DNA of 64,000 nt from the IMG/VR virus record IMGVR_UViG_3300042569_002633. The stretch is one strand, 5' to 3'. How positions within the stretch are numbered: position 1 is the first letter of the stretch; each line of letters begins with the position of its first letter. The position numbers and the translations under genes were made by a program. This document shows, one piece after another, positions 1 to 64,000 of this stretch. This stretch comes from an uncultured virus (IMG/VR IMGVR_UViG_3300042569_002633). Lineage: Duplodnaviria; Heunggongvirae; Uroviricota; Caudoviricetes. The notes beneath the pieces are model-generated. The model searched no databases. It was not told the DNA's origin and saw only the letters and a program-made list of their open reading frames with translations.

Positions 1-1061
1 CCATCGATAAAGTATCCCAAGTCCAATACATCGTCAGTAAAGTAATTTTCGAATCTTCTGATCTTCTTACCAGTCTTTCTCAGATGGATAACAAGATCAT
101 TCAAATCCCATTTTCTATTCTTTGTTATAGTGTGATCTTCCAAAAATTTTCCCCAGTTAAACACCTTAAATCCAGATGTGAGTAACTCTATAGATTTATT
201 AAGTCCAGCCTTATCCCAATCATACCAAAACCTAATATTCTCGACATCAAACGGAAATCTATTTTCAACCGAGCAAAGTCCGACTGAATTTTTCCAAAGC
301 CATGAATCCATCGGTCCTTCGAATATTGTTATATCCTCTCCGAAGTCAATTGTAGCGACATTAAAAACAGATGAGATAGGATCTATTTTTCGGCAGCCAT
401 CCAAGAATTCATTGTCCTTACAGAATAGAAGTTTTTCCCATATTCCACTTAGTTTATAAGTCAGATACTTGGATGATCCCTTTATGGAATTCATATTTCT
501 CAACTGAAGTCCAATTATTTTGTCTTCCTTGTTAAGATTGAAAAGGAATAGTTTTTCCTTCTTAGGATCCCATGCAAATCTATTATCTACAGACTGGTAT
601 CTCTTTCTTAGATATCTTTCTATAGGTTGGCCAGATACATCCTTTAAACCCAAGCTTTCCATAAATTGTGACCTCGGTATAATGAACTTGTTGATGTCAT
701 CTTCGAAGAACATGGAGATATCGGTAGAGCCTATTATCGGTCTTCTCTTATCCCTATTTTCATCTAGTATCTTCTTAATCTCAGAAACCTCGTCTCTGGA
801 TAATTTTCCATAAACACCAAATTCATTAAAGAAGGATAATGAGGATTTAAAAACTCCACATCCCCCATTATAGCATTTATAGGCCTGAGTGTCCATATAG
901 AAGTTACCTCTCTTCTTTCTGGCGTCATTAGAGTCTCCGCAATATGGGCACGAGAAATTAAGACGGTTTCCCGAAGGGTATATCCTCTGTTTACTAGGGG
1001 ATCCTGGGAATTCCCTACTGAGGACTTCCCTGACGAGTGATTCTATTTTACTAGGTTCCAT
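1..1061 (-). CDS. gp61: DNA primase, T4 gp61-like (3' end runs off the window; absent from the ORF track)
   Basis: Manual translation from ATG 1061 gives MEPSKIESLVREVL...RLNFSCPYCGDS...KKRGNFY...YKCYNGGC, a Zn-ribbon typical of T4-like primases. The frame is still open at the left edge (...LGYFID) and the gene is adjacent to SSB. Confidence 0.85.
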   Translation of the reverse strand, partial: MEPSKIESLVREVLSREFPGSPSKQRIYPSGNRLNFSCPYCGDSNDARKKRGNFYMDTQAYKCYNGGCGVFKSSLSFFNEFGVYGKLSRDEVSEIKKILDENRDKRRPIIGSTDISMFFEDDINKFIIPRSQFMESLGLKDVSGQPIERYLRKRYQSVDNRFAWDPKKEKLFLFNLNKEDKIIGLQLRNMNSIKGSSKYLTYKLSGIWEKLLFCKDNEFLDGCRKIDPISSVFNVATIDFGEDITIFEGPMDSWLWKNSVGLCSVENRFPFDVENIRFWYDWDKAGLNKSIELLTSGFKVFNWGKFLEDHTITKNRKWDLNDLVIHLRKTGKKIRRFENYFTDDVLDLGYFID

Positions 1062-1066
1062 TGGAC

Positions 1067-1100
1067 AAAAAACAACCGGAGAACTCAAGCTCCCCGGTTG
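1067..1100 (-). terminator. Rho-independent terminator after SSB
   Basis: Minus strand CAACCGGGGAGC-TTGA-GTTCTCCGGTTG hairpin followed by a T-run, just downstream of the SSB stop. Confidence 0.85.
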
Positions 1101-1115
1101 CTATTATTTTAAATC

Positions 1116-2108
1116 TTATAGATCTGCGTATAAATCTTCTAGTGAAGAAGATCCACCTGAACTCTTAGGTGTCTCAGATTTTAAGAAATCTGAATTTGGC
1201 TTCATAGAAGCTGAGTTTGTTGTTACCTCAGCATAGAAGTCGGAAGATTCGCTAGTAGCTTTGTCCTCTTTAAAAGGTGCTTTAGCTGGTCCTGATGAAG
1301 CATTAGAAGATGCATTGGATACACCGCTAACGATTTCATTGATAAGTCTTCCGTCTGGTACTGTGCTTCTGATGATGCCCATTACTTTTTCGGTTAAATT
1401 ATCGTCCCACTCCTTATATTCAAAAGATCCAAGATTCTGAGGACCGGTTTTCAAATACTCAAGAACACTGTTCATTCCCTCTTGTGTTTTCTCCATCTTG
1501 TTACCATCGATGGTGATTGGTCCTCTTTCGCCTACAAATTGACAAAGATCGTAGTTGTTCCATTCTCCAACTTTTCTAACGCTAACCCCGAAAAGTTTAC
1601 CGTCGAATAGGTCATATGGGTTGCATGGGTCACCATACTCTGGTTTTAATTGTGCCTCTACCATATCATTGATCTTCTTACCAAATTTCCAGATCATTAT
1701 TTTACCCTCTAATTCAGGTCTATTCTTATCCTGTACTACTTGTACTAAGGAATAATAGTCTTCCTTTCTAGAGAATTTCTTAGCCAACTCCTGATCTGCA
1801 GCAGAGTGAGAGTTCTTAAGCTTCCAGAAGATGTCTTTTAAAATAGACTTCTTACCAACTGTAGATGGGCAGTCTACAGAAAAGCCGTCTCCGCTTTGTG
1901 GGTCGTTCAAATACACATAGTATTTATGGACCTTAGATTTCTTAGGATCTGCAGGATTTGGTACGAAGCGAATAAGTGCTTTATACACACCGTCCTTACC
2001 ATCCTCGGGGTACGGCTTGTAAAATTCCAAATCCTTAGATTCTCCAGATTTTGTCTTGGTTACGAACATGTCGCCATCAAGATTGAAAATGTCATTCAAG
2101 TTACTCAT
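1116..2108 (-). CDS. gp32: single-stranded DNA-binding protein, T4 gp32-like
   Basis: ALIRFVP, CPSTVG, EGKIMIWKFGKKI, NPYDLFDG and WNNYD motifs, plus a low-complexity tail ending in acidic SLEDLYADL. Confidence 0.9.
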   Translation of the reverse strand: MSNLNDIFNLDGDMFVTKTKSGESKDLEFYKPYPEDGKDGVYKALIRFVPNPADPKKSKVHKYYVYLNDPQSGDGFSVDCPSTVGKKSILKDIFWKLKNSHSAADQELAKKFSRKEDYYSLVQVVQDKNRPELEGKIMIWKFGKKINDMVEAQLKPEYGDPCNPYDLFDGKLFGVSVRKVGEWNNYDLCQFVGERGPITIDGNKMEKTQEGMNSVLEYLKTGPQNLGSFEYKEWDDNLTEKVMGIIRSTVPDGRLINEIVSGVSNASSNASSGPAKAPFKEDKATSESSDFYAEVTTNSASMKPNSDFLKSETPKSSGGSSSLEDLYADL

Positions 2109-2260
2109 AATTTTTAATTGTTTTTTTTATTTAAGTTTAATTACTTACTTTTGTTTCGTGGCTTTTGCAAAGGACAGTAATAATTTGGCCCATTCTAGAT
2201 GGGTTTCCCAAATTTAATAAGTCGCTATTGATTTTAGATACAGCTGCAGAACGCTGCTGA

Positions 2261-2983
2261 TCAGGCTTTAGCCAGTTTCTTTTTTTTGCTCTTAGTTTTC
2301 TCCAAATTTTTCTCATTTTTACCTTCTAATATTTCTCTTAAGTATAATAAAATCCAAGTTGCATCTACTAAATCATCAACCGGCTTATTCACAGCTTTCG
2401 CTCCTGTAACCCATTCAGATTTGTTATCTGCTAGTATTCTACAAAAATTATCCAAGTTTGTTCCGTCTTTTTCTCTAGTACTCAAAGCATCATATAATTC
2501 ATCCTTCTTAGCATTACCCTTTAAAGCGAATTTTTTTATAGACGTAGGAGAGAAAACGTAGAAATTATCGCTTCCTATGTGGCTGCATATTCTTTCTCTT
2601 AATAGCGCTGTAGCCATTGATATATCGATCAATGCATTACCATTAGAGGAAAAACTAAGTCCCTCCATAGCTATCTTAACCTCTTCCCCTTTATTGTCTA
2701 TTATGTCACAGATGCCATTCCATAAAGTCAGAACAACATCCAGGAAATAGTCGATCTTTATTCTTTCCCTTTCCGAATATTCATCAGGAATAGGTTTTCT
2801 ATCTAGGAACTCTATTCTGAAATCGGAACTAGCTGATAGAACAGCATAAGGCTTCTTTGCGTTCTTCAAAAGGGAATCACGGTCTCTGTCAGACCTAGTG
2901 ATTGATCCCCAATGGTACTTACCATCGGCTAACACACAAAAAGCAGGTGAGTTTAAGGAAAAGTCTATTCCTACTAGAATCAT
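2261..2983 (-). CDS. RuvC-like (RNase H fold) Holliday junction resolvase/nuclease
   Basis: N-terminal VGIDFS, IAMEG, PTSIKKFA..GNAKK and DDLVDA match the RuvC catalytic D/E/D pattern. Confidence 0.75.
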   Translation of the reverse strand: MILVGIDFSLNSPAFCVLADGKYHWGSITRSDRDRDSLLKNAKKPYAVLSASSDFRIEFLDRKPIPDEYSERERIKIDYFLDVVLTLWNGICDIIDNKGEEVKIAMEGLSFSSNGNALIDISMATALLRERICSHIGSDNFYVFSPTSIKKFALKGNAKKDELYDALSTREKDGTNLDNFCRILADNKSEWVTGAKAVNKPVDDLVDATWILLYLREILEGKNEKNLEKTKSKKKKLAKA

Positions 2984-2986
2984 AAA

Positions 2987-3229
2987 TTAGGCTCTTGACT
3001 TCAACTCAACTCTTTGTCCAGCTGCGCCAGTGTATCCATAAACCTTAATGAGCTTATTGTAGCACTTCTTCATTTGATCCTCTGTTAGACAATTTACAAT
3101 GTCAATCAAAACTCTTTGATCATTTCCAGAAGCTGCTACAAGCAGATCCATCATGTTTTCTTTGGAGTTTATAAGGGGTTGTGCAAACTCCATTTCGTTT
3201 AATTCCTTAACTGTTGAAAATTTCTTCAT
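2987..3229 (-). CDS. small hypothetical protein, possible internal head protein
   Basis: 80-aa ORF behind a late promoter motif; N-terminus MKKFSTVKELNE resembles a capsid-targeting/protease site. Confidence 0.6.
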   Translation of the reverse strand: MKKFSTVKELNEMEFAQPLINSKENMMDLLVAASGNDQRVLIDIVNCLTEDQMKKCYNKLIKVYGYTGAAGQRVELKSRA

Positions 3230-3249
3230 CTTGTTTAAATTTCTTTATG

Positions 3250-3257
3250 TATATATC
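3250..3257 (-). promoter_or_regulatory. putative late promoter GATATATA
   Basis: Recurrent intergenic octamer resembling the T4 late promoter TATAAATA; 20 nt upstream of ATG 3229. Confidence 0.65.
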
Positions 3258-3813
3258 AAACTCCCTCTTTGGCTTCCAGATGTATCTCAATGAAGTTACA
3301 GGAGAAGTTAAGTGTAAAAGTTTGGACCTCCGGAGAGTTTTGTGTATAGCCTAATGTGAGGTTAGAGATGGCTGTAAGAATAGTATTCTTGAAACCCACG
3401 GTAGATATTATATTACCACTATTATCCATCAATCTGATACTCAGATCATAGTCATACTGTATTGGATTTTTAAAATCAAGAAACCAAAGCAATGTGTCCA
3501 TCATAACTAAATAGTTAATATAGCCATCGAGGAGTTTGAACGAAACAGTGAAATCCTGTGTAAATAAATCCTGTATTGGAACGGATCCCTTATATCTTTG
3601 CTTCTTACCAAGATATCTTGTCTGCTCCACGGTACCAGACTGTAGCTCCGGAAAGGTTATGGATTGTATCGTACTATTCATCATTTGTGCAATAGTATCG
3701 TACGGAATGGGTTGCTTCCTTAAATAAGGAAGGTATTTATTAGTTACACTCTCCGGAAAAAATCCTTTCGGAAAGACGAAGTAAAAATTACTACCTTTGG
3801 AATTAAGAATCAT
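3256..3813 (-). CDS. gp3: tail tube terminator/completion protein, T4 gp3-like
   Basis: TIQSITFP...FTVSFKLLD...LSIRLMDNS...VGFKNTILTAISNLTLGY parallels the gp3/tail-tube fold pattern; 185 aa. Confidence 0.6.
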   Translation of the reverse strand: MILNSKGSNFYFVFPKGFFPESVTNKYLPYLRKQPIPYDTIAQMMNSTIQSITFPELQSGTVEQTRYLGKKQRYKGSVPIQDLFTQDFTVSFKLLDGYINYLVMMDTLLWFLDFKNPIQYDYDLSIRLMDNSGNIISTVGFKNTILTAISNLTLGYTQNSPEVQTFTLNFSCNFIEIHLEAKEGV

Positions 3814-3819
3814 CTATCC

Positions 3820-4428
3820 TTATTTATTTTTTTGAGTTAAAAGAGAACTAACATTAATTATAGTCCCCGCAGCCTGAATAAACAAAGCAGTGGTCAATCC
3901 TGGGAATTGCTTATACCCAAGATTCCCGGGGGTTAGAAAATATGTTATTATAGCAGCATCAGTCCATCCAGTGGACTTAAAAGCGCTAACTATACCTGAT
4001 ACACCTTGAACAAGCTCAGCGTTTGTGAAAGCAGCTGCTGCTGCTTTTGTTTGTGTCTTCGTGAGGTTATTTTCACTTGTGCCGGTTAAGCCAGCTTGCG
4101 GTCCTATGCTATAAAGGAACGATCCCGCTGAAGTTGCTTGCTGTAGTAATTCCTGAGGACTAGACACAGTGGTTTCCCTCTGTGCTGCTGCAGGTCCTGT
4201 TGCTGCTGTCACTCCGATCTGTGTCGATTCACTTACGATAGCAGAACCGGGAATAGTATAAGTTGTTCCTGTTGGCTTCCAGTAACCCCAATACACAACG
4301 GATATTGGCAGATTGCTAGAAGCATCAGGACGTGTAGAAACCACCTGTGGAGTTGACCTTCCGCCAACAACAGAATACTGAGATTGTCTTCTAGCGGGGA
4401 TTCCGTTCTGATTTCTTGATGATGCCAT
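3820..4428 (-). CDS. hypothetical virion-associated protein (Ala/Thr/Ser-rich)
   Basis: 202-aa ORF in the structural operon; contains GxTG-type motifs. Confidence 0.55.
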   Translation of the reverse strand: MASSRNQNGIPARRQSQYSVVGGRSTPQVVSTRPDASSNLPISVVYWGYWKPTGTTYTIPGSAIVSESTQIGVTAATGPAAAQRETTVSSPQELLQQATSAGSFLYSIGPQAGLTGTSENNLTKTQTKAAAAAFTNAELVQGVSGIVSAFKSTGWTDAAIITYFLTPGNLGYKQFPGLTTALFIQAAGTIINVSSLLTQKNK

Positions 4429-4439
4429 TTCTAAATTTA

Positions 4440-6224
4440 TTATGTATTTCTAGTAACTGTAACGTTCACATTAGGATTTGACTGTACGCTGGTTACACTA
4501 CTAACCCGATCACCACCTTGAGTTATGAAGAATCTTCGATCCCTCAGCTGAAGTATGGTGCCAGATATAGAATCGTCCATTCTGAAAGCTACCTCACCCT
4601 TAGATGGGTTAGCTAGATTTTTGTCCTGTAAAGAAGCAACGTACAGTTTCTTTCCGGTGTTATCTATAAACACCATCTTATAATTACTAGTGTCACCTAG
4701 ATCTATCTCAACAGGAGCACCATCGGATCCGCTCTTATACATCTTGAACTTATAGTAGTTGTCAAATGGTGTTACATCTACAACCAATCTACCAGAAGGC
4801 TGCGCAATGTTTGGTGCAGCAGACGTATCGTTCTGTATAGATCCATCACGGATAATAAGAGGGATGTTTGTAGTTGATATGTTGCTGTAGTTAATAAAAA
4901 GATTATTCGTTCTAACTACCTCTGTTGGAGTTGGATTTGATTGTCCAGGAATATTAAGTGCCGCTTGATTATAGACCTTGTTATAGATCTTCATAACCTG
5001 CGGAAAAGTATTTAGCTGTATTGGGGAAATATTTGGACCCCATTGACCCGGATTATTCGACGTATATGTTCCAATTCTAACCACACGTGAATTATCAACA
5101 GTGTTTACGAGAGACATTGTGTATCTGAGGGTGAAGCTTGCAGCCACCGCAGAATTTCTAACTATAGGTCGATAGAAATTAGGAACGTCATACCCCGTTG
5201 TCTGTATTGTCTGGAAAGTATTTGTAGTAATAATCGCAACACCAATTTGTTCTAGTGTTTCTATTTGGTGATTGATGTAGTAATTATTTCCTATTGAATT
5301 TTGGAAAAGTATAAAATCCTCTACAAATCCCTCATTGTCTGTTGCAAAATATTCAAAAAATTGTCCCGAAGTAGATTCCTTAATAACAGCTCCTATATTA
5401 GAAAAAGGATCCTCACTCTCTAGTGAGAGAGCGGAAATTAATTCAGAATCGTATCTCTCGTATCCTAGATAATCAGATTTGCTAACTACACTCCAAACCT
5501 CTATCCTAATGGGAGAAGCGTATACGTATCCCCTTCCACTTTGACTGGTTAGAGCTGCAAGTGTTTGGCTTTTGAAAGAGGAAGCAGCCGCCTGATATTT
5601 ATTGTTCATATCAACCAAACTAGGAACTTTCACCTCGAGATATCTATCATAGATATTAGCCCCTATCTTAAGTGGACTAGGGTTAAGAGTATAAGATTGC
5701 TGAGTCCCCTTCTGTATAAGTGCTTGTGAGAATGTCACAAATGTTTGATTGACGTCCTGATATTTTACACTTAAGATAACACCATCTATATTAGATAGGT
5801 TATAGCCGGCAACTATATGGTATCTTATAGAATCATAGACAACCTCTATGTTACCAGGAAACGTAATTTCCAATTCGTTAGTTGGAGTTAGCTCATCAGA
5901 GAAATCGTTGAATGGTATGATCAATCCGGGATCTAATGTAACAAAGGAGTTGGTCGAGATCTGTACAACGCTATTCTCACCAGTGTTGTGTGTCACTGGA
6001 TAATTAGAATCCAGGTTATAGATCTGGTTAGTTGGAACTATAGACGAGTTATTTACAATGGCTGTAATGTATCCATTCACCATCTTATTGTATCCCACCG
6101 TTACAGTGCCTGTGTTTACTGGATACGTCTCAGGATTTGGTTGATCCGCATACATCCACTCCATTAGTAGGTATGGTGTAAGCTGAACGAATTTAGATGT
6201 TGTACTATAAGCCACTTTAATCAA
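4440..6224 (-). CDS. hypothetical virion structural protein (start possibly GTG 6215)
   Basis: 594-aa beta-rich ORF in the tail/baseplate region. Confidence 0.6.
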   Translation of the reverse strand: MIKVAYSTTSKFVQLTPYLLMEWMYADQPNPETYPVNTGTVTVGYNKMVNGYITAIVNNSSIVPTNQIYNLDSNYPVTHNTGENSVVQISTNSFVTLDPGLIIPFNDFSDELTPTNELEITFPGNIEVVYDSIRYHIVAGYNLSNIDGVILSVKYQDVNQTFVTFSQALIQKGTQQSYTLNPSPLKIGANIYDRYLEVKVPSLVDMNNKYQAAASSFKSQTLAALTSQSGRGYVYASPIRIEVWSVVSKSDYLGYERYDSELISALSLESEDPFSNIGAVIKESTSGQFFEYFATDNEGFVEDFILFQNSIGNNYYINHQIETLEQIGVAIITTNTFQTIQTTGYDVPNFYRPIVRNSAVAASFTLRYTMSLVNTVDNSRVVRIGTYTSNNPGQWGPNISPIQLNTFPQVMKIYNKVYNQAALNIPGQSNPTPTEVVRTNNLFINYSNISTTNIPLIIRDGSIQNDTSAAPNIAQPSGRLVVDVTPFDNYYKFKMYKSGSDGAPVEIDLGDTSNYKMVFIDNTGKKLYVASLQDKNLANPSKGEVAFRMDDSISGTILQLRDRRFFITQGGDRVSSVTSVQSNPNVNVTVTRNT

Positions 6225-6227
6225 TTA

Positions 6228-7091
6228 TTATTTAAAACCGTCTGTTTGCAAAAATTTTGGGGAGAAGTGAAATCCCGCACCAATATAAACACCAGGTGAA
6301 ATGCCACCTGCACCTACAACATAACCAAATCCCATATTTAACCCAAGGCCAAATCTCTTTCTTTCCTGCATTAAAGTTTTTCTATTCTCGGGGGTATCTT
6401 TTATTTGGAATGAGTTAATGTCGCTAAAGGTTATACCAGGATAGTCCGTGGATACCCTCGTCATTAGTCTTTTAGTTTTAGGATCTCTGTAAAGTCCAGA
6501 CACAATGGATATTTGCTGTTCTATGTTAATCTCTGCGGGGTTGGTAATTAAATTAGCACTTACAATCTTAGGGTCGGTCTCGTCTTGATTTATCTTAATT
6601 TCATATGGAATCTTACCAGAGATCTTCAATGAATTCTGACCAGGCAGTGTTGGATTGTGTGTAAAGCTTACATACTCCTGACCTGTCTGATCTTTATGTA
6701 CCTTAGTTGGTACGTCTCTAAAAACATCAATATATTTAACAACAGTCTGTATTACAACCTCTGGTGTTTTTTTCTTAGATAAATCTAGCTTCTCTATTAG
6801 CTCTTTATTGTCCTCAGATAATTCAGACATCTTTAGTTCGTAAGCAGATTTCTCATTAACCAGGTTGCCATTCTTATTGGAAATAAATCTCACTGAATCC
6901 TGTGAGGCCAATAAATTATTATGCTCTCTTTTTACTTCAGCTTCCATTCTATCACTTACGTTGCATTGTCTAAGAAGCAGCAAAGCTAAAATAACAGCTG
7001 CTATGGCAAAACCATTCCTTTTAAGAAACGAATAGGATTTTTCCTTTATTGTTTCCTCGTTATCCTTGATAACTTGCTTCAGATTTTTCAT
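6228..7091 (-). CDS. membrane protein, candidate spanin/Rz-like lysis protein
   Basis: Hydrophobic segment FAIAAVILALLLLRQC, then a coiled coil, and a C-terminal Gly/aromatic beta-hairpin FGLGLNMGFGY...PGVYIGAGFHF. Confidence 0.5.
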   Translation of the reverse strand: MKNLKQVIKDNEETIKEKSYSFLKRNGFAIAAVILALLLLRQCNVSDRMEAEVKREHNNLLASQDSVRFISNKNGNLVNEKSAYELKMSELSEDNKELIEKLDLSKKKTPEVVIQTVVKYIDVFRDVPTKVHKDQTGQEYVSFTHNPTLPGQNSLKISGKIPYEIKINQDETDPKIVSANLITNPAEINIEQQISIVSGLYRDPKTKRLMTRVSTDYPGITFSDINSFQIKDTPENRKTLMQERKRFGLGLNMGFGYVVGAGGISPGVYIGAGFHFSPKFLQTDGFK

Positions 7092-7338
7092 TTTCTTCTA
7101 TTTTTTTCCACTTCAAAGAGAAGATGTCAATTTGTCCCTTTCCGTATTTTTCAGAAAGCTGATCTAGAAAATTTAATTCATCTGATCTTTTTCCCTCTAA
7201 ATCCTTAATGAGTATCTCAGTTTTTTCTGAGAAATCCTTCATCATTTTCTCTATCTCACCTATTTCAGAATGCAATTTCTTATAGGTTCTAGATAGATCA
7301 AGTACATAATCTCTTTCATCTTTTGTTAAATCAATCAT
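7060..7338 (-). CDS. small coiled-coil hypothetical protein
   Basis: 92-aa helical ORF ending KYGKGQIDI; overlaps the next gene. Confidence 0.6.
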   Translation of the reverse strand: MIDLTKDERDYVLDLSRTYKKLHSEIGEIEKMMKDFSEKTEILIKDLEGKRSDELNFLDQLSEKYGKGQIDIFSLKWKKIEENEKSEASYQG

Positions 7339-7372
7339 ATTTATCTATAGTTTAAAAGTATCACATTTTATA

Positions 7373-9100
7373 TTAAGGGAAGCTTAATAGAGCTGCTGGG
7401 GGTTCACCAGAAAGAATCGTAACTTTTGATGTATAGTTTGTTATTCTTAAAGGATAGCTTTGTCCTGAGCATGTTTTCACATAAGCCATGACCTGATTGC
7501 TATTGTTATAATGATACATTATATCAAAGTAATAGCAGGGTGTTCCAAAAGTAACAAATTGCTGCTGATATGTAGACTGTGTCGTTCCAGATATGTTTGT
7601 TAATTGATCCCACACTACGCCGACTATCTTTCGGTTAGCGTTTGTAAAACTACCATAGTCAAGAAATACTCTGAATTCATTAACATAAGAGGAGCCGTAT
7701 AAAGGGTAGCCCTCCGGTTGCTGTGGATTTGTTACTGTACTTGGTATTTTTACATAAACCAAATTCCCCCCTCGCCACGATGTGAGTAAAGTGAAAGTTA
7801 CAGTATCCGTGTAAAAATTAGAAACGGAAGAAACGTCAGCGAAATATCTTAAATTTGCAGGTAAGGTATTAGCTGCGATATAAAAACTTCCAGACTGAGC
7901 TGCAATCGAGGTGTTACCTACAACATGATATGAGAAAGGTCCTGTAGGTCCTGTTGGAACACCGGATGTCCATATATTATAAGAGGTGTAGCCATCACCA
8001 GTGGCTCCAAATACTGCTCTGGATCTAACATCCCTGTATGTAACATCTGTTATCGGATCGACCTCATCCAGTATAGCAGTTGATTGTTCAATACTGAAAA
8101 CCTGTCTCCATACTGAAGAAGGCGGATTCTGAATCTCCGATTGAGATTGTGTTGTATAGAAGCTAGATATCGCATTACTAGAAGTCGCTCCCCTGCTTAT
8201 AACTACACCCTCTTTTCTGCTCGCTACAGAAGCTGCAGGCTCTATGTTTACAGCTCCGTACACATACGTTTCCATTGATGCATTTAATTGGCTGCTTGTG
8301 AGCTGATAATTATTGGTCTGTATTTGTAGACTTCCGGTAGAAGAGAAAGTAACAGATGACATCGTAATATCATTATAAGCATTAAAATGTGCTCTCTGAG
8401 CAGACATATTAGCGTATCCTGAATACTGCGGATAGATTAGTAGTGATCCGCTATTAGACAATACATTGAAATCGTAATTACTATTGAAATTTACCCTAGT
8501 ATTATTCCCCGCTTGAGCCCAGTAGAAAGATGGCTGAGAAGTAGATGAGCTATTGGATTTGCGGAAAGAAAAAACAGGTGTAGTTACCTGATCATTCGTA
8601 CTCACCAAAAGCTTTGAATAGTTAGGATTTATGTAGCTGGATGAGTTCTCGCCGTCTGAAATAACCAATGACTTTGTATTCTGATCAGGATCTGTAAAAT
8701 AGATCGCCGAATATTCGGTTGGGGCTGAAAAAGTAGGGATATCGTTTTTAACTTTAAAGAACTGTGATTCTATTAAGGATATCCCTGTACTTTGCCAGTT
8801 AGATCCATCATATTGATAGATGCTGCCATTACCGGTTACACCCTGATCTATCCACTGGTCATATTCATTGGCATTAGAAGGCGGAATGACACTAAGCGTC
8901 CATTCGGATGCTCTCTGTCCACTTACACCAGTAGCACCAAGTTGACCAGCTCCACCTGGATATCCTGTTGGACCTATTACTCCAGATCTGCCATAAGGGC
9001 CAGATGAGAAAGATATAATCTGAGAAAAGTTCTCGTTTATCTTGTCTACTATGAGATCCTTAGTGTCTCCGGTGAATATTTGCTTATTACTAAATCTCAT
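7373..9100 (-). CDS. tail fibre-like protein with short collagen-like segment (paralog 3)
   Basis: KINENFSQI, then a Gly-X-Y run ending GQRASEW, then a DQWID motif; shared with the two upstream paralogs. Confidence 0.65.
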   Translation of the reverse strand: MRFSNKQIFTGDTKDLIVDKINENFSQIISFSSGPYGRSGVIGPTGYPGGAGQLGATGVSGQRASEWTLSVIPPSNANEYDQWIDQGVTGNGSIYQYDGSNWQSTGISLIESQFFKVKNDIPTFSAPTEYSAIYFTDPDQNTKSLVISDGENSSSYINPNYSKLLVSTNDQVTTPVFSFRKSNSSSTSQPSFYWAQAGNNTRVNFNSNYDFNVLSNSGSLLIYPQYSGYANMSAQRAHFNAYNDITMSSVTFSSTGSLQIQTNNYQLTSSQLNASMETYVYGAVNIEPAASVASRKEGVVISRGATSSNAISSFYTTQSQSEIQNPPSSVWRQVFSIEQSTAILDEVDPITDVTYRDVRSRAVFGATGDGYTSYNIWTSGVPTGPTGPFSYHVVGNTSIAAQSGSFYIAANTLPANLRYFADVSSVSNFYTDTVTFTLLTSWRGGNLVYVKIPSTVTNPQQPEGYPLYGSSYVNEFRVFLDYGSFTNANRKIVGVVWDQLTNISGTTQSTYQQQFVTFGTPCYYFDIMYHYNNSNQVMAYVKTCSGQSYPLRITNYTSKVTILSGEPPAALLSFP

Positions 9101-9109
9101 TTTATTTTT

Positions 9110-10789
9110 TTATGAAGTTGTGGACACACACCCGCAAACAATAGCGCTGTCGTTGGTAGTGTAATTTTTTAAATTCCCTCCCCAAGCTTTGAAGTATACT
9201 TTTAGTTCGGTCCCTGTTCTAACTATACTAAATTCAAATTGGTCCGCGTATGTGTCCTCATCCCCGCCTGTTACAAGATCGCCCAGTAAAACGGCATTTT
9301 TCACAGTTGAAGTAGTGAAGTTGAAAAATGCTGCGGGATTATTGAATGCTGAGTCCAATATAACAGTGTTAAATCCATACCCACTAGATGTTGTATTAAC
9401 TCTAAATGTCATAGATTGGTTATTGTCAACTAGATACCCATATCCAGTTTTATTACTGCCTGGATTTGGTACAAATATGGCAAGTGCTTGGTTTCCCCCT
9501 GAAGCTCCGGATATATCAGGATGGAAAAATTCACCAATCTGGTGACGCATTAAATCCGAATCTGATGTTGTACTTATTGCTGCTCCCACTGTGTAAACGT
9601 CCTGTGATCCTGTAATTTTTCCAGTCCAGACATAGAAACTCGTATTATTACTACCGGATGCAGTTTTAGGATTTGGGAAATAGCCACTAGTTTTTTTAGC
9701 AAATTTATTGTTACCGTCCGAATCAGCCAGATAAAAATTATTTGGACTTGCTAAATAAGGTCCGTATTCAGAATACGAAGAAGATCCAGTGTATTTGACA
9801 CTTAATAGATTTTGGCCCGTAGTATAAGATGTAGTTCTATTATAGGTTATCCCATTTTGAACCATTAGAGTGTTTCTGCCAGAATTTATTCTATCAACAC
9901 CAGTAGTCGCTGAAAAAGAAACGGGTCCGGTAAATCCAACATTATTCCACACAGCATTTACCGAGTTTATAGATAGCGTCGTACCAATTCTAAAATCGCC
10001 AGTTGCTGCATAATAGTTAAGATCACTAGAGAATGCTCCGGTTATTCCAGATACTATACTTCCATCAGTGAATCTGACATCGTTATATGAGACGCCATTA
10101 AAGTTTGCAACATTAAATCCAAGTCCACCTCTTGCCTCAAAATTCAATCCATATGCATCGGAGCTACCTGTATTTGTAGTGTACCACTTTATTTTAGGTG
10201 TTAGAGAATTAAAAGGGGAATTGCTTTGGTATTCATATTTGGAAAACTCTAGAAGTGGAAATCCCGTTGTTCCTCCTGTTTCTAGCATTACCTTAGAAAG
10301 CTGTGGATTTTTAACATTAGGACCGGAGGCTCCCGAAAGTACTAATGTTTTTTCGAAGGGAGACGGTAAAGCTATCGTATAGGCCTGTGTGGGATAGCCT
10401 GATGTAAGGCCTGTAGTAGAAGCTGCAATTTCAAAAACACCACTCTGAGACAGTAGAAATCCCTGACTGACCCAGCTATATGTGCCATCCGATTCTATCC
10501 ATTCGAAAACCTCGCAGTCACTAGCTAAATCAACCCAATAATCACCTCCTGTTACACCAGCAGTTGGTCCAGTTTCCTGAACAAACCAAAAATTACCTCT
10601 TTGTCCCTGGAATCCAGCAGGACCTGTGATACCAGTTGCACCATAAGATCCAACTGCTCCTGGTATTCCAACTGACCCGTACGCTCCGTCCCCAGCATTT
10701 ATAATCTGATTAAAATTATAATTCAGCTTATTGGCAATGTCTGCTTGAGAATCTCCTTCCTGTATGTTTAAAAGCCTTAAGTCTATCAT
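9110..10789 (-). CDS. tail fibre-like protein with short collagen-like segment (paralog 2)
   Basis: KLNYNFNQI, Gly-X-Y run, GQRGNFW, GDYWVD. Confidence 0.65.
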   Translation of the reverse strand: MIDLRLLNIQEGDSQADIANKLNYNFNQIINAGDGAYGSVGIPGAVGSYGATGITGPAGFQGQRGNFWFVQETGPTAGVTGGDYWVDLASDCEVFEWIESDGTYSWVSQGFLLSQSGVFEIAASTTGLTSGYPTQAYTIALPSPFEKTLVLSGASGPNVKNPQLSKVMLETGGTTGFPLLEFSKYEYQSNSPFNSLTPKIKWYTTNTGSSDAYGLNFEARGGLGFNVANFNGVSYNDVRFTDGSIVSGITGAFSSDLNYYAATGDFRIGTTLSINSVNAVWNNVGFTGPVSFSATTGVDRINSGRNTLMVQNGITYNRTTSYTTGQNLLSVKYTGSSSYSEYGPYLASPNNFYLADSDGNNKFAKKTSGYFPNPKTASGSNNTSFYVWTGKITGSQDVYTVGAAISTTSDSDLMRHQIGEFFHPDISGASGGNQALAIFVPNPGSNKTGYGYLVDNNQSMTFRVNTTSSGYGFNTVILDSAFNNPAAFFNFTTSTVKNAVLLGDLVTGGDEDTYADQFEFSIVRTGTELKVYFKAWGGNLKNYTTNDSAIVCGCVSTTS

Positions 10790-10794
10790 CTATC

Positions 10795-10802
10795 TATATA
10801 TT
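10795..10802 (-). promoter_or_regulatory. putative late promoter AATATATA
   Basis: Motif variant lying 5 nt upstream of ATG 10789. Confidence 0.5.
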
Positions 10803-10807
10803 GATCA

Positions 10808-11332
10808 TTAAGGGGCTAGCACAAAATATCCACTCCATCCGCCCTTTCCGTTGTAACTATAAGCTTCCCAGAAAACCCAGGGATAAGCAGTTGCACCTGG
10901 TTGTGTGCTTGCTGTTGTAGTTGTATTTGATCCAAACACAGTAACCTCTATCTGAGAACATATGTTAAAATTAGAGGTAGTAGCACCAAATATAAAATAA
11001 TCAGAATTGAGCGTCTGAGGCCTAGTTGTACCGTTCCAGAACCCTATAAAAGAGAAACCGCTGAGTGAGGGAGTAGAAGAACTGGGTATAGGTCTATCAC
11101 ATATTATTCTCAGCTTAACAGCCTCGCTCTTTGGTATAGCGTCTATTGAAATATAATTATCCAAATTAAATCCAATGCCCAGATAAGCCCCATTAGCCCC
11201 AGCTGTAGCAGTGCTGTCTGTTCCAACAGCGCCATAAGATGGATCTATAAAGATAGTTCTAGAATCTATTAGATCAAAATATGGTATTTCATACCAATTT
11301 ATTTTATTTCTTAACTGAGGAGGAGCTGCCAT
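10808..11332 (-). CDS. putative fibre tip domain protein (C-terminal counterpart of 11349..12539)
   Basis: 174-aa beta-rich ORF; 396+174 aa approximates the paralog lengths of 559 and 575 aa. Confidence 0.55.
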   Translation of the reverse strand: MAAPPQLRNKINWYEIPYFDLIDSRTIFIDPSYGAVGTDSTATAGANGAYLGIGFNLDNYISIDAIPKSEAVKLRIICDRPIPSSSTPSLSGFSFIGFWNGTTRPQTLNSDYFIFGATTSNFNICSQIEVTVFGSNTTTTASTQPGATAYPWVFWEAYSYNGKGGWSGYFVLAP

Positions 11333-11348
11333 ATTCTAAAATAAATAT

Positions 11349-12539
11349 TTAAGGGGTAGTCCAAGTAAAGACTGGACTGTTAGTATTATTATAGTACTTT
11401 TCCGAAGTTTTTTTCGTATAAACTTTACCATTTGATCTAATTTCCAAAACAGTACCAGATTGTCCGGAAGAAAACTTAGCTAAATTGACCCCAGTTGATG
11501 CATTCAGAGATGAGCCATAGTCAAAAAGTCTAGTAACACGGAACGGTATCTGTAAATAAGGTTGCGTAGAGATAGAATCACCGGCATTTTTAGTGATGTT
11601 GAAGTATCCATCATTCTTTGCTACGTTTGGAATAAAATTAAAATTAAATTTTATTCCCACGGAAGAGTCGTTTCCAAAGTCAGCGTATGATTGAGTGATT
11701 AGAATATTAGTAGTTCCTGCAGATAATAAATTACCACCTGGTGCATTGAGTACAATGTTTCCGCCAACAGTCATATTTTGATTTGCTAGAGTTATGGAGC
11801 TAGCCAGGGATTCGAACTTAATCTGATTGGATGCGGTTATACTCATATATCCTGTAGCACCGCCGCCAAAATCAATCTTATATGGCCCATAAGGAACGAT
11901 CGAATCTAAATTCAGACTATCGCCCCACGAGAAAAATGGATGCTTAACGAAATCTGACGTTGCACCAGTTGATCCCGCTGTATCTAAATCAGCTCTGCTG
12001 AATTCCAGGAGGTAGTCGGAAGCTATATCGGTGTTAGTGGACACAACGAATTTAGCACCCTGTGGATTTAAGTTACCGGCTTGCTCCGGATTATCGTCTG
12101 CAACAACAAATGCAAAATCCTGTAGATCCCCCTGATTTAAAGCCACAGCTACACCATAGCTTTGACCACTAGGTCCAACAACACCAGTTATATTCTTAAA
12201 TAAGTCCTGATCTCTTTGTAGACTGGCAATGTAATTCCACCCAGTAGCTCCGTAGATATAACAATCTGCGTTTGCATCCATCCAAAAATCTCCGGTGTTC
12301 ACATCTAGCCCGGTTGGGCCAGAGACCTGTACGAACCATCTGCTTCCTCTTCTTCCGGTTTCTCCTGTTGAACCAGCCGGTCCAGCATGTCCTATAGTTC
12401 CTCTTTCCCCCGTAGGTCCTTGATCACCTAGAGTGCCGCCCATAGCATTGGACATCTGATTAAAATTCTGGTTCAGCTTGCTAACCAAATCAGATTGTGG
12501 ATCTGCGGGATAAAAAGTTTGTAAATTTAGTCTAGACAT
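11349..12539 (-). CDS. tail fibre-like protein with short collagen-like segment (paralog 1)
   Basis: KLNQNFNQM, Gly-X-Y run, GRRGSRW, GDFWMD; also LLEFS, shared with paralog 2. Confidence 0.65.
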   Translation of the reverse strand: MSRLNLQTFYPADPQSDLVSKLNQNFNQMSNAMGGTLGDQGPTGERGTIGHAGPAGSTGETGRRGSRWFVQVSGPTGLDVNTGDFWMDANADCYIYGATGWNYIASLQRDQDLFKNITGVVGPSGQSYGVAVALNQGDLQDFAFVVADDNPEQAGNLNPQGAKFVVSTNTDIASDYLLEFSRADLDTAGSTGATSDFVKHPFFSWGDSLNLDSIVPYGPYKIDFGGGATGYMSITASNQIKFESLASSITLANQNMTVGGNIVLNAPGGNLLSAGTTNILITQSYADFGNDSSVGIKFNFNFIPNVAKNDGYFNITKNAGDSISTQPYLQIPFRVTRLFDYGSSLNASTGVNLAKFSSGQSGTVLEIRSNGKVYTKKTSEKYYNNTNSPVFTWTTP

Positions 12540-12544
12540 TCCTA

Positions 12545-15500
12545 TTAAATTTTATCTATATTAAATCTGAATATAATCTGGTAATTAAAATTGGGTTCCA
12601 GCTTATATGTGAAATTATAAACTAAATTATTAACCTTAGTTAGGATTAAGTTCTTATCTGGTAAATATCCATTTCTTAATCTTTCCGATGCAGCTATATC
12701 ACCTCTAACCTGGTATTTTGCATCCTGCGTACCCGTTGCTGTCTTTTTAGCATAGACAAGTAATACAGATCCTTCATATACAGGTGCTATATTCAATTCA
12801 AGATAAGACAGTATATCATCCTGTATAGAAGCAGGATCACCTACCCCAAATTCAGATATAATGTTATCCAAGAAAACGTTTCCTACGCCATCATTCATTA
12901 GATATCTTCTTAGCATTCTATCCAATCTAATTACACCTGTTATAGTTGTGGCGTTTGGTTTTTGCCAGAATATCTCAACATTAGGAAATATATTAACATT
13001 CAGTGACTGAATAGGAATAGATGTATTATAGGGTAGAAGTACACCTATACCTGATGCCGAATTAGAGGTCGTTATATTCTGTATGGTGATTAATGAATTG
13101 AAAGCATCTGTGTTTATAGTGCTAACGTCGCTAGTCCCGGCGGTATTACTCAGCTGAAGAACTATCTGATTATCTATAATGATATTCTTTGGAGTCTTCA
13201 TCATCTTACTTCCAAGAAAGCTTTTTTGCTCAATCATGGACCTAGTACCAGCAACTGGTGTTTCCACAGTAGCCGAAGTGTACTTGTTGTAATATCCAGC
13301 ATCCCACGAGGACTGGAAAACGTTAAAATCTTTTCTAGCAATAGGTGTTTGACCAACGAGTGGGTATCTTGGACCTGCTGGTAATTTCTCGCTAGCCTGT
13401 AGAATATTGTTTTCCGATACCTTTGTGTAATTCAGATTTCTTATTAATCCAAAATCGAGTGTTTGAGGAGAAAAGGTACAGTTTCTAAATGATAAATTTA
13501 TTCCCGTGTTAGGTATGGTATCGTCCTTATCAGACTGGAAGAATATCGTCTTCCTAAACATGGGCTCGTATTTTCCAGAATGCCTAAGAAGTTGAGACGG
13601 AACACCTGCTGGTAAAACCTGTATATCGTAAGAATTAGCTTGCCTCACAGATTCAGTCTGTGGACCTCTTCCTGGTATCAATCCGGGTCTAAAGCTAGCA
13701 GCAGTAGACGAATAAACTTTAACAGGTCTGGATTCTGCAATTTTATACAGTTCAGCTGGATCCTCGAAGTAGATAGAAAAATCATCCGGTTTTACAGAAG
13801 ACGTTGATGTGGAATCGTTATAAAAATAAGATTCGTAGGTAACATAGGAATTAAGAGCATTTACTTTATCAGCAACATAAGAAAAAGAAGTTCTTTTTGC
13901 TATGAAATCAAAATAATTTTGTCCTCCTTCTACTTGAAAAACAGGCTTGTTTCTATAGATACTGCTAGCACCGACAGGAACGGTAACAGGACTTGAAAAT
14001 GAGAAAGGTACGGTAAAATAATAATTGCCATTTTGTCCCACTGGTCCAAATTCTAAAAATCTCTCGCCAACTCCAGTTGCCCAAGGGTACTGAGTTCCTA
14101 TATCAGGTACGGAGAAACTTCCTGGTCCTTGATAACTCAATCCCGAAGCTGAAGCGCTATTTGGGTACGTTAGATTAACCTCCTCTCTTAAATCTGTATC
14201 GTAGCTGGGATTTGGTGTTATCACTATCCTTCCAGGATTTGTTGAAGTATTAACAATACTGCCTGATGCATTAGATAGATTTAAAGCTGCACTTAGTTTT
14301 GTATCCGCAATAGTATATAAAGGCTGTCCGTTAACAAAAGATGAAGCAAGCTCGTTCTTGTCGCTCAGAGTATAAAGGAGGGTATAGTCAGCTATAGGTG
14401 ATCCGCCAGTTCCCCCGGTATATCCCAATGGTTGTAGCTTATAGTCATTCATCACAACATCAATCAGCATAATTATAAACTTCTGGGTGTTGTTTTCTAT
14501 GAATCTGTATGATACGGGAGTTTGTATTGTAGTGGAATTCTCCGGGATTACTCTTAGCAGAGAAGCATATCTATATCCCTCATATCCTCTATATCCATCG
14601 ACATAAAGATTAACATCGTTTCCTTGGATATCAGCTTTGAAATCAGATCTTTTCTTTAATACAACTTTTGCTCCTCTAAAGATAGTTTCATAATAACCGT
14701 TACCCTCGTTGTAGGTAAACTCTGTAAATAGCTCCTTTGTCTGATCTGTCAAATCTTGATATTCAGATGGATAATCCTCAGGTGTTACTGTAAAGTAAGA
14801 CGGCAAATAATCAGAAGAATTAGGTGTTGTATCTACAGCTGAACCAAGATCTATAGGTCCAGCCATATAACTTTGTTGATCCTTCATAAATTCTACAGGA
14901 AATTCCCTTGGTACATTTTCCAGAAGGAACCATTCGTGAGTCAAATACTTAGGGTCAGGATAGAAATTCTGGAACGTAGGTGAAAAGTTACTTGGAGAAA
15001 AAGAAGGACTAAGATTTAATCTATATTGGTGACCTCTAGAATCAGTACCGTTTTTATATCCCCATTTATTTATGAAAGGAACTATTCTAGATAAATTAGC
15101 TCTTTCAATTGTGTAATTCTCCTGTAAATAAGAGTACTCGCTAGCAAGCAATCCGTAATTAAATTGCTGCTCTTTTGTTGCATTATTTGGCTGTAAATTA
15201 GTTTGCTCTATCGATCTGATACCAATGAACCCCTGGAAGCTGTTTAGATTTTTTTCATATCCAGTATCTGTACTATATGTCTCATATAAAGCATTGGAAA
15301 ACTCAAGAGGATAAACAACAGGAATTATCGTTGATGTATTATTATTTGTAAAACTAGAAGCACCGCTAACACCGGTGAAGGTGTTAGTTCCATTATAAAG
15401 AATGCCGTTATAATAGACGGATCCGTTCTTTACATAATAAGGTATATCAGCTACTATTTCTCCTTCCGTATCGGGTAAAAGTTGGAAATATCGGAACGTC

Positions 15501-18046
15501 TCGTAATTTGGATTTATACCATATACAGATGACCAAAAATCGAAATCAAAATCCTTGAAATCAAAAAATGTAAATACGCCAGTTTTTAAAATATAGGGTT
15601 CAAATACATTGAACTTCGAATCAGAGCCTAGAACTATTTGTTCATACGGGTCAGCAATAACAGCAGTTCTAAATAGACTATAGTCATTAAATCCAGTAAC
15701 AAGTTTGGTGTTTGTATCATATATCGGATCGTCAACATATCTACCAACCTCCTGTATTCTGGAGAATCCCTGCTTGGTTTGTATGAAGTTACCTATTCTG
15801 ACAATATTTAAAATATCATCGTCAAAGGATACCCTAACTAGAGGCTTATCTGTACCACCTTGAAAATACTTAACTCCGGAAACTGAGGCTGCGTCTTCGT
15901 CTTTAATATTAAGGTATCCGCTGCTAGAAAATGAATAATATTTTTCCCAGGTAGTTCCCTCTAAAACATCAGGATTTTGATTGGACGAGGAAGGGGAAGC
16001 GGTAACGTTTGAAAGTGCCTGGTAATATTGGCTGCCATATCTTACAATGTCACCAATAGAATATGCGCTAGATGGTGACCACATCCATTGATATTTTGAT
16101 TCAAAATAGTCATAGTCATCGAAAACCGATATGTAATAGGTGGAATTGCCTATATCGTTAGCATTTTTAACTCTAATTATAGAGCTAGATTCAACTGTAC
16201 CAGAATCCCACACCAATTCAGAAACTTCATAAACTGAAGTTGAAAAAGAATTAGCTATGTCACCGGTAGTACCTGCAGATGCGTTAAAATAATAGTCGTT
16301 CCCGCTACTATATGTACTACCAGCTACCCAAACTATCGTAGCAGAAAAATCACCACTTCTAATTATATCAAATCTCTCCGCTCCCTCCGATCTAGATCCC
16401 TGTGGCCAATATACCTTGATCACAATATCTTTGCTTGGGATATTCCAAGGTTGTAGGAATTCTATGTTGAAATAAGGGTTTCCGTTTTTACCGGCTATAA
16501 ATCCATTGGCACTCACAGCTTGATTCTCTATACCTGTGAAGTTTAAAAGATCCACTGATGTGTTCTGTAAAACAAAAGTTCCTGCAGTGCATCCGGTAGA
16601 TCCAGTAGCACTAAAGAATTCTGTAGAAGGATCATAAGGGCCGTAACCATAAGGAGAACTTGCAGTTACTGAACTATCCCAGTTATCGGTTCTCTTAAGT
16701 GAATAAAAGTTATCGTTCTTATCGGTTACATAAAATAACTTCAAAGAGCTAGTCGAATTAGTGTCATTTGATCCAGGAAGGAATCCACTTGCTCCCTCAT
16801 AATATAATCTAACACCTGCGGTAGCAGCTACCGGATATGATGTATTGTCGTAATAATATCCGAATGCATTTCTGCTAGGTATTGGATAATTTTGATTACC
16901 CTCTGAATTTCTAAATTGATAAAGGAATTCACCATTTAGTATAAATTCACCAGTGTCATTTCTAGAAACATAAGCTCCGTAATATCTATTGATATCATAG
17001 TCAATTGCTTCAGAATCATCAAAAAGGAATTCAAGATTTAAAAGACTAGGACAAATTATTCCATTTCTAGAAAATCCTTCTGTGATAAATCTTTCCAAGT
17101 CGATTTGTACAGTTGAATCAGAGCTTGTGAAATAATCCCAGGTCAATTCACCCGCTTGTGTGTAAACTCCAGAATTTACAGATATACCATTGAAATATGT
17201 AAATCCGCCATCCCCTAGATTAATGTTCACTGGTGAATACGATTCCCCAATGTCCGAAAATATACCTCTGATATAGTTACCTATTCTTGTACCAGACCTG
17301 AGATCGAAAGTTTTTATTACGCCGGAATTTGGTAATATTTTATCGGTAAAATAAGTCTGTACATCATCTACATTATCAATGTTATAGAGTTCATCGAATA
17401 TAACAACAGATCCGCTTCCTGAAAAAATGCTATATGATGTTAGAGAGTTTAGACCAGTGAAAAAATCTCCACTTTGATAATAAACTGGATTTCCACTTCC
17501 GTCTACTCCGTATCTGACCACAAAATTATCCTGATCGTAATTCTTAACCACCTTATACTTCACACCAGAATTGATAACAGTCTGATTCTGTGAATATGTA
17601 TAGGAAAGAGGTCCAGGTACTTTGAATATAACAAAGAAATCAGGTATCTCACTCTTTACCCAAAGTGGTGCAAAATAAGAGAAGTCTTCCGGATAATTTT
17701 TATCTATAAGTGTTTGAGCACCAGCAGAATATAAAAAATCATATTGCCCTGCATAGTTATTAGTGGATTGATTCTCACCGTTTGTCAATTGACCAACCTT
17801 AAAAACAATGCTTCTAGATATTAGGCTAGGGTTAAAGAATTGAAAAAGATCCTGTGCGTATGTTTTTTCTCCGGTAACATTATACTTTTTAAAAGTATCA
17901 GTACTTAAAGCGGTATCCGCATTAATCGAATTCAGCCAAACCCCTCCATCTGAATCAACAGTGATTTTTACATTTCCCGATAAAACGGGATTTGTTCTCA
18001 TTAAAGAGAATGAGGTGTTGTAGTCGTATAACTTTTGAAATGCCAT
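12545..18046 (-). CDS. very large virion structural protein with an internal CBM5/12-like module
   Basis: 1833-aa ORF in the structural cluster; WSPSSAYSIGDIVRYGSQYYQA...P....TTW motif. Confidence 0.65.
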   Translation of the reverse strand: MAFQKLYDYNTSFSLMRTNPVLSGNVKITVDSDGGVWLNSINADTALSTDTFKKYNVTGEKTYAQDLFQFFNPSLISRSIVFKVGQLTNGENQSTNNYAGQYDFLYSAGAQTLIDKNYPEDFSYFAPLWVKSEIPDFFVIFKVPGPLSYTYSQNQTVINSGVKYKVVKNYDQDNFVVRYGVDGSGNPVYYQSGDFFTGLNSLTSYSIFSGSGSVVIFDELYNIDNVDDVQTYFTDKILPNSGVIKTFDLRSGTRIGNYIRGIFSDIGESYSPVNINLGDGGFTYFNGISVNSGVYTQAGELTWDYFTSSDSTVQIDLERFITEGFSRNGIICPSLLNLEFLFDDSEAIDYDINRYYGAYVSRNDTGEFILNGEFLYQFRNSEGNQNYPIPSRNAFGYYYDNTSYPVAATAGVRLYYEGASGFLPGSNDTNSTSSLKLFYVTDKNDNFYSLKRTDNWDSSVTASSPYGYGPYDPSTEFFSATGSTGCTAGTFVLQNTSVDLLNFTGIENQAVSANGFIAGKNGNPYFNIEFLQPWNIPSKDIVIKVYWPQGSRSEGAERFDIIRSGDFSATIVWVAGSTYSSGNDYYFNASAGTTGDIANSFSTSVYEVSELVWDSGTVESSSIIRVKNANDIGNSTYYISVFDDYDYFESKYQWMWSPSSAYSIGDIVRYGSQYYQALSNVTASPSSSNQNPDVLEGTTWEKYYSFSSSGYLNIKDEDAASVSGVKYFQGGTDKPLVRVSFDDDILNIVRIGNFIQTKQGFSRIQEVGRYVDDPIYDTNTKLVTGFNDYSLFRTAVIADPYEQIVLGSDSKFNVFEPYILKTGVFTFFDFKDFDFDFWSSVYGINPNYETFRYFQLLPDTEGEIVADIPYYVKNGSVYYNGILYNGTNTFTGVSGASSFTNNNTSTIIPVVYPLEFSNALYETYSTDTGYEKNLNSFQGFIGIRSIEQTNLQPNNATKEQQFNYGLLASEYSYLQENYTIERANLSRIVPFINKWGYKNGTDSRGHQYRLNLSPSFSPSNFSPTFQNFYPDPKYLTHEWFLLENVPREFPVEFMKDQQSYMAGPIDLGSAVDTTPNSSDYLPSYFTVTPEDYPSEYQDLTDQTKELFTEFTYNEGNGYYETIFRGAKVVLKKRSDFKADIQGNDVNLYVDGYRGYEGYRYASLLRVIPENSTTIQTPVSYRFIENNTQKFIIMLIDVVMNDYKLQPLGYTGGTGGSPIADYTLLYTLSDKNELASSFVNGQPLYTIADTKLSAALNLSNASGSIVNTSTNPGRIVITPNPSYDTDLREEVNLTYPNSASASGLSYQGPGSFSVPDIGTQYPWATGVGERFLEFGPVGQNGNYYFTVPFSFSSPVTVPVGASSIYRNKPVFQVEGGQNYFDFIAKRTSFSYVADKVNALNSYVTYESYFYNDSTSTSSVKPDDFSIYFEDPAELYKIAESRPVKVYSSTAASFRPGLIPGRGPQTESVRQANSYDIQVLPAGVPSQLLRHSGKYEPMFRKTIFFQSDKDDTIPNTGINLSFRNCTFSPQTLDFGLIRNLNYTKVSENNILQASEKLPAGPRYPLVGQTPIARKDFNVFQSSWDAGYYNKYTSATVETPVAGTRSMIEQKSFLGSKMMKTPKNIIIDNQIVLQLSNTAGTSDVSTINTDAFNSLITIQNITTSNSASGIGVLLPYNTSIPIQSLNVNIFPNVEIFWQKPNATTITGVIRLDRMLRRYLMNDGVGNVFLDNIISEFGVGDPASIQDDILSYLELNIAPVYEGSVLLVYAKKTATGTQDAKYQVRGDIAASERLRNGYLPDKNLILTKVNNLVYNFTYKLEPNFNYQIIFRFNIDKI

Positions 18047-18076
18047 TTACTAATAATTATTAGAATCTGTTATTAG

Positions 18077-18084
18077 TATTTATC
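18077..18084 (-). promoter_or_regulatory. putative late promoter GATAAATA
   Basis: One mismatch from T4 TATAAATA; intergenic, upstream of ATG 18046. Confidence 0.6.
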
Positions 18085-18139
18085 ATCGATTAAAAAGGCT
18101 GTCAATTCCATTTGTTCAATCCAAAATAGAATTACCATT

Positions 18140-21100
18140 TTAACCACGTAGTACGTTATTTATAATATTAACCGTAGAATTTGCTGGTGGAGTTACTTGA
18201 GAGCCAAAGTTAGGAGCTATAAGGGTCTGGTTTCTATACGAACCGGTAACTTCTATATCAAAAGAAAATACACTAATCGCTCTCTGTTGTAAGTCTATAC
18301 CAATCTTCTTAGTATAAGTTACATTACTCAAAGTACCAGCTTTTCTATATCCTCCGATATATCCGCCAACATCCTGTGCTCTAAATTGGAATATAATCGG
18401 AATATTGACAGAGTTATTCTGTCCTTGATAGATCCTCTTAGATGACTGAGACGTAAATCCATCTACAGCTAAATAAGTTGTTTGTGGTATACCTAAGAAA
18501 AGATAAGCACCACAGGAATATTTACCAATGAGGTACTGATCGTTTGCATCAAATCCAACTCTATCCTGCCACTGCGAATCGTATATGTCAACAGAGGCAG
18601 CAGTTGCTCCTGCCGCTGCTGTTGGAGTTCTATATTGAGTTTGTGAATAATACTCAGGTAGAGTTATATCAGCGTAGAATCCGATTGCATGTCTGAATGC
18701 AGGATACAAAATAGACCCTGCTACTGTATTATCGAAATTAGGCTTAACATAGGTAACATAATCACCTGTAGCACCAGTATTCAAAGCAGGATGGGTTGTA
18801 GATATACAGAATTCTGAAACGTACCCTCCTCCCTGTGGTGTTGTGCCTGACCATAAACCAGACCAGATACCTGCAGCTGTACCGCCGGAAGCTGTGACTG
18901 GCGTATTTTGCGGATCGTATGGTATCAAACAAGATCCATTGAGAGGCATAATTCCACCAGTTACACCAAAGAAGGAAGTGCTAGGTGTAGTACCTGAATA
19001 GTCATATAAAGGATTGAAAGCTGGTATCTGTGAACTTGTTAGATATAGGTCCTGATTCAATCCAATGTTCTTGTACCTTGAATACATGTACTGTCCATAT
19101 GTTTGAGCACATGCAAAAGGAGCAGCCTGATAAATTTCGGTATTTGAAATTACGTCTGAAGATGCGTATGTTGTTACCGATAAAGGAACCGCGCCATATC
19201 TAAGGTTAGTTCCATATCCATCTATCTGAGGATAAGTCGAAATAGGAGCTTGAGTGGTAAATCCGCCAGGAACTATAGACTGAAGTTCTACAGGGGTTGC
19301 CTGAGAGTTAGTAAGGGATATAAGATAGGTCTTAGTGTATATCTTACCTACATTTGCAGGAACAGTTAGATCAAATAGATCATTATAGTATCCCGCATTT
19401 AATGAAATTACCTGTCCAGCTGAAACTTGAAGTGAACTAATACCGTCTAACAAATAAACTTCGAGAACACCAACAGTAACAGAGACAAGGGATTGTAGTG
19501 TGGCAATCTGTTGTTGAAGTTCCGCTAATTTATCAAATATGCTTATGGTTCCACCCGCTGAATTGAAAAAGCCAGATGCTATACTCGAGGCCTGGTGGAA
19601 ATATGTAACTACATTCTCAGTAAACTGCTCGGAAAGATGCTGAGGAAGTCCCTGTGCATTAAGATTCTCCTGAACAGTTACTACTGCTGAATCCTCGCTA
19701 TTTTTCTTCAATAGATCAGTTATACCATTTACAGCTAAGTCGCTAGGGAAGGAAATAGAAACAGGATCGGAATATATCGATACGTGAGGATTATTAGGCC
19801 ATCCCGCTTCAGACACAGATGCGATTTGTATTTCTACTTTTTCACCCTTTTGAATGGGAATATCAATTTGATTTATATTTTGAGCATCAGCATTATCAAC
19901 ATTCTCAGGAGCCCAAACATAAACTCCTCTATTCTCATCATAGACTTTCTTTCTGATTGGAGTTGTATATTCTACCCAGTTGGAGAAAGCTCCGGTCTTT
20001 TGCTGTCCGTTATTATCAACGAATTTAATTTGCTCAGTTGGCTGTGTTGCACCACTATCAGAAAGATATCTGTATCTTACCTTGAAAGCTATTACCTGCT
20101 GAGAACCAGTTAAAGGATCGAAAACAGGATCGGGTATTGCCCAGAATCCTCTTACTCTATATTTAGGCTGCGTATCAATCTGTGAAAGATCCGACGTAGT
20201 TGTTTGGATGTCCTTTACAACAGACGAGTAAAGCTGACTCTTCTTTGATTTCTCGTTTATAAGGGAATCTAATTTCGCTTGTATCGTACTAACTGCTCCG
20301 GAGGAAGCTTTAGCTGTGCCCAGTGATTTAGCTTGGTTTAGCTGAACTTTAGTTTGATTAATCGAAGCATCCAATGCATCTATCTCGGTCTTAAGTGAAC
20401 TTTTAGCAGCAACCTTATCTGTAGCTGTTTTAGCAGAAACAGAGTCAGTAACCTGCTTGTTAATTTGAACCACTTTAAAGTTTGTCTCAGCAACAGTAGG
20501 CACATTAGGTGTTAATCCTTGAATAGCCGGAACTGTTTTTTCCTTTGCCATATCGAGAAATACCTTACCGATATCCGCTACCTGTGTCAAATAAAACTGT
20601 TCCAGTGAAACAAGATTACCAGCTGAATCCAGCGTGGTTAATTCACTGCTCCAGAATGTGATACCTGTGGACCACTCAGATGAAACTATATTGAAATTAT
20701 CATCGATTGTCTTAAAGAAAACTCCTTGTCTTTCATCATTTCCGATGTTAACATCAACGAATCTGTCGCCAAGGTCATTTGAGAAATAGCTAAGTGTATC
20801 AGCTCCTAAGAAAACCTGCTGATAACCGGATACCCTCTGTAATTGAACTGAGGATTCGTCTAGGTTAACAGAGGTGATTAAATAGATCGTTCCGTCTGCG
20901 GTTGCTAGTCTATTCCCGTTATTGAGTGTCCTGCTATTCTTTACCCCTGTTGTTGTATCTGTGTACTTTAAACTTGTTAGTTTATAATTACGAACAGTTG
21001 TTTGAACTAGTTGTCCATTTTGGCTTGTTGTAGAAACAACGCTATCGTAAAAAGAGGTAACACTAAAAGATCCAGTATATCTAAGTTTTCTCAGAGGTAA

Positions 21101-21703
21101 TTGCTCTAGACTTTCGTCAGTGAAGTATTGAATTCCCGCAGCAGTTAATTCGGATACGAAGGTATCATAAGAAACGTCATTTCTACCCTTTAAAGAATTA
21201 TCAAAGAAATCCTTTTGAGCCTGAGTTGTTGTGTTAGCAATAATTCTTTTAACAAGTATTCTATCAGCATTTTCAGAGATCTTACCTGTTACATCTATAC
21301 TCACATATAAAAGTGGACTTAGAAAGCTTTCAAAGAACCAATTGTCCTTGGTCTGGAATGTTCCAGGTACAGGAAGATTGGCCATCGGTGCAGGATTCTT
21401 TAAAGGTTCTGCTTTGAAGACCTGAGAATATGTTCCGTCGGGATTTCTAACAGTTGATCCGTTAGATATTCCAGCTAAAGATTTAATATTATTATCAATC
21501 CTCTCGATTTGGGCTCTCATGTATCCATACGAAGGAATGCTCGCTGTTGTGGGATTCCCATTGTCATCTAATACCTCGATTGAAACGGTTTCGTTCGTAG
21601 ACGTCGCTACCTCATTTAAACCATTAATAATTTCTAAGGCATTCTTTTGAAGCCTCAGAAATTGAGCCACTAAAGAACTTATCGAATTTTGGGTGCCTGC
21701 CAT
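18140..21703 (-). CDS. large virion structural protein (coiled coil plus beta-sandwich)
   Basis: 1187 aa with a central coiled coil and FN3-like strands FKVRYRY...VEIQIASVSEAG. Confidence 0.6.
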   Translation of the reverse strand: MAGTQNSISSLVAQFLRLQKNALEIINGLNEVATSTNETVSIEVLDDNGNPTTASIPSYGYMRAQIERIDNNIKSLAGISNGSTVRNPDGTYSQVFKAEPLKNPAPMANLPVPGTFQTKDNWFFESFLSPLLYVSIDVTGKISENADRILVKRIIANTTTQAQKDFFDNSLKGRNDVSYDTFVSELTAAGIQYFTDESLEQLPLRKLRYTGSFSVTSFYDSVVSTTSQNGQLVQTTVRNYKLTSLKYTDTTTGVKNSRTLNNGNRLATADGTIYLITSVNLDESSVQLQRVSGYQQVFLGADTLSYFSNDLGDRFVDVNIGNDERQGVFFKTIDDNFNIVSSEWSTGITFWSSELTTLDSAGNLVSLEQFYLTQVADIGKVFLDMAKEKTVPAIQGLTPNVPTVAETNFKVVQINKQVTDSVSAKTATDKVAAKSSLKTEIDALDASINQTKVQLNQAKSLGTAKASSGAVSTIQAKLDSLINEKSKKSQLYSSVVKDIQTTTSDLSQIDTQPKYRVRGFWAIPDPVFDPLTGSQQVIAFKVRYRYLSDSGATQPTEQIKFVDNNGQQKTGAFSNWVEYTTPIRKKVYDENRGVYVWAPENVDNADAQNINQIDIPIQKGEKVEIQIASVSEAGWPNNPHVSIYSDPVSISFPSDLAVNGITDLLKKNSEDSAVVTVQENLNAQGLPQHLSEQFTENVVTYFHQASSIASGFFNSAGGTISIFDKLAELQQQIATLQSLVSVTVGVLEVYLLDGISSLQVSAGQVISLNAGYYNDLFDLTVPANVGKIYTKTYLISLTNSQATPVELQSIVPGGFTTQAPISTYPQIDGYGTNLRYGAVPLSVTTYASSDVISNTEIYQAAPFACAQTYGQYMYSRYKNIGLNQDLYLTSSQIPAFNPLYDYSGTTPSTSFFGVTGGIMPLNGSCLIPYDPQNTPVTASGGTAAGIWSGLWSGTTPQGGGYVSEFCISTTHPALNTGATGDYVTYVKPNFDNTVAGSILYPAFRHAIGFYADITLPEYYSQTQYRTPTAAAGATAASVDIYDSQWQDRVGFDANDQYLIGKYSCGAYLFLGIPQTTYLAVDGFTSQSSKRIYQGQNNSVNIPIIFQFRAQDVGGYIGGYRKAGTLSNVTYTKKIGIDLQQRAISVFSFDIEVTGSYRNQTLIAPNFGSQVTPPANSTVNIINNVLRG

Positions 21704-21708
21704 TTTGA

Positions 21709-23910
21709 TTAGATATTATTATTTGTTAAACTTTTTCCTATAGCATCAACCTGGAATATCAAGTTATTCTGATCAATACATACGATCTCCAGAACTGGCA
21801 TATAATCGTACCCAGAGAAGAAATCGGAATCTAATGAAATAATTAGGGTTGAATAAGGAGTCCCGCTTGGATTTGAAACTGGATATTCACCTGTTGCATT
21901 AGTCAAGATATTAACAAAGAATGCAGAGGGATAGACTCTATCACCAAAGGTTATTCTGAATCTTTGCCCTGTTTTCCATCTAACGGTAGTATCCTGTAGT
22001 CTGATGTTTAGATCCTGCGTTAAAGTTATTGGTATTCCGTTGTTTACGTGCTTGAAGTAGTTGGAAAACTCAACTAACGGTATCACATTAGAACCAGTTT
22101 GTGTCAGAGTACCAACACCATAATTTGATCCTATATTGAAATCCTGGTTAGCGTTATTTATATAAAGCTCATTTGGTATCGTTCTGTCGACATTAATACC
22201 CATCCCTTGCTTTACTAAATCAAGATCATATGAAACTGTTATAGAGGATTGCCCATTTATAATGGACCTCAAAATCTCATAGTTTTGATCTATGAGCTGC
22301 ATAACTGCGTTCGTGTTCGTGAATAACGATTGGTTAGCAGCATAGGAAGATTCAAGTTGTGCTATTCTAGCTTCAAGTGTAGCTGTAGTTGTGCTAGATA
22401 GAAGCAAATCCTCCATAGCAGTAACTCTCTGCTCTAAGAAGATAAACTGTGAAGCCGTGTCATTTATAGTACCAGAGGCATCTTGCAATACATTCATAGC
22501 ATCCATAAACATAGACAGCGAGAATGACGAATAGTCATTTATAGCCTGCTCTACTCCTGTCTGATCTACATCGGTATCGAATTTAAGATTGATCTTAAAT
22601 CCGTAAGAGTTACCGTTTAGTTTAGTAACTGGATTTGGTCTATATTTACTAAATCTAGGAATGAAAGAATCGCCAGATTCCGAATTAACGTCGTCTAGAA
22701 AAAGAACACCATACAAGTTAGTCGCAACGTCAGCTTCATTAGCAGGATCGTATACATCATAATAAATCAGAACAGCATTAAAATCAAAATCGTTAGCATC
22801 CGAGGTGGAATTAAATTCCTCAATGGTAGAAATGCTAGGATTATCGATAATTTGTTTGTATGAATTTGGATCGAAATCCAATCCTATTGAATCGAGGTTT
22901 GATCTAACGAATTCCCAATTTGTTATTGATCCATAAGTTTTGCTTAGAATCTTGTTATATGGATTAACGAAAGAATCGTCAGAAAAATAACTGTTTGGTG
23001 TATCTAGGGGTGCATACCAGTTCCCTGTGTAAGTTGATCCATCAAAAGTATCACTATAAGAAACAGTTGGTACGCCTGAAGCTTCCTCGTCAAAGATAGC
23101 TAAAGTACTCAATCCAGAAGGATTTACATCCAAATAAGATCTTCCAGTTAGATATTCGGCATCTAAAGGATCCGAAGGATTGTTGGTCCAAGTAAAATCT
23201 GGGTAGTAATTGGTATCAACAACGTTCTTAAATAGAACAGTAGGAGTGCTACCGTCAGAGGTTGGCACGTATACATAAACCTCGGAATAAGCATTATCTT
23301 GATTCCTAACAGAGTTAACAATATCAAGACCACCAATATACTGAACCACTTTACTATAAGGACCTGTTAATCCATAACCTCCGGTTTGCCCAGTAGGCTC
23401 ATCTCCCTCAACGTATCTCTTCTGTGTTACTGGCAATCCATTAGAATCGAACGTAACGCTATTTTGATCTAAAGACGGTGACACCTGTTCAGAAGACGCC
23501 GCTTTAAATCTCAAAGCTCCAATCTCTCTCATCCATTTCCAGAAAACCCTCTCCGAGACATTCTGTTTTAACGATGGGTCGTATTCATCGCTGCTGGTTA
23601 TAGTCGTTTCTAAATTTAAACAGTACGATTGAAAGCTTTGAGAGAATGCAATATTAGCATCACTAGGCACGAGATTATATGTACCAGTACTCCAATCTAT
23701 AAATGCGCTATCCGGAGCGTTTAATTTAACCGTATTATCCTGAGAAGCAGTGGTGCTAATATCAGGAATATTCAATAGTGCAAATTTGGAAAACCTGAAT
23801 TTATTGACCGAATTATTAAATGTAAAAGCAAGGTCCTCTGCCGCTGAACTAAATGTATAAAAAGTTCCACCCTGAACTTGCAGGGGCCTAATAAAAGGGG
23901 TTTTTGCCAT
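21709..23910 (-). CDS. virion structural protein
   Basis: 733-aa acidic ORF with a coiled coil near the C-terminus, within the structural operon. Confidence 0.6.
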   Translation of the reverse strand: MAKTPFIRPLQVQGGTFYTFSSAAEDLAFTFNNSVNKFRFSKFALLNIPDISTTASQDNTVKLNAPDSAFIDWSTGTYNLVPSDANIAFSQSFQSYCLNLETTITSSDEYDPSLKQNVSERVFWKWMREIGALRFKAASSEQVSPSLDQNSVTFDSNGLPVTQKRYVEGDEPTGQTGGYGLTGPYSKVVQYIGGLDIVNSVRNQDNAYSEVYVYVPTSDGSTPTVLFKNVVDTNYYPDFTWTNNPSDPLDAEYLTGRSYLDVNPSGLSTLAIFDEEASGVPTVSYSDTFDGSTYTGNWYAPLDTPNSYFSDDSFVNPYNKILSKTYGSITNWEFVRSNLDSIGLDFDPNSYKQIIDNPSISTIEEFNSTSDANDFDFNAVLIYYDVYDPANEADVATNLYGVLFLDDVNSESGDSFIPRFSKYRPNPVTKLNGNSYGFKINLKFDTDVDQTGVEQAINDYSSFSLSMFMDAMNVLQDASGTINDTASQFIFLEQRVTAMEDLLLSSTTTATLEARIAQLESSYAANQSLFTNTNAVMQLIDQNYEILRSIINGQSSITVSYDLDLVKQGMGINVDRTIPNELYINNANQDFNIGSNYGVGTLTQTGSNVIPLVEFSNYFKHVNNGIPITLTQDLNIRLQDTTVRWKTGQRFRITFGDRVYPSAFFVNILTNATGEYPVSNPSGTPYSTLIISLDSDFFSGYDYMPVLEIVCIDQNNLIFQVDAIGKSLTNNNI

Positions 23911-23931
23911 CTTCTTCTATCCTTTGTTTTT

Positions 23932-24855
23932 TTATCCAGCTGTAACGTTCTGTCCACCTAGAATAACCCATGAACCTTTTTGTTCTGTTTGGTCACCTGC
24001 AATTCTAGATTCCCATTGTAGTGTAACAGAACTTCTGTATGGAGTATTAGCTGCGAAAGTGATACCAGTATACGAGCCATATGTGCTGGTAGTATTAAAC
24101 CCAGTATAGTAAGTTTGTGTTACACCAGTAACTCCAGTTGCAATAAAAGGTGTGGTTGCTCTTGCAGTGTTAACGATAGTAACTCTGTATCCAGAAGGCA
24201 AGTTAGATGCTGTGCCTCCGCTTCCCCCAACAACCTGCATGTAAAATCCGGTTGGACCGCAGTTTGCATAGATAACATCTTCAGTTCCAGTGAAGATGTA
24301 AGGATTGTTAACATTAGTAGATATACCACCGCCGCCTACACCAGTTGTACTAACAGGAAATGCAGAAGTTAATCCAGGTGCTCCACCAGCTAATGATCCA
24401 TTAGTGCTCCAGTTGTTTGCATGGACCTCGTTAGAATAAGCCCCGTAAGTCGATCTTCCAGTATAACCAACGTTACCAGCAAAGCTAGCTGTTACACCAG
24501 CTGCTTGAGTTAGATTACCAGCTATACCCAATGCCCCACTAAATGTGGATGCTCCAGATACTGCTAGTGTCTGTGTTGACGTCGAAACAAAAGAAGCAGC
24601 ACCGTTACTTGCTATTGCTGCTAGTGCAGTGCCTGACGCAGGGGTGGAGAAAGTGTTTGCTCTAATAGTCAAAGCAGAAACCCTACCCGTTGAAGCTCCA
24701 GTTAGATCCATTACACCAGTAGAGGTGTCTATTCCAAATACATTTTCAAATCCATTTACCCAATTCTGAAGAATTAGAAAGTTGGAATTTATGGTAATTC
24801 TAGATCCCGATATCGAATCAGAACCTAAAATTTCAGTAATACTTACAGATGCCAT
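23932..24855 (-). CDS. Gly/Thr-rich fibre-like virion protein
   Basis: N-terminus ITEILGSDSISGSRITINSNF resembles the fibre-paralog N-termini; many GxTG motifs. Confidence 0.6.
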   Translation of the reverse strand: MASVSITEILGSDSISGSRITINSNFLILQNWVNGFENVFGIDTSTGVMDLTGASTGRVSALTIRANTFSTPASGTALAAIASNGAASFVSTSTQTLAVSGASTFSGALGIAGNLTQAAGVTASFAGNVGYTGRSTYGAYSNEVHANNWSTNGSLAGGAPGLTSAFPVSTTGVGGGGISTNVNNPYIFTGTEDVIYANCGPTGFYMQVVGGSGGTASNLPSGYRVTIVNTARATTPFIATGVTGVTQTYYTGFNTTSTYGSYTGITFAANTPYRSSVTLQWESRIAGDQTEQKGSWVILGGQNVTAG

Positions 24856-24887
24856 TTTTTATTATTTTTTTATCCTTTTTTCAGAGT

Positions 24888-24895
24888 TATATATC
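24888..24895 (-). promoter_or_regulatory. putative late promoter GATATATA
   Basis: Recurrent octamer upstream of ATG 24855. Confidence 0.65.
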
Positions 24896-24919
24896 GAAGA
24901 GAAATTATATCAATAAACA

Positions 24920-25600
24920 CTAATCTCTAAAGTCACCGTAAACTCTAAGGATCGGTTCCACTATTTCGTGTCTATGATTAGTTTTAAGCGAGATCACTTT
25001 AACACCCTTAACATTCTCCTCTAATCTAGCAAAAAAGCTTATTCCGCTTTCTTTCTTATTCTTAAGATCCGATTGTGTTATGTCCCCGCAGAAAACCATT
25101 TTACCACCTTTACCTAAGCGGCCTAGCATCATCTCGGTTTGACTGTGTGTGATGTTTTGACACTCGTCAACGACAACGAAGGAATTAGGGAATGTTCTAC
25201 CTCTCATGAAGGCAAAAGGCACTATCTCTATTTGATTCTCAGCTAGCATCTTATCAACTTTCTCTCTATCGTATAAAAGATGGAGATTTGAATAGATGGG
25301 AGCCAACCACGGATCCATTTTTTCCTTGAGATCGCCGGGCAAAAAACCTATGTCCTCTTTTGCTACAGTCGGTCTGGTTATTATGATCTTTTCTATTTCC
25401 CTTTTGAAAAACATGTCCATAGCAACCTGGCAAGCAACTAAAGTCTTACCAGATCCTGCTTGACCTTTTATCAAGACAACAGGATTATCGTAAATCAGTG
25501 ATTTTGCTATTTTTTGTTCCTCGTTTAATTCAATTTTGAATCTTATCGGATTTTTAGGTTTTCTTTTTTCCGAATTTGGGATTTTTGATAGTTTTTCCAT
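24920..25600 (-). CDS. phoH: PhoH-like ATPase
   Basis: GQAGSGKT Walker A, IGFLPGDLKEKMDPW, AFMRGRTF, VDECQN, GDITQSD. ATG 25600 preferred over TTG 25627. Confidence 0.95.
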   Translation of the reverse strand: MEKLSKIPNSEKRKPKNPIRFKIELNEEQKIAKSLIYDNPVVLIKGQAGSGKTLVACQVAMDMFFKREIEKIIITRPTVAKEDIGFLPGDLKEKMDPWLAPIYSNLHLLYDREKVDKMLAENQIEIVPFAFMRGRTFPNSFVVVDECQNITHSQTEMMLGRLGKGGKMVFCGDITQSDLKNKKESGISFFARLEENVKGVKVISLKTNHRHEIVEPILRVYGDFRD

Positions 25601-25607
25601 ATTAGAT

Positions 25608-25636
25608 ATTATATTACTTATAAACAAAAAGGATTC
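25608..25636 (-). promoter_or_regulatory. putative early/middle promoter GAATCC-N17-TATAAT
   Basis: Same architecture found at three other non-structural gene starts; -10 box is 7 nt before ATG 25600. Confidence 0.55.
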
Positions 25637-25653
25637 GATTTATCCACTTATTT

Positions 25654-28600
25654 TTATTGATTAAAAGTGGCGTCAGGATTATCCTTAATAACTAGGTTTG
25701 AAACAAAAGGTAATTTATTATTTTTAGCATTTTCAATTTGATCCTGAGCCATTGTTTTCTCTAAAGCTTGTAGCTTCTGATCAGTGTTTTTTGGTGGTAT
25801 TGGCCATCCGTAATCTGATGAATTAACAGCGAAAGGATTTTTATCATTAGGGTTTTTATCTGTGTAATTCACTACGGTTACAAAAGCAGGATTAGATACT
25901 TCATATACATTTCCGAATGCATCCTCCACTGAATTGTAAATGGAGTAGTAGCCCTCCTGAGCGAATGTGTAAATAAAATAAGGAGTGTTCTTAACATTCA
26001 ATATCTCTGTGCCGGTTTTCGCATCGCTTAGTATCCATACGTTATTTTGCTTTCCGTAGATAGCAGAATTATAATTGGAGAAGAAAACAGTGCAAAGCTG
26101 TGGAAGTGTCAGTCCCTTATCAGATTGGTGTACATCACACCACGTCCACGGGTTCGACCCTGGTCTAGATATAATCTGTCCCATATTGACACCAAGTTGA
26201 GGAATGTATTGCTCAGAGAGGAAAGAATACACATTAGCGTTACTATTAGTCGTAACATAATCCAACCAAGCAGGTCCTGTTGATCCGCCATAGGTGGAAT
26301 CATTCTGACCAGTAAAGAATATGTTCCCTATTGAATCAGAAGAGAATACGTTACCCGATACAGTTTTAACGTTTTCCAAACTTAATGTGCTCACTACTCC
26401 AGTATTTAAGTCCTGTTTAAAGACATAAGTATTCTGTAAATTATTCGAGGCTGAAGCGGAGGTTGCTCCTGTGAAAATACCAACTAGATTACCAGTTTCA
26501 GTAGCAACAGGTCTCGAATTCCAGATATCGCTATCCGATGCTGTCGAAGAGCCAGCTCCGGTTTGTGTAATTGTCTGTATATCAGGCAAAGGTCCGAATA
26601 TTACCTTCTCTGTTGAATTTGAGGGATTTACAAAACCGGTTACTAAGTACTGACCAGGGAGGTCGAACTCTATATCTTTACCAAGATATGTATCAGATGT
26701 AGCTCCATAGTGTTGATTGGTCACGGTATAATAGCCATTGTACTTGCTCAAATATCCAGCATTTCTTTGGAATGGCTTCAGATTTGTAGTATCAGATCCA
26801 AAAGAACTAAAGAAACTTCCGGTAATTCCTATGTTACCGGGGTCTGAATAATCCATGATAAAATAGAAAGGTTTATAGCCGCTATAAACAGTAGGATTGG
26901 TAAGTGTAACACCGGTTATATTGATGCTAACATTAGTAGAGCCATTGACCGCTACGGTCTCCGTTCCAGATAGTGAAGCTACGGAAACAGCAGTTACACT
27001 ATCCATCCCGTCATTATTAATCTGTGCCGCTGCTCTTAAGCTGAAATCTAAGGAATTCATAATAATGACGCCATTAACATCTGATGAAGTACCGGTGTTC
27101 CCTAATTGGTCGGGTACATAAATGTTATCTGTAGTTCTATTCCATGCATTCTTTAGAGTTGACATTTTGTAAGTAGGACTAACATAATCAGTCTGGAAAG
27201 ATAAAGCCAATTTACCCAAAGACGAATCCATCATTAACTGTTCAACCGTATTTGCGTTTACCGAGCTAACATCAGAAGGAAAGTGTCTAAAATTCTTAAC
27301 TTGATACTTCCAATCAGTCTCGGAGTTAACGTCCCTTAGAGAAGTAGTGTTTCCAATATTGTTAGTTAATTCCATTATAAAAATACCAGATCCTGCCTCT
27401 ATTGAGCTAGTATCTGTTGCACCGTTTCTAATTAGAGGGAAAGATAACTGGTTCCAATACCAGAAATCAAAAGTATAATCGCTTCCCGAGGTTAAGCTTT
27501 GCGATCCTGATACCCAGGTAACACCCATACAGTAAACGTCGGAATTAAAATTACTATCGGGTAAAAAATATGTTATTGTATCAATCCTGTAATAAGCACC
27601 CCCTATTTGTACCACCATTCCGGTGTACAAATCAGAACCTGCCGTGGAAAGAGATCCGGATGTCGGTGACTGACCAACAGAAATGTATTTGATTGCGGTT
27701 GAACTTGATAAATTACCAGAAACCTGTGTTATGCCGTCCTCGCCATATAATCTAAAATTGGAATCTGATGTACTTGCACTGGACGGATCCACATAAGTCC
27801 ACTGTATTCCTATATTAGGAGAATATTCACCGGTTCCACCCGGTGTATAAATCCAGCTATAATCAGTGCCAAGTCCTGGAACATCTGAATTAGTTAACCC
27901 GATGGGTGCACCAGTAGGACCTACAGTAGGAGCTACGGAAGACCAAATATAGTCTCCAACCTCTATTAGTCCATTGAATGATCCTCCAACATAGATTGAA
28001 TTCCCGTCCTCCGATGGTATTATTCTTAGCACCTTTGTGCTTTTACCAGAAACCCCCATAGAATCAACCACTCTTCCCTCCTCGTCGTAACTAGCTATAA
28101 AACCAGTATATGAATCCGTTTCTAGAAAGGGTGAATCTGATGCATCATGAGTCTGTCCTCCTTGTATAGAGAGAGATCCCGCTAGAGAAGGGTTACTAGC
28201 AAAAAGATAAGAATCGTCACCGTTTATATCCTTTCCCAGTAGAATACCGGTGAATGCTGGATTAGTCTCAGCTCCATTACTGAAAGGCTGATATATGCCT
28301 AATATAGCCCCGCCTATAACATATCTTTTATGTGATCCTGTATCAATTATACAATTGGTATAAATCTCGAAACCCGGGACATTTGAAAGATTTGAAACTA
28401 TCTGTGCCCATTTAGCTTCTTGCACGCTATCTACTAAATCCATATCCTCCACAGAGGGTATTGGTGGATTATTCCAATAAGGCTGCTTGCCAGCTTCTCC
28501 TGAAGCTATAGCGGAAAGCTCCGTTGTTAGAAAAAGATTTCTTGGATCTAGACCAGGGAACTTGTACTGAAGATAATCCGTTTGATATGTCTGCCAGTAA

Positions 28601-29754
28601 GGGTATTCCCAGGTGTACTTATTAACACCAGGTATTGAGTTAGCAAAAGGTCTAGAACTTCCAGTTGCCTGCGTGTAATAAGTGAAATTCCATCCAGTTG
28701 CGCCCTGTTGTAAACTAGAAGCTTTCACATAAGGAACCTCATATGAAAGTCTATCTAGCTGATTTTGAGCTAGTATCCAAAGATCGTTTTCGTAAGTCAA
28801 AACACCGTCTTGGTTTCTGTTTCTATTTTGTATGCCCAATGAAAGTATCTGATTACTTCCGCTAAGGCCAATTAGAGAACCAGTAACCCCATTAAAGTGA
28901 TATAGTCCAGGACCAATATCATAATTACCCCAGAATACGTGGCCATTGTCTCTTATCGCTAAACTAGTAACACTAGCAGTAGCACCTGGTGTATCGAAGG
29001 TCTGCCAGGTTTGGAAATCCCAGAATTGTAGTTTTCCAGAATCGGAACCTGACCACAGGTTGAAGTTCTCATCTAATCCAAGTGAGTATACATTATCACT
29101 TAGGTTTGAAAAATTTGATGAATTGTAAAAGTTAGCAGAAGGAATATATGGTATATTACCTTCTAGGTAAGAAACACCAAGTTCTTCACCTGGAATTTCT
29201 ATTATACCCTGGCTTGTGCCTAGATAATATCTATAGTCGTCCCCTCCAAACCCTCTAGCTTTAATGTCGTAAATGTGAGGCCAGATGTACCCGTCTGCAA
29301 CTCTTTTCCAAGAGTCATTTGGTATGTCATATCTATAAAGAAATCCACCCGTTAAGCCAGCAGATCCGGTTCCGCCTAATGTTAAGAAAGCTAAAACATC
29401 ATTTCCATATGGACAAGCATATATTTTAGAAACCTCCATCGGGGAATTAAAAGTATCTATGTCATTGAATGACCAGGACTTTCCAGTATTAACATCATCC
29501 GGTGCTATATAGAAAATAGCGGGGTCGTCTAGAGATGCTATCTCCGCACACCCAACCCATTTAGTTCCATCTGGAGAAATCGATACCGTTCTCGTGTCGA
29601 GATAGTAAGGAGCCGCTGAAGGCACTGCTGAATTTTGGTAATTATAGTAGGTCCAAGTTGCTCCATTGAACATTCTTAGATCTTGACCTACCGCCCAAAT
29701 TTTATCGTTCGAATCTATATCGAATCCTAGTGTGTATAATCCTGAGTATGGCAT
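25654..29754 (-). CDS. large virion protein with beta-propeller repeats and a C-terminal PKD-like domain
   Basis: 1366 aa; repeats such as NVYSLGLDENFNLWSGS and VTSLAIRDNGHVFWG; C-terminal YTFAQEGYYSIYNSVED. Confidence 0.6.
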   Translation of the reverse strand: MPYSGLYTLGFDIDSNDKIWAVGQDLRMFNGATWTYYNYQNSAVPSAAPYYLDTRTVSISPDGTKWVGCAEIASLDDPAIFYIAPDDVNTGKSWSFNDIDTFNSPMEVSKIYACPYGNDVLAFLTLGGTGSAGLTGGFLYRYDIPNDSWKRVADGYIWPHIYDIKARGFGGDDYRYYLGTSQGIIEIPGEELGVSYLEGNIPYIPSANFYNSSNFSNLSDNVYSLGLDENFNLWSGSDSGKLQFWDFQTWQTFDTPGATASVTSLAIRDNGHVFWGNYDIGPGLYHFNGVTGSLIGLSGSNQILSLGIQNRNRNQDGVLTYENDLWILAQNQLDRLSYEVPYVKASSLQQGATGWNFTYYTQATGSSRPFANSIPGVNKYTWEYPYWQTYQTDYLQYKFPGLDPRNLFLTTELSAIASGEAGKQPYWNNPPIPSVEDMDLVDSVQEAKWAQIVSNLSNVPGFEIYTNCIIDTGSHKRYVIGGAILGIYQPFSNGAETNPAFTGILLGKDINGDDSYLFASNPSLAGSLSIQGGQTHDASDSPFLETDSYTGFIASYDEEGRVVDSMGVSGKSTKVLRIIPSEDGNSIYVGGSFNGLIEVGDYIWSSVAPTVGPTGAPIGLTNSDVPGLGTDYSWIYTPGGTGEYSPNIGIQWTYVDPSSASTSDSNFRLYGEDGITQVSGNLSSSTAIKYISVGQSPTSGSLSTAGSDLYTGMVVQIGGAYYRIDTITYFLPDSNFNSDVYCMGVTWVSGSQSLTSGSDYTFDFWYWNQLSFPLIRNGATDTSSIEAGSGIFIMELTNNIGNTTSLRDVNSETDWKYQVKNFRHFPSDVSSVNANTVEQLMMDSSLGKLALSFQTDYVSPTYKMSTLKNAWNRTTDNIYVPDQLGNTGTSSDVNGVIIMNSLDFSLRAAAQINNDGMDSVTAVSVASLSGTETVAVNGSTNVSINITGVTLTNPTVYSGYKPFYFIMDYSDPGNIGITGSFFSSFGSDTTNLKPFQRNAGYLSKYNGYYTVTNQHYGATSDTYLGKDIEFDLPGQYLVTGFVNPSNSTEKVIFGPLPDIQTITQTGAGSSTASDSDIWNSRPVATETGNLVGIFTGATSASASNNLQNTYVFKQDLNTGVVSTLSLENVKTVSGNVFSSDSIGNIFFTGQNDSTYGGSTGPAWLDYVTTNSNANVYSFLSEQYIPQLGVNMGQIISRPGSNPWTWCDVHQSDKGLTLPQLCTVFFSNYNSAIYGKQNNVWILSDAKTGTEILNVKNTPYFIYTFAQEGYYSIYNSVEDAFGNVYEVSNPAFVTVVNYTDKNPNDKNPFAVNSSDYGWPIPPKNTDQKLQALEKTMAQDQIENAKNNKLPFVSNLVIKDNPDATFNQ

Positions 29755-29759
29755 TCAAT

Positions 29760-29767
29760 TATATATT
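29760..29767 (-). promoter_or_regulatory. putative late promoter AATATATA
   Basis: Motif variant lying 5 nt upstream of ATG 29754. Confidence 0.5.
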
Positions 29768-29785
29768 GCATTAAAAAATAAGGGA

Positions 29786-32700
29786 TCAACTTCTGTACGG
29801 TGGGGTTGTACCGGTTGATGCAGACACAGCAAAAATATTTTCTGATGTGTTAGCAAGATCCGATGTGTTAGCTAATGTGGACGAGTCTATCCCAGGAGGC
29901 ATAACTGTATAGTAGAAGTCAGTAATATAGTCATCACTAGAGTTATTAAGCTGGTCAGCAACTTCCTGAAGTGTTAATGTGCTAGGTGAAGAAGCTGTAA
30001 ATGTTACACCAACGGGAGCTGGATAAAGCTCAGTTGCAGTGCTTAATTTTAGATGATCACCATCTGTTGCGGTGTGTATCTCGAATCCGCCTAGCCATTC
30101 ACCATTATAGGCGAAATCTTCCCAAGAGTGTGCATAGGCATCAACCCATTGACTCTCCTCGAATATCTGCCAATCTAGATTTTTAACACCCCAATATTTT
30201 AGATTAGCATTAGGGTACGTCTCAGAAGTTTCATTCCAATATGTATAACCATAATAAGATCCGGTTCCTCCGCTGAGTGATGCAGAAGAACTAGGAACAG
30301 ATATAGATCCAGTAACAACCGTTGTTAAAACGGACCCGTTAAACTGAGCACCCGTTATATCAGGAGCCTGTATCGTAACTATATTTGTAGCACCAATTGG
30401 ATCTGGAGACGAAGCATAGTAATCCGGATACGTAACCAGCTGATTTACAGAGGCAACTAAGCTGTTTGTAGTCTTATAAAGATTATCGCCATTTGTTGTT
30501 TCACCAATTAGTCTATTGTCAATATAGACTTTAATCGACCCAGGCGTAGCAATTGTTTCGTTGCCATTTAAAGTAACCGAGTTCTCGCTCGATGAATAAA
30601 CCACACCAGACATAGACGTATCTAGAGTAAGAGATATGGAAAAAACTGTAGTACTGAATATCTCCTGCACCTGCCAGTTTCCATTAACCTCCGGTGTATC
30701 CGAGTTACATATCCAAACATAGTCTCCAAGCAAAAGTCCATGAGCAGCAGAGGTTGTAATTTCAGCGAATCCGAATGTTCCTGGATAAGATGGCGAATCC
30801 GGAGAAGCTATGGAGGTTGGAGTTAATATCGATTGTGATAGTTCTAAATATCCGGTTGCTCCTATAGGATCTGAATATGCTCCTACATATAAGCTCTGAC
30901 CTTCCTCGACATTATTACCGTAAGTTGCATAAGCAAGCATCTGAGCTGGCATTTCTTTATTCAGCTCTTGGTAAGTCATTCCCTCAGCAGGATACTCCCA
31001 TATCGACTGATAAAGCTCCCATGGCTTGTATACTTGCTCCCAGTCATAATACTCTACTTCTCTATATCTTGTCCATGCATCAATATCAATGGTAGACGGA
31101 GCAACCTCAATCAGGTTATTCTTGATTACATTTGTTTTTGCATTAAATCCATCATAAACGTTACAGATGACCTTATATTTTCCAGCGTAAGACAGGAAGT
31201 GTGAAAATTTATAATAACCTAGGATATTCCCTCTAAATTCATAATAATAGGGTAAACCCGGTTCTGTTGGTAGCTTCTGTATGATCCACTCGATCTCAAA
31301 CATGTTCGAGAAATCTATATTAGCCCATGTTAGCATTAGATATTCCTGTATCGGAGAAACCAAAAGCTCGCCTCCTACCGTTACAGATCCACCCACATCC
31401 TTCAACAAGGTATATTCGCCAGTTGCGTAGTTGATTGATGTTACAGTTCCGTAATATCCACCAGTTAAACCAAAAGTAAGGAAATCCTGATATTGTCTAA
31501 CTAATGCATAGTCACCCACACTAAATAAAGGAAGTGTCAGAGAGCTCCAACTCATACTCATCTCGCTCCAAAGCCATATATCGGTTAGCAATTCAAGAAC
31601 AACTGGCATACCCAGTGGGTTCTGATATGGCTGTCCACTTATTGGATCAACTAGAGGATTTGGGTCCTGTATGCCATCACCAAGCTTTTTTAGATTACCG
31701 TTCTCCTTCTGTTGATACCAATTGGATATGGCCTGAACCATAGCTACATTCTCTGCGGCAGATCTAGTTTGCAGATAATAAAGAGGATCCGAAATGTTTC
31801 CAAAATCCGAGCTAAGAGAAGGCAAAACAGAGATGGTGCCATTTATAAAAGCAGGGTTAACCGTGGAGTAGTAATACACAGTAGTAACCTCTTGTGGATT
31901 TACATACCATTCTAGAGGAGTAGCACCTGTCGTACCATTTCCGGTAACCCCCAATGGATCAGTTTGTGTCGGGTATGGAGTAGTGCTCAGATAAAAATCA
32001 TAATCACCAACCTGTACAGACTGCAGATTAGCAGTAAGATTGAAATTATATTGCTTGCCTGCATAAACTTGCAAAGTCTGATTTCCGCCTGTTGCTGGGA
32101 TTCCTTCGAAATATAGAGCACCTCCGGAAGATCCAGTAGCACCATATAATTCAACGTTAACACTAACCAAATCCCCGTAATTTTCTGGAGTTTGTAATGT
32201 AGTTGAATAAGGTCTGGTTGAAAAAGCTCTTAGATCCTCAATAAATCCAAAATCTGGATTGGCTACTATATCAAGGTAAAATCCAGATTGTATATCGGAT
32301 CTGACCATAGAATCCGTCCAAGCTTTGGTGTTGTAAACCGTAAAGTAAATACCTTCACCACAGATATCTACTATTCTTGCATTCAAAGGAAGATATGTTG
32401 CTTTAAGTCTTTCTTTAAGAGCAAAAAGTTTAATTAAAACCTCTTCCTGTGTGAAGGTAAATGAGTCAACAACAACAGGATATCCATAAACATCAACATC
32501 TGTTGTTTGCTTGTTAAGATCGTAATAAAGACCGAATAACGAAGTCTTTTTATAGGTTCTACTAGGAACTAAAGTAGACTCAGAAGAGACATCGAGAACG
32601 TAAGTTCCATCCGGACCTGGTCCATATGTCTGCTCTAATCTATATTTTCCTTTGTTAGCATTATCTAAAACGTCGCTAATCAGAACACTCTGACTATAGG

Positions 32701-34948
32701 CTCCACCATTTTGATACTGATACTGTGCTAGGAAAGCATTATTCTGTAAAAGAGGAGATACCCTTTCAACCGAGTTGTATGCGAGATTAAGCCAATATTC
32801 TTTGATTCTCAAATCCTGATAGCCAAAGAATTTCAATGCATTTATCAATCCCTTATAGGCACCTATATAGTTGTATATTTGATCGCCGGCAAATAAAAGT
32901 TCCTTTCTTTTCTCGTTAATCTCTAAGAAGTTAGGTAGGGGTTCTTTTGGATCGCTATCACGTAAAATATTAGCATCCTGTGCATAGAAAGTTCTGCCTA
33001 AATTCTGAAGCATCACATTGAATCTCTCGTCCTCCCCAACAACCTCACCGTAAAAATCAACTACCAAAATCTTCTCTGGTGTTCCAGATGAAAGATCCTC
33101 TACTATCAATTTTCTCTGATAAACATCAGCATAAAGATCGGTTGCATTTAAAGCAACATTTATAGGGAGGGCTTCCGAATGCGCAGGTCCAGTAGATCCG
33201 CTTATCAGATATCCATTTGAATAATAATCGTCTACGTTATAATCTACAGGTATTGCTATATTAGGATAAGATACGATAAGGGGATATTGTTCACCACCCG
33301 TTCCCCCAGCTCCTTCCACTATTTTATAGGTGAATATAATCTCGGAAACGTCCACGTCACCGTAGTTGTCGCTCTCCCACCTAGTTCTCCATAGCGAAGG
33401 ACCGGCAGCTCCCGTAGATCCCGCTCTAGGATAAAGGTACTGAAGCTCTATATCTATATTAGCAGATATAACGGTCTCACTCGAGCCGCCAGCAAATCCA
33501 TAGTTAGATGAAGATGGATCTGCATATACCGTGAGTAGATCTGAAGAAGTTGGTGATGGTTGTTGTAACCAAGAAAACCCTCCATTTTTGGTTCTGAGTA
33601 TAATTCCGCCATCACCAACTATGAACCCGTTCATGCTGTCCCAGAAATAAACATCGAATAGATCTACGGATACCCCAGTATCTAGAGCGGACCACGATTG
33701 ACCAAAGTCACCGGTTGTTATTAAGACTCCGCCTGTTCCAACAGCAAATCCCTTACCATTAGGTAGCAAAAATCCTCTTATGAAATTCGATGATGCAGGG
33801 CTGGTAGCAGCTGTCCAGGTTGATCCGGAGTCGCTAGAAAAATACAGTATAGAATTCTCGCCTACTATAAATCCATTTCCACTCTGGAAAACAACGTCAC
33901 GTAGTCCAGAAGTTGAAGCCGGTGATATATCGGTCCAGTTGTCACCGCTGTCTGTAGATCTCCAGATAACACTAGCTAGTGATGTTCCACCCCCAGTAGG
34001 ATCAGAGCTACTATAAAGACGTCCGACGGAGATAGCAACTCCACCTCCGGATTGATCCGTAAAGGCTACGCCTCTCATATCGTTCTTCTGTCCTCCTGGT
34101 ATAGCGGGCATGGAACTGGCTGCAGAAACAGTAGGTGAAACACTTGATCCTGTACCTCTAAATATCCTATTAGCCGAGCTCAATGTACTTAGCAAGAACA
34201 CAGAGGAGGACCCGGATAACCCATTCCAACCTAATCCATATACAATTTGGCTTGATATTGATATTGGGGTGAAGCTCTGCCCGCCATCGGTTGAATATCT
34301 AAAAAGTCCAGAACCGCCAGCTCTACCAGCCACAAGAACAGTTTCGCTACCTGTAAACACTGATCTAATGTAAGAATTTAAGCTGGATCCGCTAGAAACG
34401 CTGCTCCACGTTTCCGCTTCCGTTGAAAGTCCATATCCTTCTTCTACTACAAATATCTGCTGGTTTTCGTAAAGACCGGCTGAAACTTGATCGAAATATA
34501 TGTTACCAGTAAAATAACCGCCAGGTCTATATGCGTAGTTAGTTGTAACCTTTATATTTTTTCCGGTTGAAACTATAACAAGTCCATTTACTTGAGAAAA
34601 GACAACGGTAATGGAACTGCCCCCCACTGTTACGCTAGAAACCCTACCTCTGAATTGATTTTCTGGTAGGATGTCAAGGGTTATATCAACCTCCGCACCT
34701 CTGTCTAGAAAGTAACTTAATTCATTGGCCCATCCTGTGATATTAAATCCGTTAGTATCCTGTATGTTAAATACCAAAGTAGAGGTGTTGTCTAGATTGC
34801 TTACGTCCAGCTGCCCCCTAGAATTCGATGTGGATGAGCTAACATATAGTAGCTTGAAATCAAGAGGGGTTGGTCCAGTTGGCCCAACGTAAGCAAAGTT
34901 GAGCGGATTGCCCGATTTATTAAAGAACTTTAACTTACTGTCTGCCAT
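29786..34948 (-). CDS. large baseplate wedge-associated protein (gp7-like position) with inserted BNR/Ycf48-like propeller
   Basis: 1720 aa downstream of the gp6-like gene; YIGAYKGLINALKFFGY wedge-type motif; Asp-box repeats STDGGQSF, STDSGDNW, SSDSGSTW, TKNGGFSW. Confidence 0.6.
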   Translation of the reverse strand: MADSKLKFFNKSGNPLNFAYVGPTGPTPLDFKLLYVSSSTSNSRGQLDVSNLDNTSTLVFNIQDTNGFNITGWANELSYFLDRGAEVDITLDILPENQFRGRVSSVTVGGSSITVVFSQVNGLVIVSTGKNIKVTTNYAYRPGGYFTGNIYFDQVSAGLYENQQIFVVEEGYGLSTEAETWSSVSSGSSLNSYIRSVFTGSETVLVAGRAGGSGLFRYSTDGGQSFTPISISSQIVYGLGWNGLSGSSSVFLLSTLSSANRIFRGTGSSVSPTVSAASSMPAIPGGQKNDMRGVAFTDQSGGGVAISVGRLYSSSDPTGGGTSLASVIWRSTDSGDNWTDISPASTSGLRDVVFQSGNGFIVGENSILYFSSDSGSTWTAATSPASSNFIRGFLLPNGKGFAVGTGGVLITTGDFGQSWSALDTGVSVDLFDVYFWDSMNGFIVGDGGIILRTKNGGFSWLQQPSPTSSDLLTVYADPSSSNYGFAGGSSETVISANIDIELQYLYPRAGSTGAAGPSLWRTRWESDNYGDVDVSEIIFTYKIVEGAGGTGGEQYPLIVSYPNIAIPVDYNVDDYYSNGYLISGSTGPAHSEALPINVALNATDLYADVYQRKLIVEDLSSGTPEKILVVDFYGEVVGEDERFNVMLQNLGRTFYAQDANILRDSDPKEPLPNFLEINEKRKELLFAGDQIYNYIGAYKGLINALKFFGYQDLRIKEYWLNLAYNSVERVSPLLQNNAFLAQYQYQNGGAYSQSVLISDVLDNANKGKYRLEQTYGPGPDGTYVLDVSSESTLVPSRTYKKTSLFGLYYDLNKQTTDVDVYGYPVVVDSFTFTQEEVLIKLFALKERLKATYLPLNARIVDICGEGIYFTVYNTKAWTDSMVRSDIQSGFYLDIVANPDFGFIEDLRAFSTRPYSTTLQTPENYGDLVSVNVELYGATGSSGGALYFEGIPATGGNQTLQVYAGKQYNFNLTANLQSVQVGDYDFYLSTTPYPTQTDPLGVTGNGTTGATPLEWYVNPQEVTTVYYYSTVNPAFINGTISVLPSLSSDFGNISDPLYYLQTRSAAENVAMVQAISNWYQQKENGNLKKLGDGIQDPNPLVDPISGQPYQNPLGMPVVLELLTDIWLWSEMSMSWSSLTLPLFSVGDYALVRQYQDFLTFGLTGGYYGTVTSINYATGEYTLLKDVGGSVTVGGELLVSPIQEYLMLTWANIDFSNMFEIEWIIQKLPTEPGLPYYYEFRGNILGYYKFSHFLSYAGKYKVICNVYDGFNAKTNVIKNNLIEVAPSTIDIDAWTRYREVEYYDWEQVYKPWELYQSIWEYPAEGMTYQELNKEMPAQMLAYATYGNNVEEGQSLYVGAYSDPIGATGYLELSQSILTPTSIASPDSPSYPGTFGFAEITTSAAHGLLLGDYVWICNSDTPEVNGNWQVQEIFSTTVFSISLTLDTSMSGVVYSSSENSVTLNGNETIATPGSIKVYIDNRLIGETTNGDNLYKTTNSLVASVNQLVTYPDYYASSPDPIGATNIVTIQAPDITGAQFNGSVLTTVVTGSISVPSSSASLSGGTGSYYGYTYWNETSETYPNANLKYWGVKNLDWQIFEESQWVDAYAHSWEDFAYNGEWLGGFEIHTATDGDHLKLSTATELYPAPVGVTFTASSPSTLTLQEVADQLNNSSDDYITDFYYTVMPPGIDSSTLANTSDLANTSENIFAVSASTGTTPPYRS

Positions 34949-35487
34949 TAGAATACTCTCCTGTTATTTTTCTTCACTGTATAGTTAACGAAGTTACTTA
35001 TCTGTTTTGTCGATTCTATTAATCCAAAAACTACCCTCTGGAAGTATTGAAGTATAGAAGCTTTTACTGGATCTCTTAGTATGACTTTAGACATAGATTT
35101 CTCAAAAATCTTTTCTTTATACTCAAAACCTGTATAGATGTTGTCATTAATGCTATTTTTAACATCATCTATATTATCAGTTGGATCGAATGCATAATAG
35201 ATCCTCTCCTGATTAATCTTAGGCATACCCTGCATGAGGATAACATAAGTAGCAGAAGCTGCACACGGAGCATATTTAACGGTTCCTGTTGCATTAACCG
35301 TTACGTTTCTGTAACCGGTGCATCCTATATTATATGATCTTTCCTCTGCTAACTGCGTGGTTGCATACACGTCATTGGGCTGGTAATATGTACTGTTTGT
35401 AGTAGGCGGAACCTTTCTTACAACAGTAAAATTTACTCCTCCTTCAGGGTCCTGGAATTGCGGTAGAAATCTATTATTTGACGCCAT
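34948..35487 (-). CDS. hypothetical baseplate-region protein
   Basis: 179 aa, translationally coupled between the gp6-like gene and the large wedge protein. Confidence 0.55.
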   Translation of the reverse strand: MASNNRFLPQFQDPEGGVNFTVVRKVPPTTNSTYYQPNDVYATTQLAEERSYNIGCTGYRNVTVNATGTVKYAPCAASATYVILMQGMPKINQERIYYAFDPTDNIDDVKNSINDNIYTGFEYKEKIFEKSMSKVILRDPVKASILQYFQRVVFGLIESTKQISNFVNYTVKKNNRRVF

Positions 35488-35489
35488 AA

Positions 35490-37235
35490 TTACATTGTTC
35501 TTGGTACGGTCTGGCTGTTAGAATCAATAATAACAGACTTCTGGTTCTTAGCGGATTCTGTGTTAAATGTATTAGGAACCACATAAGGTATATCAATATT
35601 CAAAGAACAAGGTGCGCCATCAACGATACCTTCTTTATAGGTCACGCCGTAACGGTCTGTCCATCCTCCTCTCATTATTACTAACTCATTTCTTCCTATG
35701 AGGATGTCACCGAAAGAATCTATTCCAACCTGAGTGTTAAGTGTTGCAGCGTTTAAATTAGTAGCACCCTGCATTGTTAACTGATTTGCTTCATTCTTCT
35801 GGCTTGTAAAAAAGAAGTTAGCTGAGTCAACACCTGGTATAGATTCTAATATAGCGATAATATCAGATCTTGGTATTCTGTCTCTTCTCTTTAGATTGAG
35901 CATATAGCTTGCTATGGATCTACGGATAGTGTTCTTTATGGTAGTTGGATCGTTGCCTTCAAATATCGTAACAGAAGCGTTACCAACTATCCTAGTTATA
36001 GCTGGATCAATTATCTTTAACACGGTAGTAGCTATCATTTGTCCTGAATCCTCCAGAAGATTTATTATAGCTAATTTCATTTCAGGTGAAAGTATAAACT
36101 CCGCTGTGGGTATATCAAAGTAATCCTGGTTTGATTCTAGGTTAAGGGTTATATCTGGAACTAGATAAATGTAAACTATATTATCATCGTCCAAATATTC
36201 ATCTTCAAAAGTAGAGTAAGCATGTATTTGCGAGAAAATATTTAATCTTGTCAAATATATTTCATACGATTGTGGATTTGCCAGAACGAACGCTCTACTA
36301 GTATAGGGTGCAACCAATCTTATAAGTTCAGTACTCTCGGGATCGCTACCAAACAAAGGATCAACCTCATTTCTGATATTAACACAATCATTAAGATTAA
36401 GCTGCTGTCCAAATAGATCGGTCCCTAAAGTTGTGAATCTATAAGTAATTGGCTTATCTGCTGTTGATCTAAGATTTCCTTGTCCTCCTAGTGTCTGTAT
36501 GTACTCTATTCTTATTATAGATCCAGGAGGTGGAACCTTGCCAAAATTACCATTACCAAAATAGACATCAATTCCCTGTGAAATACCGGTTCTTACTATG
36601 AAAGTAGATCCCTGCAAAGGCATATCATAAAAAGAATCATATCTTTTCCACTTCTCCTCATTCACATAAACGTTCACATAATATTGATCAATAAAAGCTC
36701 CCGATTTAGAAGGTATGTTAAAAGATTGAAGTGCAAGTCCAGTCCCCGTAACAGTCGCATTTTGAACTGTTCCCTGTGCTATCTTAACCCTTAGAGTGTT
36801 ATTGGGCACAAGATTGAAGGTAACCGTCGGAGAGGGTAACATCATAGAATAGTACTTACCGTTCTGTATACATTGAACCTGTGTGTTGTTCGCTATTATA
36901 ACTGATCCCCCACCAACTGGAGCAGTATTAAGATTCCATTGTATTGAGATCTCTCCCTGAGCTGTCGATGCTCTGCCTGGATCGTACCCAGACAGTCTAG
37001 CTATACTCTTCACTGAGTAGTCCCGTGTTGCTTGATAAATGTTTAATTCGGTAATTGAGTCCTCTATGAAATAAAGGATCATCTGCGATAGGTTCTGTAA
37101 TACAAAAAGTATTTGTCCCCAAGCTGAAGCAGCGGTAAATACGTTTCTAGACTGATTATATGTTCTCTGTAGAAAAACATAGGTGTCCGATAAGAGACCG
37201 CTGATTAGAATTCTATTCTTTTGATATATGTTCAT
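35490..37235 (-). CDS. gp6: baseplate wedge subunit, T4 gp6-like
   Basis: ELNIYQAT..SVKSIARLSGY, VYFGNGNFGKVP, GSDPESTELIRLVAP...RA and IPGVDS; follows the gp25-like gene. Confidence 0.85.
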   Translation of the reverse strand: MNIYQKNRILISGLLSDTYVFLQRTYNQSRNVFTAASAWGQILFVLQNLSQMILYFIEDSITELNIYQATRDYSVKSIARLSGYDPGRASTAQGEISIQWNLNTAPVGGGSVIIANNTQVQCIQNGKYYSMMLPSPTVTFNLVPNNTLRVKIAQGTVQNATVTGTGLALQSFNIPSKSGAFIDQYYVNVYVNEEKWKRYDSFYDMPLQGSTFIVRTGISQGIDVYFGNGNFGKVPPPGSIIRIEYIQTLGGQGNLRSTADKPITYRFTTLGTDLFGQQLNLNDCVNIRNEVDPLFGSDPESTELIRLVAPYTSRAFVLANPQSYEIYLTRLNIFSQIHAYSTFEDEYLDDDNIVYIYLVPDITLNLESNQDYFDIPTAEFILSPEMKLAIINLLEDSGQMIATTVLKIIDPAITRIVGNASVTIFEGNDPTTIKNTIRRSIASYMLNLKRRDRIPRSDIIAILESIPGVDSANFFFTSQKNEANQLTMQGATNLNAATLNTQVGIDSFGDILIGRNELVIMRGGWTDRYGVTYKEGIVDGAPCSLNIDIPYVVPNTFNTESAKNQKSVIIDSNSQTVPRTM

Positions 37236-37240
37236 GCTTT

Positions 37241-37612
37241 TTAACTTAACTTTAAACTAACAACTGGACTTTGATCGCCTTGGTAAGGCAAAAGAAAATC
37301 TAGAAATGCTATATCCCTATTCGTACCCAAATAAAACTTCAAATCATATGTTCCACCGAGTACTCTAAAAAGCGGGCAATATGTTGACAGATGCAGATCT
37401 AGCTCTTTTCTTATAGAGTCCTGAGATAGGTTTAATTCGAAAATTAAAGATTCCAAGCCAAGCCCAAATTTAGGATCACCTAAAACTTCACCCTTGTCTG
37501 TCAAGAGCATCATTTTAAGCTGGCCAACACAGATCTCTATTGGATCTGTGACCTCCAAGATGTAAGGTACGTAATTAGGATCTTGTGGATCTCTGTTGTA
37601 AATGTCTCTCAT
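37241..37612 (-). CDS. gp25: baseplate wedge/sheath initiator, T4 gp25-like
   Basis: LLTDKGEVLGDPKFGLGLESLIFE is the gp25 signature; 123 aa. Confidence 0.85.
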   Translation of the reverse strand: MRDIYNRDPQDPNYVPYILEVTDPIEICVGQLKMMLLTDKGEVLGDPKFGLGLESLIFELNLSQDSIRKELDLHLSTYCPLFRVLGGTYDLKFYLGTNRDIAFLDFLLPYQGDQSPVVSLKLS

Positions 37613-37625
37613 CCCTATTTTTGTT

Positions 37626-37633
37626 TATATATC
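37626..37633 (-). promoter_or_regulatory. putative late promoter GATATATA lying in the loop of a start-occluding hairpin
   Basis: Octamer 13 nt upstream of ATG 37612, flanked by inverted repeats spanning 37612-37649. Confidence 0.65.
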
Positions 37634-37686
37634 GACAGAAATAAAGGGAGCTAAAAGCTGTCCATGACAGACTCACTGTATATTTT

Positions 37687-38493
37687 TTAATTCCACTGTA
37701 GGAAATAACTAGGGGTGTTCTCACCATTGATCATATCCATGACCTCCTGTAACTCTTCGGTTCCGGCACTAATGACGTCCGTTGCATTTACTTGAACCCC
37801 TCCAGGAAGGTTATAATTAAATGTTCCGAGCATTCTTCCTAAAGCTATCTTGGACTTAGCGATACAATATCTAACAAACAATTCGTCATCGAAAAGATAC
37901 TCGTCACCTATTTTAACAAAACATCTCACATATAGATCGTATCCGCCATTCCCGCTCGAAAATCCTTGAGCTAACTGTGAATTAGAATTACTATTTGAAC
38001 CCCCTACTCCTGATCTATTTGGATCACGTCCTTGAATGGTAAGTCTCTTTGAGTTCTTATTCCATTTGAAAGCATAGGTAGCTAGTAGATAAGCCTTAGC
38101 CAAATCAAAATAGGAGTACATAACTGTTCTATAAACAAGATTATCACCAATAAAAGGAGATAGCAGCAGTTCGGAACCAAGGAGTTTAGAATCACCAAAA
38201 TCCTTATCTGGATTACCACTAACACCCGCTCCACCCACGTCTCTAACTTCATATACTGATACAATCGAATCAGGGAGTGTCAGTTGTCTAGTTGCCCTCC
38301 ATTCAGGATGTGCAAAAACAGCTTTACCAATTATGAACATTCTATCCTCCACAGAATATTGATAGTTATCATAGAACCAATCCTTGGCTCTCTTTATAAT
38401 CCTTCTAACCTCCTGCTCATTAAGGGAATAAGGAAGGCCGCAGCTGAAATTAAGCGCGTCTGTAATTTCTTGTATTAATTCTGTTTCGGTCAT
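37687..38493 (-). CDS. gp13: neck/head-tail adaptor protein, T4 gp13-like
   Basis: C-terminal ALGRMLGTF..NLPGGVQVN...GTEELQE matches the gp13 LPGGV motif; 268 aa. Confidence 0.8.
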   Translation of the reverse strand: MTETELIQEITDALNFSCGLPYSLNEQEVRRIIKRAKDWFYDNYQYSVEDRMFIIGKAVFAHPEWRATRQLTLPDSIVSVYEVRDVGGAGVSGNPDKDFGDSKLLGSELLLSPFIGDNLVYRTVMYSYFDLAKAYLLATYAFKWNKNSKRLTIQGRDPNRSGVGGSNSNSNSQLAQGFSSGNGGYDLYVRCFVKIGDEYLFDDELFVRYCIAKSKIALGRMLGTFNYNLPGGVQVNATDVISAGTEELQEVMDMINGENTPSYFLQWN

Positions 38494-38501
38494 GGTGAAG
38501 T

Positions 38502-39908
38502 TTAATAATTCATATCGCCAAATTTGGCTCCTTTATATTTATCGTTTAGGTCCTGAAGTCTTTTATCAGTTATGAATCTTTCATTTCTAACTTCGTTCCA
38601 TCCCTTGACTTTTTTAGTGTCCTTACTCAGTTCAGCATACTCCCCAAGTATACCTGCTCTTAGCACTCCGCCAGCAATCTCGCAATTGATAGATTTTTGT
38701 TCGCAGTTTATGTAGCAGTCCTTAAGCTTGTTGGTAGGTTCAACAGAGCATGCTTCTATTCTAGAATTAAGAACATCTGTACCTCTTACTAGGTAGCATT
38801 CATCTAGATTTGATTTGTTAATCTTAGAATCGTATATGTTGCACTTCTTTAAATAAGAACCCTTTATATCGCAATCGATCACATCGAAATCGTAGATCTC
38901 AAAAGAATTTCTAGACCTTGCACCTTTAAGTTGGCATCTCCCTGTGGATGTGTCATAATTAAAAAAGCAATCTGTTATACCGCCTTCTATAACAAGATCA
39001 AATACCTTATCCCTGATTGCAGGGAAATATGTTCTTAGGTTACCGTCAAATCCCTTGAGGTCTATAAATACCTTGAAGTCGGGATAATATCTAAGAAAAA
39101 GTTCAGGCTTAGAGAAGCATTTTACAACATTAGCATAATCCTTCATCATTGATTTTAGCTTATCTAGGTCCTCCTTACTATAGCCTCCCATTCTTTTGCT
39201 AACTATATCATAGAGATACAGAATGGTATATTCAACAACCTCTCTGATTGGCTCTATCTTTTTCTGATAATCCTTACCACCTAAATACCTGAACTCCAAA
39301 TATCCATCAGGAGCCTTTGTGAAATTCACACCATAGTACTTGTCACTAGGTGTCTTAAACATCATTGGGTCTATAGTGCTAATATTCTCCAATATCATGT
39401 ATCTACTTCTGGGTAAAACCCTTTTTATAGATTTAGCATAGACATTCTTTGTTCTGTTACCAAACTTAGAATAAATGAAATTCTCGTCAATACCAAGGAT
39501 GAACTTTAAATGATCCATCGTTTGTATCGCATTTTTAAGATTGGCCCTCTCGGGGTTAAAACTAACTGAGAATTGGAAAGCGCATTTATCACTTGTCCAT
39601 CCATTTTCGTCTATCCATTTTAGGACCTTGATCATAACAGGTATAGCCTCGTTATAACTCATTGGGCCAGTAACAAGTTCTAACATACTTATACCGCCCG
39701 AGTAATCCGGCTCTAACTTGAATCTCTCCCTGTTAACCGGTATATCCGAGTGGTATTTATTAGATACATCTACTTTTTTACCGAGAAGTTTCGAAAGAGC
39801 ATCAGCAGCTCTTCCTTTGGTAACATTGGAAAAGAATTCAAATTCAAACCCAACATCAGACAAAGAAAGGGCCTGAGCTTTTTCAAAATGGTTTCTATTA
39901 TCCTTCAT
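38502..39908 (-). CDS. putative amidoligase (COOH-NH2 ligase type 2) with a C-terminal beta-helix-like repeat
   Basis: GFEFE, EPDYS, ELVTGP, KYYGVNF and YLEFR motifs; the usual HxH is replaced by QFS. Confidence 0.7.
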   Translation of the reverse strand: MKDNRNHFEKAQALSLSDVGFEFEFFSNVTKGRAADALSKLLGKKVDVSNKYHSDIPVNRERFKLEPDYSGGISMLELVTGPMSYNEAIPVMIKVLKWIDENGWTSDKCAFQFSVSFNPERANLKNAIQTMDHLKFILGIDENFIYSKFGNRTKNVYAKSIKRVLPRSRYMILENISTIDPMMFKTPSDKYYGVNFTKAPDGYLEFRYLGGKDYQKKIEPIREVVEYTILYLYDIVSKRMGGYSKEDLDKLKSMMKDYANVVKCFSKPELFLRYYPDFKVFIDLKGFDGNLRTYFPAIRDKVFDLVIEGGITDCFFNYDTSTGRCQLKGARSRNSFEIYDFDVIDCDIKGSYLKKCNIYDSKINKSNLDECYLVRGTDVLNSRIEACSVEPTNKLKDCYINCEQKSINCEIAGGVLRAGILGEYAELSKDTKKVKGWNEVRNERFITDKRLQDLNDKYKGAKFGDMNY

Positions 39909-41067
39909 TTATGGATTTAGCAAATATTTTTCCTGTGTGAACGTCTATCTTCCATATTAATATTTCAATAGGATCACCAGTCTTAGCATTTCTATCGCCT
40001 TTACCCAAATGCTCGGAACTTATAAATGCCATTAGACCAATATCGCTTATCTCTATAAGCACTCCATTTTTTCTTTTGTGCTTAATGAGAGCTTGCATTG
40101 GCTCTATTGTGCCTTCCTCGACACGAGTCTCAATATCATAAAGGATTACGTTTCTTTCTAAGGGTCTATCTAGTGTTAGAGTCAATTTATTGTTCTCTTT
40201 AATCTCCTTCACATAGAATTCTATCTCGTCACCTGAACAAAGTTTGGACAATTCATCGTCACTCTCGAACTCGCTCTTATGGATCAAGCCAGTATAGATC
40301 TCCTCCCACTCAACAAAAACTCCAAATGGGCTTGTTCCAGTGATGGAGCCTTTATATTTCCTGGTTAGATCAAGCTCTTGAATCTTCTGCTCCATAATCT
40401 TGGAAATATACTTCTTGTAAGAAACAATGAAGGTATCTTTTGCCTCTATATAGCCTTCCATCATTACGTGTATATCCTTTCCAATATAAGATTCGAAATC
40501 CTTGATCTTATTAGCTGCAGCCAAGGATCCAGGCATGAAACACTTAATACCACAAAGATCGACAATATATCCACCTTTATTTATGCTTTCAACCCTTACT
40601 TTATAAGCTGTAGTTTCTTTTTTGATTTGATCGAAAAGTTCAGACTTTAGGGTCTTTATATAATGCTCAACAACAGATCCAAGATATCCCTTAGGAGTTT
40701 TTCTAACATGAGCTTCTATTCTACTACCTACTGTAAAATCAATACCCTCGATATTTAATTTTTCAGCATCCCTTCTTTCCTTCTTCAGGTCGATATAAAT
40801 TGTTTGTCCTGAGTCAGTCTGGGCAAAAGCCTCTTCTTCAGTTAAAGCAACAATTTTACAAGGGTACATCCTGCCATCAACTAGATCCTTAGCTAGATCA
40901 TTCCAATCTAGTCCTTCAGAATGCTTAGCGTATGCCGCAGCGAGTTCTTCAGCATAATCAGCATGACAATAAATAGTCATCCCGTGATTATTCTTAATTT
41001 TTTTATTAGGCTTAAATCCGTTTGAATTTTCCCAACTGAATTCTTCATTTTCGAATTCTTGATACAT
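39898..41067 (-). CDS. rpsA: ribosomal protein S1 homolog (about four S1/OB domains)
   Basis: VESINKGGYIVDLCGIKCFMPGSL and GSITGTSPFGVFVEWEEIYTGLIHKSE are S1 repeats. ATG 41067 preferred. Confidence 0.8.
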   Translation of the reverse strand: MYQEFENEEFSWENSNGFKPNKKIKNNHGMTIYCHADYAEELAAAYAKHSEGLDWNDLAKDLVDGRMYPCKIVALTEEEAFAQTDSGQTIYIDLKKERRDAEKLNIEGIDFTVGSRIEAHVRKTPKGYLGSVVEHYIKTLKSELFDQIKKETTAYKVRVESINKGGYIVDLCGIKCFMPGSLAAANKIKDFESYIGKDIHVMMEGYIEAKDTFIVSYKKYISKIMEQKIQELDLTRKYKGSITGTSPFGVFVEWEEIYTGLIHKSEFESDDELSKLCSGDEIEFYVKEIKENNKLTLTLDRPLERNVILYDIETRVEEGTIEPMQALIKHKRKNGVLIEISDIGLMAFISSEHLGKGDRNAKTGDPIEILIWKIDVHTGKIFAKSINEG

Positions 41068-41105
41068 CAATTTTAGTTTTAAATGGTTAATATTAGTTTC
41101 TTATG

Positions 41106-41113
41106 TATATATC
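41106..41113 (-). promoter_or_regulatory. putative late promoter GATATATA
   Basis: Recurrent octamer upstream of the S1 homolog. Confidence 0.65.
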
Positions 41114-41126
41114 AGATAGCAAAAGT

Positions 41127-43055
41127 TTAAAATACAAGCAAAACAAATCCAGGGGTCGGAACGGTTGCAGGTCCTGCCTGAGTCGATCCAGTATATAAAA
41201 ACTTCAAAGAAAGCAAATGTAATGCAAAAGAAACTGCGAGTTTAGTTGAAACCGCTTTAGAAACTAGATTTTGGCTCTTTGTTGCTTCTAGCAAGGCCTT
41301 CTGTGATTCTATAAGGGAAAGAAGAGCTTTAAATTCTTCAGATTCGATAGAATTGGAAAGCGAAGCTGCTTTTTCTACAAGCCCATTTGGATCTAATTCA
41401 GGATTAAAGACGGGATTCAATCCTGCATTAAAAGACAGTCTCAATTTATTAGCAAGCGTAAACGGAAGACCTGGAAAAATTATAGTAAAAAGTCCAGGCG
41501 CTGGTATGCTAGCAGGAAGTACCGGCGGATTGGCTGCAAAGCAAGTAGGAACCAATCCCAATATAGTCCAATATAGGACCACACTAGATGACATAACTAG
41601 ATAAGGATCGCTCTTAGACATAAGATCAGCTATCTTAGCATCCAATCCGAAATTTATCAACTTTTGTTGGAAGTCAGCGGACAGAGATCCTAGTACACCA
41701 TTAATTGAATCTTTTGCGCTTTTTACAGCATCCTGCTCCTGTACAGCAGCGGACGGATAAATTGGCCCGCCAGGAGGAAATCTATATGACTCGTTTTGAC
41801 TTTCGGCTGGGTAACCATTCTGTCCAAAAACTTTATTTATAGTGAATCTTTCCTGAGATCTACTAGATAAATCAGTTACCACTACGCTTAAATCCTCAGA
41901 TCCATTTAATGTAAACCTTATGTCAATTACCGGTGTACCAGCAAGGCCATATTGTATGTTATTAAGGGTAACGTCCCGTAATACAGAAACATCGCTTCCC
42001 GCTTTTATTGCAATTTTAAATTGGACCTCCTTCTGAAAATCACCTACTGTAGTCACGGATCGAGAACTAACGGTAGGAAAAACAGAATTCTCTTCTATTA
42101 TAGATATAAAATTTTCACCGTCCGAGGATATTCCTAGAGAAGAAGGAGTTGTCTTGGCTGAGTCGGAAAATGTCTCATCTGATGCATTTGCCAAACTCTT
42201 AGAAATATAAGGTGTTATTATCTCTATCCATTTCTGTAGTTCTGTAGAATAAAGACTTAGAAATATATTATCTATATCGTTTCTAACTGCCTGGGTTCCA
42301 CTGTCTGATCCCGTGTTTGCTCTTACCGCTTGATCCAATCTATCCTTTCTATCGTCATTTAGAGTTTTTACAAGATAGCTATATAGGTCATTAAAGGTTA
42401 AAGCTCCAATACCCCTAGAATTTATCTCATCCTGAGCATCCTCTTTCGCATCCTCCCTATCGTATGTTAATATCGTATTGATACCGGGGAGAAATCCGTA
42501 CCTAGCTATACCGCTCTTAGCTTTTTGTAATGTGTTACCAAATATAGAAACCTTCGTATTACCTATGTTATTAAAATCTACTTTAGCTTTATAGTTAAAT
42601 ATCTTGGTTGATTCTTTGCCGTCCGTCTCATGTAGGAAAAAATTCCAAGTACCATTTTTTCTAATATCCTCAAGATCGTCCTGGGATACTAGATTAAATA
42701 TATCGTCTATGGATTGATCCTGAACCTGAGGCTGTTCTTTAAAAGCCTTTTGCTCCTCCTCGGAAGGTATGGGGCTGGACCCATCGAAATATTTCTCGTC
42801 TCCCTGTAACTGTTTGAAAGTTTTCTGTGAGTTCTGTAGAAGAAAAAAGCCAAGTCCAAATCCAAGATCTAATATAGGCTTGAAGCTCTGTGCTAAATTA
42901 CCATTTAAAGCATTTCCTGCGGGAATAGCCTTAGCACCTTTTATGGTATTAACATAATATTCAGATAGTTTTTTGCCGGTCTGAAAGGGACCGCTAGATT
43001 GGTTAGAAGATAAAAAGTTAGAAAAATCCGTTATAAATTGCTGCCAATTAGCCAT
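41127..43055 (-). CDS. baseplate-region protein containing an Hsp70 substrate-binding (SBD-beta) domain
   Basis: 642 aa directly after the spike gene; internal TTPSSLGI...GTPVIDIRFTLNGSEDLSVVVTDLSSRSQERFTI aligns by eye with the DnaK SBD. Confidence 0.65.
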   Translation of the reverse strand: MANWQQFITDFSNFLSSNQSSGPFQTGKKLSEYYVNTIKGAKAIPAGNALNGNLAQSFKPILDLGFGLGFFLLQNSQKTFKQLQGDEKYFDGSSPIPSEEEQKAFKEQPQVQDQSIDDIFNLVSQDDLEDIRKNGTWNFFLHETDGKESTKIFNYKAKVDFNNIGNTKVSIFGNTLQKAKSGIARYGFLPGINTILTYDREDAKEDAQDEINSRGIGALTFNDLYSYLVKTLNDDRKDRLDQAVRANTGSDSGTQAVRNDIDNIFLSLYSTELQKWIEIITPYISKSLANASDETFSDSAKTTPSSLGISSDGENFISIIEENSVFPTVSSRSVTTVGDFQKEVQFKIAIKAGSDVSVLRDVTLNNIQYGLAGTPVIDIRFTLNGSEDLSVVVTDLSSRSQERFTINKVFGQNGYPAESQNESYRFPPGGPIYPSAAVQEQDAVKSAKDSINGVLGSLSADFQQKLINFGLDAKIADLMSKSDPYLVMSSSVVLYWTILGLVPTCFAANPPVLPASIPAPGLFTIIFPGLPFTLANKLRLSFNAGLNPVFNPELDPNGLVEKAASLSNSIESEEFKALLSLIESQKALLEATKSQNLVSKAVSTKLAVSFALHLLSLKFLYTGSTQAGPATVPTPGFVLLVF

Positions 43056-43057
43056 CC

Positions 43058-43738
43058 TTACCTAGTTTTAGTGATGAAACTCAATTGAGCTGTTGTCATC
43101 GGTGAAGCAGGAGGGGAGGATGGTCCTGCTGGTGTAGCATGTGTGTGCTGATTAAAGAAGCTTAAAAATGTATCACCAAGTATAACCTTTTCCAATGTAC
43201 TAGTACCGCTACCTAGTTCTATATTTCCAGATTCTATGATAACTTTGCTATTCTCCATTCTAATCTCATCGTCACCCATTTTTACAACCACCCTAAGCTG
43301 ACCACCATTCTGTGTGTCCAGTTGTATTTTTGCATTATCTAATTCAAAAACAACACCATCCTTATACGTATAGTACATATGCAAAGGACCTGGTTTTGCC
43401 TCGGAATCATATATTAAATAGTTTGCACCAGTGTAACAGTTATCCTCCTGCATCTTATCCAAAAGATCACTAGATATCTCCTTAATGTAGTGATAGGTAA
43501 TCTTATAGTAATTATTCTCCTCGAAGTGAACCGCTACAACAGCTCCCAATCTAGGTATAGTCAGGTTACCCCCTCCGCCACCTCCGCCAAAAGATAATCC
43601 AGCGATTTGTTCTGCCCAAGGGAGATCCTCTACTGCAACATCATCGAAAAATCCAAAAGCACGGATTTTTGCCCTAGCCTCTTTTAGAGGATCATCTATG
43701 TCTACTATTATCCCCAGTAGGGTTCTTTCACTTGGCAT
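43058..43738 (-). CDS. gp5: baseplate central spike (gp5 OB-fold / P2 gpV-like)
   Basis: GIIVDIDDP...RAKIR...LPWA...IPRLGAVVAVHF OB-fold and a C-terminal HTH (His-x-His) metal-binding tip; no lysozyme domain. Confidence 0.8.
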   Translation of the reverse strand: MPSERTLLGIIVDIDDPLKEARAKIRAFGFFDDVAVEDLPWAEQIAGLSFGGGGGGGNLTIPRLGAVVAVHFEENNYYKITYHYIKEISSDLLDKMQEDNCYTGANYLIYDSEAKPGPLHMYYTYKDGVVFELDNAKIQLDTQNGGQLRVVVKMGDDEIRMENSKVIIESGNIELGSGTSTLEKVILGDTFLSFFNQHTHATPAGPSSPPASPMTTAQLSFITKTR

Positions 43739-43740
43739 AG

Positions 43741-46155
43741 TTACATTTCAAAATCAGACTCTGGTGAATTAAAGTCACCTAAGCTTATATTATACTTATC
43801 AACAGGCTTCAAGTTTCCTAGAGTTAGATCCTTCTGTGATATAATTTTCTCCAAAACAAAATCCTCTACAGTTTTAGGATAAACCCTACCTATCGCATTA
43901 TCATTAGGTGCCTGTAAATTACCGATACCAGAATAAACATCACCAATTGAATTTGGTGAATTTGTCGCAGGTGGGACCGGAGGATAAACATCTCCAATTG
44001 AATTTGGTGCATTTGTCGCAGGTGGAACTGGTGGATAAACGTCATAGGATCCTAAATCACTATTAGCATTCGGAACATTAGGTGGATATACTTTTTCATT
44101 GATATCCGATTCTCTTGTCCCCAAGTTTGGTGGATAAACTTCCTCCCTAAAAGGAGGATATAGCCTATCTGGAACACCTAAATCAGCTCCCGGAACATCA
44201 GAATAAACATCATCTCTTAACGATGGACTATATAGACGTCCAGGAACACCCAAATCCTCACCAGGTACTCCATTATATGCATCACCCTCAGCTGGCGGAT
44301 AGACTCTACCAGGACCACCTAAATCTTTTCCGGGTACATCAGGATAGAAGTCGCCATCCGAAGGTGGGTATACTCTATCAGGACCACCTAAATCCTCGCC
44401 TGGTACTTTATCATAAACGTCGCTGTCCACTACGGGATAAACCCTATCAGGTACTCCTAAATCAGGTCCAGGAACGTTGTTGTATGAATCAGATCCTCCA
44501 GTTGCATCTGGATAAACCCTATCTGGTACACCAAGATCTCTTCCTGGTACATTACGATAAACATCGCTTTGCCCGCCTACCTCAGTCGGATACACCCTGC
44601 TAATTGTCTCGTTAGTGCTGACGCCAAGATCCTGTCCAGGAACCCTTCTGTAAACGTCACCTTCACCTGAGTTAGAGGGAGGACCATATACTCTATCGGG
44701 AGGTCCACCGAATCCAGTTGTCTGAGGGTTCGGTAAAGGTCGATCCAGATTTCTTAGACTAAGTTCTGAATTAGTAACCTGATCTAAGAAATTTTGGGCA
44801 GAGTTATAACTCAGATCGCTAAGAATCTGTGATGGATTCAGGGAGTAAATATTACCCAATAGAGTCTGATCCAGTCCGGAAAGAGCTGGATTTAGGTACT
44901 CTGCAACACCCTCGTTTATAAAATCATCTACTGTGTTGCTCAGAAAGTTAGTTAAAAGCTCTCCTGCTATACCTAAAGCCCCACCTGTTGTTGTTGGATC
45001 CTGCATAACAGAACTCTTTGATTGATCCCACCCGTCCGATAGTACAAGAGGGTTTTGATCACTTCTAATATTCGGAAATTGATACTTGGTTCTCACCCTT
45101 CCGACATGTACTTTGAAATTATACCCGATAGGTGTAGCAGACTCAGTCCCAGCATTTATCGATGTAGGCACAGATGTGGAATCATCAAAATCAAACTCGC
45201 AATTACTGCACTCTATTATCAACATAGGTTTTATCCCCGATTGATCACTCTGATTTCTAAATAAACTAAGATCACCGTCAAGACCAGAGTTATCTATAAC
45301 ATTACCGAGTAAGCCACCAAAAGCACTGGGGGTCTGAGAGGGATCAGATCCATAGGACTGATTAAAAGAATTAGCGGTATCAGCCGAATTTGTAGACCCG
45401 GGATTGTTGTTATTACCCACCAGGCTGGATAGGTTGCTTATCGTAGTTAAAGCTGCAGAAGATGCAATAAGTCTAGATGTTTTAAAGAAATTTCTTATCT
45501 CCGTAACAAATATGTACATCTTGAATCTTCTCAAGTTTCTAGGAACGGTTTCCCTCATGTAATCAGCATCGAATGTTGCTTGTTTATACATTTCTCCCAG
45601 AGCTGTCATTCTCTGATTTAAAGATTCGAGACAGTTAAATACTAGCGGTTTACCGGAGGTTCTTGATGGGTTAAAGCCGGTTTCTGCACCACCGATGTAT
45701 CCAGTTCTAGCCACTTTAACTAGAGCATCTAATCCATCTATAGATTGCAGGAACCAGGGATAATTGTCCAGTAGATCCTTAAGAGAAACTGAAAATTGAT
45801 TCAACATATCAGCTCTTTTACCACCAGACCCGTTGAAGAATTGGCTTTCTCTTTGCCTTAGATAACCCTGTGCGGAGTAAAAGGACACATTCTGACTTCC
45901 TTTAACGGAGTAAGCTGGCTGCCCGAATGGATTTGAACTGAAAAATCCGCTATTACCGGATTGGAATGAATAATTATCCTTTCTAAAAAGAGGACTAGGC
46001 GGTTGGCCAAACTCGGCATCGATAGGAAGATTTCCGAAGTCTATCACAACCTTAAACCCAAGGTATGTAGGGTCTTCGAATTTGCCCTGTTCTGATAGCT
46101 TAAATCCTTTTAGAAATAAACTCCTGAGTTGATCTGTTGTTCCCGGCCAAGCCAT
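43741..46155 (-). CDS. baseplate hub-region protein with a Pro-rich tandem repeat tail
   Basis: 804 aa between hub and spike genes; C-terminal DxYxxVPGxDLGxPxRxY repeats. Confidence 0.6.
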   Translation of the reverse strand: MAWPGTTDQLRSLFLKGFKLSEQGKFEDPTYLGFKVVIDFGNLPIDAEFGQPPSPLFRKDNYSFQSGNSGFFSSNPFGQPAYSVKGSQNVSFYSAQGYLRQRESQFFNGSGGKRADMLNQFSVSLKDLLDNYPWFLQSIDGLDALVKVARTGYIGGAETGFNPSRTSGKPLVFNCLESLNQRMTALGEMYKQATFDADYMRETVPRNLRRFKMYIFVTEIRNFFKTSRLIASSAALTTISNLSSLVGNNNNPGSTNSADTANSFNQSYGSDPSQTPSAFGGLLGNVIDNSGLDGDLSLFRNQSDQSGIKPMLIIECSNCEFDFDDSTSVPTSINAGTESATPIGYNFKVHVGRVRTKYQFPNIRSDQNPLVLSDGWDQSKSSVMQDPTTTGGALGIAGELLTNFLSNTVDDFINEGVAEYLNPALSGLDQTLLGNIYSLNPSQILSDLSYNSAQNFLDQVTNSELSLRNLDRPLPNPQTTGFGGPPDRVYGPPSNSGEGDVYRRVPGQDLGVSTNETISRVYPTEVGGQSDVYRNVPGRDLGVPDRVYPDATGGSDSYNNVPGPDLGVPDRVYPVVDSDVYDKVPGEDLGGPDRVYPPSDGDFYPDVPGKDLGGPGRVYPPAEGDAYNGVPGEDLGVPGRLYSPSLRDDVYSDVPGADLGVPDRLYPPFREEVYPPNLGTRESDINEKVYPPNVPNANSDLGSYDVYPPVPPATNAPNSIGDVYPPVPPATNSPNSIGDVYSGIGNLQAPNDNAIGRVYPKTVEDFVLEKIISQKDLTLGNLKPVDKYNISLGDFNSPESDFEM
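43933..44700. repeat. intragenic tandem repeats
   Basis: A near-identical 51-bp duplication (43933-43983 / 43984-44034) plus seven degenerate units of about 23-30 codons encoding DxYxxVPGxDLG. Confidence 0.85.
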
Positions 46156-46172
46156 TTAATTAATTTTTTCTA

Positions 46173-46180
46173 TATTTATC
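46173..46180 (-). promoter_or_regulatory. putative late promoter GATAAATA
   Basis: Intergenic octamer upstream of ATG 46155. Confidence 0.6.
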
Positions 46181-46191
46181 GACCAGTGCTA

Positions 46192-47745
46192 TTAAACATC
46201 CACAAGAGGAAACGGAGAGTATTTTTGAAGAATACCCGATGTGTTAATAGCCCATTGTCTCTTAGCTAAAGTGAGCACCTGCCTCATCCCTCTAGCACTA
46301 TCATAAGTAACATCCATACCAACAACCACATAATTACCAGAGAGGAAGTTATCGAGAACTGGCTGATCTTGGCTATCTGATTTGTAATTCTCTACTGTAC
46401 CGGTGTTAGCCTTCCTTTTATCTTGTGAGGCATAGACATACATCTGAACTGGCAGTACCTGTCCTCTATAGATACCCGCAAAATAGGTGACCATCTCGAC
46501 TTTAAATAAGAGCTTTGTAGCATCTTCTATATTCATTAAATTCTGATATCTAGCGTGGAAATAGTTGGGGTGGGTACCTGGATTATCCTCACTATATTCA
46601 TTCACAACACCCAGCCATTCTATTCTTCTCTCATTTTTATACAAATCCTCAGTAGCTCTACCTTTTTGTAAAACTGTATTGGCCCCTATGCTATCGGGTG
46701 TTCCTGATTCTATATCATAGCCAACAATCTTATCCTCAAGATTACTGGTTTGGTTATTCTCGTCATAATAAGTTATTCTTGTGAAATAGCCGGTCTTATT
46801 TGATTTCTGACCTGCACCAGAAACTAATATGAATCCGGACAAAGCAAAAGGGACAGATCCGGCCTTCCAAGAGTTACTAATAATAAGCGGGGTCTGTTTA
46901 GGTTCGGGATTAGCAGCACTAGGCAATACGGTATCTGGTGTGATACTAGAAGGACTTACTGAAACCATTGCGACAACTTCAGGGTCCCCGCTGTATAAAA
47001 ATTGGCTACCCATATTTACAAAATTAAGATTATAATAGCAGTCTATAAAAGACATATAAAAGCTATTGTCATCCTTGTATGAATCCCCAGTGACGTCTTT
47101 TACGAAATCGAAATAGGAATAATTTGGACAAATCCAATTCATCGTATCGTTTAGATTTGAATCATTGGTAGAAAATCCGAGATCTAAATCCTGAGCAACC
47201 TGAAAAAGAGCATCATAAGATGTCGAAGCTCTAAAAGATTTACTTCTGTTTGTATAAATGCCAGGAACCCTGCATTCTGCAAGAATATTAAACTTCAGAT
47301 TCCGACCTAGTCCATCCGAATCGATTCCTTTATCTGCTAATTTGGAAGTCAATTCTGCATCTACCGTAAGTATATTAAAATCCATCCTGATAGGCTTATA
47401 GACGTCCTCCAGAGATCTAATATAAACGGATACTATGTCGCCATCTTTAGGGTAGCTGACTGAAAGGAATGATGTTTCCATAGCAGTAAAGCTGAGTCTA
47501 ATAACGGGCATAAACCCATTCATATCTAAGTTAAAATACTGAAGATACTTGGTAACGTAATATCCATTAATAACGACAAGTGGTGTCTTACTTCCCAGGG
47601 TAGCGTCGCTATTGTCCGCTGCTAAATCCTTCGCTAACTCACCCTGTCCCTCTGTGGTTTTAGCTAGGTCCCCTATTTGATCTAGCTTAATGGAGTTACT
47701 AGCTACTGTTGCTATTTGAATTTGGTCTTTAGATATCGTAGCCAT
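46192..47745 (-). CDS. baseplate hub protein (gp27/late control D-like)
   Basis: Sits between a gp53-like gene and the spike; FIDCYYNLNFV and a C-terminal FLSGNYVVVGMDVTY...QVLTLAKR are typical of hub proteins. Confidence 0.6.
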   Translation of the reverse strand: MATISKDQIQIATVASNSIKLDQIGDLAKTTEGQGELAKDLAADNSDATLGSKTPLVVINGYYVTKYLQYFNLDMNGFMPVIRLSFTAMETSFLSVSYPKDGDIVSVYIRSLEDVYKPIRMDFNILTVDAELTSKLADKGIDSDGLGRNLKFNILAECRVPGIYTNRSKSFRASTSYDALFQVAQDLDLGFSTNDSNLNDTMNWICPNYSYFDFVKDVTGDSYKDDNSFYMSFIDCYYNLNFVNMGSQFLYSGDPEVVAMVSVSPSSITPDTVLPSAANPEPKQTPLIISNSWKAGSVPFALSGFILVSGAGQKSNKTGYFTRITYYDENNQTSNLEDKIVGYDIESGTPDSIGANTVLQKGRATEDLYKNERRIEWLGVVNEYSEDNPGTHPNYFHARYQNLMNIEDATKLLFKVEMVTYFAGIYRGQVLPVQMYVYASQDKRKANTGTVENYKSDSQDQPVLDNFLSGNYVVVGMDVTYDSARGMRQVLTLAKRQWAINTSGILQKYSPFPLVDV

Positions 47746-47753
47746 TTAAAAAT

Positions 47754-48350
47754 TTATTGCTGATTACTATTAGAATTATTAACCCCATTAACTCCACCGC
47801 CACCCGCATCTGGTCCAAATACTATAATTCCATTCTTTCTTACCGTTGGTCTTTCACCGGCTTGTGACATGTTCGGCGGTAGTATCTGTGCTGGCTGTTT
47901 TTTTACCTTAGATTCCACAAACTTTTTTCTTCCCTCACTTGCCTTTACTATCTTTTGTTCCTGACTTTTTCTAAATGCATCCGAAGGACTAGAGTTTGTA
48001 TTCCCGCCTTTTTCTAGCTTCTTTTTTACATCAAATGCATTCTCAAATGTTGATACCTTAGGTAAATATAAGAATTGGCCAGATCCTATCGCAAATGGAT
48101 TCGCTATGTTATTAAATTTACAAATAGATCCCATTAAAGACTGATCCCCGTATTTTGCTGATGCTATTATATCAGGTCTCATCGTATCGTCATCACTGAG
48201 CATATAAATAGAATCTATCTGAACGTTTACATTCAGATAGCTAAGAGATGACTTAGTAAGATCCCATATACCAAGATTTGCATTCATCTGGTCCTTATTG
48301 GGATTGAAAACGTTCTTATTTCTATAAAGGGTATCTATTGATAGTGCCAT
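47754..48350 (-). CDS. gp53: baseplate wedge protein, gp53/LysM-like
   Basis: MRPDIIASAKYGD...ICKFNNIANPF...GQFLYLP LysM-like motif. Confidence 0.7.
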   Translation of the reverse strand: MALSIDTLYRNKNVFNPNKDQMNANLGIWDLTKSSLSYLNVNVQIDSIYMLSDDDTMRPDIIASAKYGDQSLMGSICKFNNIANPFAIGSGQFLYLPKVSTFENAFDVKKKLEKGGNTNSSPSDAFRKSQEQKIVKASEGRKKFVESKVKKQPAQILPPNMSQAGERPTVRKNGIIVFGPDAGGGGVNGVNNSNSNQQ

Positions 48351-48366
48351 GTTAAATTAAAATATT

Positions 48367-50220
48367 TTAAGGATTGGTTATCGGTCCCTGTGAATCAGCA
48401 TCACTCTGCGTGTATGGTAAAGATCCCGATGTAGTTCTTTGAGCATAGTTCTGATTAATTATATTACCCTGAGTATCAGAAAATGCTCCATCCGATTGTC
48501 CATTTGCATAAGTCTGTAGTGATGACTGGTATAATCTACCGTCTCCCCTATTAAACATCGATTCAATATCACCTCTTTCCCTATCTCTCCCGTGTTTTAA
48601 TGAATACGTAGCTTTTAATTCCGCTGGGAAGTCATCAGGTCCCAATCTTTCAGAAAACTCAATCTTAACGTTTTCACAAATGAGATTACCTATCATCGCT
48701 ATGGGATTACATGGGTTACCAACTACAAGATGCCATTCCCCGATTGGTGCACCTGTTAAAAAAGAAAGAGGTAATTGAACCTTTGCTATAAATGACTCCT
48801 GTATACCTATACTGACGGCTCTTTCAACAGCGGGTCCACCTGTCCCATCCGTTACCACCTTGCTAAGATCATCTGTACCGTTTGCGCCTATCGTCTCCTT
48901 TATTTTTCCGGCTGCTGCAGAAGCTGCTCCTGCTTGAGCCGATGACAATAGTGCACTTATGTCAGTTGCGCTGTTTTTTATAAAATTGATAGGGTCCCTA
49001 TAAAAACTAGCAAGTCCTGCATTCCCGCCGGGGAATCCTATTGAAGGAAATTCGCTATTGTATCTTATATTAGGTGTTAAAAAGTTACCATAATTAGTAC
49101 CCAATCCAAGTAAACTTCCCATAAGGTCAAGCATAGCTGCTTTTGTATTAACCTCCCCTATGGAGGTCAGGTCATAATGGAAGGAAATAGACATCTCTGT
49201 ATTTGTGAAGGATAATCCCCTACCTCTTACATATGCATTACTTACAGTATCTACACTGGTCCATATAAAATCTGATAAAGGGCCGGTCGTCTCACCTATA
49301 GCTTTATCTCTTAAAGCAGAAGCTAAACCCCCTCTTTCTGCGGTTTGGTTAGGGTCAGATATTGATGCAAGCAAGGCTAGTATATTTTCTGCGCTTTCAG
49401 CATTACTTACTGCAGCCTCACCAAGAAATTTGGCAATATCCTGTATTGTATATGGTAGAGAATTAAAGAGTCCTTTATCAAAAGCTTCTTGAGTTATTAA
49501 AGCTGACTGTGCCTTAGTATCCCATACCAATCCCGTTGTAAATCCTATTAGGCTGCTCAAAGTATTACCGGTATCCCCACCTAGCCATGTAACTGCTTGA
49601 GCTACTGGTCTTCCTGCTCCCTCCCTTCTAGTTGAATCGGAATTGGCTACATTCGAAGGCAAGCTTAAATTATCCCTCATTGGGGTTGGGAATCTTCTTA
49701 GAGTGACCATGTAGTTATTAGGTATAGTTCCGTAATATTTACAATAGAGGAAATCCTTCCAATTATACGGAGCAGCAAGTCCTCCTACTATAGAGCCTCC
49801 AAGATTATTAGAAAGATAACTGTTCAAAGTATTGCTCAGAGATGATGCCTCTAAAGCTGCGCTGCTGCTAACTAGAAAAGCAGCAGAGGGGTTCTTAGAT
49901 TGTATAGAGGATATCTTTGAATTGTATGTTGCATTCTCTGAGCTGTAATAAGACTCCATGAAATCATTCTCACCATTCCCGAATGCATACATAAGAAACT
50001 GCCCATACTTACCGGGTCTTCTAAAACCAGCGTCATAGAAAAGAGTTCTTGGCGCAGGACCTTTAAAAGGATTATCTGAACCTAGATTACTAGCTCTCTG
50101 TATCGTATTCTGAGCATTGAGCTGAAGAATTCTCTCATCGTAAAGAACGGAGGGAGTATTCGAATCGAGAACATTAGATTGACCAATGTCAACTCCATTT
50201 ACTATGTAATAATAACCCAT
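48367..50220 (-). CDS. putative baseplate/tail-tube initiator protein
   Basis: 617 aa preceding the gp53-like gene; C-terminal WHLVVGNP...IGNLICENVKIEF...FPAELKATYSLK is a tube-like fold pattern. Confidence 0.5.
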   Translation of the reverse strand: MGYYYIVNGVDIGQSNVLDSNTPSVLYDERILQLNAQNTIQRASNLGSDNPFKGPAPRTLFYDAGFRRPGKYGQFLMYAFGNGENDFMESYYSSENATYNSKISSIQSKNPSAAFLVSSSAALEASSLSNTLNSYLSNNLGGSIVGGLAAPYNWKDFLYCKYYGTIPNNYMVTLRRFPTPMRDNLSLPSNVANSDSTRREGAGRPVAQAVTWLGGDTGNTLSSLIGFTTGLVWDTKAQSALITQEAFDKGLFNSLPYTIQDIAKFLGEAAVSNAESAENILALLASISDPNQTAERGGLASALRDKAIGETTGPLSDFIWTSVDTVSNAYVRGRGLSFTNTEMSISFHYDLTSIGEVNTKAAMLDLMGSLLGLGTNYGNFLTPNIRYNSEFPSIGFPGGNAGLASFYRDPINFIKNSATDISALLSSAQAGAASAAAGKIKETIGANGTDDLSKVVTDGTGGPAVERAVSIGIQESFIAKVQLPLSFLTGAPIGEWHLVVGNPCNPIAMIGNLICENVKIEFSERLGPDDFPAELKATYSLKHGRDRERGDIESMFNRGDGRLYQSSLQTYANGQSDGAFSDTQGNIINQNYAQRTTSGSLPYTQSDADSQGPITNP

Positions 50221-50268
50221 TAGGAATATAGTTAATTTAGGGGTGGTATCTTTAGCATATCACCCTAA

Positions 50269-50276
50269 TATATATT
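50269..50276 (-). promoter_or_regulatory. putative late promoter AATATATA
   Basis: Motif variant upstream of ATG 50220, followed by an imperfect hairpin at 50237-50268. Confidence 0.5.
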
Positions 50277-50297
50277 CCTCCAAGAATAGACGGTAAA

Positions 50298-50573
50298 TTA
50301 ATCCTCAGAGACAGAATCCCAATCTCTTTTTATAACAAGATTCTTAAAAGAACCATATGTTGACTCCGGGGGAGCTAGGTTCAACGAGGATGGTGTATAT
50401 TCAGAATCACTTACTTCTTGCGTTTCTATCTGCTCATTCTTTAATTTTTGCAGATATCTCCTACGTATCTCCGCTCCCATCTCAGATGTAATGATTTCAT
50501 TCAAAGAATTTGTAGGGTCAACTTTTTTAAGTTCCCTCTGTAATCTCCTTCTTTCTCTTCTATTTTGACTCAT
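50298..50573 (-). CDS. small hypothetical protein with Arg-rich N-terminus
   Basis: 91 aa, begins MSQNRRERRRLQRELKK. Confidence 0.6.
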   Translation of the reverse strand: MSQNRRERRRLQRELKKVDPTNSLNEIITSEMGAEIRRRYLQKLKNEQIETQEVSDSEYTPSSLNLAPPESTYGSFKNLVIKRDWDSVSED

Positions 50574-50580
50574 AAAAAAA

Positions 50581-51165
50581 TTATAAAGTGATATTAAATC
50601 CCTTTGGTTTGAAAAGATCCTCTGAATCTGGATTGTGTAGATCCTTTCCTAATACAAATTTAAAAAGCTTTAAAAATAAAGCTGGAATGAAAACGTCCTT
50701 ACATTTAACAACGTCATTAGCTGGGATGAAGACAAATTTAGAAAGAGCTTCTTGCTCAGTTCCGTCTGTAGGGGGTTCCTCTCTTTTCAAATCGCTAACA
50801 TCAACAGCAAAACAAGGCTGCTCGTGATCAACAAACTTAGATGATATTGCATTTCCTAGAAAATACCATCTATCGTTATCGCTTACCATATACCCGGATT
50901 CCTCGTGTAGTTCTCTTTTAGCTGTTTCTAAAAAGTTAGGATCCTCGTCATCGCTAGATCCAGTGATAGGAGAGATTGAATATCCGCCTTCTCTAAAAAC
51001 ATTATACTCCTTCAAAACACCAATAAGTAGGGGAAGTCCCTCTTTATCAGCGATATAAGGGAGAATAACAACATTGGAGAAGTTAGGAACTATTCCTACT
51101 TTACCATCTCTTTCTATCAGATTTAAGTATTCTGATGAAAACAATACTTTGTCATCATTCTTCAT
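50581..51165 (-). CDS. Nudix hydrolase
   Basis: Nudix box variant GSSDDEDPNFLETAKRELHEESG. Confidence 0.85.
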   Translation of the reverse strand: MKNDDKVLFSSEYLNLIERDGKVGIVPNFSNVVILPYIADKEGLPLLIGVLKEYNVFREGGYSISPITGSSDDEDPNFLETAKRELHEESGYMVSDNDRWYFLGNAISSKFVDHEQPCFAVDVSDLKREEPPTDGTEQEALSKFVFIPANDVVKCKDVFIPALFLKLFKFVLGKDLHNPDSEDLFKPKGFNITL

Positions 51166-51808
51166 TTTCTTCTCTTATCTTTTTATTTTTTACAGTTTCC
51201 TTTTGTACGGCTGGTTTTTGATTTCCTGAGCCATAATAATTTTCTCTTATTGATTTCGAAAGAGTGTTTCTAATATCATCGATGTCTATACTATCTATGA
51301 TAAATTGCACAATTTCATTCTCAGCATCGTCAAAGGAACTGGTTAGAACATTAAAAAGATCTTTGGATGGCAGAGGCACTTTAATCTTAAACTCTATTTC
51401 AACCGGTTTCTTTTTTTGTCTAGCTAACAAATTATATATCGGAGATTGTGAAGCTTCATTTACAGCAGTTCCAGTATCACCAAATTTTATAGACGAAACA
51501 GATGCCTGTGACTGTGGAGCTGGTGTAGGTGCAGGGCGGGGCTCAACTCTTTGAGCCGGGTACCACGTCATATATTCCTCGAGAATATTGTAGTTAATCC
51601 TAGAACCACCCTTAAAGTGTATATAAAATTGATCATCCTGCTGTGTAACAGTATCGAATGAGACAACATTCATTAAATTTTCACCTTTGATCCATTGAAA
51701 ATCGTGATTAGTGTATCTATTGGTTAAAATCTCAACACTGATTTCTTCTCCGTTATCAGACATATTCCTTTTTTTTATTTTAAAAATATTTGCAATTCTC
51801 TCGAACAT
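51155..51808 (-). CDS. hypothetical protein (alternative start ATG 51763)
   Basis: 217-aa ORF coupled to the Nudix gene. Confidence 0.6.
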   Translation of the reverse strand: MFERIANIFKIKKRNMSDNGEEISVEILTNRYTNHDFQWIKGENLMNVVSFDTVTQQDDQFYIHFKGGSRINYNILEEYMTWYPAQRVEPRPAPTPAPQSQASVSSIKFGDTGTAVNEASQSPIYNLLARQKKKPVEIEFKIKVPLPSKDLFNVLTSSFDDAENEIVQFIIDSIDIDDIRNTLSKSIRENYYGSGNQKPAVQKETVKNKKIREENEE

Positions 51809-51840
51809 CCAGTTCTTTTTATTTTATTCGAAAAATTCAC

Positions 51841-51975
51841 TTAGTTTCCCATGTTATAGAAGTAAATCCTAGTCATAATTTGATCACCAGACATTCCAAA
51901 TTCGTAGATAAGGCTGCCATTTGGATTAGATATTTTTAAAATCTGGCCGTGGTTAATCGAATCTATTCTTTCCAT
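51841..51975 (-). CDS. 44-aa small ORF not in the ORF track
   Basis: Translates as MERIDSINHGQILKISNPNGSLIYEFGMSGDQIMTRIYFYNMGN*; its ATG is 6 nt after a promoter -10 box. Confidence 0.45.
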   Translation of the reverse strand: MERIDSINHGQILKISNPNGSLIYEFGMSGDQIMTRIYFYNMGN

Positions 51976-51981
51976 GATTAG

Positions 51982-52010
51982 ATTCTAGAGATAAAAATGG
52001 ATAAGTTTCC
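51982..52010 (-). promoter_or_regulatory. putative early/middle promoter GGAAAC-N17-TAGAAT
   Basis: Matches the second promoter class; intergenic. Confidence 0.5.
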
Positions 52011-52011
52011 T

Positions 52012-53001
52012 TTATTTTTTATTTGAAAAGTTCAAATAAATGTCAGACACCTCTTTTTCGGGCATAAATTCCTTAAGAAGATCCCCAACTTCATTGATGT
52101 GATTAATATCTTTCTGGCCAGCCTTGTATGTTCTGGAGTCGTCCGAATATTGATAGTCCCAATCATGTGACTTTAGAAGCTCTGTGTAATAATTAAGCAG
52201 GTCGTCTTTCTCTGCTTGCTTCTCTTTATTAAGAGATCTTAGTATCAGATACCTTAGATATGGATCATTTTCAACCTCTGTTATTCTAGCACTTGCTTGA
52301 TAATTTTTACCCCCTATGCTGAATATAAAGGAAGGCTGATTGGATCCCTTAGTGTAGCTGAATCTTATAGCAGGTCTTGTTTCTTTCTTAGAAGAATATA
52401 TTTCAAAGTCACCAACAAGATCCTCCTTGGATCTTTTGTTTATTATAACATTCAGTCCATTCTCTGTTATACCCTCAAATTGGTAATCTGAATTTCCTCT
52501 TTCTAGAGAAGCAATAGCGTCATTAAGGCCAACCTGATCTAGTATTAAATCTAGGTCATCCTTGGCCTGTTCCAAAATATCATCTATTCCCTTTCTCTTC
52601 TTTAATTCTTGCGAGTCCACGAAGTCATTCAGGAAATTTTCTAATTTTCTTCTGTTAGCTTCGTCCTTGAACCAGTAAGTGTAAGATGGTATTTCAACAG
52701 AATAATAAGCACCAGAGCTAGAAACGTATTTCTTTTTGAAGCATGCTGAAGATGGAATCCATAAATACTCGGAGTGCTTACCGTCTGGCTTAACATAAGC
52801 TAATGCAACAGCCTTTTCAGTTTTCTTAGCAATGTTTATATAGGATTCGTCCATTCGATCCCCGTTTAGAAGGGAATCGCACATTCTTATATCATAGCCT
52901 CCGTCCCATCTTTCACTTATGTTATAAGAAGAAGATCCTCCTTTGAAACTGGGGGAAGACTCGTTTATGAATAAATTAAAATCCAGCAATCTGTTATTCA
53001 T
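52012..53001 (-). CDS. hypothetical protein, possible internal head protein
   Basis: N-terminus MNNRLLDFNLFINE; C-terminal HDWDYQYSDD motif. ATG 53001 preferred over TTG 53007. Confidence 0.6.
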   Translation of the reverse strand: MNNRLLDFNLFINESSPSFKGGSSSYNISERWDGGYDIRMCDSLLNGDRMDESYINIAKKTEKAVALAYVKPDGKHSEYLWIPSSACFKKKYVSSSGAYYSVEIPSYTYWFKDEANRRKLENFLNDFVDSQELKKRKGIDDILEQAKDDLDLILDQVGLNDAIASLERGNSDYQFEGITENGLNVIINKRSKEDLVGDFEIYSSKKETRPAIRFSYTKGSNQPSFIFSIGGKNYQASARITEVENDPYLRYLILRSLNKEKQAEKDDLLNYYTELLKSHDWDYQYSDDSRTYKAGQKDINHINEVGDLLKEFMPEKEVSDIYLNFSNKK

Positions 53002-53431
53002 TTCCAAAAAATACCGTGATTATGAAATTGCTAACGTTTAAACTATTACCCATATTGATTTCTATTCTAGAAGGGTTAGTTGGAATTATGCTATCCAATT
53101 CAATGGGTCTTATTCTTCCGTGCTCTATATTTTGTCCCGGAGCAATATCAAGATCAATCTCCTCGACATCATTTGGGTATTTGTCAACAGAAAAGACTAA
53201 CTCTATCATATCCACTCTGAAAGATATTCCTTCTATTCCGGACTTAGTGGCTATAGTCTCTATAGAATATTCCACCGAGGCGTTCACGTCAGATAGCTCC
53301 TTTAGTTCAACTGGAACATTTTCTAATGATATGTCAGTTTCTCCAAGAGTATGTATAAAAGAGTATTCACCTCTAGCATGTTTATCAGTCTTGGCAGCTG
53401 CAAAATGTTGATAGTCTTGTATTCTTCCCAT
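52994..53431 (-). CDS. hypothetical protein
   Basis: 145 aa behind a late promoter; N-terminus MGRIQDYQHF. Confidence 0.6.
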   Translation of the reverse strand: MGRIQDYQHFAAAKTDKHARGEYSFIHTLGETDISLENVPVELKELSDVNASVEYSIETIATKSGIEGISFRVDMIELVFSVDKYPNDVEEIDLDIAPGQNIEHGRIRPIELDSIIPTNPSRIEINMGNSLNVSNFIITVFFGNE

Positions 53432-53445
53432 AATTTAATCAATTC

Positions 53446-53453
53446 TATATATC
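53446..53453 (-). promoter_or_regulatory. putative late promoter GATATATA
   Basis: Recurrent octamer upstream of ATG 53431. Confidence 0.65.
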
Positions 53454-53469
53454 TTCCTGAGATTTTTTT

Positions 53470-53498
53470 GTAACCATATATAAGATAACAGGTATAAT
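53470..53498 (+). promoter_or_regulatory. putative early/middle promoter GTAACC-N17-TATAAT
   Basis: Divergent from the late promoter; -10 box is 9 nt before ATG 53508. Confidence 0.55.
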
Positions 53499-53507
53499 AA
53501 AAAAGAC

Positions 53508-54242
53508 ATGGAGAAGTTGAACCCAATATGGTTTTTGGAAAGTCCTCTTGACATAGAGCACAAAAGCTATGTGCTTTTAGATTTTTTAAAGAATAAAAGT
53601 CAAAATCTAGACGGTCCCTCGGTACTGAGCAGTTTAAAAGAGATATCTACTCTTGTTAAAGCAATGAACTCCTTCAAAGAAAGAAGGAAAATACCTGAGT
53701 CTTTACTGGCTGGCTCGTCTAAAGAAGCCCTATCAGAATACAATAAAATAACGGGTCTTCCCAGAGAGAATGAAGTTCTAAAAGAGATAGACGAGGTTAT
53801 ATCATCTTCTTTAGAGATATTATACGAATTCTCGGAGATATGCTTAGAGATCATTAAAGAGGAAGAGGAAAAGATCAAGATATTCAAGCTGGAATCTAAA
53901 TACGATAGAATTTCAGGGCTTTCTGAATCCGGTGTTCTACTAATAAGAAATATGGTAACAGAAAGGTTGATTCCATATTATTGGAGGGAAACAATAATGA
54001 ATACAGGGGGAAGTAAAAAGGATGTGATAGTAATGAAAAAAATATCCTTAAACAATAAGAAATTCTCACTATCGTACGAGCACATCTACCACGAGATCTT
54101 ATCGGAAATGGGCGCTGATAAAAATTTCACTCCAGCTTTCTACGTTGTTGAGATATACGAAAACTTTTCAGAAAAATCAGACATTCTGAAATTAGCGAAA
54201 GATAAATTCATAGAGACGCTATCTAAGAGAAGAAAGCAATAA
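53508..54242 (+). CDS. hypothetical protein (only credible plus-strand gene)
   Basis: 244-aa ORF filling a gap in the minus-strand gene array, with its own promoter and terminator. Confidence 0.75.
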   Translation: MEKLNPIWFLESPLDIEHKSYVLLDFLKNKSQNLDGPSVLSSLKEISTLVKAMNSFKERRKIPESLLAGSSKEALSEYNKITGLPRENEVLKEIDEVISSSLEILYEFSEICLEIIKEEEEKIKIFKLESKYDRISGLSESGVLLIRNMVTERLIPYYWRETIMNTGGSKKDVIVMKKISLNNKKFSLSYEHIYHEILSEMGADKNFTPAFYVVEIYENFSEKSDILKLAKDKFIETLSKRRKQ

Positions 54243-54270
54243 AAAAGCCCCGAGAAACTCGAGGCTTTTA
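54241..54270. terminator. bidirectional terminator between convergent genes
   Basis: AAAAAAGCCCCGAG-AAA-CTCGAGGCTTTT hairpin with A- and T-runs on both sides. Confidence 0.7.
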
Positions 54271-54282
54271 AAAGTTTTTTTA

Positions 54283-54852
54283 TTATCTTTTGGTAAAATC
54301 TGCCCTAGCTGGACCTATATTATTTTTCATTCTATATTCATTACCTCTCATAGCTTCGGCGAAAAATTCGAAAACTTCAGCAGCTTTTACAGGATCAATG
54401 TTCCTAAATCGTCTATCTAAAAGGTCGTTAATTATTCCCTTTAGATCCCCCTCTGGTGTAGAAAGATTCTCATCTACACGGGGCAAGTCATTTAATCTAG
54501 CAAGTGTAAAAGATCCCTTAGACTCAGAAACTTCAGATCCTACATCCTGAGCTCCCCCGCCTTGTCCTAACATTTCCATCGATCCCGCATGTATAAAAGG
54601 CGCAACCTTACCGCTTTGAGGGTCTCTGAAAGAAATACCAGGATATCCTATCTTAGACTCCTTACCGAAAACTGAATCTGCATACCCAGCATAATCATAA
54701 GCAGGTTCTCTTTTAATAGGGCTTAGTCCGGAAAGACCTGGATCCCCCTCCTGATTCTCAGGAGCTAGAGGTTTATAGTTATAGTCGTGAACTTTTTTAA
54801 GGAACTGATCAAAATCAAGAACGTCCCTTTTTGCTACATCGTTTAGATTCAT
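54283..54852 (-). CDS. hypothetical protein, possible internal head protein
   Basis: 189 aa; VLDFDQFL near the N-terminus. Confidence 0.55.
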   Translation of the reverse strand: MNLNDVAKRDVLDFDQFLKKVHDYNYKPLAPENQEGDPGLSGLSPIKREPAYDYAGYADSVFGKESKIGYPGISFRDPQSGKVAPFIHAGSMEMLGQGGGAQDVGSEVSESKGSFTLARLNDLPRVDENLSTPEGDLKGIINDLLDRRFRNIDPVKAAEVFEFFAEAMRGNEYRMKNNIGPARADFTKR

Positions 54853-54867
54853 TTTCTTTCTTATATT

Positions 54868-55578
54868 TTAGAACGTGTCGGTCATTTTGCTAGGTCTTGA
54901 TAAAGAACCAACTAATGTAGAAAACCAATTTGATTCACCACCAGTTTCAGCTTTAGCCTTTGCTTGAAGATCTTTAGCTCTCTTAATTGCCAAAGGACTC
55001 TGAGTAGCTAAAGCTTTACCTATTCCTTTGGATAGCTTCTCTTGTGTTGCAGGATCGAGAGTTGATGCATATTCACCTGCGCTGAATTCTATACCAGCTA
55101 TGAAATTAAGAATACCGATTATCTTTTTTCTAAGCTCATCTTCACCAAGTGCCTCGAAAGATTCAACAATTGTTCTAGTTAAAAGTCCTCCCGGATCAAG
55201 ACCAAAATTTTCAGCTAAGGGATTAAAGATTGTATCCAAACCTTTCCTTTTTACTGAATCAACTATCGCTTCAGCAAGATAAGGATTAAGGTAAGTCATA
55301 TTCAACTTTTCACCACTTAATAGAGCAGGATAATCCTCCATTGGTATTGCCTCAACTACTTCCTGTATTAACATAGAAGCAGCGGTATCTGGCTTTATAC
55401 CAAGTTTATTTAAGAGAAATTCTACAAGTTTTTGCTCAACTGCGGAACCTAATCCAGGACCAAAGAAATTAACTGCACCGGTTAATAAACTACCAGCATC
55501 AAAATCAAATTCCAATAAGCTGTCTTTCTGTGATTTACCACTAGAGAAGGATTCAAAAGATTTAATGTGATTAGACAT
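54868..55578 (-). CDS. hypothetical helical protein, possible internal head protein
   Basis: 236 aa; N-terminus MSNHIKSFESF...LLE. Confidence 0.6.
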   Translation of the reverse strand: MSNHIKSFESFSSGKSQKDSLLEFDFDAGSLLTGAVNFFGPGLGSAVEQKLVEFLLNKLGIKPDTAASMLIQEVVEAIPMEDYPALLSGEKLNMTYLNPYLAEAIVDSVKRKGLDTIFNPLAENFGLDPGGLLTRTIVESFEALGEDELRKKIIGILNFIAGIEFSAGEYASTLDPATQEKLSKGIGKALATQSPLAIKRAKDLQAKAKAETGGESNWFSTLVGSLSRPSKMTDTF

Positions 55579-55597
55579 AAAATAAGTTATTTTAGTC

Positions 55598-55605
55598 TAT
55601 ATATC
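55598..55605 (-). promoter_or_regulatory. putative late promoter GATATATA
   Basis: Recurrent octamer upstream of ATG 55578. Confidence 0.65.
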
Positions 55606-55614
55606 ACTGCTCCT

Positions 55615-57024
55615 TTACATTTCAGAAAGAAAAAGATCTATTGCCTTCTGTCTATATGCTATTTTATCTTCCTTGATCTGTGGGTTCTTTAGAGGTATTT
55701 TCTTTCTCCCCACTATCTCGGGTGGCAGGATGGGAGAAAAAGTATCTTTTAGTATCTTCTTATCCTTTCTCCACTCGAGAGGCAAATGTAGTGCAAATCT
55801 CACTATGTCAAGATTTAAAAATGGGGTTCTTAGCTCCAGTGTATGAGCCATGCTCATCTTGTCCAGCCGTGGCAGGTGATAATAAGAAAGTTCTTCAAAA
55901 ACATCAGACTTTTGAGAATCAAATTCGTGTATTCTTGAATATCCACCAAACAATTCATCAGAGCCGTCGCCACTTATAACTATTCTGTATCCGGTCTGTT
56001 CTTTGACAGCTTTAAACAAATGATACTGTGGTATAACAGAACCAAGATCGACCGGTCCTTCGTTCCATATTTTATAGATTTCCTTATTTAAGGATTCGTC
56101 CATATCGTATGTTAGCTTATTGATCTTGATATCAAGGTGTTTAGCTAGAAGGTCGGCATATTCAGTTTCACCATTCTCTATTGTGAACCAGTTTATTCTA
56201 TCAATAGATTCAGATTTCATTAATGCTGCGATAATAGAAGAATCGAGTCCGCCTGATATTAATGCGGATATTGGGTAATTCTTACTAAGTAATCTATTCT
56301 TAACACTTTCCACCATTTTATCCCATAGCCAGTCCATGTGCTCCTCGTATGATTTACCTCGAAGCTCGTAAATAGGGGAGTCAAATCCCTCCCAGTATTT
56401 TTGATAAACCTGTTGGAACATAGGAGATACTATGTTAAAAGAATAGATGTTATTAGGAAGGATTCTTTTTATTTCCTTATAAGGCGTTCTATTGTCAGTG
56501 TTATAACCCCACTTTCTAACGCTAGAAATATAAGTATCGTCTATGGAATATCCCTGGCGATGCACACCTTTTATCTCCGAGGATATCTCACCTTCTTTAT
56601 TAACATATAGACATTTTTTACCCAATGGGTCAGTAAAGCAAATAACATCTCCTGTTTTTGAATCATATATGACAATAGCCCAAAAACCATCCCATGTTTG
56701 CATGTGTGGAAGAAAGAGAGCTGAAAACATTTCAACACCACCAAAACTATAGGAGCTAAAAAGATTGCAAAGATATTCTATATCAGAGGAATATGCGCTA
56801 GTATCATAGTTGAAAATCTCGCCATTAAAAAGCATATAAATACCATCTGATATTTGTTTTGGCTGATACCAATTATCGCCTTCCACTGTTTGGATAGGTA
56901 ATCTATGGTGGCATAGCGTAACACCTTCTAATTTTTTATCGGTTCTTTCAATTCCTCTATGAGAGATAGAATTTAATATCTCCTCCGTTGAGTTAAATTC
57001 AGTTGCTAGTATTATTCCGCACAT
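55615..57024 (-). CDS. asnB: asparagine synthetase B-like glutamine amidotransferase
   Basis: N-terminal MCGI (Ntn Cys), HRG, HHRL, FNGEIFNY, DPLGKK, SGGLDSS, SGDGSDELFGGY, ELRTPFL. Confidence 0.9.
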   Translation of the reverse strand: MCGIILATEFNSTEEILNSISHRGIERTDKKLEGVTLCHHRLPIQTVEGDNWYQPKQISDGIYMLFNGEIFNYDTSAYSSDIEYLCNLFSSYSFGGVEMFSALFLPHMQTWDGFWAIVIYDSKTGDVICFTDPLGKKCLYVNKEGEISSEIKGVHRQGYSIDDTYISSVRKWGYNTDNRTPYKEIKRILPNNIYSFNIVSPMFQQVYQKYWEGFDSPIYELRGKSYEEHMDWLWDKMVESVKNRLLSKNYPISALISGGLDSSIIAALMKSESIDRINWFTIENGETEYADLLAKHLDIKINKLTYDMDESLNKEIYKIWNEGPVDLGSVIPQYHLFKAVKEQTGYRIVISGDGSDELFGGYSRIHEFDSQKSDVFEELSYYHLPRLDKMSMAHTLELRTPFLNLDIVRFALHLPLEWRKDKKILKDTFSPILPPEIVGRKKIPLKNPQIKEDKIAYRQKAIDLFLSEM

Positions 57025-57574
57025 TCTTTATAATTTTTGCTAAATCGTGTATTGATTGTTCATTAAATTCATTTCTGAATCTTGTTACTTCTATGTCAGT
57101 GTGATCAGAGGATATCTGATGAAGCATAAATTCATAAGCAAACTTCTCACTGTTTGTTTTCTCTATGTCATCCCACATGTCCTTATTTCTATCGGATTGG
57201 TCTGGGTTGTCACCCTCTATATAGATGATGTGTATATCCCTCGTTAAACCACCTGAGTTTAAAAGCCCAAGATGTTTCCTTGCGGTAGATGGATCTATTC
57301 TCTTCTCTAATAATCCCCAGGAAAGAACGGTAAGAAACCCACGGTCTATGATAACGTCTTCCGGTATGAATCCGTCCCTATTTAATTGCATTAGCATTAA
57401 ATCCTTACCCATAGAAAAAGAGTGAGCAGATTCGCTTTCTTTGCTTTCCAGATTAAGCCCGTTAAAGTATTCTACAAAATCAAATTGGAATCTAGGTATG
57501 TACAGATCCTCTGATATTTGTTTACTAAGAAATGTTTTACCTGAATTTCTACAACCCTCAAATATGATAACCAT
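56999..57574 (-). CDS. nucleoside monophosphate kinase (thymidylate kinase-like)
   Basis: IIFEGCRNSGKT P-loop and IIDRG motif; overlaps the asnB-like start. Confidence 0.75.
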   Translation of the reverse strand: MVIIFEGCRNSGKTFLSKQISEDLYIPRFQFDFVEYFNGLNLESKESESAHSFSMGKDLMLMQLNRDGFIPEDVIIDRGFLTVLSWGLLEKRIDPSTARKHLGLLNSGGLTRDIHIIYIEGDNPDQSDRNKDMWDDIEKTNSEKFAYEFMLHQISSDHTDIEVTRFRNEFNEQSIHDLAKIIKNVRNNTSN

Positions 57575-57578
57575 GAAG

Positions 57579-57607
57579 ATTATATCATCAAAATGAGTTT
57601 TGTTTTC
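57579..57607 (-). promoter_or_regulatory. putative early/middle promoter GAAAAC-N17-TATAAT
   Basis: Second promoter class; -10 box is 4 nt before ATG 57574. Confidence 0.5.
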
Positions 57608-57622
57608 GTAAAATGATCGAAA

Positions 57623-60058
57623 TTAAGAATTCTTTACATTATAACATCTGCTCTTATCCTCCTGAGGCATTTGAGCAAAGTCTGTTGAATTCATTCTTTT
57701 CACGTGTATCTTTATGCTTGGATAAACCCTAGATGCTATAAAATATACACTATTACCAAAAGCACACTTGATAGGAGATGAACTGCTCTTAGCCATTTTA
57801 GAAAGACTTCCCCATCCCTCTAATCCATCATCTATATCTTTGTATTGATCTATCGTTTCGTCCTTGTTGATTATCTCGGATGTTGATTTGACCTTCATAG
57901 TTGCTCCTTCATACTCTAACATAAATCCGTTCTTTTCAGATTCAGATTTGTTGGTTAATATGCTATCGCTAGCTATTCTTTTAGCTACATTTGGAGTTAA
58001 AACGTTTTCATAAATCCACTTAATAGAACTTATGAATCTATCACCATCGAACGTAACCGTATTAGCAATCATGCAAAGAAGATTATTAAGGACGACAATA
58101 TCAGAGGCACCAAGATCAGGATCGCTTTCGCCTATCTGAGACATTTCTTTTACCGCTTTACCAATCTTCTTAGTTAAAAGATCAAATGGTATGCAGGGTA
58201 TTTCAGAGTCTTTAAGAATCTGCGAAACCATCTCGTAGACGCCAGGAAAATCAAGATCAAGGTCTGCATTTTTCTTATATAAGCTCTTAATCGACGCAGA
58301 TCTAAAGTTAGGTCTTGTCATTCCAAATGTGCCCCAGTTTTCTAGATAATTTGAAACAAAATCCAAACAATCATCATCTGACATCATTCTAAGTTGTCTA
58401 GCTTCAGCCCACGATTTCCAATTGGACGGTGTCTTAAGACTAGTTTTGTCCGAGTCTATAGCATATGCTCCACCCTCCCAGAAGAAATATTGATAATCTG
58501 TATTTTCTCCAACCTCAGTCACAGCTTGATTCCAAGCTTCTATAAAAGGTCCGGAATAAGAGGATCTAAAGTTGCCATCCTCTCTTTTAAAATCATCCGA
58601 TTCAACCTTAAGATCATAGTACTTTCTCAATTTCTTAGCAAGATCATCAGTGTCAAAGGCATCCTTTTCTTTCTGTGATATCTTTGGAGAATTATTCTTT
58701 CCCTTATCATCAGTTAGATAGGATTCTAAATCTTTGGAAAAGCTTTCCTTGTCTATCACTATTTTTTCTTCGAAAATTGGATCACCATAAACAAAAGAAA
58801 GAATAGATTCCTTTAGAGGTTTCTTTAGAGCTCTGAGATCATTTATTATTTGATCCTTGTGTTTTTTAGATATAAAATCTGATACAAGTATTGAATCTAG
58901 TAAAGCTTTATCCATTTTACCGTCTATGTTCTTATTGCCCATATTTTTCTGGATGGCTTTAATAACAGACTCTGTCTTCTGCCCGAACGTGCCCTTTTCT
59001 CCACTGCTTTTAAGAGCAGAGGAAGAACTAGGTATGCCGTCTGCTAAAGCATCCTGTATGTGTGCTATAAGCCCAGTACCAGCAAATCTTTTGTTTTCAT
59101 CAGAATCGCCGAGCTTGATAGGAAAAACAAACTTAACCACCTCTGCTTCGTTTTCAGCTATCTCTTCTCTTAAAGATTTCATGGTCTCCAAATACTGAGT
59201 TTTAGCACGGGTTAGAATATCTAGAGCATCCGAGCATATCTCCGTTGCATCAGAATAATATTTAGCTAATTCTGGCTCCTGATCTATTTCAGACATACTT
59301 CTATTAGTGGATTGTATGACAGCAGAATAATACTCGTTCATATACTTCTCAATCTGCTTCTCCAAATCCTCCAGGTGTTTTCTGTCTCTTTCGCTTATAC
59401 CGTTTCTGGTAGCTTCAAGGACGTCCAACTTTTGATCAAGGTCTATAAATACTCTTCTCCAATCTTTACCGTATCCCATTTTTTGGTTTTTGCCATCGCA
59501 ACTAGAAATAAGGTTGTAAAGTATCTTTTTAAGATTCTCTATTCTTTCGCCATATCCCATAAAAATGCTCTCGTTAAGAAGTTTCTTAGTTTCCTCTATC
59601 TTCTTTAATTTAACATTAGCCAAGACATCAACGGATCTTTGTATAGAAGAGCAATAGCTCTTAAATTCCTGTAGGGCATCCCTACCTTTATCTGCGGAAA
59701 TTTCATCTATTCTGTGTAACACATCACAAAATTTATCGAGCGATTCCCTATACATTGCCTTCGTGTCTGATAGCAATCTGCTGGAAAGGTTCGCGTCCTC
59801 CGAGTAATCCTTTAGTTTTGAAACGAGCTCAGAAAGTGATCCTGATTTAGAAATATCGTAAAGCTTATTTCTTAATACATCAGGATTTCTATCATTTGAA
59901 GAAGCAATATCAAAGACAATGGACTTAAATACATCCATAGTATTAGCAACAACCCTTGTTACGAAATCCAAGACAGTCTTTTTTCCGTCACCCGCCTTAT
60001 TTGCTTCAGCTTCAAAGATCTGTCTGGCTATAGGATTATATTTGTAATATTCTTTCAT
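57623..60058 (-). CDS. large helical protein with a peptidoglycan-binding-like motif, possible ejected internal protein
   Basis: 811 aa; GTFGQKTESVIKAIQ...IDG motif; IFE/LNE protease-like sites. Confidence 0.55.
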   Translation of the reverse strand: MKEYYKYNPIARQIFEAEANKAGDGKKTVLDFVTRVVANTMDVFKSIVFDIASSNDRNPDVLRNKLYDISKSGSLSELVSKLKDYSEDANLSSRLLSDTKAMYRESLDKFCDVLHRIDEISADKGRDALQEFKSYCSSIQRSVDVLANVKLKKIEETKKLLNESIFMGYGERIENLKKILYNLISSCDGKNQKMGYGKDWRRVFIDLDQKLDVLEATRNGISERDRKHLEDLEKQIEKYMNEYYSAVIQSTNRSMSEIDQEPELAKYYSDATEICSDALDILTRAKTQYLETMKSLREEIAENEAEVVKFVFPIKLGDSDENKRFAGTGLIAHIQDALADGIPSSSSALKSSGEKGTFGQKTESVIKAIQKNMGNKNIDGKMDKALLDSILVSDFISKKHKDQIINDLRALKKPLKESILSFVYGDPIFEEKIVIDKESFSKDLESYLTDDKGKNNSPKISQKEKDAFDTDDLAKKLRKYYDLKVESDDFKREDGNFRSSYSGPFIEAWNQAVTEVGENTDYQYFFWEGGAYAIDSDKTSLKTPSNWKSWAEARQLRMMSDDDCLDFVSNYLENWGTFGMTRPNFRSASIKSLYKKNADLDLDFPGVYEMVSQILKDSEIPCIPFDLLTKKIGKAVKEMSQIGESDPDLGASDIVVLNNLLCMIANTVTFDGDRFISSIKWIYENVLTPNVAKRIASDSILTNKSESEKNGFMLEYEGATMKVKSTSEIINKDETIDQYKDIDDGLEGWGSLSKMAKSSSSPIKCAFGNSVYFIASRVYPSIKIHVKRMNSTDFAQMPQEDKSRCYNVKNS

Positions 60059-60071
60059 CTGAATTAATTTT

Positions 60072-60941
60072 TTAAGAGTATCTTTTAGCTAAAGTTATTT
60101 TAGATCTAAACTCCCTGATTTTTTCAAGATATTTTTCTTTGATCTTTTTTATATTTCTTTCCGCTTCAATCTCAAAGTCTCTATCCTTCTTCTTTTTTAT
60201 TTCCTCTTCTATTCTAGAGACCTCAAGATCCATATCAACATAAAGTCTGTTTCTTTCTTCTGTGCATATTTTCATTAGCTCCCTAGCTTCCTTTGGATCT
60301 AAATCCTTAACGCTATCTGAAAATTCACCTAGTGGTTTTTTAGAAAGCTTAGAAAGTGAGGTCTCGCTCTTTTCTAACTCCTCTTCCTTATCGGAAAGCT
60401 TACCAAGTTTACCTTTGTATTTTTTAGAAAGAACACTTTCCAATCTTGTTGATTTATCTAAGAATTTCTTATATTTGTCATAGAGATCAGAAGCCATCTC
60501 ATCGTCGCCCAATGATTTAGCTATATCGTACATTCTTTTAGCTATATCTGCATCTGCCTGTGCTTTCTCCTTTCCCCAATAATCAGAAAGTCTATTGTTC
60601 CCTTTCGTGATGACTTCCACTTTCCTGAATATGTTTTCTAATTCCTTTTCCTTCTTTTTCTTTATTGCACTTAGAATTTGCTTCTTTCTCTCTACCATTC
60701 TTAGTGTGGACTTTTCTTGAGCAGCATCAACGTCCCCTTGAAGTTTGATTTCAAGTTGATCGATCTCGGAGACTACGTCTTCCCACTCCTGAATATACCC
60801 GGTTTCCGCTTTTTTAATTGCTAGAATAAGGCTGTCTAGTTTTTCAACGGCACCACCGAAGTTGCCGCTTAGCCAATTTTTGATCGAAGTCAATACACTT
60901 GCTTCGTTCAATTGGTTCCATTGTTCAAATTTTAAAATCAT
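60072..60941 (-). CDS. coiled-coil protein, possible internal head protein (paralog of 60954..62102)
   Basis: N-terminus MILKFEQWNQLNE; EIDQLE...RLSDYW. Confidence 0.6.
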   Translation of the reverse strand: MILKFEQWNQLNEASVLTSIKNWLSGNFGGAVEKLDSLILAIKKAETGYIQEWEDVVSEIDQLEIKLQGDVDAAQEKSTLRMVERKKQILSAIKKKKEKELENIFRKVEVITKGNNRLSDYWGKEKAQADADIAKRMYDIAKSLGDDEMASDLYDKYKKFLDKSTRLESVLSKKYKGKLGKLSDKEEELEKSETSLSKLSKKPLGEFSDSVKDLDPKEARELMKICTEERNRLYVDMDLEVSRIEEEIKKKKDRDFEIEAERNIKKIKEKYLEKIREFRSKITLAKRYS

Positions 60942-60953
60942 ACTCTTTAGTTG

Positions 60954-62102
60954 TCAATATACTACGATAGAAAACGAATCTAGATCACTGGTGGCCTTGT
61001 CTATTTTAGAAGAACTTGGAGTTCCTGTAAAAGCATCTTGTACAGTTTTCTGAGCTGCTCCTGCCGTTCCGCCTTGTGACGATGTAGCTTTGTTTATTTT
61101 ATCTGTTAAGTCTTTAATCTTTGAGGATTTCGATGCATTTCTTCTGATCTCTTCTTCGTTCTTACCCATCTCTTTATATAGATTAAGTAGGTTAATTTTA
61201 GAGTCTAGTATTACAGCAATCTCAATAGCATCCCGCTGAAACTTTTTAATAATGTTTTCAGATGCTTGCCCCTTTATTATTTTTTTCCTAGCCTTCTCGA
61301 GAACTTCTTCTAAATCAGCCTTAAGATTAGCGATCTCTATCCCGATGTCTTTTTTTCTCTGTATTATGCTCTTTGTCTTTCCGGATTTTATTATCTTACC
61401 TTCCCTCTCTGAGTCTATTCCGGAAGACTTTGGTTTATCTCCCTTATCCTCTTTTTTAGAAGTCTTAGATAGTTCCGCTTTGAACTTTTCAGCAGCGTCT
61501 TCCGCATCTTTCTTTGCCTTCTCTATCTCTAATTTCTGCTTAGATAGTCTTTCAGTGTCAGCAGATCTATTCTTAAGAACCTGGTATTTAGCCTGTTCTA
61601 ATTTATACTCATCCTCTGCTCTTGTGGTTTCCCAGTATTCCCTTAATCTTGAACTTTTTGTAATCAATTTATCCAATAGATCATAAACTCTTTTAACATT
61701 GGCTTTATGAGATCCCACTAGAGCTGTTTTTTCCTGATTCTTAGCATCGAGCTGCTTCTTTAATGCAGAAGCCATAGATTCATTCTTTTCTTTAGATGCT
61801 TTAGCAAGCTCGTCTTCTAGATTATCGATCTCATCCGATAATTCAAATTTTGTATCGTAGTATTTTATCTCAAGATCCAACAATTTTTTTCTAAGATCAT
61901 CGATCATACCCGCTTTGGAAAATGATCCGAATAGAATTTTGGATGCCCCAGTTTTAAGATCATCTAAAAACCCCTCTTCTAGGATAGAATCGTTATCTAG
62001 CTCAGAGATGATGTAATTAACTTCTATCATATCCTCACTGTTAGCTTTTTCTAATAGAGGCTTGATATTTTTAAATTCTGAAAATTTTGCAAATCTACTC
62101 AT
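60954..62102 (-). CDS. coiled-coil protein, possible internal head protein
   Basis: N-terminus MSRFAKFSEF...LLE; EIDNLE...RLREYW. Confidence 0.6.
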   Translation of the reverse strand: MSRFAKFSEFKNIKPLLEKANSEDMIEVNYIISELDNDSILEEGFLDDLKTGASKILFGSFSKAGMIDDLRKKLLDLEIKYYDTKFELSDEIDNLEDELAKASKEKNESMASALKKQLDAKNQEKTALVGSHKANVKRVYDLLDKLITKSSRLREYWETTRAEDEYKLEQAKYQVLKNRSADTERLSKQKLEIEKAKKDAEDAAEKFKAELSKTSKKEDKGDKPKSSGIDSEREGKIIKSGKTKSIIQRKKDIGIEIANLKADLEEVLEKARKKIIKGQASENIIKKFQRDAIEIAVILDSKINLLNLYKEMGKNEEEIRRNASKSSKIKDLTDKINKATSSQGGTAGAAQKTVQDAFTGTPSSSKIDKATSDLDSFSIVVY

Positions 62103-62123
62103 ATTGATATTTTAATTTCAGTC

Positions 62124-62131
62124 TATATATC
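62124..62131 (-). promoter_or_regulatory. putative late promoter GATATATA
   Basis: Octamer between the capsid terminator and ATG 62102. Confidence 0.65.
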
Positions 62132-62166
62132 ACCAATCTTAAAATAAAGAAGCAAAAAGTTAGGGC

Positions 62167-62199
62167 AAAAAAAAAACCCTAAGTTTCCTTAGGGTTTTT
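62167..62199 (-). terminator. Rho-independent terminator after the major capsid gene
   Basis: Minus strand AAAAACCCTAAG-GAAA-CTTAGGG followed by a 10-T run. Confidence 0.9.
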
Positions 62200-62228
62200 G
62201 CTATGTTTATTTCTAGATTAGACTAGGA

Positions 62229-63959
62229 TTAAACGATTCCACCAGCTGGAAGCTGTACGTAGAAAGTGAAATACAGAGTCTCTGGAAGCATACCAGCCTC
62301 AACTAGAGCGTATCTAGACTTAACTGCGATCTTCGGAGACATTGTACCTTCAGAGATGGTTTGGATAGACTCAGCCATCATGTAAGGCATGAATTTCAAA
62401 CCTGGCTCATCGTCACCACCTTTTCTACCAACACAAACTCTAGTGTCGTTGTAGTTCATGTTCTGATCTACGTAAACGGTCATACCAGCTAGAGAACCAA
62501 CTGGGTAAAGAGTACCGTTGTTTTGAGTTAGAGTGTTTGTGAACGGAGCGAAAGTGAACTGGCTAATGTCTTGTAACGCAGAAGCGATAGCAGCGTTAGT
62601 TACAAGGAAGTTAGCAGGACCTCTTCTACCTTGGTTAGCAACCACGTTAGCAGCAGCTAGAATTCTAGAGTACAGTCTTCTTTGTAAAGTTGACAAGTTC
62701 TCGTAGCTTGAAGTAGATGGACCAGATGGGATTGGCATAGTAACACCAGCATCAGATTTATTGATGTAAGCGCTAGTTGTACCAGTTCCACCACCAAGAA
62801 CCAAGTTCAAGTTCAAGTTTTGATTTTGAACGTTGTTGAACTGGGTGTGGTTAGACCAACCTAGTGCAAATGCTCTAGAAAGGATGTGCTTGTTAATAGC
62901 TTGAGAAACCTCGTTAACAAGTGCATTCTCGATCATAGAGATAACGTCAATACCAAATTGCTTGTTCAAATCTTGGATTTGCTCCGTAGTTACAGAAGCA
63001 GCTACTTGGAAAGTTTCAGCTTCTACGAACTTAGTGAAGGTGCTTAGACCCATTGAGTTGTAGTAAGTAGATTCAGCTACTCCTCTCAACATTGGGTTGT
63101 AAGTCTTAGTACCATCAACGTAAGGACCTTGCCAGTCTTGGTTGTTGTTGAAACCAGCACCAGAGAAACCTTGGATGTGATCTTCAAGAGCTTTAACCAA
63201 TTGTGCACTATAGTTAACACTAGTTGCACCAAGATAGAAACCACTTGTACCTACTTGAATACCAGCAGTACCGTCGATGATACCAGCAACATTAAATCCA
63301 GTAGAAATATTGTTAATTCTGAAGATTGGGAAACCATCGATTCTTGAAAGACCAACGAAGATCAAAGTCAAAGTACCGCCGTTAGTTACAGTGTAAGTTG
63401 TACCTACAGTAAATGTACCAGCAGTAGCACCAGTAGTACCAGTACCAGCAGTTGACTGATAAACTGGGAATTTGATCATTGTTGGAGCATCAGCTAAATC
63501 TTCACCAGCAGTAGCAGAAGTAGCACCAGCAATTTTACCACCAGCGTATACGTAGTCTAAATAAGACAAAATACCAGTTGGTCCAGACATTGGGATAACA
63601 GGAACGATATCAAATCCAACAGTCTTAGCAGCCACTTGGATAGCCAATGGAAGAAGAGATGGGAATTTGTCACCAGATCCGTTGTTTACTGGATTGTAGA
63701 ATCCTTGGTTAGCACCGAAGTTAGCGCCACCTGCGTTAGAACCAGAGAAAGAACCCATACCTGGGTATGCTGGAGGTGCTACGTTACCCATACCGTTTAC
63801 TACACCTAGAGTGTTATAAGCACCGGCAGATTCGTTCAATGAGTGGTAGTGACAATACTTAGTCAACCACGATTTTTTGTTTGAATCAGTGATACCAGCT
63901 TTGCTCTCAATTAGAGGCGACCAGGTATCATAGATTTCTTGTTCATTAATTAGTTTCAT
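62229..63959 (-). CDS. gp23: major capsid protein, T4 gp23-like
   Basis: WSPLIE, VPVIPMSGPTG, EQIQDL, EVSQAINK, RRGPANF, FMPY and PKIAVKSRYAL motifs; strongly biased codon usage. Confidence 0.92.
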   Translation of the reverse strand: MKLINEQEIYDTWSPLIESKAGITDSNKKSWLTKYCHYHSLNESAGAYNTLGVVNGMGNVAPPAYPGMGSFSGSNAGGANFGANQGFYNPVNNGSGDKFPSLLPLAIQVAAKTVGFDIVPVIPMSGPTGILSYLDYVYAGGKIAGATSATAGEDLADAPTMIKFPVYQSTAGTGTTGATAGTFTVGTTYTVTNGGTLTLIFVGLSRIDGFPIFRINNISTGFNVAGIIDGTAGIQVGTSGFYLGATSVNYSAQLVKALEDHIQGFSGAGFNNNQDWQGPYVDGTKTYNPMLRGVAESTYYNSMGLSTFTKFVEAETFQVAASVTTEQIQDLNKQFGIDVISMIENALVNEVSQAINKHILSRAFALGWSNHTQFNNVQNQNLNLNLVLGGGTGTTSAYINKSDAGVTMPIPSGPSTSSYENLSTLQRRLYSRILAAANVVANQGRRGPANFLVTNAAIASALQDISQFTFAPFTNTLTQNNGTLYPVGSLAGMTVYVDQNMNYNDTRVCVGRKGGDDEPGLKFMPYMMAESIQTISEGTMSPKIAVKSRYALVEAGMLPETLYFTFYVQLPAGGIV

Positions 63960-63976
63960 GATTAGAAATTATTTTT

Positions 63977-64000
63977 TTATTTGTTTGTTTGAAATCTTGA
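63977..64000 (-). CDS. 3' end of the upstream gene (scaffold/protease position), partial
   Basis: Reads ...SRFQTNK* just upstream of the capsid gene; identity inferred from synteny only. Confidence 0.35.
   Translation of the reverse strand, partial: SRFQTNK

Follow-up and report, generated by a model that had tools for sequence, protein, structure and literature searches.

An Hsp70 substrate-binding β-domain embedded in a spike-adjacent protein of a large myophage: a possible tethered peptide clamp

Why would a phage protein encoded beside the central spike carry the peptide-binding part of an Hsp70 chaperone? This question is raised by a 642-aa open reading frame (P0001; 41127..43055, minus strand) of an uncultured virus, located in the 64,000-nt stretch of DNA that was analyzed as a whole and is termed here the window. 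The content of the window is that of a structural module of a large myophage, with genes for the major capsid protein (Gp23), a head-tail adaptor, gp25- and gp6-like wedge proteins, tail-fibre proteins and the spike, and its main ORFs are on the minus strand for all except one. A first-pass annotation of the DNA had placed the 642-aa ORF straight after the spike gene; this was confirmed, as P0001 was found to start 3 nt past the end of the 226-aa spike gene. The central spike gene (43058..43738, minus strand), which lies directly upstream, encodes an OB-fold with an HxH motif near the C-terminus and was matched by PHROG 430 (E 5.8e-13) and, below the cut-off, by Pfam Phage_base_V (E 0.0027). 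The downstream neighbour (39898..41070, minus strand) encodes an S1-domain protein (Pfam S1, E 3.9e-15).

P0001 consists of a conserved core that is split by insertions, with all parts on the minus strand. The N-terminal half of the core (residues 1-78; 42822..43055), which is matched in distant family members, is followed by a variable, mostly helical insert (residues 79-299; 42159..42821) common to P0022, a relative that lacks the Hsp70 domain. The substrate-binding β-domain (SBD-β) occupies residues 300-411 (41823..42158), and a Pro/Gly linker with three helices (residues 412-480; 41616..41822) leads from it back to the C-terminal part of the core (residues 481-546 and 597-642, interrupted by a second variable loop at 547-596; 41130..41615). 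No membrane-spanning stretch was detected in P0001 by hydropathy.

The identity of the inserted domain was established by profile search, alignment and predicted fold. Pfam HSP70 matched residues 302-410 with 27.3 bits compared to a curated cut-off of 20.6 (E 1.4e-6), which bears out the initial assignment of an Hsp70 SBD-β to this ORF; the span noted at that time, 41838-42152, corresponds to residues 302-406, the Pfam match reaches 41826, and the peptide that had been quoted is present in P0001. When the PDB was searched by phmmer, the best 60 of the 71 sequences retrieved (E≤10) were all Hsp70-family chains or their SBDs, with a best E of 2.1e-8. Alignment of the segment to the E. coli SBD scored 28.3 bits, and the top of 1000 shuffles scored 10.0. 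The full-length AlphaFold model of P0001 was poor (mean pLDDT 52.3, 15 sequences); its SBD region was a β-sandwich with block pLDDT of 56-78. By Foldseek, this modelled domain retrieved Hsp70/DnaK SBD entries at E about 2e-9, and its comparison to the Kar2 SBD gave a VIA Z of 16.0 and an rmsd of 2.4 Å over 117 residues. In a Foldseek-independent search of 48,161 chains, an unnamed chain ranked first (Z 13.1), ranks 2-7 were Hsp70-family (Z 7.4-12.2), and the first clearly unrelated fold of the wide search was PRMT10 (Z 6.8). In the predicted model, the domain is a two-sheet β-sandwich superposable on the DnaK/BiP SBD and not the ordinary Ig/baseplate sandwich that the first-pass annotation had named as the alternative to be checked by AlphaFold and Foldseek. 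Identity to Hsp70s is only about 26-33%, a level that would be compatible with chance similarity or with an assembly chimera; both were ruled out by the shuffle control, by the fold match and because 17 homologs of varied provenance and a family of 9 metagenome loci have this architecture too, and we consider the probability of either to be negligible. The P0001 segment belongs to the Hsp70 SBD-β family.

The peptide-binding domain of Hsp70 normally operates only together with an ATPase domain and a lid, and SBDs devoid of a lid bind peptide weakly and quickly. That neither an ATPase domain nor a helical lid accompanies the phage domain, as had been noted from the letters alone, was borne out. 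The Pfam HSP70 match spans only positions 389-500 of the 599-position model. Comparison of E. coli DnaK to the six frames of the window gave a match confined to DnaK residues 394-508, i.e., the SBD segment, with no nucleotide-binding domain (NBD) encoded. When lid homology was sought in the helices after the domain, the hhalign probability was 0.26% compared to 0.16-0.18% for controls, and a lid HMM run over 17 family proteins gave a best score of 3.6 bits. A lid remnant downstream of the domain was rejected, the hhalign score being at control level; a surrogate lid without homology to the Hsp70 lid could nonetheless be present. P0001 has no NBD, no SBD-α lid and neither of the clamp residues K414 and D481 (E. 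coli DnaK numbering), and as a whole it is no Hsp70 chaperone. A cycling chaperone role is unlikely because these three features are absent.

P0001 has 17 close homologs of 60-97% identity, and a precomputed PF00012 hit is present in 15 of them. Exhaustive search returned 86 representatives, which were Hsp70s matching the SBD only and a family of proteins matching residues 1 to about 95 and about 472 to 642 around an unrelated middle. An HSP70 hit was detected in two of the 41 distant family members scanned (P0020 and P0021), and P0023 is a fragment whose sequence stops at the expected start of the SBD. Family members range from 197 to 773 aa with a variable middle, the 197-aa member being the core alone. 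For 15 close homologs, all-pairs identity was 87% in the N-terminal core (range for the core, 79-87%), 64% in the helical insert and 71% in the SBD. Three SBD-less members (P0028, P0029 and P0037) have a β-rich insert in the same loop that appears Ig-like by eye and has no Pfam hit. P0110, in which an N-terminal piece of the family is linked to a Hydrolase_2 domain, comes from a single contig and is probably an assembly chimera.

The core was modelled with confidence in P0027, a 297-aa member (pLDDT 85.5, pTM 0.76). Comparison of this model to the PDB gave no Foldseek match at E≤0.001 and a top VIA Z of 4.8. The model weakly matched two phage proteins that are uncharacterised, one of 207 aa (E 0.035) and one of 182 aa (E 0.048). 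In the Atlas, viral hypothetical clusters of 153-188 aa were recovered at 0.93 for the core, a match that is considered weak because its recognition score was low. A missing structure match does not prove that the fold is new. From the predicted secondary structure, the core might be composed of three helix-helix-hairpin units with insertions between both helices of each unit; this stays an idea because hhalign profile comparison found neither an internal three-fold repeat nor likeness to PAU gp262 (probabilities ≤3.3%). Among family and structure matches of the core (PHROG/Pfam, Foldseek and VIA), none names a virion component, and no PAAR entry appeared in the Pfam and fold searches, a result with which membership in that family is still compatible. 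No copy of the core was detected in genomes of bacteria or archaea, or beside the spike of pT24, PAU, Lak-C1 and three other large phages; whole-record search of five of these large phages gave three weak matches, all to the variable middle. No credible match to P0001, P0059 or P0046 was detected by tblastn against 50,697 phage records, and a locus search with P0020, P0021 and P0025 found no loci.

The gene neighbourhood of the family was found to be fixed with respect to the spike. In 51 of the 52 SBD-less loci (37 distinct proteins, many of them nearly identical), the family gene is preceded by the spike gene at a distance of 3-84 nt, and the remaining locus is truncated where its contig stops. 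An S1-domain gene is directly downstream in 48 of the 52. The spike is likewise directly upstream in 9 of the 9 SBD-clade loci compared. By its gene position, P0001 may be a baseplate or virion component. On its other side, the S1-domain gene is flanked by an amidoligase-like gene. The S1-domain gene is also found in L025, from a large phage with the same synteny, in which an unrelated hydrophobic 424-aa gene (4748-6022) occupies the slot of the family. An HxH motif is present in all 51 spikes of the SBD-less loci. The spike of the window carries the motif as well, and HxH-motif spikes were proposed to need no tip protein (PMC12407873). The RB43 orf205w and PAAR spike-tip proteins treated in that source resemble the P0001 family in having a gene that adjoins the spike and in being a monomeric partner able to carry extra domains. 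By contrast, no match of the phage core to PAAR appeared in the sequence and fold searches.

The gene upstream of the spike encodes an 804-aa protein (43741-46155), which in the SBD clade has a tail of 7-11 proline-rich repeats (43744..44745, minus strand, in the window). SBD-less relatives of this gene encode about 400 aa, with a single similar short motif at the end. The repeat tail was present in 6 of 6 SBD-clade loci compared to 0 of 14 SBD-less loci checked. Repeat tail and SBD lie within one clade and are therefore counted as one event, not as a correlation.

The history of the insertion was reconstructed from a core-only tree (195 columns, 52 rows, midpoint-rooted). The 11 SBD-bearing rows of the 52 formed one clade (UFBoot 100) nested among SBD-less rows, sister to P0022 (99) and then to P0025-P0027 (99). 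Since the SBD rows form a single nested clade, a single gain is the simplest reading, and the comparison of orthologs proposed in the first-pass annotation thereby resolves the SBD as a lineage-specific insertion of one subclade. Three SBD sublineages display 24-33% mutual identity, about equal to the identity of each with Hsp70s, and it is for this low identity that the gain is judged to be old. In a tree of SBD sequences, for which 21 of 52 rows were selected, the inserted SBDs fell on one side of a weakly supported branch (77/68). Identity comparison, this tree and an approximately unbiased (AU) test did not resolve the donor.

Genes for a complete DnaK and for DnaJ are present in a related genome, G002, and origin of the insert from the phage's own DnaK was considered and discarded: the AU test rejects joining the inserted SBDs to the G002 DnaK (p-AU 0.007, with long branches). 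Bacteroidota were nearest to this DnaK in all of the best 80 of 320 rows, a weak hint at a Bacteroidota host. Jumbo phages with DnaJ or DnaK are known (PMC7824862 and PMC12619734). The moraphages of PMC12619734 are large, come from aquatic environments, have both chaperone genes and are predicted to infect Bacteroidota; G002 resembles them in its DnaJ and its Bacteroidota-like DnaK, a likeness of shared traits only. In the passages on these phages, genes for DnaK are described and no fusion of an SBD to a structural-module protein. A group I intron interrupts the full-length dnaK of G002 (L021 5407-5796; G002:C1 about 119400-119800; RF00028, 50.6 bits compared to a cut-off of 50), and no ORF of 80 aa was found in it.

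The presence of chaperone genes in G002 bears on a possible role of P0001 inside the infected cell: it may be a cytoplasmic holdase, or it may be a decoy to which clients or cofactors of the host DnaK bind, and substrates might be passed on to the phage's own DnaK/DnaJ. G002 has both genes and an HSP70 match was found in 0 of 5 SBD-less genomes searched, and P419, a J-domain contact, is invariant in the phage domains. One genome against five is no association, however, and P419 is, to our knowledge, also invariant in all Hsp70s, which counts against this reading. The nearest record to the window (G001, 27% complete) has only the P0001-type HSP70 match and no DnaJ. With the gene fixed in the baseplate module and the inserted SBDs kept apart from the G002 DnaK by the AU test, we regard a cytoplasmic role as improbable; the decoy for DnaK clients, which was among the functions first suggested, finds no support in these data.

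Selection on the domain was estimated by dN/dS. Among close relatives, values for the SBD were 0.11-0.18 in pairs with estimable dS (pooled, 0.147; five sequences), compared to 0.037-0.098 for other parts of the gene, with the second loop alone exceeding the SBD (0.164). The SBD is under purifying selection, though it is not the most constrained part, and no sign of diversifying selection was detected in it.

Groove residues were compared to E. coli DnaK in 16 phage sequences, which are partly redundant. G400, I401, P419, T/S427, T428, Q433, P470, I472 and D490 were kept in 16 of 16, and I401, T/S427, T428, Q433, P419, P470 and I472 in all 7 representatives picked across the three sublineages, through which D431 also persists. 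Other positions were found to be altered, with V436 replaced by A in 13 of 16 sequences (a change recurring in all three sublineages), F426 by V/L/I in 15, I438 by F in 14, the arch residue M404 by D/N in 14, and R467 by A in 15; A429 is also changed, K414 is E/T and D481 is S/T in all 16, and loop L4,5 is shorter by three residues in 14. Roles of M404, A429, V436, I438, K414, N415, D481, V440 and L484 are given in PMC8215388, in which K414 and D481 are clamp residues, P419 is a J-domain contact and V436F lowers affinity 40-fold. When sets of positions were compared to 10,000 random sets in the 7 representatives, NBD-contact positions were found to decay beyond expectation (2.3% of sets as low), the peptide-contact set was not significantly better kept (12.3% as high), and lid contacts were average. 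These contact sets were picked after the alignment had been seen, and their positions beyond the published residues are ones that we take to be contacts.

This pattern is open to two readings. The domain could be a stable, non-binding β-sandwich kept as a spacer or as a protein-protein surface: the F426V, I438F and M404D substitutions fall in the pocket and arch, peptide contacts are not significantly conserved, and the domain is dispensable in most of the family. The changes at F426, I438 (to F) and M404 (to D/N) could close or spoil the groove, and the invariant T427, T428 and Q433 may serve fold stability. Against a spacer, T427, T428 and Q433 together with D431 persist across three sublineages of 24-33% identity, and V436A, found in all three, puts a smaller side chain at a pocket position. 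The SBD of P0020 is flanked by long Gly/Ala/Thr-rich linkers, and such flexible linkers would suit a tethered binder better than a spacer. We judge the spacer to be rather unlikely. The same retained residues and the V436A change would favor instead a peptide clamp that works without ATP and is tethered to a protein associated with the spike, a proposal that we hold tentatively and that falls a little short of an even chance. The nested single clade, the purifying selection, the stronger decay of NBD contacts, the loss of K414 and D481, the P0020 linkers and the gene position next to the spike also speak for it. Most family members are without the SBD (HSP70 hit in 2 of 41 distant members and in 0 of 52 loci), which counts against it, as do the dN/dS of the SBD, higher than in most other parts of the gene, the outcome for the peptide-contact set, the lack of a match that would link the core to the virion, and the HxH motif of the spike.

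According to the clamp proposal, P0001 would be the family's spike-associated partner, with a small conserved core and a surface loop that tolerates large lineage-specific inserts, and one subclade would have gained the Hsp70 SBD-β in that loop. Since the NBD and lid are absent, the SBD could not cycle; it would hold an extended peptide in its groove through backbone hydrogen bonds, at low affinity, with the pocket re-shaped for a fixed ligand. The likeliest ligand would be a segment from among the tail or baseplate proteins of the phage itself, bound as a latch or held during assembly, and the proline-rich repeat tail encoded upstream of the spike is a candidate. Peptide binding, the ligand, spike association and presence of the SBD protein in the virion are all inferred here.

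Comparison to known systems places the phage domain closest to the Hsp70/DnaK SBD-β itself (PF00012 positions 389-500; PDB 3h0x, 1dkz and 3n8e), with homologous sequence, the same β-sandwich and the groove residues I401, T428, Q433 and I472 in common. It differs from Hsp70/DnaK by the absence of NBD, interdomain linker and lid, by the loss of K414, D481 and R467, by the shortened loop L4,5 and the V436A/F426V/I438F pocket, and by being embedded in an unrelated phage protein. The closest working model for a lidless SBD-β is Ssz1 of the ribosome-associated complex, which cannot cycle and whose built-in substrate is a proline-rich motif held with low affinity (PMC7083937). Ssz1 is eukaryotic and cytosolic and keeps an NBD, completed by Zuo1 strands, whereas the phage domain has only a candidate ligand. 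The closterovirus Hsp70h is an integral component of the virion tail (PMC3622897); it is a complete Hsp70 homolog and belongs to a plant RNA virus, compared to a lone domain embedded in a phage protein that may be a virion component.

A clamp at the spike might also face the host. As a spike-region appendage, the domain would grip exposed host surface or periplasmic peptides during adsorption or penetration. The insert loop is hypervariable (197-773 aa among members), as host-facing parts tend to be; the Ig-like-looking inserts of other members occupy the same site, and one Hoc-like PHROG hit (E 0.0029) was obtained among the family inserts. RB43 also has a spike-adjacent product of roughly 690 aa at the spike tip (PMC12407873). 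This role appears unlikely to us, as diversifying selection was not detected in the SBD, peptide binding by a groove without a lid is weak (PMC7083937), and the place of P0001 on the virion is putative. A broader scheme, in which a monomeric pseudo-three-fold core docks on the HxH spike and shows swappable cargo, here an ATP-free virion clamp on amplified proline-rich repeats or on host envelope proteins, is speculative and would be similarly unlikely.

The SBD-β fold and family are already known, and stand-alone Hsp70-domain clusters of 139-154 aa occur in bacteria (an Atlas lead at 0.80). The fusion into a spike-adjacent phage protein was not found described in the mostly open-access literature searched on phage Hsp70/SBD, baseplates and jumbo phages. 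If the clamp proposal is true, P0001 would hold a naturally selected stand-alone SBD in a phage tail module, showing that the groove can take on a second use as a passive clamp adjusted to a fixed ligand, and the lone phage domain would be a small, easily expressed test of the abilities of a lidless SBD. The family itself is widespread, uncharacterised and spike-adjacent, with a core that is confidently modelled without a structure match and a loop that takes variable cargo.

Additional genes were observed in the window and in related loci. One branch has, immediately upstream of the spike, another spike-like gene (L067 1786-3135), which combines an OB-fold with a GH19 glycoside hydrolase in a single fusion. 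The window also encodes a 1720-aa baseplate-region protein (29786-34948) into which a BNR/YCF48-like propeller is inserted (Pfam PSII_BNR, E 2.1e-12) and, at 55615-57024, a gene resembling asparagine synthase (glutamine-hydrolysing).
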